DNA of 62,879 nt, the filler included, from Collodictyon triciliatum (taxonomy: Eukaryota), in NCBI GenBank assembly GCA_043381765.1. It is 13 parts of 13 records of this genome, joined end to end, with 100 filler letters (N's around TTAATTAATTAA, not from the genome) between each part and the next. Parts side by side here need not be neighbours in the genome. Positions count along the whole stretch, not along the records: positions 19,664 to 24,476 come from JBHJMP010005736.1; 12 more parts are not named here. One strand, given 5' to 3'. Position numbers and translations under genes: made by a program. Below the pieces are notes generated by a model that did no database searches, had not been told where the DNA came from, and saw nothing but the letters and a program-made list of their open reading frames with translations. Numbering within the stretch: the stretch's first letter is position 1; every line of letters starts with the position of its first letter. Of the stretch, positions 1-62,879 are shown one piece after another.

Positions 1-2134
1 TTTTTTTTTTTTGTTTTTTTTTTTTTTTGTTTTTTTTTGTTTTTTTTTTTTTGTTTTTTTTTTGTTTTTTTTTTGTTTTTTGTTGTTTTGTCAGCGCGGT
101 GGTTTTGATCTGTAGAGTGATTTGACCGGGAAATACGCAGAAAAGAGCCAAGTATAGCAGAACGCCTGAATAAACCCAATTACGAATTTATTGCATCAAC
201 GCCATAAATCTGGACATTATACCAATCATCAGCCACGCAGCAATCTGTGGCAGACCGGACATTAATACGCCAAGAAACAATAGATGCTACGCATTACAAA
301 AGACCTCTCGTGATACTAAGCTACTAGCCCCGTTCTCTTGTGCTTTTTTTCTTTACGCACGAACATTGAACGAACTAGAGTAAGGAACGTGTCGGTATCG
401 TATCTTTTTAAAATACATTCCGCTGTTCGAGACAATTCATTTCTTTCAGGACATTTCACAGCGGTTTCATCGTGTCATTACACCCCTCGTAAAAATGCAC
501 TTTCTGCTTCCTGTTCCTTCAATTTTCTTTTCAGCCTCCTACACGCACGCAATTTTGCAGGTTACGAAAGTCTGGTTCTCGGACCGCCTTCATACCAGAC
601 AATCATAAAACTCCACTTTTTTACTTCGCAGTCCTACATAGTTTTCTTCACATGAGCTTATTCAAAACAGTCATTTCAATCTTTTCATTACGATTTTCAT
701 GGATTTGCCCTTAAAAACGAGCAGATACAGGCTTTGTATGGCTGTGTGTACATCATTCGCCACAATTCAGTTAGGAGTCTTCTGAATTCAATTCTCAACC
801 TTAATTTTTTCTTCACATCTCCTCTTCATCTCTTAAAATCATCTCCAATTCAATTCTCATTCTATCTCATCGTCACATTAAAAAGATGNNNNNNNNNNNN
901 NNNNNNNNNNNNNNNNNNNNNNNNNNNNNNNNNNNNNNNNNNNNNNNNNNNNNNNNNNNNNNNNNNNNNNNNNNNNNNNNNNNNNNNNNNNNNNNNNNNN
1001 NNNNNNNNNNNNNNNNNNNNNNNNNNNNNNNNNNNNNNNNNNNNNNNNNNNNNNNNNNNNNNNNNNNNNNNNNNNNNNNNNNNNNNNNNNNNNNNNNNNN
1101 NNNNNNNNNNNNNNNNNNNNNNNNNNNNNNNNNNNNNNNNNNNNNNNNNNNNNNNNNNNNNNNNNNNNNNNNNNNNNNNNNNNNNNNNNNNNNNNNNNNN
1201 NNNNNNNNNNNNNNNNNNNNNNNNNNNNNNNNNNNNNNNNNNNNNNNNNNNNNNNNNNNNNNNNNNNNNNNNNNNNNNNNNNNNNNNNNNNNNNNNNNNN
1301 NNNNNNNNNNNNNNNNNNNNNNNNNNNNNNNNNNNNNNNNNNNNNNNNNNNNNNNNNNNNNNNNNNNNNNNNNNNNNNNNNNNNNGTCGCTGTCAAAATC
1401 AATTGCAATCAATGCTCTTCAAATTGTTGAAATGTTAGGCGATGAAAAGAGAAAGTTGAAATAAAAGGAAAAAGAAAAAGAAAAAAGACAAATACAGGTT
1501 GCTGCCCATTCCGAGTGATTAAAGACCTTTCATGCCGTTAGTTGGTGAAGATAAATAGCATGCTATCTCCAGGCGAAACAAGAACTTTCAACTAATAGGC
1601 ATTACAGAAGGCTGTGCAGATGGAATGATGATGATTCAGATATTAGCAATTAACTTCTCGATCGGACACGTCGCCGAACAACTCTCTGGTGGGCTTTCGT
1701 AGATATGCAAGATGCAGAGACAACGATGTATACTTGCGATACGTGTATACTGCTTGGAACAGAGGATGCCTAAAAAATATTCAAGGCCGTCGGTGTTTCG
1801 TTCTATTTGAGGATTTATCGATCAGGAGTCGCAAATAAAGGACACGTGTGGAGGCTTTCTGATGGCCTGTGTGTTTGCTTCCTGCCTCATTTATTTTACA
1901 TCCGTAAGGTGTCGCCTTGCTGGTAGACTTTTTTTTGTTTTTGTTTTTGCTTTACTATGTATGATAGTTAACTGGAATAAATATGTATACAGTCCTTCAT
2001 TTCTTTGCCATAAATGTTCTGCTCGATATTTCCTGTTTATTGTTGGGGATTATTTATCAAAAGGAACAGACAGGAAAATCAAAAGGTTGAGAAATTAATG
2101 CCGAGAAGCCTGTGACACTTTTGATGATTTCTGG

Positions 2135-4518
2135 CTAGAGCTCTTCAAAGTCTTCCTCTGGGAAATCTCCAACCGTGATTTTATCTAGAGTAATAACACA
2201 ATAAAGGTGTGAATCCGGACATTCGCTCATAAAAGTAAAAGTAAAACAAATGTGGGCATTATTCCTATAAAAATAAAGGTATATTTTGGTATTTGCATCA
2301 TTGGTCGAAGACTTGGAAAAAGTATCAATCACCTGGACGAACAAAAACACCATAGTTCGGCGGGCACTCGAACACTTTTCTGCCCTTCGCACTAAGTTGC
2401 AAGTATCGGTATAAGCGTGTTGACAAATACACATGCATATTTGACGCTAAGAATGAACTCCGGAGCTATTCTAAACACGTCGAGGGAAGCAATCTATCAC
2501 AGGCAAAGAAAACCTCAGCTTTGAATCTACACACCTTCCATCATTTTTGCCCAGAGGTTCATCAAGCTTAACACCGACCCAGTATCCAGCAGGCAGTTCA
2601 GGTATAGGTCCTAAAATTGATTTAAATAAGCAAAATAGTTTGTGAGAAATCAAAGAGAAATAATTAAAAAAATTCGTCGTTGTTGGGTGTGTAAGGACTA
2701 TATACACTATACAAGTTAAGCTAACTATATGGTTGATATAGTTTTGTTTGTTGGATTTCAATGTCGATTCGCACATCATATGTATTTAGTAAAGACGTCA
2801 CCGCGCCAAGGGTTCAATAAAGTATCATTATCATCTTGAACACGAAAATAATGCCCTCGATAACATACCAACAAACATGACAGTCCCTCTCTTTCCTCCA
2901 GGTTGTACTTCGCATCTGTTCCCAACACTTATGCTCTCGGCCTCAGTTCTCCCAGTTTCGTCTGATGCCTCAGCTTTCTCCGGCTTGGGATAAAGACTTT
3001 GGGTGACAAACACAAAGAAATTATTTATGGCTATTTAATCGTTGTTACAAACAGGTACTTTCAAAATTAAGATGTCATTCGACGCTTTGCATTTGTTGGC
3101 TCATAATTTTGTAGATGTAGGACTATCTTTCTGTATTTTGGTATTGCAGAGTTAAGCATCAATCATGCAAATTAATTGTAACACCTCCAATTAGGGTTCT
3201 GCTGGAGTTGCTGCTCTTTAAATTTTCGGTATGTATCTGTTGGTGGGAGTAGATATTAGAAGGCTGATGACAGACTCTTGACCATCATTATGTTGTGTTA
3301 TACATCAAAGCACTATGGTTATTGGTGTTATCAGAGGACTATTTCAATTCGTCTTGAGGGAATAAGCAAACTTATTGAAATAGAGACTTTGTCTGCCTGC
3401 GTACTGCTCGTCACTGAGCTTGAACTTTTCGACTCTGGACAGATCATCTAGACCTCCATTTGCAGCCAGTGAGTGGGGATTAATATCAACGACCTTTTTT
3501 GTTGTTGTTGGTTAAAAAAATGATATTGCGATATTTACACACATCAAGCAAATATTTATATTTGGTTAAGAGTAGCTCAATATTAAAACAGGGAATTCAA
3601 AAGAAAACGAAAATAAGGAGCAACAACGAAATTACCATTGGAAAAAATGTAATCCGAAAGAAAATGTCAGAATATACGATTTAAAAGAACGGGAGAAATA
3701 ATGGATATGGCCTTGACATCTAAAGGGGGGATTGTAATGGAAATGATACAGATATGAAATAGAAGTAGAAATAAATACAAATACAAATACAAATTCAAGT
3801 ACAAATACAAATACATATAGAAACATCACGAACATGTAGGGTGTATCCATTGACGGGAGAATAGAATCCAAGAGGGCGTTGATTTTCGCTTAAATGAGCT
3901 ACCGTGCGACCGTTCGAATCAACCATGTAGACATCCTGAAAATCTGGAGAGGTTCCAGTTTTACTGTGTAGGCGGTCCTTGATATAAACACATGCATATT
4001 TATCAATACCACTTTATTAAAAGTACAAAAAAAAATTGAAAATGAGATATCGAGCTTGGTTGTCGGTAAACTTTCGAACAAATACGACAACATTCATATT
4101 TCAGCGAAGGTTTGAAACAGATAAGTGTGTTTACTTTGACATCAGCGACCGTCATATGCAGATCGAAGCGTTGTTCAGGGTAGCGCGCTTTCAAGAGGCT
4201 GTGCGTCACATCCAAGAGAACCTGCCGAGAAAAAAAAATAGTAAGCAAAGACAAAAAGAAAAAAGAAAAAAAAAGAGTATGAAAAGACAACAATATGCGT
4301 GAGTGCTTAAAAGGTACAGCCAAATCAAAATGGCAATAAAAATAATCAAGAAATAAATAGAATGAAAAGGCCTGAAACACGATTGAAGGATTAAACTAAG
4401 GGTGGTGCACAACGAAAAATATACGGGTATATTTGGGGGAACGACAGACTGTGTAAGGCGAGGTATTCTGAGAGGATGGCCCGGTAACGTAATCGCGCAG
4501 TGCCCGAAGGTCATTCAT
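2135..4518 (-). CDS. TBCB: Tubulin-folding cofactor B (ubiquitin-like + CAP-Gly), 9 exons
   Basis: Hand-spliced GT-AG exons stay in frame: MNDLRALRDYVTG..|VLLDVTHSLLKARYPEQRFDLHMTVADVK|DRLHSKTGTSP..LGFYSPVNGYTLH|VVDINPHSLAANGGLDDLSRVEKFKLSDEQY..|..VGNRCEVQPGGKRGTVMFVG|PIPELPAGYWVGVKLDEPLGKNDG|SAKGRKVFECPPNYGVFVRP|DKITVGDFPEEDFEEL*. CAP-Gly GKNDG motif present. Confidence 0.95.
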
Positions 4519-4643
4519 CACAGTGGTTCTGTCTGGGTTAACTAAAGCATCCTCAGTTAAAATAGACTGACCTCCTTCACTAATTCAGCGGCTACGCGTG
4601 TGGATCGTTTTTTTCGTTTTTGTTTTTTTTTTTTGTTTTTTTT

Positions 4644-4711
<68 letters not shown>

Positions 4712-4864
4712 TTTTTTTGTTTTTTGTTTTTTGTTTTTGTTTTTTTTGTCTTTTTGTCTTTTTGTCTTTTTGTCTTTTTGTCTTTTTGTCTTTTTGTCTT
4801 TTTGTCTTTTTTTGTTTTTTNNNNNNNNNNNNNNNNNNNNNNNNNNNNNNNNNNNNNNNNNNNN

Positions 4865-4876
4865 TTAATTAATTAA
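4865..4876. other. Artificial scaffold linker TTAATTAATTAA inside N runs (first of 12)
   Basis: Identical 12-mer, giving stops in all six frames, embedded in Ns at 4865, 9781, 14695, 19608, 24521, 29432, 34338, 41567, 46473, 51376, 56282 and 61206. Confidence 0.97.
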
Positions 4877-4978
4877 NNNNNNNNNNNNNNNNNNNNNNNN
4901 NNNNNNNNNNNNNNNNNNNNTTTTTTTTGAAAAAAGAATGAAAAAGAATAATGTGGTACCACTCATACGACCTCATAG

Positions 4979-7900
4979 ACTGCACAAAGTATTTTGGATG
5001 GGGCTGTGAGTGAGTTTGACATGAAAAGACTCCACAACATTGATGAATTCCATGAAGACTTAAAACTGCTCCTTGCATACGGTCGACATCTTAGAGTATA
5101 TTCGTTTGAAATTTGATCACACAAATGATATTTGAAATTCCTTTTTTTTTTTTTAACCTTCTTGAGTATACTTGTCATAAGTAAGATTACCATCACGTTT
5201 TGACACGAATTATTAAAAAAAATTATACAAAAGAATTCTATTACTTCTCTTCAATATATACTTCCCATCCTCCGATAGAAAAGCCGATTGTATGATGGTT
5301 CTCTGGAGCTAGAGAGTGCCGAGGTAGGATTCTCCTTCGGGGAAGATGGCGCACCAACAAAAGTTGATATCCTTACTCTCAGGAGTATTGAATATTATAT
5401 GATATCTTTGTATTATGATTCTACTGATTTATACGGTTACCAACTATGAGTCTGTCATTGTAGAGAATGATTTTTAATTTGTGCTACATCTATGTGTTAT
5501 GATCTCTGGGATTATTTTTTCTGAATTTTCTACTCAAACGCAAGAAAGACATCCATATTCGCCCACCCCACGCGTCTCCAACTCCTATTTATTTATCTTG
5601 GATACTGCTAGCTATAAAATAATTATAGAGCCATAACACCACTACTTACCAAGAAATCATTTGAAGTCAACAAAATTGTCTCAGAGTACATGATTCTTGC
5701 AAATAAGGTTTTCTCCTGTAAATTTGAAAGGTTTTTTTTTTTTTTGACAGCTGCATTCATTCTAAAACGGCAAATGATACGGCAGTACGTCGGAGAAAAG
5801 ATCTACAGAACTTTTCCCCATGCTTCCCTGTTACGCCGACATGCTACCCCGAATGCAAAGGACTTTGCTCACTTGGCAATGTGCTGCCGTTCAAAGGTTT
5901 GTCATAGACTATGATGTGGGGAGGCTAAATAGATATATATGTGTGCATGCTTGAATATATTACGTGAATGAAATTCCTGGCTACCCTTAAACTATAATGT
6001 CTCAAGACTATTCTAAATTGATATGATTTATAATCGATGCAAGTCATATTAAAACCAACCGCTTTGAATCGAATAAAGGGAAAAAAAATTATTAAAACCA
6101 ACCGATTCTACACACTTATATTTTCTGACATATGTCACCTCTTAATATGTTTTCATGTAATCAAAGGGATATGCATTCAATTACGAAACAAATAAGAAGC
6201 TGTCAGAATCACTGGAAAAGGCGATTGATAAAAAAGATCCCATGGTAAATTTCTTGATAAGGTAAAACAATGTTAAGAATGAATATGATATCTACTTCGC
6301 TTTATCCGACTCTTGATTTTTCATTCATTATTTTCAGGTATTACTTTTTTTTTTTGATACGAAGAAGGAAAATATTACGTTTCATAATCATTGTCATACT
6401 CATATAACTCACATTACTCCAATCAAATCTAACTATGGTATGTTTACAGAAACTTAACCTCTATGGCCATGACAGAAGCCGAGTAAGTTGGGATGCACAT
6501 AACTAACATAAAGAAACATTAATTACCACAAAATCCAGAGTTCGCTCATATAAAATCTGCACAGGTATATTTCTACGGGTTCTTTGGATCTCAAAGAATA
6601 CTACCACTATGGACTTGCATCAGAATTCTATACCCACTTTACCTCCCCGATTCGTCGTTATGCCGGTTCAAAAATATCATGCAATCAATTAATATAAAAA
6701 CAAAAACCATAAATCGCATTCATATTGTATCGTCGCGTCGTAACGATGACTCATAAACTTTTATATTATACTTTTGTCAAGATATCATCGCCCATAGACA
6801 GCTTGCTCTTGCAATCGAATCGAACTCTTCAGTTCCATTATTTTCAAACGAAAAACTGGTTGAAGTTGCCACACATTTAAATGAAATGCATAGGTTTTCT
6901 TCCTCTACACATTCTCTATTTTACAATCAATAGATCAGATATTCCTGTGTAAAATATGAAATAGCTAAATAAAATGTAATTTTCATTTATTAAATAGGGA
7001 ATCAAAGCGGGCACAGGCCGATTCTGTTGAACTATTCCGTTCGTTGTATTTCTCAAGAAATGAAGTGATCGAAGAGGGTGTTGTATATAACATGTCTCCA
7101 GACGGGATATTTGTTTACATCCCAAAGTGAGCTAATTTACTATCATAAATATCCATTATTTAGATGACACTCCATTTTGAAGATGAATATAATCAATTTT
7201 TTTTTTTTGTTATGTAAAGGGAGAACAAATAATAAAGATAATAAAATAGTAGTTTAATTGTCGTCAATACTGAATGGCTACTTATTTTCTACTTCGTTTT
7301 ATTTATATATTAAGCGCATATTAAATGTCACATTATAAAGGTATGGCTTGAAGAAAAAGTGCTTTTTTAAAGACCACAATGGCGTGATATCCATGCCTAA
7401 TCCCTTACACAAGGGAAGCCCGTGCAATCCAGAGAATTTTATAGAACCCGATTCAATTACACTTTTAGGTACACAGTTCACAAAATCGGTGCCAATTTAC
7501 TTTACCTTTATCAAAATATGGCGTAAAATGAAACAAAAAGAGTTTTGACTACGGTTGAGATTATATTACTCATGCTCTAGACGAAAACGAAGTCCCAAGG
7601 ATAGATATCAGCCACAAAAATCTAAATCACACCATTAGAGTTTTTGATCATATGCTCTTTAAGATTGGATCCAAGGTGCTTATAATTTAATAGAATTATT
7701 TCACATTTATTTGAATTAATGCTTGCGTATGAATGATATTAAATTAAATAATCTTCACATCAATCCATCACCCTCAAGATATTTTTATCCCATGTAAAAT
7801 TCTCATGAAAAAAATCTGGATCAAAATTTAAAATTCTTTATACTATTGTGTGATCGCAAAAGCTAAAATGAAACAAAACACACACAAACACTATCTCCTA

Positions 7901-8874
7901 ATTTTATGCGATTCCTAGGAAAGATTTCCTTATATGACAAACACGATCAATTCTGTTATAGGTATCGAAATTACACAGCCCGGAAACTGTGATAACCATG
8001 GCAGGATTTCTTGAAAAGCCTTCTATGTCAGGCGAAAAGGTAAGACTTTTGTAAACTTCATTGATCGATTAATCTCAGGCTCAAACAGAAAAAGATAAAA
8101 AGATAAAAGATAAAAAGATAAAAAGATAAAAAGATAAAAAGATAAAAAGATAAAAAGATAAAAAGATAAAAAGATAAAAAGATAAAAAGATAAAAAGATA
8201 AAAAGAGGAAAGAGGAAAGAGGAAAGAGGAAAGAGGAAAGAAGGGAAAAGTTAGCTAAGGACTGTAGTGATGCTAGATTATTCTAAGAATTAGCGGATGT
8301 ACATGCCTGATTATAATCTCGTTACTTTCCTCATTCCTCCATTCGATATCGGCCAGGCTAAGCAAGGAAAAGCGATTGAAGGTAGCCATCCAAACACGAA
8401 ATGGTAATATTTAAATCAAACTCAATATCACATGGATAAATGATGTGGTCAACATCAATCAATCAATCAATCAATCAATCAATTCCTCTTTTATATTAAA
8501 CTTTGTCTGCTAGAAAGAGTACAATTAATAAAATTTTTTCTCTCCCCATACTCATATAAAGTCTTTTTAATTATCATAGCCAGCCGGGACTCCTTCCGAA
8601 GGATTTGATCTCTAAAGTTAAGGAAGATGACATGGAATTGAAGGCACGAACTAACAAAAGGGAGAAAAAGAATGTGTCATCTCAAAGCCACGAAAAGAAA
8701 AAATTGGAGCTCTATGAAATTTTCCAAAACTTCTCAACAGAGGAACATACTCCCATCGTGACTATGTTTAAAGAGGAGAGTAACAAGGTTGATGATTTGA
8801 CTCTGAGCATGGGCAGGCTCTCCCTTTATACACCGAAAAAAACCATCGGGCGAAGAAAATTCGGGGATATGTGA
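4979..8874 (+). CDS. DIS3L: DIS3-like (DIS3L/RRP44 family) RNB 3'-5' exoribonuclease, 5'-truncated, multi-exon
   Basis: Exons encode [53 protein letters not shown] (RNB signature) and an S1-like region. Last exon is 8600-8874. DIS3L is preferred over DIS3 from the remembered family pattern only. Confidence 0.88.
5367..5645 (+). other. Putative U12-type AT-AC intron in DIS3L
   Basis: 5' end ATATCCTT, branch-like CCATAAC at 5631-5637, 3' end CTAC. Splicing gives in-frame ..[26 protein letters not shown]. Confidence 0.75.
6047..6104 (+). mobile_element. 28-bp A-tailed insertion (family B) with 15-bp TSD, in a DIS3L intron
   Basis: TATTAAAACCAACCG at 6047-6061 and 6090-6104 flanks ctttgaatcgaataaagggaaaaaaaat. 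Confidence 0.7.
8088..8240 (+). repeat. (GATAAAAA)n then (GAGGAAA)n microsatellite in a DIS3L intron
   Basis: Directly visible tandem repeats. Confidence 0.9.
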
Positions 8875-9836
8875 CCCAACTTATCTGCCGTGAAGAAGGG
8901 CAGTCTCAAAACAGAGCACCACGCTCGAGCTTAAAATCCACGAGATACCATGCTCCCCTTGATTCACAGAGGATCGACATGGACAACAGACATAAAATGC
9001 AGAATGAGAAGAATGCCTTCCAAAAACATAGATGAGCATCACTCCTTCTTGTATATTGACATATCTATTTATTACTGAGTAGAAAAAAAAATTATTTTCA
9101 AGAAACGCGCGTATATTCGCCATTTATATTGAAGAAGAGAAACCTTTTGAGGCAACGGAATATAACTCACTTCTATGGCGATTGAGCGCGTTCGCACGAA
9201 GGCACAAATTATGTGGGATTTCTTCCACTCTCCATCTTATTTTTTTCAGCAAGAGCTAACCATTCCTGCTCGGCACCAGGAAGCTGATTTGAGGTGTTGC
9301 TTGCGCTTCTTCTATGAAGGGCGTCGGCTTTGCTTCGATTCCTCATCAGAACAAAGAAAGGGTACCTGATGTCACGTTTCTACTAGCGTCGTCCTCCCAT
9401 GTAGGCAGAAAAAGGGTTATAGGCGTGAACCATGTGCGTTGGGCGAACTGCCACACAAATCACCTTCAACGGTCTTGACCTGAACAAGATGCGCTGGCCT
9501 GTGTCCTCTTACACTAATCTGTCGCAAACCCAGTCCTGCTGTCGATGGACTGCCTGGCACAAAGACAAAGACAAAGACAAAGACAAAGACAAAGACAAAG
9601 ACAAAAAGCAAAAAGCAAAAAGCAAAAAGCAAAAAGCAAAAAGCAAAAAGCAAAAAGCAAAAAGCAAAAAGCAAAAAGCAAAAAGCAAAAAGCAAAAAGC
9701 AAAAAGCAAAAAGAAGGAAAAGTTAAGCTACATGACNNNNNNNNNNNNNNNNNNNNNNNNNNNNNNNNNNNNNNNNNNNNTTAATTAATTAANNNNNNNN
9801 NNNNNNNNNNNNNNNNNNNNNNNNNNNNNNNNNNNN

Positions 9837-10600
9837 ATAACATAATAATCACTATAATACAATAACATAATAATAACATAATAATCACTATAATACAATA
9901 ACATAATAATAACATAATAATCACTATAATACAATAACATAATAATAACATAATAATCACTATAATACAATAACATAATAATAACATAATAATCACTATA
10001 ATACAATAACATAATAATAACATAATAATCACTATAATACAATAACATAATAATAACATAATAATCACTATAATACAATAACATAATAATAACATAATAA
10101 TCACTATAATACAATAACATAATAATAACATAATAATAACATAATAATCACTATGTAAAAATATATTAATACTCAATATAATACAATAACATAATAATCA
10201 CTATGGTACAATAACATCATAATCACTATAATACAATAACATAATAATCACTATGTTAAAATATATTAATAATCAATATAATACAATAGCATAATAATCA
10301 CTATGTAAAAATATATTAATACTCAATATAATACAATAACATAATAATCACTATGTTAAAATATATTAATAATCAATATAATACAATAACATAATAATCA
10401 ATATAATACAATAACATAATAATCACTATGATACAATAACATCATAATCACTATGATACAATAACATCATAATCACTATGATACAATAACATCATAATCA
10501 CTATGATACAATAACATCATAATCACTATGGTACAATAACATCATAATCACTATGGTACAATAACATAATAATCACTATGATACAATAATACATCAAAAT
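9837..10600 (+). repeat. Minisatellite: 36-bp unit decaying into 25-26 bp variants
   Basis: Unit cataataatcactataatacaataacataataataa repeated about 8 times, followed by variant units. Confidence 0.9.
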
Positions 10601-10904
10601 CATACTATATCAAGCTATTTTAATAATCATATTAATGCAATCAGCACAGCATATTCCATATATTCGAGTTAGTTAAATATATCTGTGTAATAAAATATAT
10701 GAATGTAATGCAATGTACCAATTTAATTCATGAAATATGGATATATTGATAATAAGCATTTGCACTCTCTTATTATATCAAATGTTGGGCACCTAATTCA
10801 CCTCGGACGCACGGTGATATATTATTTTAGTTCTTATGCGTGAGTTGGGTCGATGGAAAAATACAAGGCATATTTCGGGACGACACTCCAAGGCTAAACA
10901 TATT

Positions 10905-10980
10905 AAACTCATGATTTCTTTTCTTTTTTTTATTCTTCCTTTTAACTTTGTGCAGGACCGTGGCAAACTCATAATTTCTT
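10905..10980 (-). mobile_element. 44-bp A-tailed insertion (family A) with 16-bp TSD
   Basis: aaactcatgatttctt (10905-10920) and aaactcataatttctt (10965-10980) flank an insert whose reverse complement ends tcctgcacaaagttaaaaggaagaataaaaaaaa, matching the insert at 32349-32425. Confidence 0.8.
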
Positions 10981-11750
10981 AAAATATATGTGCGCATCGA
11001 AAATGAGTGTTAATCTGGACGAGCTTTGGCGGTGTCCACTTAATTTTCCCATTCTTCTGAACCGAGTGAGGTATGTCACATTTGGCCTTTTTTTTCTTTT
11101 TTTGTTTTTATGATAGAATTCCCTTTCTGAAAATATTGAATTCTACAATATTCTTGTATCTTCGAGTATTTTCTTTCAAAAAGGGAAATGAAAGCGAAGC
11201 ACCTTTCTTTTTCTGATGGACATTGGTTCTCACTGATTTTAAACTTAAAGTGATGCAATCGTGTTGATGAACAACATATGCCTTTGTTCCCAAGGGCTTT
11301 TCCAAAATTATCTAAAGTGACTTAAGCTTAGATACGAAAAAAAATCTCGCAGTAAGTCAACGAACGAATAAAAATTACCTTTTTTAAAAAACAAACAAAC
11401 AAACAAAACCTTGATTGCACAATACCCAGTATCGCTTTTCAAATATATTTTAAACCCAAAAATAATATATTCTGTTAGATTGTTCTTCGTAATAAAAATT
11501 TATTGGATAAAAAACAAGGATATATAAACTAAATACAGGGGAAAATCCATGTAACAAATTTTTGTTTCATTTATTCCAGTAAATCCATCCAGCAAACTGC
11601 GAAATTTATGCCTGTATAACCCGTATGAACTTCGTCGCTATTGCAATCTAATATAGTATGGGAATATCGGAGGCTATATTTAAAATAAAAAAATAAGAAA
11701 GGCACAGACGGTTCCAGCCGTCTTGGATTAGATTCCCTTCGAATCTTGAC

Positions 11751-14438
11751 TCATTTTTTCTTTCCTCCTTTTTCGGCAACTTGGACCTCTAGCTCGGTCA
11801 ACCGTTGGGCCAGCTTCATCTTGTCTTTTTGGAGCTAAAAGTATCAAAATATTGCCTGGCTAAGTGATATTACAATAGATATGATGTACACAGAAATAAC
11901 TGCATGTATCCAATGAATATAAAACACACACATATAGAGAAAGCTTCCGCATACCTGCTGGAGTGTTTTCTTCAAATCAGCTAGTGCCTTTGTTTTGTTC
12001 TCGATATCCTCTTGAGCCAAGGCGAGGTCCATTTTACATTCCACTAACGAGTCAAGGTATGATGTTTTTTCTTGCAGGGCGGTTTGGACATCTGCTGTCA
12101 ACCGTTTTACTTCCTTGCGCAAAAGCATATCTTGCTCTTTCATTCCTTGCATAGTTTTCGTAAGCTTAATTTTTTCGATATCGTATTCTGCCTCTTCATC
12201 ACTTATGCATGTGCGAGAAACCCCTTCGTCATCGTCAGTTGTCTTTGATAGCATGATGCGATCCAACGTCTTCATGGACCGTTTGCCAACCTTATGAGAG
12301 ATGGACATATCATCTTTTGTTAAAATCTGAATCATTTTTTTCTCTGATTCAGTTATGGTCTGAATCTTGCTCTCCAATTCATTATTTCTGGATTCCAAGG
12401 ACTCTATAATTGTGCGCCTTTCATGAAGTTCATGTGACATGGATGCATTCTGCACTCGAAGGGAGGCAACTACTTCATTTAACTCACGGATGTCACCCTC
12501 ATGTTTCGCTTGAACCTGGTTATGAATATTGGGCTTATTGTTTACTCCAAATTTTCAAGACATCAATCTTTAACTCAACCCTTTTTGAATTTTTTTTTTT
12601 AAAAAAAAAGATAAACAAATTCAGAAGTGGCTCGAAGAAACTAGAATAAAATAAAAAAAGTATTGCTTTTGAGAAATCTTCTGTGAGTTTGTCTCGTTCT
12701 TTTTGAAGTTCCATAATAGTCGCGCGCAATTCTGATACCAAATACTGGTCATTTTCGCTTGATAATTTCTGTGTTGAGAATGATAGAAATGGGTGAGTTT
12801 TATAGCTGGATACTGAGCTGATGAATTCTTCAAATACACCATTACATAGACATAAACAAGAAAATAAATATCACACCCTATCAATGTTTCTTGAAAGTGG
12901 ACCGGTGTGTATGCCTAGTCCAAGTTAAGAGAGAACAAATAAGGAGAGTGCTGCGAATACTTCATTTTAAAATTATAAAAGATATGTGCCATTAATGTGT
13001 ATATATTTTGAAATATGTATCAAACTTCCGCTGATAGAGAAGCGCGTTCTGGATATTCTAATGGGGGTTTTCATATTATTGAGGTGGTGTTGAGAAATAC
13101 AGATGTGAGCAGGAACAATGGCGGCGTGGGCCCACACGAGAAAAAAAAAAGATGAAAAATGCACTATATCCTAGAGAAACCTTCTTGGTTGGTCATCATC
13201 GATGTTGAGCGGGGTGTCCTTTCGTTTCGAAATTAGAAATATCGTTATTTAGATCATGAAATAATTGTTCATTTTAAATACTGACAGCTGTGGATGATAT
13301 ATAATCACCTAGTTATTTATGAGGGTAAAAGTTGTGCATTAGTTGAAATACCTGAAGCCGGACATCAACTGAGTTTCTTGCGGCTCGAGAGCGTGCAGGG
13401 ATGTTTTCGAGTGGGTTGGCCTAAAAAGATGAAAACGGACCGAAAATAGACGATAAATAATTTGGTTACTCATCATCAATTAAGAAAAGCAATCATAAAA
13501 CACCATATATTCCAGTGGAGAACTAAAATATAGAAGTATACTTTTATTGATATCCCAGGAGGAGGTGCTTCATCACTCTTTGTCTGTAAATCGATTTTTT
13601 AATCAATTAAAATAATAAGATATAGTGTTATGATAAAGTCATACCCGCTTTATTTCGCTCAGTTTTGTCACCATGACCTATTGTAATTTTTGTAATGCTT
13701 CTGGATTATGAACGGAGTATATTTGATATGACCAGCTAAATTAAGAATGCGAATAGTTGTGATATCATTCAATTAATCGAACCACATCGTCGTTAAATAA
13801 ATGAGACGCTTGCTAGTGGAGTGATAAGAGACAATAGAATTGTTAAATATAAATGGGTTTGGAATGTTTATCATCATCGAAGGTAGTGAAGAATTATTTA
13901 TTTATTTTTTACATATGCAGTTTGATTATAGGTAATTCAGAGAAGTAGATTTCAAAGTGTATATTCAAGAACTGACTAGAGCTTCATCCAAGTTGGCATC
14001 TTCGTCTCCTGGGTTTGATGAGTGGTTGGAATGTCTGTCATTCTCCTCCTCGGCATATGATATGTATGACATATCACTTACATCACTTGCAGAGTCAGAA
14101 CTATATGAAAAACTTTATCAAGAAAGATGTATCAAGATCAAGACAATTATCGAAAAAAAAAAGGTACTCGGATTCTTCCTTTTCATGGAAACATGTAGTC
14201 TTGATAGTAACCTATTAGAGTGCATGTTTATATGAGCTAATCTGATATATTTCACATAAGAAATACATATGGAGAATAATAGGGTTCATCAGCTTACACT
14301 CAAGTTTGAAAATTTGTGAGAATTTGCACTATCTTCGACCATCAGTACGGTATCTGTTATTTTCTCCTCCTCTTCACAATAATCACTCAGATCCAATGCA
14401 CACGCTCCTAGCTTCCGATGTCCACTTTTTCCAACCAC
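11751..14438 (-). CDS. NT-type C2 domain (EEIG1/EHBP1-like) plus long coiled-coil protein, 5'-truncated
   Basis: Exon VVGKSGHRKLGACALDLSDYCEEEEK.. resembles the NT-C2 G..LDL..Y motif; acidic linker; heptad-rich exons including ORF 11844-12455; ends ..LAQRLTELEVQVAEKGGKKK*. Some internal junctions were not resolved. Confidence 0.7.
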
Positions 14439-14539
14439 CTAAAGAAATTAGCCATATTTTGCGTATGAAAGACATTTCGTGATATGAATGGGAGCTGATA
14501 TTTAACACCTGTTTTATGATATGAAAGGATTTATTATTG

Positions 14540-14650
<111 letters not shown>

Positions 14651-14750
14651 NNNNNNNNNNNNNNNNNNNNNNNNNNNNNNNNNNNNNNNNNNNNTTAATT
14701 AATTAANNNNNNNNNNNNNNNNNNNNNNNNNNNNNNNNNNNNNNNNNNNN

Positions 14751-14853
<103 letters not shown>

Positions 14854-14999
14854 GTCTATCTCTGTTGTAAACCAGCAAAACACATGATTACTTCCAAACT
14901 AAAATTATGTCATAAGGGTCTGATAACTTTGTTATTATTATTATTATTTTCTAGTTGGGCACTTGTAATCAACCGGTGTGCAGTTACAAAGGTACGATA

Positions 15000-16160
15000 G
15001 TGCAGAAGCGATATCACCAGTGGGGTAGATAACGAGCAAGCCATTCTGAAAAGTGCGATTAGATCTTGTATTTTGAGATAAGAGAGGAATGCAAAGGGAA
15101 TAGAGCAGGATAATCGAGTGAAAAAAAATGGAAAGGAGAGAAAGTGCTCTCACACGCAGACGATTCTACCCGAGGTGAATCAAATCCAAAACGCGATTTC
15201 TGGTTGTGTTCGAGGCTGACAGAAGAGCGGAGAAAGTTATCGGGTCGATGAAAGTACGCACATAGCTGTTACTTCTCAAATCGATTCCGACGAGTCCATT
15301 CAACCGTCTATCCCAGACAGGGTTTACATCCTATTTCATTCCACAGGATGAGTCTTTTGAGGAGACAACGGGTCGCTTTCCTTGCGTTTCTTGCTGGGCG
15401 ACTCAGACAAAAAGCGGTACATCGATGTTTGTCTGGTATTATCGGAAGTGGCACTTGACAGTCCCCTGATTTCGGAATCGTGCGCAGCCAGCAGTGGACT
15501 TTGCTCAACCGGAGTATGGATACGCGTTTGTGGTTTTAGAAACATACGCTCCTGCTTGCTCGGACTGTCTCTATTGTGTCAGCTCCAAGATTGGATTCGA
15601 CTTGTGGTGTTTGCTCTTGCTCCTCGGTTCTCGGTGCGACGGGTTGGCGCAGGAAAAACGGACCATCTTTGGTGGGTGCTGGTTCTTGCGTTGCCTTCGC
15701 TTTGGAGTATCCTTTCGGATAAGTGACGAAGACTGCCTTGATGCCTCCTATCTTAACCATATTCACGTCAGTCTGAATGGTTAGTTTAAGGGGGATTTCT
15801 TTCGGGGTTTGGAGATGCGCTGCTCTTGGGTCTTGCGATGTGCGGGTTTGTCCGGTGTTGGCGGTGGATGGCTCGAGTGCGAAGATTCTGAAGAGGAACC
15901 GAGAATTCCTTCCATGTCATCGTCGCTGTCGCTGTATGGGCGTATCTGCTGTGAGTCTTGCGGGCTCAGTTGTTGCCTGGCCTTGGCTTCCTTGACCCGT
16001 TGCTGCTTGTCTGCTTGGCGGTTGTATTCTTTTGCGGGGATTTTACTTGTAGTTAGTTCTTAAAAACTGGCGGACTCTCTTTGAGGATACGCTTTGGACA
16101 CTTCTTTGCCATGACTGTAAACTTTGCAGGGAGCTGGTTCTTGTGACAAAGAAGCTTCAC
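15000..16160 (-). pseudogene. Degenerate copy of a dispersed repeat, possibly retrotransposon ORF1-like
   Basis: The reverse complement of 15916-16157 aligns closely with 51089-51331 but carries a TAA and a 1-nt deletion. Further stops follow downstream; no intron structure. Confidence 0.6.
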
Positions 16161-16804
16161 CACGGCCGTGTCTGTGAAGAAGCCTTTGTCTTTTTGATTA
16201 TTTTTTTTTTTGTGCGGTGCTCAAAGTGCATTTTTTTTATCGCGCTTTATCTTTTCGTTTAGCCTAGGAGCTTTTTGTTGTGTACATACCCTCTCTTCGT
16301 ATCACCTCGAAGTTTATTCCCTACATGACAAGGCTCAATAAACAGAATGAGACAGATTACTCATTTGGAAAGATTCGGATGTGATTATCAAGTTTGCTAT
16401 CAAAGAAACATGCTTATATTTTTTTCTACCCTTTCGCTGAAGGAAAGCTTTTTTTTCTGCGCGTCGATACATGAATGAAACAAAGTGCATGAGTAATCCA
16501 CTTTGCTTCAGGGGTATATACACGTAACATATTGGGACTCTATGTGTGTTTCAAATACAAAAGTATGGCTGTCTCTCGGTTGTACACTAAATTCAAAAGC
16601 GGATAAGCTTTTACAAAATAGCGAAGATATTGGTAATAGATTGATACCTCCAAAGGGAAAGAAACAATTAAGTTTAAAACTTCCAATAAGTGGATGTAAA
16701 AAAATTGCTAAGAAACCCTCTTTGAAGGCTAAAATTGAAAGTACAGCACTGCTCATAAATGTACCATTAAGAGATGAAAATTGATGGTCTCATTTCAGTT
16801 CTGT

Positions 16805-19173
16805 TTATATTGTGATGTTTGGGCGACACGATTCGGGACCATACAGCGACAGGATTTGACTTGCTGGGATTCTTGTCTGCTTCATAGAATCTCTCTCGCG
16901 AACAGTCACTGTTTTGTCCTCTAGGGTCTGATGGTCAATGGTAATGCAATAAGGTGTCCCAATTTCATCATGGCGGCGATAGCGGCGTCCTGCGGCGATA
17001 AATATTACCTTAATACTACCTCTATTATATATATATATATAATCGCGTATGTATATGCTGAGACAGCCGTTATAGTCTTCTTGTTAATTTTATTCGTACT
17101 TGCTTTTGTGGCAAAAATAAATAAATCTGTGCGATGAGAGAGCATAATTGATCAGTGGTATTAGACTTTTAATTATCAAAGTAATTATTTTTGGAAGCGT
17201 ACCAATAGCCCCTTGTGTGTCGTAATCTGTAGAACTGTATTGTGATAACTGGATTGCAAGATTTTGTGCAACATCAGTCATAGGTGATTTCTTAAGGAGA
17301 GGGAAAACAGCGAAACGGTATGGAGAAATAGAAGGATGAAGCTTCAAGACGGTTCTCTCTAATGATTTTTCGACAGAGTATAATTGGTAACATTATCAGT
17401 ATAATTACTATGATTATGGTATTTGCTAATCATAAAATAAGATATATTTAAAATACACACACAAAAAAAATGGCAAAATCGAAGTCCGAATTTAAATTCT
17501 ACAATATCGTATAATCGGTTAAAGTTAAACCTTCCTCGGTTCCTGGGTTTTCGACATGGTAAGCATCGCAAAGGACAGAGAAAATAAGTCTATCAACACC
17601 GACAGAGGGCTCTACGACATGAGGATAGTACTTTTCTTTTGTGACCTATTGAATACCATTTTCATGATGGTGATTAAAAGTAGACAAAAAAAAATGATGG
17701 CATCACGAACTTAAATAAATGCATATAGAATAACCAAAGATGACATATTCATCTAATTGAGCCCTGTAAAAGTCTATATCAATATTACACCATTTACGTA
17801 CCAAATCAGTATATTTCAGGTCTCGGCCTGAATGTTCTCCGTGACTCCTCATGTCGAAATCTCCTCTATGTGCAATCCCCCATAACTCCCCCCATCCAAA
17901 AGGAAATTTATATTCGATGTCATATGCCTCATCTGAGTAATGAGCCAGATCATGTTTTGAGTGCTGTTCATATCACCGAGGAGGATTAACAATTAGCGTG
18001 CTGATTACTAGTTAGAATTTATCTCATTCGATTATGATATACCCGATAAAAAGAGCAAAGCGCCTTGGAATCTTGTATGTATTTACATTTTTTTTCCTTT
18101 GTATGTATTTACATGATTATTAGAGAAAGACCTCATGAATCCGAAGATTTTTCGGCTTCACGCCAAGATCCAAGAGCCAGGAGTAACAGAAATCCTTCCA
18201 GTATTTTATCCTTATAGACCAAATTAACCACGGATATGATTTAATTTCTTGACAAATATGAGTGTTTAGAATGACAAAAAAAAAATGTACAAAAGAAATT
18301 TCCAAAGTCAGGAGCCCATGTGTACCATGTTTTAGCATCGCTTGGTTTTACAAAGAACTCGAGTTCCATCTGCTCGAATTCTCTCATCCTGAAAATGAAA
18401 TTACTGGGGGTAATTTCATTGCGAAAAGCTTTTCCTATTTGTCCAATTCCTGAAAAGGAGGATTATAAGTGGTGTAAGAATTAATCAGACACCAGGTGTA
18501 AATAAATCACATAATATCAACCATTTTTCTTCATCTCCACTAGCCTCCATAATATATTTCTTTGTTGTCATGTAGTGGCAAAGAGGAGAGAAAAACAACG
18601 TTATTCTACCGAATGGAAGCGTTTTGCGGGAAATGCGGATGGCGTGCTCAAAGTTCATAAAAATCCCTTGAGCGGTCTCGGGTCGGAGGTAAACGAGATT
18701 TGCAGAGTTTTCGACAGGTCCCATGTGAGTTTGGAACATTAATTGGAAGGAGTTGACATCTGAATAAAGGCGATGAATGAGGAAAGGAAAGAAAAATTAG
18801 AATAAAATTAATTGCATCATATGATTTCATTGTATCAAACTTATGATATGTTATACGTGTATAATTCTTGATTATTTTATTTATTTCTTTGAATTTATGA
18901 ATTGATGTAGTAAACTTTATCATAAAGTATATCATCTACGAAAGTTTAACTGTTAAAGTGTTCATTCATATCTTAAGACACATAGACACAGTAATAAATA
19001 TATAGTACATAGATATGATTAGCGATATTTAACCTGTCAAATCAACCGACTGGCAATTAGGGCATTTAATTTGATTGTCTTTAATGAATTTGGATAATGC
19101 TTCGTTCGAGTTTTTTGGAAGTTTGCTATCTGGACGATTCGATTTAGCCCATTTTTCCACTAAATGGTCTGCT
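16805..19173 (-). CDS. Glycine-tRNA ligase, alpha2 dimeric type, compact and bacterial-like (probably mitochondrial), 5'-truncated
   Basis: Motifs [85 protein letters not shown] and [20 protein letters not shown]. The junctions checked are GT-AG. Confidence 0.95.
18073..18114 (-). mobile_element. 10-bp tail-only insertion with 16-bp TSD, in a GlyRS intron
   Basis: ttgtatgtatttacat at 18073-18088 and 18099-18114 flanks tttttttcct (aggaaaaaaa on the minus strand). Confidence 0.55.
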
Positions 19174-19663
19174 CTGTTAAGGTGGATGATAAGGTATATT
19201 TCAATACAAAGTCGAATGTGGTATATTCTTATATATACATGGAACCCAATGGCAAGTAATATCAATATTGGTGCCTCAAGATATAATGCTTGTTCAAAGG
19301 AATAACACGTGTGTGATAAATATTTGTCTATTTTTAACATTTATGGTATATACACTTTTAAGATCTAAATAGTGTAAATACATATCAGGTACATCGTACA
19401 TTCGTCACAAAAAAAAAATTGAGTTGGAATTATTTATGTAAGAATTCCGTTTAATAAGAAGATAAAACAAACAAACAAACAAACAAACAAACATACATAC
19501 ATACATACATACATACATACATACATACATACATACATACATACATACATACATACATACATANNNNNNNNNNNNNNNNNNNNNNNNNNNNNNNNNNNNN
19601 NNNNNNNTTAATTAATTAANNNNNNNNNNNNNNNNNNNNNNNNNNNNNNNNNNNNNNNNNNNN

Positions 19664-22600
19664 GAAATCAATCTTTGAAAAATCGCTGGGAGCTAAGCAT
19701 GCATCTGTTGCCTCGACAATCCAGTTTATTGCAAACGTTCATCTTGCCAGCGGAAAGTAAGGATTTCTATTTTTTAGATTTTTTTGCAAAGAATAATTGT
19801 TCATTTCAATTTTTTCACGATGTCTTTTGGTTTATATCTTTCAATTGTATGGATGCTACTTAGGGGCTGTGTTTTTTGCATACATAATTTTAATTACAAA
19901 TATATAATGACTTTTATCTTTTATAGGAAAACTGAGGCCATATCATCACTAAAGCAATCGCTGGATATTTTCATATCTGCCCTGGGTGAAAATCATCCGA
20001 ATGTCGTGGCCTGCTATGAGATGATTGGAGAAATCAGCCATGATTTTAAAGAGTATCTCTTTATAGATTATTTAATTTTTAATTGAAAGGGAATTACATT
20101 TACTCATGCTATCTTAGCTTTAAGGGTGCTCTGGAGGCGTATACAAAGACGCTGGATATTCGCATGAGAACGTTGGGCGAAAAACATGCAGATTATGCGA
20201 CTTCCCTCGAAAATGTTGGCAGAACAAATTTTGAACTGAAAAGGTAAATTCCTGTGTTATTAAAATAAAGTATTTTGATCAAAAACATGTTAAAAATAGC
20301 AAAAAATAATTATAATATGCATTTAGATTGGACCAGGTTGTTGAGTTCTTCCAGAAGGCAGCTGCCATCAGAAAGGAGACAAAGACTGTCATATCACTCA
20401 AAGATGGCTCACAAATTGACAACATTATCCGACTGATGAATGACAAGGAAGAGCATGAAATATTAATCATTCTTTACAAAACACGGATTTATCACTTTAA
20501 AAAGCTTTACTTCGTGGATTATCTTGGAATATGCAACAGCTGTGAGGAAATCGACAAGATTTACAAGGAACTGAAGCAGCATAATGAAGCAGTGGCATTC
20601 TGGACTGATGTGAAAGACAGATTTGCAGATAAACTCGGATGGATTCACCCCAGAACATTAAATTCGTGCGAATACTTGTCCGTCCATTCAAAAGAAATTG
20701 GAATCAACAAAGAGCCTGTCGAGTTTACAAGAGTCAAGGAATTCATCTGTGAAACACTTGATGATGCAAAACTGGATGAGGAATGGAATTGTAAGCAAAT
20801 CATTACATCTTTATTCAGAATTGTGTACATGTCAAAGACTGATGAGAGCAAAGCAAAGGTTGCATCTAATGCAATCACACTTTTGAATTTCATGAATGTT
20901 TTGTTCGCTGGGATGGATTTATCAAACATCAAAATTCCTCATGCAAATCTGAGTAAATCAATCCTTGATGGTGCAAATCTCACTGGTGCCAATTTGGATG
21001 GTGTTGATTTCACAAATTCGATGCTTGGTGATTGTGTTTTTGATAATGCGCATATGAATAATGTGAAATTCGGAATTCCCCATGATAAATTGGAAGGACA
21101 TACAAATTATGTCAGTAGTGTTTGCAATATTCAAGGACCGAATGGTGAAAAATGGTTGGCTTCCGGAAGTGGTGATAAAACAATACGTATTTTGAATGTA
21201 GCCACAGGAAACCAAATCAAAACATTAAATGGACACACAAGAGGAGTCACCAGTTTTCAAGGACCGAATGGTGAAAAATGGTTGGCTTCCGGAAGTAGTG
21301 ATAACACAATACGTATTTGGGATATAGCCTCAGGAAACCAAATCAAAATATTAGAAGGACATACCGATTCTGTCAACAGTGTTTGCAGTATTCAAGGACC
21401 GAATGGTGAAGATTGGTTGGCCTCTGGAAGTTTTGATAATACAATACGTATTTGGGATGCAGTCACAGGAAACCAAATCAAAAAATTAGAAGGACATACC
21501 GATTCTGTTAATAGTGTTTGTATTATTCAAGGACCGAATGGTGAACACTGGCTGGCTTCTGGAAGTTTTGATAATACAATACGTATTTGGGATGTAGCCA
21601 CAGGAAATCAAATTGGAAAATTAAAAGGTCATACATATGCTGTCATGAGTGTTTGCAGTATCCAAGGTCCGAATGGTGAAAATTGGTTGGCTTCTGGAAG
21701 TAATGATAAAATAATATGTATTTGGGATGTAGCCACAGGAAACCAAATCAAAACATTAGAAGGTCATACACGTGAAGTCATAAGTGTTTGCAGTATTCAA
21801 GGACCGAATGGTGAAAAATGGTTGGCTTCTGGAAGTTATGATGGAACAACATGTATTTGGGATGTAGCTACAGGAAACCAAATCAAAATATTTGAAGGGC
21901 ATACAAGAGGTGTCGTGTGTGTTTGCAATATTCTAGGACCGAATGGTGAAATTTGGTTGGCTTCTGGAAGTCATGATTATACAATACGTATCTGGGATGT
22001 AGGCACAGGAAATCATATCAAATCCTTAGAAGGACATATAGAGCATGCCCTTATTGTTTGTAATATTCAAGGACCGAATGGTGAAAAGTGGCTGGCTTCT
22101 GGAGGTCAAGATGATCAAATACAGATTTGGGATGCTGCCACAGGAAACCACATCAAACTGTTAAAAGGGCACTTATGGTCTGTCTATAGTGTTTGCTTCA
22201 TTCAAGGACCGAATGGCGAAAATTGGTTGGCTTCTGGAAGTGGTTATGCAACAATACGTATTTGGGATGTAGCGACAGGAAACCAAATCAAAACATTAGA
22301 AGGTCATACAGATTGGGTCATTTGTATTTGCAGTATTCAAGGACCAAATGGTGAAAAATGGCTGGCTTCTGGAAGAAATGATGGAACAATATGTATTTGG
22401 GATATAGCGACAGGAAACCAAATCAAAACATTAGAAGGGCATACAGAACGTGTCATGAGTATTTGTAGTATTCAAGGACCAAATAGTGATAATTGGTTGG
22501 CTTCTGGAAGTCAAGATAATCAAATACTTGTTTGGGATGTAGCCACAGGAAACCAAACACACAGTCTGCAAAAATCAGAAGTGACCTACACCCAAGGAAA

Positions 22601-22964
22601 ATACCTTGTCAGGAAAGGAAATCCAGATGAAGTCATCGCAGTATTCAACAGAACAAGTGACGCGATGAACATGATTGACACCAACGGAATCCAAGATGCA
22701 AAGACAGTCCAGATTATCGGCCCAAGAAAGCTGCAAGGTGGTAACATCCAAATAAGAAATGTCACAGGATTGAGTCAATTCAACAAATCCCTCCTACTTT
22801 CTATCGGTGCTGCTTCCTTCGATGCGGACTTTGCTGCCCATTGTGAGCAGGGCAAGTTCACCAAGTTCCAGGCTCAAATGTTGGCTGAGTGCTATGAGAA
22901 TGGGTGGGGTGTTGATGAGGACGTTGAGAAGGCGGCTGAGTGGAGACAGAAAGCCACAGCTTAA
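19664..22964 (+). CDS. TPR + pentapeptide + 11x WD40 + Sel1-like protein (NWD/NLR-like sensor), 5'-truncated
   Basis: Three short exons with KLC-like TPRs (LGENHPNVV, LGEKHADYATSLENVG) splice in frame to a 2.6-kb exon (ORF 20328-22964) containing ASNAITLL-pentapeptide repeats, the WD40 array, a GLSQFNKSLLLSIGA motif and a final Sel1-like repeat. Confidence 0.92.
21090..22565 (+). repeat. 11 tandem WD40-coding repeats of 135 bp (one of 126 bp), highly similar at DNA level
   Basis: caaggaccgaatggtgaa..tggttggcttctggaag recurs with a 135-bp period. Confidence 0.95.
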
Positions 22965-24089
22965 CAAGGTAAGTAGTGTAATAAATGCACATTAATATAT
23001 GTTCGTTAATTATATTCATTTTAGATGGAGAGATTCTCTGGGTTTTTTTCAAGCAGGCCACCGCTTTTTTACCACAGAACGCTCCATCAAAACAGAATAA
23101 AACCTTAAAAATGAAGCAGAGCTGGTCGATGTCTGTTGAATCTTTTCTTTTTTCCTTTTTTTCTTTTTCTTTTTCTTTTTCTTTTTCTTTTTCTTTTTCT
23201 TTTTCTTTTTCTTTTTCTTTTTCTTTTTCTTTTTCTTTTTCTTTTTCTTTTTCTCTTTCTTTTTCTTTCTTTTTCTTTCTTTTTCTTTCTTTTTCTTTTA
23301 TTCTGTTAACAAAGAGTTTCCCCTTCCTTGTCTCTCTGTCAGCATGTTTAATTTCAATGAGCGACTAGCCAAACCAGAGAAGTCATTCTTCGCCCAGCCA
23401 TATCACATATCAGCTGTGCTTTGATTATCGCTTTGGATTTCTTGATTCCTTTCTCAGCATGACAGGAATCTTTATTCTTGGCTGTCGCCAAGAAATATCG
23501 CCTTTGATGCAGCATAGATCTAAAGTATCCAACACTCAGCCACTCCCATGTCAAAAGATATCCCGACGAAGCATATAAAAGCCTCGTTTTTATGTTCGTC
23601 TGAAATTCTTTCACGAAAAAAAAAGCGGTACATAAAAGAACGTCCATGATTGCAGAAGCCCACTCTTTGCAATGTGCACGGCAAATAAATGGCAACCGAG
23701 GCGACAATATTTCATCGCTCTAATATGCATATATACGACACCGATGATATATCACAAGACGATTGAATAAGGACTAAGCAAAACTGCGTGTGTAGCTGCT
23801 AATCATTTAGTGTCATGTAAAAATTGAAAAATTGAAAAATTGAAACACGTTAAAAATGAACAAAATGAATAAAAGCAATATTTGAAGTCGCAAAGTTTCC
23901 CTTTGTTGGTAAATCTGCTCGTTCGTAAGGATTCGGAATTCAGCTGGCTACTTGGCTACGTAATGGAACACTTTGCGATAGGCCTGCGCGCAAGGCTCTC
24001 CATTTGCCACTTCCTTATCTTTTCACTTCTCTATTTATCTATTTTTTTTAATGTGCATGCGATGGTGGAGATTTTGGCTTTGGTTTTCT

Positions 24090-24476
24090 AACCATTGTTC
24101 ATATCCAACCTCTCATTAGTCAGAACACCTTCCTTTGAGACAAAGTTCTTCCCAATAACACTTCCACGTCCTAAAGTTATTAATTTCTGGAATGAACTCG
24201 GTGAGAAGGATGTTGTTTGGCCTAATGTATGGAGACAAACACAAGTCAACTTCATGAGACCATCCCTAAGAGTACTCCTCCTGAATATCGTGTGGAAAAA
24301 CCTTCTCACAGGAGAAAGACTCGAGAAGATAACAAAGCAACCATCAACATGTGCTTTCTGTAATAATGACAGAGACTACCTGCTTCACTTTTTCTTTGAA
24401 TGCAGTATTGCAAAACAGGCGTGGAAGCTTGGGATGCGATTGATGTGTGTACCCTCGACCAAATTACACAAACTCA
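24090..24476 (+). mobile_element. Non-LTR retrotransposon (L1/Tx1-like) ORF2 C-terminal zf-RVT fragment
   Basis: W..VW..LLTGERLEK..CAFC..DYLLHFFFECSIAKQAW matches the CCHC zinc-binding region that follows RT in L1/Tx1 elements. Intronless and runs into the scaffold end. Confidence 0.85.
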
Positions 24477-24799
24477 NNNNNNNNNNNNNNNNNNNNNNNN
24501 NNNNNNNNNNNNNNNNNNNNTTAATTAATTAANNNNNNNNNNNNNNNNNNNNNNNNNNNNNNNNNNNNNNNNNNNNTTTGTTTTGTTTTTTTGTTTTGTT
24601 TTTTTTATTTTTTGTTTTTTTTGTTCTTTGTTTTGTTATTTGTTTTGTTCTTTGTTTTGTTCTTTGTTTTGTTCTTTGTTTTGTTCTTTGTTTTGTTCTT
24701 TGTTTTGTTCTTTGTTTTGTTCTTTGTTTTGCTGTTTGAATTGAGATTGGCGAATGGCGGACGAAAGGACAAGCAAATGGTTTGATAGCAACGGCACAC

Positions 24800-24988
24800 C
24801 GCTAATGGCTGGGTTTCCACCCGGGTCCTTCTTGTCGATCTCGCTGAGGCCGTATGTGATGTAGTGCCAGTGTGCAGGGTGTGTGGGTCCGGCTGCATGG
24901 CTGTAGACAGAGACTCCGTAGAGAGGCATGGTTGCACTTTCTTGCTCTGTTCGAGTGCAGTGGTAATCTGGGTCGCGGTTGTAGATAT
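24800..24988 (-). CDS. Exon of a Suppressor-of-fused (SUFU)-like domain protein
   Basis: AG/GT-bounded exon IYNRDPDYHC..MPLYGVSVYSHAAGPTHPAHWHYITYGLSEIDKKDPGGNPAISG; HWHY(I/V)TYG(L/F)SE is the SUFU N-domain motif. Confidence 0.8.
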
Positions 24989-25409
24989 CTGCATCGAGTA
25001 TGCGTTTGTTTGGATACTGATTTAGTGGCCGGTCTGCTGGCTTGATAGTTTGAGGTTTGTTGTGTTGAATACATTCATGGCTCCTCTATATTTTTCATTA
25101 TCATAAATTTCATGTTTTTGTATCCATGTCTCATATTAAGTTCGTGGTACTTGATATGTGCTTAACCTTGTTGGTGTTATGTCATTCATTTATTTAATTT
25201 TAACTATATGCGACTGTTGGTGTCTTTATCTTGTTTTTGATTGTTTTTTGATTGTTTTTGATTGATTTTTTGATTGTTTTTTGATTGTTTTTTTGATTGT
25301 TTTTTGATTGTTTTTTGATTGTTTTTTTGATTGTTTTTTTGATTGTTTTTTTGATTGTTTTTTTGATTGTTTTTTTGATTGTTTTTTTGATTGTTTTTTT
25401 GATTGTTTT

Positions 25410-25601
25410 TTGAGAAAGCTTATGAGTGCATTTATATGGTGGAAAGAATTGGGCATGCCTGATATCGCCAGATGCAAGGACTGGCCACCTGCCGTGCTCC
25501 ATTCCAAGGGAGTTTGGTTCTTGCGTCGTTTTCTTTGCGTTTCAGAGGGGCTCGAAATACTTTGGATGGAGAGCGTATTTGGGATGCTCACAGATGTGTG
25601 A
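25410..25601 (+). mobile_element. Possible degenerate LINE ORF2 post-RT fragment
   Basis: LRKLMSAFIW..LGMPDI..WFLRRFL..LWME resembles the FIW...GLG.PD region of L1/Tx1 with an internal deletion. Confidence 0.35.
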
Positions 25602-26969
25602 CTCATTTACTTGTTCTTTTTTTTTTTAATTATAAAAAAAACAGACTATTTCAGTGGTTGACCTTTATTTCCTTCATACTTTGTTAAGTCTCTTGTGTCT
25701 TTGGCTTCTTATGTTCTTTAAAGATCAAGGATTCGATGACCGCCACACATATACAAAATATTAACAAAGGAAGGTGATCAAACAAATACCGCAGAACGAA
25801 ATGTGCATGCAGTGTTCATAAAAAGATAATAATAGGGAGAGAAAGAAACAACTCCAAAATAAAAATAAAAAAAGAACTAGGAGGAATGTGGCGAGTCCTA
25901 GAAAATATGAATAGGAAAGAGGGTTGGTTGGATCTCACACCTGTCCTATTTTGTTACAGGCAAGCTCCAAAAAAAAGAAGAAGAAGAAGGAAAGCATATG
26001 TCGAAGTCCTTGTTGTTTTCAGTTTTTGCTGCGTTTGCCACTGAGTCGTGGAGACGGGCCCTTCCTTTTGATTCTGCCTTCATCATGATCAGCCGCGGCC
26101 GCGTTGTTGTCGAAGAGGCTTGCAAGTGCGCTATGGCTGCACAGAATCACACGAAGCGAGGGAAAATAATCATCTCCCTTTTGCGGAATACACATCTGGA
26201 ATTTATATGCTACTTGGATCAGAACCTAACACAGGAGAGAAATGAAGTAATTTTATTGACTTGACCGTTTTTGTATTGATTTTTCAATTATGCAGTATTA
26301 GTGTTGGTTTATAAATTATTTTTCAATAGGCTATCAATGAATTCACGTAAATTGTGCATATCAGCGCGAAGCTTCATCGAAACCACGAACTGGATCTATT
26401 TTCGGTCGTCCATTCTCAGATCACAGCCACATTACAGGTCATCACAATGAAGACAAAAGTAAAAAGGATCTGGCTCTGGCAGTATATAAAGAGAATCAGC
26501 TTTTTTTTTTATAGTGTTGCGCTGTTGGATAATTAGCAGGTTGCGCCGCGAGGCTTCGTAGAAAGTAGCGACTTCCATCCCACCCAGAGCCGAGAGAGAG
26601 AGAAAGAGAGAGGAAAATCACGCTTCCCTTTTCTTTTTCTTTATCTATTCTCTTTCGTCTGCTTTTTCTACGAGAGGGGTCTTTTGGCGCACGATGAAAA
26701 GGCGTGGTCTGATTCTATGCAAAGTATCTGTGTCCATGCGGCCGGGTATCTTTCGGGCGCCTGAGCCTCCCTCACAAGCAAAAGCACACACACACCTCCC
26801 TCGTACCAATTGTGTTTAGAAGGGCGCCATCATAGAAAAGAAAAAAATGGATAAGATTAGAAAAGAAAAGAAAAGATGCACAGACAAAGGTATTAAGCCG
26901 CAAAATTGTTGGCCTCTGTCAGCTCCCTTTGAATAAGCCAAGCGCTATAAATCAGAAACATAGTAATTG

Positions 26970-28123
26970 ATGGGCAGAGTTCACGACGCTCTCGAGGAAC
27001 CGCAGGATCTTTCCCTTGATCTTGTGGGGAAAATAGTTGCTCGCTGGGCACGCGAGATCCTCGCAGCACGATCGTCTAACTTTGACTCGAACTTAGAGGA
27101 AATCTTTTATACAAAGGTAATGTCATAATTTTAGCTTTTTCTTTCCTTTTTCTTTCCTTTTTCTTTCCTTTTTTTTTCTTATTTATACATGACACAACTT
27201 TTTTTTTTTGCTTAAGCTGATGGAACACGGTCTCAAGCAAACCTGTCTTTTTCTTTTTCTTTTTCTTTGATATCTAAAAGGCAGTAGGTGATTCATAGAA
27301 TCATTGACGGGTCAGATTTATTCATTTTTTTTTTGTTGTTGTTGTGTGTTTATGTTTCTCAGATGCTCAATTCCTTGGAGGAGCAGTATTCTCACCAGGA
27401 CAAGCTCGACCCCATAGATAAACCCATGCACATCAGATTGTACACAATTATACATATTTTGAGTATGGAGCACCTGTTCAAAGCACCAAAAGAGCTTGTT
27501 TGGGACAAGGAAAATATTGACACACATGTTTTGGAAGAATGGTCTATCAGGATTTATCAGACTGCCGAAAAGTACAATTTTATATGTCCCATATATCATC
27601 ATGATATGTGTGTTTCATTGCCCATTTTTTTCGCAATATTTAATATTTTTGCGCGTATCGTCTGCAAATACACGACGAAAACCACTGATGTGTGTATTTT
27701 ACAAGCACAGACTTATATTTCACATGTATGCATGGATTATATTCAGTTCAACATCTACATAGGGAAGCCAACCTGAGTGATTTTTCAGACAATCGAGACT
27801 ACGAAGTCCAATCATCCATTAGTTCAGTGATGTCGCTCCTGCGTATTCTTCCAGCATACAAACTATTCAGACTGGAAAAATCAAAGTTTGTCTTGATTTT
27901 ATTGGTGCAATAAGTGAATGCATTATCCACAGCATTCCTCAGTACCCCTCCCCGACAATATTTGCCAGCCATGACTTTCACATCATCTCGCTTTATTTTG
28001 ACAAAGTCCTTTTTCTCCACTTTATTCTCTCTGTTTCTTTCATTCATATTATTGTTATTGAAAAAATATAACAAAATAATCTCAAGCAGCTATTTTAAAT
28101 AAATATATTATGAGATACTATTT

Positions 28124-28207
<84 letters not shown>

Positions 28208-29253
28208 AACAGACGTTCATTTAGAGACAACTCAGGCCTTCTTCCTAGCGGAAAAGCAGCTTTTCGACTCGACAACACTGACCATATACACGACGAAGAT
28301 ACCCTTTCCGAATTTGAAACATCTCCACGACAAGACTTTTCCATCCGCACTTGGACACACAACAACCAAATCATCCATCTATCTGTCAAGTACCGGAGAG
28401 AATTCAACATCGACGTAGGCACTTCCACCTCCTCACCTATTTCTCCTTCTTTTTCCATTTCAGTTCTTCCTCCTTGTTCTTCCTTCCATGATACAGAAAC
28501 ACACGAATGAAGCCAATCCAATGAACTATTGTCCAAAAGAAAAAACAAGCATCGACTGACCCACACATCATCCCACCACGCACAGAGCCTCACAGGGAAC
28601 AAATCCCCCATCAGCGCAGCCCGAAGACACCTCGCACTCAAGTCATACCAGACACCCAAACTCGCCGAGCCCGCCAGCGCATCGATACACATACCAAGCC
28701 CAAAAGCAAAGCCGCCACCAGTGACCCACGAGCGAGGCGAATGCCCAGACACAAGCCTCTCCAGCGGGTTGGGACTCTCTGGAGCAGACTCGGGGCCCGG
28801 CAAGGCGCGCACCCCGCCAATTCCGATTCCGATTTCCCTTCCAAGTCTGGGACCGGCACAAACCCAAAGGCCAAGCCCGACCCAGGCTGCGACTCCAACC
28901 TCGACGGACGGCTCATTGCAGATGTCGCCCTCGCCTGGGATGGGACCGCGCATGGGTGGGGCTCTGCCTGGCCGGCCGAGTCTGTCGCGGTCCTGCTCGG
29001 AGATGACGCCGCCCCGGCACTTCTTCACACGGGCAGCCCCGGACACGTCTGCGCAGGCATCGCACGGCTTCCTGAATGTCGGCGGCGTCACCATTGCAAA
29101 GACGTGCCACTCGCCGCCGTCGGCCCCGGAGAAGTGGGCGCCCTTTGTCGGGTCCTTCGAGGAGAGCATCCTGAGCGGCCGGATGTCCAACACCTCCTCC
29201 TCTCGCTACGACGGCTTTGTGGCCGAGCTCTCTGCCCACGGCATGGGCGTCAG
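26970..29253 (+). CDS. Atos/FAM214-family protein (DUF4210) with HORMA-like N-terminus, 3'-truncated
   Basis: PFVGSFEESILSGRMS..YDGFVAELSA is the DUF4210 motif. Four exons splice in frame from ATG 26970. Confidence 0.85.
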
Positions 29254-29610
29254 GTATCTCCTTTTCCCCAAGTCTTGATCTACAGATCTATACATACATA
29301 CATACATACATACATACATACATACATACATACATACATACATACATACATACATACATACATACATACATACATACATACATACATNNNNNNNNNNNNN
29401 NNNNNNNNNNNNNNNNNNNNNNNNNNNNNNNTTAATTAATTAANNNNNNNNNNNNNNNNNNNNNNNNNNNNNNNNNNNNNNNNNNNNTATTATATTATAT
29501 TATATTATATTATATTATATTATATTATATTATATTATATTATATTATATTATATTATATTATATTATATTATATTATATTATATTATATTATTTCATGT
29601 GATTAAACAC

Positions 29611-32600
29611 CTGGGCTGTTTGTTACGAAGATTCGACTCATCGGATTATAATATTGTGTGGCTCTGTAATCCGATGACAAACTTCCACCTACCAGATATA
29701 TATTGGAGTCGATTGCAAACAACTGCCCAAAGACAACCGGAGGCATAGAATCACTCAATTCCTTCCATTGTGTTTGACCAACAGACTTTATATCTGAATA
29801 GATTAATCGTTAGTGAGACTAAAATTTTATTTTGTGTTATTTTTCATTTCAGATACAAACCCATGATCTCCTTATTGATGGGATTTCTTTCAATACAAGA
29901 AACCTTTTATTGGGATTTTTTAAAAAAAAAGTAAAGGTTTAGTTCTTGATTAATATATAAAAAGAAATAATTTGTGTTTTTTGTTGTAAAACTATATATA
30001 TATTTATTGAATACCTGATTTATTTCAGGTTGATAAGTTCCAGATGGACAGGGAATACAATCACCTCGAAAGTTTATGTAATTTTCCTGTTTACAGAAGC
30101 AACCTTCTTCATTGATGTAGAATCCTTTTTTGCAATCTATAGGATTTTTTCCTAGTTAATCTCGTAAATAGTACCAAAAAATGAGATACAAGTTTTGGGT
30201 TTCTCGAAATCCTGTATTACAGAATAATTGAAGATCGAATCCTTGATCAACTACAGCATCGTATGAAACTATAAATTCCAGCCTCGAAACTGAAGATGGA
30301 ATATTTATAACATCCCCTGGCTTCATGTTTTCCAAGGAAAACTAAGGTGTATAAAATCAAAACAACAATTGATTTCATATAATAATATACAATCATTATG
30401 AGACAGTCCCATTGTTATCATTTACTTATCAAAAGATGGAAAATATAAATGAATAATTCCCTTTAGAATGTTTCAGTTGCATTTCTATGAATTTTTCTGT
30501 ATTAATGTAGAGTTGGTCATTAAAGTATTATACCTTGGGTGATTTTTTATCAGAGATTATGATATCTTTGTCACACTTGGAGATTGTTTCGAGAGTAAGA
30601 GTGGCCCCCGTTGATATTCTCAAGTTTTTGACCTTCATAACATTAAATAAAATTAATATGTGCATGACTGTCTTTAAATACACACAGAATATATTATTTA
30701 TATTTCAAATGATTGTCTTTTTGAAACCAGAATAAAATTCGTTTCTTGTATCTCCCATCGACAATTGGTTCCGGGAAAGTAAAGAAAATCCCTGCTTCCG
30801 TCAGATAATAGAATGGATGTGCTGTTAACGATGTTGTAACCACGACACCAGAAGTCATCTTTTCGTTTGTGTTTAATTTTGTGTTGTATTATAAATCAAT
30901 ATATTAAAAACATTTTGGTTAGGATTATATATCTGAAATAGACATTGCATATTTAGTTAAAATTCTAATCTTACTTAATGATAAATTGTAAATAGATGAA
31001 GTCCTCTTTGATAATCTCCTAATACCCCCAGAAAACATATAAATATTTCCCGAGTGAATAACAGATGCTGAGTAGGCAATCAATGGTGCCATCTGTTGCT
31101 GGCCAATAAGCTTTTCCCATTTTTTGGAGTCAACTAAGTTGTAAAATGTTAAAAAAATTCCACAGCCTTTTTAAATGGTAGCAAAATTATACATCCATAG
31201 TGAGATAATTATCTAAACTTCACCAATTTTTTTCTTTTATTTTCAAAAAAAAAATACCATCATATATCCAAAAATCATTGTAAATAATCCCTTGTTTATC
31301 AGTCCCTCCAAATGTCATCAAGCTTTTGTAAAATCCTAGTAAAGTTGTTTGATCCGGTACGTCGACATGGACTCGTCCGATAACTGTCCAATTTCTAAAG
31401 TCTGTATATTTTAACATTTAATTTAATTCAGAATAATCTCTCTACACTTTGATCGGAATGAAGGAAAAAAAATTTAATTTAATTCATTAACATCTAATAT
31501 CTGAATTGGAAGATCATATTACTTCCCTTTATTTATTTCAAATGTTAATTTCAGGTAGGATATTCAATTTTATGTAACCTTTTGAAGAGCATACTATCTC
31601 TCTATCCTTAGGGTTATCGCTCAGCCAAGTATCAATGAAGCAGAAATTTCTATTTAACGAAAATCCTTGTGGTCTCTTTCGAATGTAGAGTCCTTTTGTA
31701 TCCGAAAAAACAGGAAAGGCAGCATTATTGTCAAGATCGAATACATATGTTGCATTCGATGTCTGGCTTCCTTCTGCATTTGAACCTCCCCAAATTAGCA
31801 TCTTGGAATCAATAACACAACTAGCAGCATTATATCTTATCCCAGATTCATAGACTGATGGATTCAGCCCTTCCCAGTTACTCCAAGTTCTCGTATCTAA
31901 TGGTTCATGTTTAAGATATGATATGTAAATATTGTTTTTATAAATATATTGTAAATCGATTGATGGCCACAAATCATGTCTTACTGATTGAGAATATTTT
32001 AAATACGGGATCAAAAGGCCATTTATAGAATCCTCCGATTAGATACAGATTTCCTTTATATCCTCCAAAAGCCTTTTTTTAAAAAGCAAGAAATATTTCA
32101 AAGATAAATTCTTGAACACATTTTTTTTATTTTTTTTAATGTGATTCACAACCATTTTGGATGGTCAGTGATGAATTTTAAGTACGTGATTTGATCTTAC
32201 AGCATACAATACAGCAGGAGCACAATTCGATTCATAAGGAAAACAGATAGATTCTTGTACAAGCCTTTTCCATTCTAGTTTTACTGTAAAACAAAATAAA
32301 CTGAGAGGGTTAATAATGCAATCAGAATAGTTTATTGATTGATACAAATGATGCAAACGATGGCTAGAGAACCAAAGCCAACATCTTCATCATCCTGCAC
32401 AAAATTGAAAGGAAGAATAAAAAAAATTGATTGATACAAAGGATAAATTTTGATTAAGATTCTTAAATAAAAACCTGTATCATAACTCCAGAGATCATTT
32501 ATTGGTTGAACCGTGTATTGTTTTGTTTCTCCTCCAAACATGTATATTTTACTTCCTGAGATTGATGTAACATGAGGACTTAGTCTTCCAATAGGATATC

Positions 32601-34037
32601 GTGATAAGCTGTTATCAATCCACTCGAGCTTATCTAATAATAATTTTTTTAATAATTTTAGGTTTTTTGTAAAAAAAAAAAAAGTTGAACCATTATAATC
32701 ATTTGCAGTAGAATTAAACGATCATTAATGTATCATACCGGCATCAAATACCCAAATGTCATTGAGCCTTCCCGCTGGAAAGGCTCCTCCTAAGTAAAAT
32801 AGTTTATTTGAAACCCTAGCATATGCCAAATGTCTTCTTGGGGATGGAGCCACGATTGGATACGAATTCATGTAATTCGGACTCGGGTATCGTAGAAGAT
32901 TCGTAGTTTTCTCAACTAAAAAATTGAAATGTGATTAAAAATAAGACACAGATTCTATTTATTTCGGTCAAACATAGGGAAAAAGGATCGACATTTGATT
33001 TCAATAGCAATTCGATATTTTTTTCATTAGATAAAACCTATGTCATATATGATCATGTTATTTGTTGCTTGAGATCCTCCGCTATCTAAAGCTCCAGCAA
33101 ATATGAAAAGCTTATCCTTATAGATCAGCGGTCCAGCGTTGATAACAGGTTTAATTGTAAATGCAACAGGTGTATACCAAATTTTAGAAGCTGTATTGTT
33201 TTAATTTAATTATTTTAATGTCAGTTGAATGAAGCCTTCTGGTGCAGTATAAATAAATCATACAATAATCTGGAACTAACTTATATTGTAGCTCCAAACT
33301 TTTGACTGGAATACATCCCATGGATCTGTTCCTCCAAAAAGTATCAATGTGTCATAATAGAGTTCCATTTGGGTAAACTTTAATAGCCCTTGGTTAGGGT
33401 CGCTGCTTTGTTGGCCGGAGAAGATTGGTCTCCATATACCAGTGCCTAAATTATGAGCAATTCCGTTTGATGAAATTTTTATAATAATTATTAAAATAAT
33501 AACAATATTGATGTAAAGCATGGTCAAAATTTCATGTTATTCATAAAAATTTATCATATATCAAGTTATTTGATGCAATGCACTTGTTTTATGAGAAAAA
33601 TACTTGGATCAAAAACCCAGAAATTCGAGTCATTATAGCCGTTGTATCCTCCATAGACATAAATCTTTCTATCATATGCAATACAACTCATAGTATTTGC
33701 GGGTCTAATCACAAGGTTTGAGAAATAATCAACTTTTTCCCAAAAAAAGGTATCCAAGTTAAGACAAAGCATCTCATTCAAGTTTGAGAGTCCTTTCCAA
33801 AACATTCCTCCAAATATGTAAAACTGGATTAAATTTTTCATTACTTACATATTTTTAAAAAGACGATGTGTTTTTATCTCTAAAATATATATTGTGCTTA
33901 CATAGAGTGATTTTTATTATATACGATAATGTAAAATTTACGAAAAATAACCTTGTTATCAATAATGGAAGAACAGTAAAAGAATCTTCTTTCTGGTATG
34001 GTTCCTTTGGTGTATTCCCATTTCCAGGTTAAATCAG
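29611..34037 (-). CDS. Large multi-Kelch repeat protein with a Cys-rich CIPCPSGTYQP motif; both ends missing
   Basis: Many exons carry IY(V/I)FGG...(L/F)W.(Y/F)D Kelch motifs. The exon near 30015-30340 contains CIPCPSGTYQPE (ephrin-receptor-like/GCC2-GCC3 type repeat). Confidence 0.85.
31416..31486 (+). mobile_element. 41-bp A-tailed insertion (family B) with 15-bp TSD, in a Kelch intron
   Basis: atttaatttaattca at 31416-31430 and 31472-31486 flanks gaataatctctctacactttgatcggaatgaaggaaaaaaa, whose 3' end matches 6062-6089. Confidence 0.72.
32334..32440 (+). mobile_element. 77-bp A-tailed insertion (family A) with 15-bp TSD, in a Kelch intron
   Basis: attgattgatacaaa at 32334-32348 and 32426-32440 flanks an insert ending catcctgcacaaaattgaaaggaagaataaaaaaa. 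Confidence 0.8.
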
Positions 34038-34084
34038 CTGTTGAGAACAGTATGGTAGCATTTATGTCAATTTTCTTTAATACC

Positions 34085-34293
34085 AAAACATTAAAAACAT
34101 TAAAAACACTAAAAACATTAAAAACACTAAAAACATTAAAAACATTAAAAACATTAAAAACATTAAAAACATTAAAAACATTAAAAACATTAAAAACATT
34201 AAAAACATTAAAAACATTAAAAACATTAAAAACATTAAAAACATTAAAAACATTAAAAACATTAAAAACATTAAAAACATTAAAAACATTAAA
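34085..34293 (+). repeat. (AAAAACATT)n 9-bp repeat
   Basis: Directly visible tandem repeat at the scaffold end. Confidence 0.9.
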
Positions 34294-34402
34294 NNNNNNN
34301 NNNNNNNNNNNNNNNNNNNNNNNNNNNNNNNNNNNNNTTAATTAATTAANNNNNNNNNNNNNNNNNNNNNNNNNNNNNNNNNNNNNNNNNNNNTTTTTTT
34401 TT

Positions 34403-34471
<69 letters not shown>

Positions 34472-34638
34472 TTTTTACTTTTTTTTTTTACTTTTATACT
34501 TTTACTTTTTACTTTTATATTTCCATTAAAGGGTGTCCTAATATTTCACTTTGTATATTATATTTATACATATTTTGTACATCGTTCATTGTAAATTTAG
34601 ATTGTTTCTAATATTTTTATTTCACTGCGCGAAACCAG

Positions 34639-34947
34639 GAGCTTTATAGCCTTTTAATATCAAACATGGAGCTCGTGCGAGACGTGGTTTCGTCGAAGCC
34701 GATTTTTGTAGGCTCATCATCGAACAATCTCCACGTGAGACATTATTTTGAGAAGCGAAAAAAGAACCTAATATCTTGCAAAAATGGAGGGTTGGTTTCA
34801 TTCTATTTTTTACTATAAAAAGAAATGAATGAAAAAAGACACACATGAACATTTCATTATTCAAGCTCTAAACCTTTGAAATATTATTGCAAATTTAACA
34901 TCGAATCTCAATTGTAGACCTTGCAATTCTTTTGTTTTTTGTTCCTT

Positions 34948-35010
<63 letters not shown>

Positions 35011-35852
35011 TTAATATGTAATTTTACACAATTTTCTTTTGAATATCTGCAACAATTAGCAATTTATATTTATTTGCTCCCACTTGCAACGCAGAATCAT
35101 CAATGCCCATCGACGCATTTTATTTGGATTTCCATGCTCGCCAAACATTATAGGTCAAAGTCCATATTTTGACCAAGATTTATTTGTGTATGACGAAAGG
35201 TCCATCGTTGGGTGCGATAGGTTTCTCAACAAAATAATAATAACCAAACATGGCTATACTAAGTCGATACACATCACGATTTTGAAACTGAGGGACTTTT
35301 TTATTGCTGATTTTTTTATTTTATTTCAAGATGTGATATCCTATTGATATATTTACAAGCAGATAACTCGGCAAAATGCTTTAGGGGTAAATCTGGGGCT
35401 GATATGCCAACAAAATTCAATCTTCGGCGCGGAAACACATTCAAGTTCCAATTGGATCCAACAAATCCGCAGACACGTTCATCCGGGCGCTCAGGGTTTG
35501 GTTCAGATATATCACAACAATCATGGCATTTATTTCAATTATGCATTATACACTTCATTCTACATTTTATTCTTCTATATTTTATTCTGCATTTTATTGT
35601 CCACGTATTATTGCATTGTGCATTATTTGTATTTTTATTTGTATTTGTATTTGTATTTGTATTTGTATTTGTATTTTTATAATACCACATAAACACAGTC
35701 GGTCGGTCTCGTATGTCTTCCACCCACACCTGCCCTTTGTGATCAGCGTGCAACAAACAATGTATTACCCGCCGGTAATAAACTTCCACTTCAGAAGCGA
35801 ACGGACGGAGTCTCCCGTTTCCGATCAAGCAGATTCTCAATCGACTTTGTGA
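34639..35852 (+). CDS. DET1: DET1 homolog, last four exons
   Basis: SSSNNLHVR..KNGG|..RRILFGFPCSP..QSPYFDQDLFVYDER|..KF..|RSVSYVFHPHLPFVISVQQ..VINFHFR matches the DET1 C-terminus. Confidence 0.9.
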
Positions 35853-36223
35853 ACAAGTGAAATAAATAAAAATAAAACACTGAAGAGAGAAAAGAAAAAG
35901 AAGGAAAGAAGAGAAAAAAAATATGAAGAAAAGGAATGCGAGTGGTCTCTGGCTGTTCCCACCTATGAGACTTTGTAGGAAAGGTATAATGATGGAGTGC
36001 AAAGAAGCAGCCACGCTTTGTCCAGGCCATGTTCTTTTTTTTTTCTTTCTTTTTTTATCTTTTTCTTCTGTGGTTTTTTGTGATTCTTTTCAGTTTTATA
36101 CTTTATTTTTTGGCTTTTAATGTTTTAAATAGAAAAACGTGTCAAGACGAGACTAGACTTGGAAGGCCCGTTTTATCGTCGATAAGCGAAAAGGCAGTTA
36201 ACACAACTACGCGTGGCAGAAAA

Positions 36224-40452
<4,229 letters not shown>

Positions 40453-40823
40453 CTGACATCACCTTTGTTTCTTAACCTCATTGTGGTCTGTGCACAAATG
40501 ATATCGTTTATCTTGATAATAAAAAAAAAACAATCATTTCTACAGACTCTATACCTCAATTATTACATTTTAAAATGTATATTCTTAAAAAGTATTTAAA
40601 TGACAAGAAATTTGATTTTAGTTTTAATTTGGTTGTTATTGATTGTTGTATATCCTAAGATGGTATATGTCTTTTTTTTTTAAAAAAAAAAAAAGGGATT
40701 TATTTATCTCAAGACTGATTAAAAATAGTCAATTTCAATCTTTCTATTTATTTATTTATTTATTTATTTATTTATTGGTGTTTATTCCATTATTCTTTTC
40801 GTGTTGATGATGGTGGTGGTGGT

Positions 40824-41266
40824 CTATCCGCCTTTCTTTTTGGCTCGACGAGGCTTTGATGAGGATTCCCTCTCGTCGTGTGGAAGGCGCTCCTATTGAT
40901 GGACACAGAATAAGTAATTTTATATGTCCCAACAGTCTGTGATATGGAGAGAATACGACCCCGATAAGTACTAATAATACCTCTGGTGGATTCGGTGACC
41001 GAGCCTCGCTTGTGCTGGAACCATCGAGAGCTTTCATCAAGTCATTCACTTGTTGCTGCAATATATATATGAATAAATAGAATAACTGAACGTGGGCTAT
41101 GAACAACCGAGATAAACAAGAATACTTGCATTCAGCATTATGTGTATGAAACCTCTAGCTCCCCGACTCGTCTATATCTTACAGCCTCCTCATCTTTCAT
41201 TTTCTTTTCCAATTGTTCATATCGCTCTTGCCATTCTTTTTGGGTGACAACCGAGGAAGTGTAAAT
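40824..41266 (-). CDS. 3' exons of an unknown coiled-coil protein
   Basis: Exons IYTSSVVTQKEWQERYEQLEKKMKDEEAVRYRRVGELE|QQVNDLMKALDG..|ERLPHDERESSSKPRRAKKKGG*. Confidence 0.6.
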
Positions 41267-41366
41267 CTAGTGTTATCGGATGAAGGTAATAAGGTGAGTA
41301 AAACACAGAACTCGGAACCTGTTGTTTCTCTGAAAAAAAATAATAATTTATTTCTTTTTTTCTTCC

Positions 41367-41408
41367 TGATATCATTTTATACGTAATATTAAGTATATAT
41401 TGATATCA
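41367..41408. repeat. Imperfect copy of the 42-bp palindrome
   Basis: tgatatcattttatacgtaatattaagtatatattgatatca; 37/42 identical to 46330-46371. Confidence 0.75.
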
Positions 41409-41460
41409 ATTTTTTTCTTCTTTTTTCTTCCTTTTTTTTTTCTTCCTTTTTTTTTTTTTT

Positions 41461-41522
<62 letters not shown>

Positions 41523-41622
41523 NNNNNNNNNNNNNNNNNNNNNNNNNNNNNNNNNNNNNNNNNNNNTTAATTAATTAANNNNNNNNNNNNNNNNNNNNNN
41601 NNNNNNNNNNNNNNNNNNNNNN

Positions 41623-41704
<82 letters not shown>

Positions 41705-42477
41705 TTTTTTTTTTTTTTTTTATTGTTTTTTATTGTTTTTTTATTGTTTTTTATTGTTTTTTTTATTGTTTTTTTATAATTTATTATTGTTTTTTTATTG
41801 ATTTTTATTGATTTTTATTGTTTTTTTTGTTGTTTTTGTTGTTTTTTTATTGTTTTTTTTATTGTTTTTTTATTGATTTTTTATTGTTTTTTATTGTTTT
41901 TTTATTGTTTTTTTATAATTTATTATTGTTTTTTTATCGTTTTTTTATTGTTTTTTTATTTTATTGTTATTCTATTGTTCTTTTATTGTTTTTGTTCTGC
42001 ATCCCAGCACTTTCCAGCTTTTTCTGTGCAAAGACTTCTAGACTCGAGTATTCATACTTGAATTGGAATTAACGGATTGCTCCAGCATCTTAAACGGGAC
42101 ACCAACACCGGAGCCCACGAACCCAGCAGAAGCATCAGCAAAATCTTCAGCCCCGGAAAAACGCCGCCTCTCCGTGTCTTCTCTGCCTGTCCTCCTCTTC
42201 TCCGCTTTTCTTACGCTTTTCATTGTTGTGCTTCTTGTTCATTTTTTATATGGATAAAGAAGGAAAGAAAAAAAATAACTATAGTTTGTCCAGATCTCGA
42301 AAACAGGTTCTTGCTCCCATCCGAGTTTATCTTTTGGTGATCTACTGATATTGAGATATGTTCATTTAGGCCGAATACCACGAGAAAGAGAGAGGGAGAG
42401 AGGGAGAGGGAGACAAAAACACCTTCCAGGTTCGTTGGCCACTCTCATAGTAGTGCTTCTTCTTTCAAGTTGCTCCA

Positions 42478-42634
42478 ATGGATTCATCAGCAAAGAAGCC
42501 ATGGACTGCAGAAGAGGACGACACTGTTTGCCGTTTGGTTGGGCTCTATGGCCCTAAAAAATGGACAACAATTGCCACACTTATACCGGGGCGGACAGGA
42601 AAACAGTGCCGCGAAAGGTTATTGTTTTTCTTCG

Positions 42635-42676
<42 letters not shown>

Positions 42677-45600
42677 AGCTGAAGGAAAAAAGAAACAAAG
42701 CACATATCTATACATGAGTTATATACTTATTTAGTTTGCATATCACTTTATATCGCTATCCTTATTTTTTTTCACCTTCTAGTCCCTTTATGTATATATT
42801 GGTATTCCAATCAAAGTCTCTTATTGTTATTTCTACCATTCATATGATTCTTTGATCACTTTTTGAACATAGAATGTATTAATTAAACCGAGTCAACACC
42901 GTCTCTCTCGCAATGTACATACATAGATGGCATAATCAACTCGACCCAGGAATCAAGAAGGAACCGTGGACAGATGAAGAAGAAAGAATACTGAGTGAGG
43001 CTCACCAAAAACTTGGGAACCGCTGGTCAGAGATCGCGAAATTCTTGCCTGGCAGGTATGCTTAACAAAATCATTGTAATTATATGCTAATTTTTATAAT
43101 AAAAATACTAAATTATTAGAAAAAAACTTGAAATTCATATACTATTTTTATTCCAGTTTGCAATATCATTGTATATGCAGTATCAATCTATCAAAATATA
43201 AATATACTATTTCTCGCCTTATTCTTCAGGACTGATAACGCTATAAAGAACCATTGGAACTCTTCTATTCGGAGGAAGACCGCCACCACATCTCAACCTA
43301 CCAGAGAACCTTCTCCGCCCGGTAAATGACGACCGCTACGATTCAATTTCTTAACCTTTTCCGTGTAATTTTTTTTGTTCTACTTCATAAAAGTAAAATC
43401 CAATTGTACCACATTAGACTCCACAGTAGCTACCAGTGGGCGGCTACCCAACCCTAACTTCTCGCTTCCAAATTATTTTAACGTTATCCCGATGTCACAG
43501 TCACAAATGAGCTTCAAAACCAGAGCAGATGACATCATAAGCACCGAGAGCGAAGTTTCTTTTACTGTTTTTCGAAATGGATTATTTACAACTCCAACAA
43601 AACCCCAGACTATAAATGTTAGTGCCACTGACAAATAAGTTTATGATTTCATCATAGGATATACTAGTTACTCTTTTATACTGACTATGCTTCCTCGCAC
43701 TCCAGATACCGATATCTCTTGAACATACGCCCCCTAACCAGAGCCACATAAAACCTGAATCTCGCTCTCGGAAAAAGCTACGAGTATCTGTATCTGAAAT
43801 AGGTTTGATTATTTCTTCCTTTCATAATGGATACAAAACATTAACACAAACTTCTCTTCTACTCTCCCCCCCCCCCCCATCTCAATACTACTTTTGTTGG
43901 TATACTTAAGCAAAATATACAGAGGAAGATCCCCCTAAGCCTGACGCTAGTGCCGAAGTTGAGAATCGAATCTCATCAGCGGTATTATCTTGATAGCCCG
44001 AATATAATGCGATTGATACATCTTTCTTACAGTCATATCAATGCAATTGTAGGAACCGAATTCAATAGTGTACCCTGCACTTGCTCCCTCCGAAAAATAT
44101 ATGGATGGTCAGCCTGTAAATGTATATGACGTATTTGCATATTAATACTGAACTTCTGGCCACAATTTTACTTTTTTTTCGCTATTTTCTGAGAGAATCA
44201 ATGTCTTATCTCGTATATCTAGAGTAAATCTCGTTTATTCACTTCGTCTTCTAACAGTTTTTTCTACAAATCGTGATGAACCATAGTTGGACCCTATTCA
44301 ATATCCATCTATTTCTGATGCACAAATGCTACATTCCTTGTCCCCAATCACTTCTGTACGTCCAATTATATCATATTGAATTTCATATAAAAAGTTATAG
44401 AACGATGTGCAAACTTAAATAGTTGCATAATTCAGCGGACAAATCGATTCATTTTATGTTTCACTCATAATACAGAATTTCTTCGCTCTTAGCCCTTCAC
44501 AGTATTTGAACTTTCATTCCGATAATTTTGTTAGCCCGCGCGCGGGTGGTCTATCACCTAGAGGCGCTTCCCATCAACAGAGATCTATGTCATTTGCTTT
44601 TCTCTTTTCATATTTCCGTTTTGAATCGCCGGCAATAAATTATATCGACACTGATGCGACAACTGTTCATGATATTCAATTTATTTGTGTAAAATAAATT
44701 AAAATAATTTCAACCGATGGTTTGCTCATTTTTTATCGGTATTTTCTTTGTGTATTTTAGGGATAGTAAAGCATCACAATCTCCTCGTGCTGGACATGGG
44801 CACAGTTATCAAATGTTTGGCTCGCAACACGGACTTGTGAAATCGCCGCATTTTCATCCATCTCCAAAGACTCATGCCCAGCTTTTCTCACCACTCAACC
44901 AAGGTGTTTCAAATAGCAATTTTTGGTCGCATTCGACACCCAACTCTTCTTCTTCAAAGAGGGATGATACAGAAACGTGTGAGACTGTAACAGAGGCAAC
45001 AAACACAACCCCCCAGGGAAAATCTGGCCTAAACGAGGGAGAAAAGAATGTAGGGGAGCGAGAGGGCAATCCTGCTGAAAATCTGGAGAAAGCATTCAAT
45101 GACTCAATTTCTCGGCCGTCTCACGAGTTGTTTCAACCTCCGACTGACTTGAAAGACCAAGCTTTGAGAAATACCAACACAGCAGTCAACCACGAGATGA
45201 AAGCACCTCAACATGCATTCAACGGTTCTTCGCACTTCAGTGGCCACGGAAGCCATGTGTTCGGCTCTTTGCCATCGCCTCTTCGATTCACGCCACGGGG
45301 CGGATTCATTCCGAGTCCAGGGACTTTCTTTCCTGAACTTTATTCATTCTCTCCGATGGGACAATCGATGGGATATTCGTCCTCGTTTTACCCGAAAAGT
45401 CCTGGGAATGAGATAGATTACGGGCTCAATGTAGGAACACCTTTGGGTTCACAGACTCTGTGGCCATTTTGGCCGTCTTCGAGTAAAGGAGAATTCTCTT
45501 TGCCCACACCTACGTTATCAAAGCCTCTTGACACAACTACTGTGATTACTGCAACACACTCGACTGCAAATGAACAGTCTGGAATTACTACCTCAAATAA

Positions 45601-46224
45601 AGAGTTGGCTGCCGTTGGGGAAGGCAAGATACATGAAGCTCTGCCACAAGCTGAAAGTTCTGTTCTGAATGTCGATGATCCAAACATCCCTGTAACTCTT
45701 CGACTTCTTGCTGCATCCAATCGTTTTGGACATACACATTCTAGCCATGTACCCCTTCACTCGTTTCAGCCCTCCTCCATCTCGGGAAGAGACGAAACTA
45801 TGGGGCAAGTAGACTCTTTGCCCACCTTACAAGACAAAACAACAAGTATGGTCCTGATTCCGTTCAAAGTTTCCAAATATTGTCTTTTTTCTTGCTTGTT
45901 AAAGTGGAATCCTTTCTTATTGGGTGTCCTTTTAGATTTATTTATTTCGGTTTAGTTATGTATTCATATATTACTTCAGATCCAAGGGCAGACAACTCCG
46001 CCAATCCTCAACACAGAATAGCACAGCCAAGCGACTTCACCAAAGCGCTTCCTCCCATTGTGTCCTTTGGTCATGTTGTGATGACTTCGCAACAGCAACA
46101 GATACTACCGCACCTACAACAATCCGTACACCCTGAAAATATTGTTGCAAAAGGAGAAGCCCCATCTCTTTTCCACTTGGCCGCACATCCCACTTCGAAA
46201 TTGCGTCGCTCTAATTCATTATAA
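42478..46224 (+). CDS. R2R3-type MYB transcription factor with long S/P-rich tail
   Basis: KKPWTAEEDD..GPKKWTTIA..GRTGKQCRER|WHNQLDPGIKKEPWTDEEE..LGNRWSEIAKFLPG|RTDNAIKNHWNS. Confidence 0.93.
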
Positions 46225-46329
46225 TCCTGTGAGATACACATGGAATCTGACTCGAAATTCATGGGCAAGGGTTGATAAACAAACACTAAACCGTATTGAG
46301 CGACACTAATGTGAATGTGAATTTTGGCA

Positions 46330-46371
46330 TGATATCTATATATACTTAATATTAAGTATATATAGATATCA
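46330..46371. repeat. Perfect 42-bp palindrome
   Basis: tgatatctatatatacttaatattaagtatatatagatatca equals its own reverse complement. Confidence 0.95.
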
Positions 46372-46748
46372 CTTTAACCCTGCAATCTCGAAAATTCACC
46401 TGGAAACCGTTCGCTGATACTATATTTGNNNNNNNNNNNNNNNNNNNNNNNNNNNNNNNNNNNNNNNNNNNNTTAATTAATTAANNNNNNNNNNNNNNNN
46501 NNNNNNNNNNNNNNNNNNNNNNNNNNNNAAAAGGAAAAAGAAAAAAGAAAAAAGGAAAAAGGAAAAAGGAAAAAGGAAAAAGGAAAAAGGAAAAAGGAAA
46601 AAGGAAAAAGGAAAAAGGAAAAAGAAAGAAGAAAAAGAAAGGAAAAGAAAAAGAGCAAAAAGAGCAAAACAAATCTATTCGCATGCTATGCCTAACCCAG
46701 TGCTCTCACCAACTTTCTGTGGTGCTAAGGCTGTAGGACGGCGCACAC

Positions 46749-48623
46749 ATGGCTGCGGAGCCATCCTCTGAAATGACATCGTCTATGAACACAGAAATAT
46801 TAAGTCAGGATATTCCACCAGCAGAAGGGGCTCGGAGAGAAGCATGGGGCCTCCGTGGGAAACCTCAGCAACAAAGACAGTTAGACACACAAAGGTCATC
46901 TGTAATTAGGTTGACACTTGAAAAAAACACAAAAAGGATTCAAAGGAGAAAGACCGTTCTCACACTTATCTTGCGCGATGAGAAGCATCTGAACACAGTC
47001 ATATCTTTTTACAAGCGAAGGCCCACCACTTACCTGTTGGCAGTTTTGTGGTTCCTGTGTACAGTAAACTCTCTCTGCATAAGCTTTAACAAACCTCTGC
47101 TTTCTGCTCGCCTGTATCTTCCGATGCAAATGGTTTACACCCTGGGTTTTTTTTTCCAGCACGCAATATTCTTGCGAGTGGATATCATAAGGGAGCTAGC
47201 ACGTTCTTTCAACTTCTGGTTTACTGTGTTTAACACAGTTTCCTTTCACTGCTGCTACATCGCGCTTTGGGGCCCCAACATAAATGTCCTTTGCATGGTA
47301 ATTCATTCCATATCCAGTCTGTGCATCCTAATCTTATACGATGCCCATGCCGCGAAACACCCCTTTATTATAAAGTATGCGACGCTGGTTGGATTGGTTT
47401 CATATATACCCATATTTGTGGTTCTGGTGCTGCAATTATATCCCTTCCAGGAAGAAAAGGTTCGACTCCGCACAACTGGAATGGAAATAATGAACATAAG
47501 GCTTCAAGCAATAGACAATCTAACGACTGTGTTTGTCTATATTCTGCGCATTATGTATTACCATGTTATCCTCAGGAAAACAACAACCATCGCCTTCTTG
47601 TCAGATTTTTACGAAGTGGACCCCAGCATCTGGTCACACAAAGCGCCCATGATAATCGAAGATGGACCTCCAGTCTTTGATGCTGTGCAACACATTACCG
47701 AACAAAGCACATCAGCAACCATAGTTTTTCTCGCAGAGAGCACAAAATCACCCTCACCACCGGATTGTGGAAGTAACTTTATCAAAGAATTGAAAAGTGA
47801 GCCAACCTTTGAAAACAGGTGTGGTAACAGCAGAGATAGAGATGTTCATGACAAGATTGAGGAACCTAGGGTCATGAATCACCCTCGTGAGTTAACGCTT
47901 GTTATTGGGATTTTAGAAGCACAAACAGTGGAGTATGATTTACATCACACTCTTTTTCACCGAGTAATAAGACTAAAATACCCGCGCATCGCTGCCATTA
48001 TTAAATCGAGGCACTACAACATCATGGCCATAGTTGTAAGTCTCTCGGCAACGTTCTTTTCGTGTGTTTTGTCCACAGGTATACACTTGGGAGAAGATTT
48101 CCGATTGACTGGAATAATAGTGACCTCGGTGGGTATAGTACTGGTGTGCATGCAGATAATCATAACGTGTAACTTTACCATGTTTCGGTACATGACCCAC
48201 TCGTTCGATTACTGGTATGTCCTGTATCTGGTGCTGAAGGTCATTGTATCATCCGGGGTGCTATGCCGTTGGGATAGCCGCATGGTCTTTTGGGTTTACT
48301 CAGTCTTGACGATGAACTGGTGTATCATGGTAGACACATTCGGACTGAAGTTCCGTACGTCCTCCTACATATCTATCGTCGGGGTGGTATGGGCATTCGC
48401 TGTGGCCGTGCTCTGCAAACTTGAAGTTGGAGACACCTTTGCCCAAGACACACTGGTTGGGTGGCGTGGGAATGTTATCTTCTCTCCTCGAATCACCCTG
48501 TCAACCTCAGCTTTTTCTGTCAGCATCTTTGCCTTTCGCTTCTTCTGGAGCTACTGCAAAAACCCGCGGCGTATTCTTTTCATCACAGAGAACGTCCGAG
48601 TCGAGGCTATCAACGCCGCGTAG
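46749..48623 (+). CDS. Intronless multi-pass membrane protein with two homologous halves, function unknown
   Basis: 624-aa ORF with two hydrophobic blocks separated by a polar loop; IIRELARSFNFWFTVF corresponds to MFRYMTHSFDYWYVLY. Confidence 0.85.
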   Translation: MAAEPSSEMTSSMNTEILSQDIPPAEGARREAWGLRGKPQQQRQLDTQRSSVIRLTLEKNTKRIQRRKTVLTLILRDEKHLNTVISFYKRRPTTYLLAVLWFLCTVNSLCISFNKPLLSARLYLPMQMVYTLGFFFQHAIFLRVDIIRELARSFNFWFTVFNTVSFHCCYIALWGPNINVLCMVIHSISSLCILILYDAHAAKHPFIIKYATLVGLVSYIPIFVVLVLQLYPFQEEKVRLRTTGMEIMNIRLQAIDNLTTVFVYILRIMYYHVILRKTTTIAFLSDFYEVDPSIWSHKAPMIIEDGPPVFDAVQHITEQSTSATIVFLAESTKSPSPPDCGSNFIKELKSEPTFENRCGNSRDRDVHDKIEEPRVMNHPRELTLVIGILEAQTVEYDLHHTLFHRVIRLKYPRIAAIIKSRHYNIMAIVVSLSATFFSCVLSTGIHLGEDFRLTGIIVTSVGIVLVCMQIIITCNFTMFRYMTHSFDYWYVLYLVLKVIVSSGVLCRWDSRMVFWVYSVLTMNWCIMVDTFGLKFRTSSYISIVGVVWAFAVAVLCKLEVGDTFAQDTLVGWRGNVIFSPRITLSTSAFSVSIFAFRFFWSYCKNPRRILFITENVRVEAINAA

Positions 48624-49043
48624 CTTTTCCTCTCTTACCTCTTTCTCGATGCCCATTTTATCTGCTCCCTTTTTTCTTTCTTTCGTGTACTTCTCATAGT
48701 TTGGATATATTTATTCTTGCGGACAGAGTCGCTTCTTTTGACACGCCTCACGGGAATTAAGCTGTCACGGTTTGCAATCGAACAGAGAAAATAGTATGCA
48801 GCACTTTGGAGGATTATGTAATAAAGACAATGAGGCTAATGACAAGTCTGGACTCCTTCTTTTTTTTTGTTCTCGTCCTTTTCGCTTTCTTTTTCTTTTT
48901 CTTTTTCTTTTTCTTTTTCTTTTTCTTTTTCTTTTTCTTTTTCTTTTTCTTTTTCTTTTTCTTTTTCTTTTTCTTTTTCTTTTTTCCCCTGCCCTAAAGC
49001 CCGGCGGATCCTCAGCGGCTGCATTACACAACCAGAGGACCAC

Positions 49044-50784
49044 ATGATTGGCCAGAAAGAGCGCAACTTCTTCCGTTTTCTTGTGACTGAGTCATGGGCC
49101 ACATCCTGGCTCATCATCGCGCTGCTTACCGCTCGCAAGCCAAGGTACGGCCTCAAGTATGTCGGTGCATACTTTCTGCTTTCACAGGCTCTCCAACTGG
49201 GTCGCTGGCTTCACAAGCACTTTCTGCGCAAACCCTTGCCAAACTTACCCCGCAAGTATGGAGGATGGGCTCGTGAGTTTGTCTTCTCGCTCATCTGTTT
49301 TTGTTTTATTTTACTGGGCCATGGCCGTGTATACTCACATGCGTGGATTTTGCCATTTTGCTCAGCTCCTTGCAAAGTATGCGTCTCCCTATATTTACTT
49401 TTTGCTCGGGGAGTTGTTTTTTTTTTCCCACCTGTATATATTTTGCCTTTATTCTTTATTATCTGTCATTCTTTTTTTTTTTCATTCATATTTCTCACCT
49501 CGTTTTTCATAACATTATTATTCTATTTATTTTCTTTTTCTGTTCTTTGTTTTGTTTTCCATGCCTTATGTCCATCTTCCTTCCATTTCATCATGGCGCA
49601 GTTGTGACTGGGGCCTCTGACGGTATCGGGCGAGCACTTTCCATGGAACTAGCGCAGCGCGGGTTTCCTGTCATCCTTGTGTCTCGCACCCAGACAAAGC
49701 TGGACTCTGTGGCGGCCGAGATCAAGCAGCGTTTCCCAGAGGTTGGCGTGCGTTGTTTGTGTGCAGACTTTGCTGACCCCGAGAGAAAATGGATCCAAGT
49801 GGTGAAGGAAGGAACGCAGGATGTGGAAGTTGGTGTGCTCATCAATAACGTTGGCTCGGCAGATTCAATCCCCACCAACTTCTTGGATGTTCCAGAAGAG
49901 TTTATGATGCAGATGTTTGAGCTTAATATCTTTTCAGCAACCATCATGACCAGACTCCTTATGCCTCAGATGGTAGCAAGGTAGGCCCCATGGCAATGAA
50001 TATAGTCTTGCTGCATGCAAAATGCATCGTTCTCCAATACAACTCTTGAATGTATGTTTTATTTTCATCGTGGTACAATTCTCAATCTTCGTACAGAGGA
50101 CGAGGTGCGGTGATCAATGTAGGCTCATGTTCGGCAGCTCACCCGACTCCCATGCTTGCGTTATATTCGTCAACTAAAGCATACCTTAGACAGCTGACCG
50201 AGTGTATTCACCACGAGTAAGATTTGGGTCTAAGTGTACGAAGCTTAGCTCCTTTGACTTCATTATGTTCACATATCTATGTATGCATTCGGTATCTCAT
50301 TTGTAGTTGTATGTGACATTTAATGAACGCTTGGTGGATGTCTATTCATTGTAAGATTCATCCCTAAAAGACTAATGGAATGTTGTATGCGATTATAGAT
50401 ACAAAGAAAAAAACATCGACGTCCTACACGTGTCTCCATATTATGTGGTGGCTGAAAAACTTCAAATCGATTTGTGAATATCACTTCTTTTTTTTTGAGG
50501 GGGTCTCTAAATCGATTTCAATCATATCTAATGCAAAGGTCTCCAACTTGAGTAAGATAAAGAAGGCCACCCTGCTAGTCCCAACGGCTGAAACCTTCGC
50601 TCGGGACGCAATGAGAGACTTGGGTCATGGAGAGCCATATTCCAATCCGTACTGGGCGCACGCTGCACTTGAATGGTTTTCCCGCATATACTCGCAAACT
50701 CCTCAACGTTTGCATCTGACCATGAAAAGGTCACGCGAGCGAAATCTAGCGCGAACATCATCCCCACACACAGCATCCTCGTGA
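49044..50784 (+). CDS. SDR, very-long-chain 3-oxoacyl-CoA reductase (KCR/17-beta-HSD12-like), 5 exons
   Basis: GWALVTGASDGIG, VGVLINNVG, catalytic YSSTK and PYWAH motifs; GT-AG junctions in frame. Confidence 0.9.
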
Positions 50785-50917
50785 GAGCAGGACAATCTGC
50801 TTTGCCAAACTAGACAGGCAGCAATAAACACCTTCGATTGCTATGTTTTCGGTGCGACATTGGTTCGATGATAGAACTGGGAAGTAAGCACGCCTTGCCA
50901 CAATCTCAAAGCTTCCG

Positions 50918-51331
50918 TTGTTGGTGGAAAACATCTTGACACAAGGCTTCGCAAGTTGCAGCCAGTTCTTCAGGTTCCAACGCTGGTGCGGAAAAACCCC
51001 CGAGTTGCATGTAAGTCTAGGAAGAGCCGTGCAAGGAAGCCGCCTGCAAGTCTATCTGGTCGGACAGTATTTTTGCATGGTGTTGAGCAAGCTTCTTTGC
51101 CACAAGAACCAGCTCCCTGCAAAGTTTACAGTCATAGACAAAAGGTGTCCAAAGCGCATCCTCAAAGAGCGTCCGCCAGCCGCGAACAAAGAACGGCAAG
51201 TAAAAGCTCTGCAAAAGAATACACCTGCCAAGCAGACAAGCAGCAACGGGGTCAAGGAAGCCAAGGCCAGGCAACAACTGAGCCCGCAAGACTCACAGCA
51301 GATACGCGCATACAGCGACAGCGACGATGAC
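50918..51331 (+). mobile_element. Dispersed repeat, second copy with a locally open frame
   Basis: 51089-51331 is homologous to the reverse complement of 15916-16157 on another scaffold; truncated by the scaffold end. Confidence 0.6.
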
Positions 51332-51431
51332 NNNNNNNNNNNNNNNNNNNNNNNNNNNNNNNNNNNNNNNNNNNNTTAATTAATTAANNNNNNNNNNNNN
51401 NNNNNNNNNNNNNNNNNNNNNNNNNNNNNNN

Positions 51432-51547
<116 letters not shown>

Positions 51548-51570
51548 GAAAATAAAATCCCTACAGCAAC

Positions 51571-52650
51571 ATGAAGGAGGAGGAGAAGAAACACGCTCTG
51601 CACCGCCTGGACAAAATCAGCAACGACCTGGCAGCCTTCACAGCGCTCCTTGCAGACTATGTGGACCACGCATCACACCCCCAGGACAATGAAGCAAAAA
51701 CCGAAGCAAAAACCGAAGCAAAAACCGAAGCAAAAACCGAAGCAAAAACCGAAACAAACACGGAAACAAACACCGAAGCCGAAAGCGAGCCCAGCCAAGC
51801 CGACGTCCACTACCGCCTGGGCCGGCAACACGGGGCAGATGCAGCAGAGGCCTTCCAGCATTTCCGCGCAGCCGCACAACTCGGGCACACGGCAGCCATG
51901 TATCGACTGGGCCTCTGCTTCAAGCACGGCACCGGCACGGAACCCAACGCACCGGCGGCTCTCGAATGGCTCCAGCGCGCAGGCGAATCGGGCCACGCAG
52001 ATGCGGCCTTCTATGCCGGGTCGCTTCTCTCGCAGAACGGCCCGCGGCCAAATCCCGCGCAGAAGACGGCGTTTGCGTGGTTTTGCGCTGCCGCCGAGAA
52101 GGGCCACGCATATGCGCAGTATCGCGCGGGATATTGCCTGGCCAAAGGCATCGAGACGGCCCAGGACATGGCCAAAGCCGTCCGCTTCTATCGCATGGCT
52201 GCGGCGCAGGGCGTTGCTGAGGCGCAATGCAGCCTGGCAAACTGTCTCTACAACGGAACCGGGGCGGAGCAGAACTATGCCGAGGCTGTGCTTTGGTATG
52301 GATCTGCGGCCAAGCAGGAGAATCCGTATGCCATGCATGCCTTGGGCATATGCTGCGAGTTTGGGCGGGGGCTGGAGAGAGACCCCGTGAAGGCCGTTGC
52401 GTGGTACGAGAAGGCGGCGCTTGCAAAGATTCCGCCTGCCTTGATGAGTCTTGCTCATTGCTATGAGGCTGGAATTGGCGTGGACAGGAATCTGCGTGCG
52501 GCATTGGCTTTGTACAAGCAGGCTGCTGATGCCGGTGTTACATCTGCAAAGGAAAAGTGTCTCTCGATTCAGCGGGCAAACGCCGCAAGAAGGTCGCTTC
52601 CCTTGCCCCTCCCGCCGTTGTCTAGCGGGGCTGAATCGTCGTCTAAATGA
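51571..52650 (+). CDS. Sel1-like repeat protein, intronless and GC-rich
   Basis: About 7 SLR units (e.g. AMYRLGLCFKHGTG..A..W..RA...G) and an N-terminal EAKT tandem repeat. Confidence 0.92.
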   Translation: MKEEEKKHALHRLDKISNDLAAFTALLADYVDHASHPQDNEAKTEAKTEAKTEAKTEAKTETNTETNTEAESEPSQADVHYRLGRQHGADAAEAFQHFRAAAQLGHTAAMYRLGLCFKHGTGTEPNAPAALEWLQRAGESGHADAAFYAGSLLSQNGPRPNPAQKTAFAWFCAAAEKGHAYAQYRAGYCLAKGIETAQDMAKAVRFYRMAAAQGVAEAQCSLANCLYNGTGAEQNYAEAVLWYGSAAKQENPYAMHALGICCEFGRGLERDPVKAVAWYEKAALAKIPPALMSLAHCYEAGIGVDRNLRAALALYKQAADAGVTSAKEKCLSIQRANAARRSLPLPLPPLSSGAESSSK

Positions 52651-53371
52651 GACATCTTGCTTCGATTTTCCTTCCTTCTCTCTCTCTCCCTCTCTCTGTC
52701 TTTTTTTTCTTATATTTATTGGTTCATATAAATGGAGACTATGTTGTTCAATCTTACTTTGTTCTATCACGCCGCTGGATGTGTGTGTAGCATCTTGGTT
52801 GGGCTGCCTCCCTCGTTTTTTTCTGGTGATTGTGGCGAAAATGTGCAGATGTGCCGGCGTCGTTGTGCCCTATTCCAGATTTGTATGGATATCTGGATTC
52901 ACGGAATTTTCTGTGATTGCCCGCCGATAGGGATCAGTGATTGATCACAACAAAGGCAGATCATTTTGCTGCGTTTGAGTGTGTTCGAATCCGAATCACA
53001 ATGCTGATCACAACTGCCTCAGACCACCCAAACACTCCCCGATGCGCTCATGCCTGGCGCAAAGTATACCACATATTAAACTCTTTTCATTACGGTTCTA
53101 CTTTCACAAGTTCTTGTTTTTCAACAGGAATCAAACGAACACTTTTTTCGAAGTTGGATGTGGGGCTTCTTTTGCTTTTGTCGTTGTTTTTGTTTTTTTT
53201 TTCGCAGAAGCAGCGATTATATTTGTCCAGAACAGTGTCTCACGCTAGTTCTTGGTCTTTTTTCTTTGTTGTAGGAGCTGTCTTAGACTCGCCTTGGTTA
53301 ATATTTCTGTTCGTAGAAAGGCTCTAATATACTTGTAAGACTTACGCGTTTCAAGAAGCTTAAAAAAAAAT

Positions 53372-55133
53372 ATGTCACAGGTAATTAGCCATGATTCTAG
53401 AGAAGATCATACATCGCGCGGGTTACCATTATTTCTTCTTAGCTTCTCTTAATCTGCCGGCATGCTTTCTTTCTCAAACCTCTGTTTATTTATACACACT
53501 CCAGGATAAACTAAACGTCTTTCTAAAAGACTGTCTTCGCTTCGGTGTCTTGAAAGTACGATTATTTTTGTTTTTGGTTTTTCTTGTTTACTTCTTTTAT
53601 TTTTTCATCTTCATAAATTGCAATACAATTCATTTGGTTCTGGTAACACTGACGGACCATTGATGAGACAATTATCTTTTGGGTGACCGATGCATAACTG
53701 TTCGATGTCTATTAGGGATTCCGCCACTTCTCGTTATATCTCCGCGGCAGAGAAGAGCTTATCATCACACTGAAGACTGTCTCTCGGCCATCTCTTAGTC
53801 CAACTACTGTTACTCCAAAGTATGTCATTAAATATCCGTATTTAGTGAAATCAATCGGCTCAGAAACTTTGCATGTAATTAGACCGATAAATTATAAAGA
53901 AGAAGCGAAACTAACCTATGTTACTCTTTTCTGGATGCCTCTGTCGCTATAGAGGATTCGTCAAGACACTATCGACAATACCCAATGGATTGCCACCAGC
54001 AAGCCCGTGTGCAAAAGACCTTGGAGTGCGTGAATCCATTTCATATCGATTGGGCGAAATATTGCCGAAGAGTGAATATTAAATGATTTGTCTGTTGTGG
54101 TTTTAAGGTATAAATATTTCCTTTTCTTTTATGTTTTTTTTTTGTCTAAAAAAGGAGGACCAAGATGCAATATTTCTCATTGGTGGCTATGCCAGATACA
54201 AAGTGCCTATGGTTTGGGTAAGGGAGCGTAATCTTGTTCATATATATAAAAAGCGTGTTTAGTGTGGATAACTATCAAATAATCACCAATTGATCACAGC
54301 TTCGTTCAAATCATACTCGGCTTTTCGGCATATCCAGTGAAAACGGGAATGAAAAGGATTTGCCGATTCAGCTTTCCTGCCTCGCATCCTTCAAAACTGG
54401 GCGTAAGAATCTTGACAACTGAGCTATAATAATTTATTTATATCACCATTTGTGAGTTTGCTTGTGCATATGTTACCCTTTCTCTCATTATTACTAATAA
54501 AAAAAATTTTTAAAAAAAAAGAGAAAAAAAGTATTTGTCCATCACATGCATTTCCTTCCATTTTTTTTCTCCGTCATCTCCTCTGGTATTATCATATATG
54601 AGCTGTATGCTGATGCTGTAATGTTAATATCCCTCTGACAGAGTTGAAAGTATGGGATATCATCATCGAACTGGTGAACAAAGTTGTCTACCCAATACCT
54701 GAAAACCCATTTGAGATAGACTATGAACAGTTTGAGCACATGGAGCCATTCGAAAGGATGTTGGCCTCGGCAGCAATGGTCAACTTCCTTCGAAAAATTC
54801 TCCTTTCAGAATACCCGAAAGCTCATATGGGTAATCCTTTAATTACCGCTCTGCACACCTTACTTCTCTTTCTTTTCATTTTTCATATTTTTCATATTTC
54901 TCATTTTTTTTTTGATATTTCTCTCCAGCGCATATTCCCTCCACTTCTGAATTCATCACGTCTGGTGTTTCGTTTTTTATTATTATTATTCGGTGCTCCG
55001 TCATTCGGATGCGCAAGCAAATATTCATGTATTGTGACTTTCAGTGTATCACGACATCCAAGGCCTGCTGAACGTCCACTTTATGGAAGTGGCACAAGAC
55101 TTGACTCCTGCAAGCGACGTTTCGAAGCAGTGA
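53372..55133 (+). CDS. Conserved-looking uncharacterised protein, 8 exons
   Basis: In-frame splice MSQ|DKLNVFLKDC..LK|GFRHFSLYLRGREEL..|..|FLIGGYARYKVPMVW|LRSNH..KDLPIQL..|LKVWDIIIELV..PENPFEID..|VYHDIQGLLNVHF..*. Confidence 0.8.

Positions 55134-62879: not shown

Follow-up and report, generated by a model that had tools for sequence, protein, structure and literature searches.

The question raised by this locus is what kind of protein carries eleven tandem WD40 units that diverge mainly at five codons, and whether it is, as the original prediction proposed, a diversifying immune or allorecognition receptor. The window, meaning the whole stretch of 62,879 nucleotides that was analysed, is a chain of ~4.8-kb contigs with microsatellite ends from a highly fragmented assembly. 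The reading favoured here, with a probability of roughly 60%, is that the array is the ligand-sensing β-propeller end of an NLR-like (STAND) protein of an intron-rich protist, and we infer that its role may lie in immunity or allorecognition.

The units lie head-to-tail on the + strand at 21090..22565, with starts at 21090, 21225, 21351, 21486, 21621, 21756, 21891, 22026, 22161, 22296 and 22431. As predicted, there are eleven, ten of 135 nt (45 aa) and one, unit 2 (21225-21350), of 126 nt (42 aa); Pfam WD40 recognises 11 stretches (E 2e-93), precisely the number that a profile derived from the units themselves locates in the ORF. No cryptic blade was detected by this profile after unit 11, where Pfam returns only a weak Sel1 match and the single-sequence AF2 model has a pLDDT <50, and no further copy of the unit occurs elsewhere in the window. 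The blades descend from one 45-aa unit via tandem duplication. They had been described as near-identical and as very similar even at synonymous sites, which overstates a genuine similarity: mean pairwise DNA identity is 0.80 (0.85 without the five variable codons; best pair 0.90), mean protein identity is 0.69 (maximum 0.889), and a pS of 0.24 outside the variable codons translates into a dS of ~0.30 between units.

Variation is concentrated in codons 6, 7, 9, 28 and 30, at offsets +15..+20, +24..+26, +81..+83 and +87..+89 of each unit on the + strand, with the offsets for codons 28 and 30 lying 9 nt earlier in unit 2. These are the top five of the 45 positions by entropy (2.37-2.91 bits; next 2.19), and the 11 units carry 10 distinct five-residue signatures, one of which occurs in both unit 3 and unit 4. 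The residues listed in the original prediction for positions 6/7/9 and 28/30 are all exactly correct, as are the eleven codons given for position 28. The third base of those codons does stay T or A, but this is largely codon bias because A+T makes up 76% of the third positions of the array (0.76^11 ~0.05). The correspondence with the fungal receptor HET-E that had been proposed is borne out. Its positively selected codons 7, 9, 25 and 27 are reported to lie on either side of two conserved residues, V and D (PMC1805685), and their equivalents here are positions 7, 9, 28 and 30, the offset of 3 arising from an A-B loop that is 3 aa longer in this unit. All four equivalent positions fall within the five most variable of 45, for which our own arithmetic gives a chance of 5/148,995. 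According to the V-R1-R2-V and D-1 rules that define the top-face hot spots of WD40 proteins (PMC3419727), positions 7, 9 and 28 map to R1-2, R1 and D-1.

Selection was estimated over the 11 units with a home-made pooled model, a maximum-likelihood codon model in which synonymous branch lengths are shared across the unit, on two trees. The five codons have an ω of 5.3-5.6 compared with 0.38-0.39 for the rest, and the likelihood-ratio test against ω=1 gives 33-36 (p 2e-9 to 9e-9 over the two trees). Site sets preset from the literature behave in the same way when pooled: {7,9,28,30}, the HET-E set, reaches an ω of 4.9 (p 8e-8) and {7,9,28} one of 5.3 (p 9e-8). In 60 simulations under a neutral model, which included 30% neutral sites and in which the top five sites were picked afterwards, ω was at most 2.16 and the test statistic at most 7.3. 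A per-site FEL-like test with site-specific synonymous rates, which has no power with 11 sequences, found 0 of 45 codons positive at p<0.1 and 10 negative; the positive signal therefore depends on pooled synonymous rates and on a tree, and the repeats may recombine. The expectation of an elevated dN/dS across the repeats thus holds for the pooled sites, with an ω of ~5 that is significantly above 1, but for no single codon. The blade scaffold is under purifying selection (ω ~0.4), while the top-face hot-spot residues 7, 9 and 28 and their neighbours 6 and 30 change ~5 times faster than synonymous sites, in a comparison of blades within one protein where diversification between alleles or paralogues and one-off blade specialisation look alike.

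The GH...WD pattern, the four-stranded blades and the propeller fold by which a WD40 β-propeller is recognised are all found. In both AF2 models the units form four-stranded blades with strands at positions 8-15, 21-27, 31-36 and 42-47. By these ranges the D-A loop holds positions 6-7, the B-C turn holds 28/30, and position 9 opens strand A; the hot spots are assigned to the top face by this strand topology, not by measured geometry. The extra GPNGE residues lie in the A-B loop on the face opposite to the variable sites. The models superpose on solved 7- and 8-bladed propellers (VIA-align; Z 37-41, rmsd 1.6-2.1 Å) and divide the blades differently, one as 7+4 with units 1-7 in the ring and the other as 3+8 with units 4-11 in the ring. 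The best PDB sequence match (E 2e-64), and also a top structural match (Z 41.4), is 2YMU, the Nostoc protein Npun_R6612, which resembles the window array in its unit duplication, its youth, its kept scaffold and its hot-spot diversity; the window unit differs in its longer A-B loop and belongs to a eukaryotic, intron-bearing gene. Highly repetitive WD40 proteins have been defined as having at least 6 of 8 contiguous repeats with all pairwise identities >=0.70 (Hu et al. 2017). The best six units here (1-6) reach 0.690, just below that threshold, which places the array at the upper edge of the “moderately repetitive” class (>=0.4), and the conserved scaffold with variable hot spots described by the same authors is seen in positions 7, 9 and 28, which are among the five most variable.

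The remainder of the gene is laid out in the order TPR exons, family-specific linker, short pentapeptide β-helix, 11 WD40 blades and small C-terminal domain, all on the + strand. The contig starts at 19664, directly 3′ of the 44N-TTAATTAATTAA-44N linker, and the 5′ end of the gene is lost there. The first coding exon on the contig (19664..19757) has an open frame of TPR-like sequence that would form TPR-like helices, and one contig of the public run X4 skips a predicted intron at 19757-19926, bringing 19756 and 19927 together across GT..AG ends. Two TPR exons follow: 19928..20052, found by tblastn with residues 396-431 of the Diphylleia protein P0015 and ending at a donor GT at 20053, and 20118..20244, which is 60% identical to P0015 residues 430-472, starts where an X4 contig joint agrees and ends at a donor GTAAAT at 20245. 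The last coding exon (20325..22964; 2,640 nt) has an open frame at 20316-22964 and contains everything from the linker to the TAA stop; its acceptor, tttag/ATTGGA, was read from the sequence and placed via colinearity with P0015 (ELKR/FDQV). The observation that the array is intron-free is correct, yet the whole of this exon is intron-free as well; three short introns lie within the 660 nt 5′ of it.

Within the last coding exon, the helical linker (20325..20885) matches no Pfam family above E 0.01 and was recognised as family-specific by a search among 1.84 billion representatives. A pentapeptide-repeat β-helix (20886..21071; Pfam Pentapeptide, E 8.8e-11, and Pentapeptide_4, on ORF residues 191-252) joins it to the propeller. 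The 132-aa C-terminal domain (22566..22961) has one Sel1-like repeat at ~22878-22955, with an E of 7.8e-5 that is under the Pfam cut-off, and is conserved among the Diphylleia homologues, with an identity of 33-45% to the C-terminal ends of P0179, P0015, P0178 and P0239. The 3′ untranslated region probably contains a 56-nt intron (22967..23022) right after the stop, marked by a GT..AG joint 22966>23023 in X4 contigs and a second joint 22967>23025; this evidence is weak, the shorter sides being 20-25 letters.

The domains that would lie upstream can be judged from homologues. The linker search returned P0178, P0179, P0015 and the fragment P0180 as its only full-length matches, at 29-41% identity. 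Diphylleia rotans transcripts encode full-length relatives in which DUF4062 and a NACHT-type ATPase are combined with TPR, pentapeptide and WD40 repeats, so that an NLR-like protein with the array as its sensor is the likeliest reading of the window gene. In P0179 (2,619 aa), a CH domain (E 4e-11) and DUF4062 (E 8e-11; 42.4 bits, cut-off 24.7; residues 379-470) are followed by a NACHT-type P-loop domain with an RWG tripeptide, for which NACHT at 653-817 (E 1.3e-5; 25.6 vs a Pfam cut-off of 26.7), nSTAND1 (24.8 vs 27.1) and NPHP3_N (23.2 vs 24.8) each score just under their cut-offs. After the ATPase come TPR repeats, the linker, the pentapeptide segment, ~19 units of 45 aa and a C-terminus as in the window gene, and the TPR block of P0015 matches TPR_12, TPR_10 and TPR_NPHP3. 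The missing 5′ part of the window gene thus probably encodes a DUF4062/TeTIR TIR-like NADase and a NACHT-type ATPase. Both ATPase and effector domains are off this contig, and NLR status comes from homologues with the linker identities given above. The original prediction took the 45-aa unit with its GPNGE-type loop to be peculiar to this lineage; both are present, but not peculiar to this gene, as the Diphylleia rotans homologues share them.

DUF4062/TeTIR has been described as a TIR-like NADase located upstream of NACHT in TEP1, NWD1, NWD2 and NPHP3 (bioRxiv 10.64898/2026.05.01.722283; 10.64898/2026.09.21.753143). Like these proteins and TTC41, P0179 has DUF4062 directly before the NACHT-type P-loop, the RWG tripeptide and C-terminal repeats, and its N-terminal CH domain is an addition. 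The C-terminal repeats of the class are also found in the window gene, with TPR exons and 11 WD40 units in one protein; the members described have either WD40 or TPR, whereas this family has both, joined by linker and pentapeptide. A pentapeptide segment directly before a WD40 array occurs as well in Reticulomyxa filosa ETO34877.1 (P0002) and in a Paramecium pentaurelia protein (P0061) and, according to precomputed Pfam lists, in Mycoavidus, Glomeribacter, Nostoc and Mortierella proteins. These NACHT-pentapeptide-WD40 proteins, from bacteria, fungi and other protists, are only 31-48% identical, have 42-aa units and are without the TPR block, linker and C-terminal domain. An early assignment to Reticulomyxa filosa came from P0002 alone (35% identical) and is unsupported. 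A protein search with ORF residues 1-258 gave only pentapeptide-repeat proteins (57 matches) and missed P0015, and ESM Atlas queried with the P0015 linker gave only cyanobacterial TPR/pentapeptide clusters at 0.83, below lead level. As the best array matches are cyanobacterial, a horizontal origin from bacteria was considered; nothing supports it, because the same exon encodes the eukaryote-specific linker and tail.

That the gene belongs to a family, as had been predicted, is supported by at least three other close homologues in public data; four close homologues at 57-78% identity, each different from the others, were recovered, one per source. In the comparison with P0229 (78% identical), 0 of 13 hot-spot residues are identical compared with 268 of 331 others (81%; Fisher p 1.3e-9), where P0229 may be an orthologue, a paralogue or a gene with a different unit order and 2.2 units were compared. 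Run X4, guessed to be RNA, contains 404 contigs that are 85-100% alike, with up to 13 at the single non-repeat site 22881; each public run contains at most 0.15 of the sampled words of the contig. Four of the eleven listed variant letters inside the array fall in hot-spot codons. These array variants were rejected as evidence of paralogues, since other units of the same gene may overlay one another. A more far-reaching version of the favoured reading is held tentatively and at less than even odds: that a free-living protist lineage, with the CRuMs Diphylleia among its relatives, has an expressed multigene family of TIR-like-NADase/NACHT receptors with TPR and WD40 sensors, in which selection keeps diversifying the top face of the propeller.

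In humans, relatives with this kind of architecture, NPHP3 for example, serve non-immune functions. A STAND or scaffold protein with an ordinary task outside immunity (cf. NPHP3, NWD1), in which blades were amplified and then specialised once to a fixed partner, would explain the fast hot-spot change by past directional selection or relaxed constraint instead of continuing diversification. We consider this unlikely, although several observations agree with it. The amplification is not recent, as the dS between units implies; no codon is individually significant; 27 aligned WD40 arrays of the same class have a consensus without a fixed residue at the same positions; and variation confined to hot spots is described as general in repetitive WD40 proteins of recent origin, whether bacterial, fungal or protist (PMC5587647). 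Homogenisation specific to this gene is also not seen, since scaffold identity is 0.766 within the gene vs 0.794 to the units of P0229 (2.2 units, one homologue). Such a history is difficult to reconcile with an ω of ~5, which is far above neutral and exceeds 60 of 60 simulations, with the several diverged copies known, and with the pattern in P0229, where the loss of every hot-spot residue against a largely kept remainder is unexpected for a fixed partner.

The array design itself is already known from fungal NLRs and from repetitive bacterial, fungal and protist WD40 proteins. The closest comparison is with the HNWD/NWD proteins of Podospora anserina (HET-E, HET-D, HET-R), which share with the window gene a C-terminal WD40 array on a STAND ATPase (here a predicted one), fast residues in two position pairs flanking the conserved V and D, and models with a first propeller and an incomplete second one. 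They differ in having a 42-aa instead of a 45-aa unit and a cell-death effector, HET, where the homologues of the window gene have DUF4062/TeTIR; the TPR repeats, the pentapeptide segment and the Sel1-like tail are extra in the window family, which is from a protist and not a fungus. The Podospora proteins also show unit exchange and length polymorphism, for neither of which the window gene gives evidence. High internal conservation (HIC), as defined for fungal proteins, requires >85% identity across >=100 aa, with 80-100% within a gene (PMC4986451, PMC12222747), and the window units at a mean of 0.69, with 1 of 55 pairs >=0.85, stay well under it.

This bears on whether units are shuffled within and between paralogues as in a HET-E-like repertoire for allorecognition or immune specificities, which was the mechanism originally proposed and is judged improbable here. 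The selected positions are identical to those of HET-E, the reactive het-R and het-E1 alleles likewise have 11 units (PMC2873952, PMC12222747), units 3 and 4 arose by a recent duplication (90% DNA identity, shared signature), and units as similar across genes as within them would also result from family-wide exchange. Yet the same 0.766 vs 0.794 comparison does not bear out concerted evolution, and a longest exact match of 41 nt is a poor substrate for frequent unequal crossing-over. Neighbouring units are barely closer than distant ones (0.81 vs 0.80), no identical units common to this gene and P0229 or P0271 were seen, and the in-array joints of the run contigs may equally be repeat assembly artefacts. 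That the array is itself an artefact, a collapsed or chimeric join of paralogue units with unreal order and number, is very improbable: the assembly is fragmented, related copies are available for such mixing and short-read assemblies are reported to omit or create repeats in NLR arrays (PMC12222747), but the frame is open through 11 of 11 units and the flanking domains, the absence of any repeated 45-mer means that ordinary reads can order the units, and P0229 independently has the same linker-pentapeptide-unit junction.

If the array is the sensor of an NLR-like protein, APAF-1, HET-E and TEP1-class STAND proteins suggest by analogy how it would work. A variable ligand, which could be a non-self molecule or else a host protein under guard, would dock on the propeller face and thereby free the ATPase to oligomerise, and the oligomers would switch on the N-terminal effector. 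New specificities may arise mainly by point substitution in the hot spots and perhaps also by gain or loss of units.

A conserved scaffold with fast ligand-contact residues is the mark of arms-race receptors, and the present case would add protists to its range through a family of the DUF4062/TeTIR-NACHT class, whose animal members TEP1, NWD1, NWD2 and NPHP3 have been linked to NADase activity only recently. No published account of NLR-type genes in Diphylleia, Collodictyon or Reticulomyxa was found among the matches listed, nor was any literature found that joins “internal conservation”, NLR, WD40 and protist. A family with a visibly diversifying sensor face would offer a workable system for finding out what these receptors recognise. 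If the far-reaching version of the favoured reading is true, an NLR-type innate immune or self/non-self repertoire would have arisen outside animals, plants, fungi and bacteria, and the TEP1/NWD/NPHP3 class would gain a clear signature of sensor diversification.

The proposed array of eleven WD40 units is present between 21090 and 22565, and unit cutting, a unit profile and Pfam all recover it. With unit boundaries set two codons ahead of each GH, ten units of 45 codons and one of 42 (unit 2) are obtained. A profile derived from these units finds exactly the same 11 in the open frame that contains the array (20316-22964, + strand), even with E-values of up to 100, and Pfam WD40 matches 11 stretches of this frame. 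Tandem Repeats Finder likewise detects the period, 135 nt with multiples of 270 and 405 nt, between 21251 and 22557. Of the 45 columns, positions 9, 7, 28, 6 and 30 vary most (2.91 to 2.37 bits) and positions 45, 21, 13 and 33 moderately, and every residue and codon listed in the original prediction was correct on recheck. The units are similar, though not to the near-identity that had been stated: mean DNA identity is 0.80 (0.85 minus the five codons; maximum 0.90, units 3 and 4), mean protein identity is 0.69 with 1 of 55 pairs at 0.85 or more, and synonymous sites of the other codons differ at pS 0.24 (dS ~0.30). Exact matches between units run to 41 nt at most. The third base of codon 28 is T or A as listed, but this is mostly codon bias, because 76% of third positions in the array (21090-22565) are A or T. 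Elsewhere in the last exon the A+T share of third positions is 60% for the linker (20316-21089) and 49% for the C-terminal domain (22566-22961), and the array may owe its higher value to the founder unit.

Pooled Nei-Gojobori counts give a dN/dS of 2.1, which is near saturation, at codons 6, 7, 9, 28 and 30, and of 0.45 elsewhere. A purpose-written GY94-type likelihood model, with synonymous branch lengths common to all partitions and an assumed tree although repeats can recombine, gives an omega of 5.3-5.6 at the five codons versus 0.38-0.39 for the rest. The likelihood ratio test of the five codons against omega = 1 gives 33-36 (p ~1e-8 or below) on two trees, one from all sites and one from the other 40 codons. 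As the five codons were picked post hoc, the test was repeated with site sets fixed by the literature. In HET-E, codons 7, 9, 25 and 27 are described as positively selected around the conserved codons 8 and 26 (Paoletti et al. 2007, PMC1805685). The window units have a conserved V at codon 8 and a conserved D at codon 29, three codons later than in HET-E because of a longer loop, and the HET-E equivalents are therefore codons 7, 9, 28 and 30. For these, omega is 4.9 (p 8e-8), so that the expected selection at HET-E-equivalent sites holds for the pooled codons. The top-face hot spots R1-2, R1 and D-1, as defined by Wu et al. (2012, PMC3419727) via the V-R1-R2-V pattern and the tetrad Asp, correspond to codons 7, 9 and 28, with an omega of 5.3 (p 9e-8). 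In sixty simulations in which 30% of sites were neutral and the top five were chosen post hoc, omega stayed at or below 2.16 and the test statistic at or below 7.3. The site-wise check that had been suggested is thus positive for the hot spots as a pool (omega ~5) but not for any single codon, as a test of each codon with a site-specific synonymous rate found 0 of 45 codons significantly positive and 10 negative. A tree-free check is provided by P0229, a homologous protein of 392 aa from a public-run assembly that is 78% identical to, and colinear with, ORF residues 12-356. When its 2.2 units are set against the window units at the same place, 0 of 13 hot-spot residues are common to both genes, while the scaffold matches at 72 of 85 residues and the linker and pentapeptide segment at 196 of 246 (Fisher p 1.3e-9 vs hot spots).

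Two AF2 models were used to place the variable sites: one built from the single sequence of ORF residues 201-882 (mean pLDDT 66, mostly 65-93 in the array) and one of the array built from an alignment (mean pLDDT 80, pTM 0.71). Both have four strands per unit, at positions 8-15, 21-27, 31-36 and 42-47. In the models, positions 6-7 are in the D-A loop, position 9 is at the start of strand A and positions 28 and 30 are in the B-C turn. These elements build the top face of WD40 propellers, and by predicted strand topology the variable sites thus map where the original prediction had put them; the GPNGE insertion is placed by the same topology in the A-B loop, on the bottom face. The models disagree on how the 11 blades are divided: in the first, units 1-7 superpose on 7-bladed propellers (Z 37-41, rmsd 1.7-2.1 Å, ~283 residues), in the second, units 4-11 on 8-bladed propellers (Z 41, rmsd 1.6 Å, 320 residues). 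Under either predicted division one propeller is incomplete. HET-E1 likewise has 11 repeats, and in its reported AlphaFold 3 models three cryptic C-terminal blades make the second propeller complete (PMC12222747), whereas Pfam and the unit profile found no cryptic blade in the window ORF.

The array is indeed intron-free, but so is the entire 2.64-kb last coding exon (20325-22964, +). Colinearity with P0015, a transcript-derived protein of Diphylleia rotans, in tblastn and the splice sites place three TPR-type exons upstream on the same strand, at 19664-19757 (the first on the contig), 19928-20052 and 20118-20244, with introns of 170, 65 and 80 nt; the 5' end of the gene is cut off by the contig edge. 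The last exon encodes a linker of ~190 residues that matches no Pfam family, then a pentapeptide-repeat segment (Pfam E 8.8e-11), the 11 WD40 units and a tail of 132 residues with a weak Sel1-like repeat (E 7.8e-5). Sel1 repeats also occur, five in number (E 5e-49), in an ORF without introns on a G+C-rich contig (51556-52647, +).

Matched as a whole, the ORF comes closest to the WD40 arrays of NACHT/NB-ARC proteins from cyanobacteria and fungi (31-48% identity), and P0002, a NACHT-pentapeptide-WD40 protein of Reticulomyxa filosa, is 35% identical. A pentapeptide segment immediately before the WD40 array recurs in the NACHT-type proteins P0002, P0061, P0144, P0025, P0088, P0114, P0009 and P0031, mostly according to precomputed Pfam lists, with sequences read for P0002 and P0061; proteins of this kind are named from Reticulomyxa, Paramecium, Mortierella, Mycoavidus, Glomeribacter, a Legionellaceae bacterium and Nostoc. 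A search of 1.84 billion representative proteins with the linker gave 51 matches, 4 of which cover it in a single stretch: P0178 (2,520 aa), P0179 (2,619 aa, 41% identical in the linker), P0015, which is colinear with the window gene from the TPRs through the final residue, and P0180, a 77-aa fragment. The first three all belong to the D. rotans transcriptome set. The full-length P0179 has in its N-terminal 973 residues CH (E 4e-11), DUF4062 (E 8e-11) and a P-loop region matching NACHT, nSTAND1 and NPHP3_N, each slightly below the Pfam cut-off. These are followed by TPR_12/TPR_10, the linker, a pentapeptide segment, ~19 units of 45 aa that share the long loop, GP(N/D/Q)GE, and a window-type tail. 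As the N-terminus of P0015 is almost identical to the P0179 segment just past the ATPase, P0015 looks 5'-truncated. Two 2026 preprints describe DUF4062 (TeTIR) as a TIR-like NADase directly before NACHT in TEP1, NWD1, NWD2 and NPHP3, with WD40 or TPR repeats behind NACHT in this class and "a small number" of protist members (10.64898/2026.05.01.722283; 10.64898/2026.09.21.753143). By its domain order, the linker-sharing family is NLR-like, and its homologues suggest the same of the window copy. P0229 has the linker-pentapeptide-unit junction and the 45-aa unit type of the window gene, and P0271, a 132-aa metagenome protein, is 71% identical to the window protein. With the window protein, P0229, P0271 and P0180 being 57-78% identical to one another, at least four distinct close versions exist.

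The contig as a whole is in no public run searched (best share of sampled words 0.15). Four runs from four studies were aligned to it at an 85% likeness threshold; three freshwater or subsurface metagenome runs have 58, 117 and 147 matching contigs and X4, a small run guessed to be RNA, has 404 (58 at ≥99% likeness, 118 at 95-99%, 146 at 90-95% and 82 below 90%). One X4 contig omits 19757-19926, with GT..AG ends, exactly the intron predicted by homology. Some omit 56-57 nt (22967-23022, GT..AG ends, short joint sides) right after the stop codon, which suggests a 3' UTR intron. Up to 13 X4 contigs overlap at single non-repeat sites (22881), contig depths not being copy numbers, and at 20610 and 22881 every overlapping X4 contig differs from the window. 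This fits several transcribed, spliced copies that are close relatives of the window gene, and it speaks to those relatives rather than to expression of the window copy.

The window is a chain of pieces joined by 100-base spacers (44 N + TTAATTAATTAA + 44 N) about every 4.8 kb (4821-4920, 9737-9836, 14651-14750, 19564-19663, 24477-24576 and so on). Its 13 pieces, in rough order of length, have 4,803-4,824 bases each, the exceptions being a piece of 7,129 and the last, which is cut, and in most contigs a perfect microsatellite of ~100 nt forms the end. Each piece is therefore a small contig of its own, and adjacency across spacers says nothing of gene neighbourhood in the genome. The WD40 gene sits on piece 19664-24476, which ends in a zf-RVT (reverse-transcriptase zinc-binding domain) fragment (24092-24475, +, E 9e-10). 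Over 24106-24476, contigs of 1,289 and 2,038 nt in two metagenome runs show 4 and 2 differences from the window, and the fragment is probably part of a multi-copy retroelement. Other contigs carry a gene of many short exons and introns (16805-19340, -), presumably resembling glycyl-tRNA synthetase, whose sole scanned exon (17706-17972) had no Pfam match, and ORFs with Kelch motifs (31541-32038, -), a short-chain dehydrogenase fragment (49700-49984, +), a UVB_sens_C domain (60347-60745, +) and, over 628 aa (46737-48620, +), no Pfam family matched.

The proposed repeat shuffling left no clear sign within the array or in comparison with P0229. Scaffold identity is 0.766 inside the array versus 0.794 between array and P0229 units, and adjacent units are barely more similar than distant ones (0.81 vs 0.80); units 3 and 4 alone look like a recent duplicate. 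The internal identity index of 0.690 is marginally below the cut-off of 0.70 given for "highly repetitive" WD40 proteins (Hu et al. 2017, PMC5587647), and the array falls short of the 85% repeat identity stated for fungal NLRs (PMC4986451), which sets it apart from the fungal class with high internal conservation. The index of the D. rotans homologue P0179 is 0.42, and the window array is thus clearly more homogeneous than its relatives.

The pooled selection at the predicted top face (omega ~5, 0 of 13 matches with P0229) and the NLR-like homologues support the original interpretation in part, and we consider it somewhat probable (about 0.6) that in this array an NLR-like sensor presents a diversifying face for ligand binding, with a possible role in immunity or allorecognition. 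The gene resembles a HET-E-type sensor in respect of which residues change, and shares with the Podospora NWD family a conserved WD40 scaffold, variable hot spots and selection at the equivalent four positions. A conserved scaffold with variable hot spots is also described in general for repetitive WD40 proteins, whether bacterial, fungal or protist (PMC5587647). The pattern of selection and variability is therefore already known from the NWD family, and the window gene is a further case. What is particular is the protist host, the 45-aa unit and the only moderate homogeneity, and also the predicted family architecture, in which DUF4062 and NACHT are followed by both TPR and WD40 repeats via a private linker and a pentapeptide segment.
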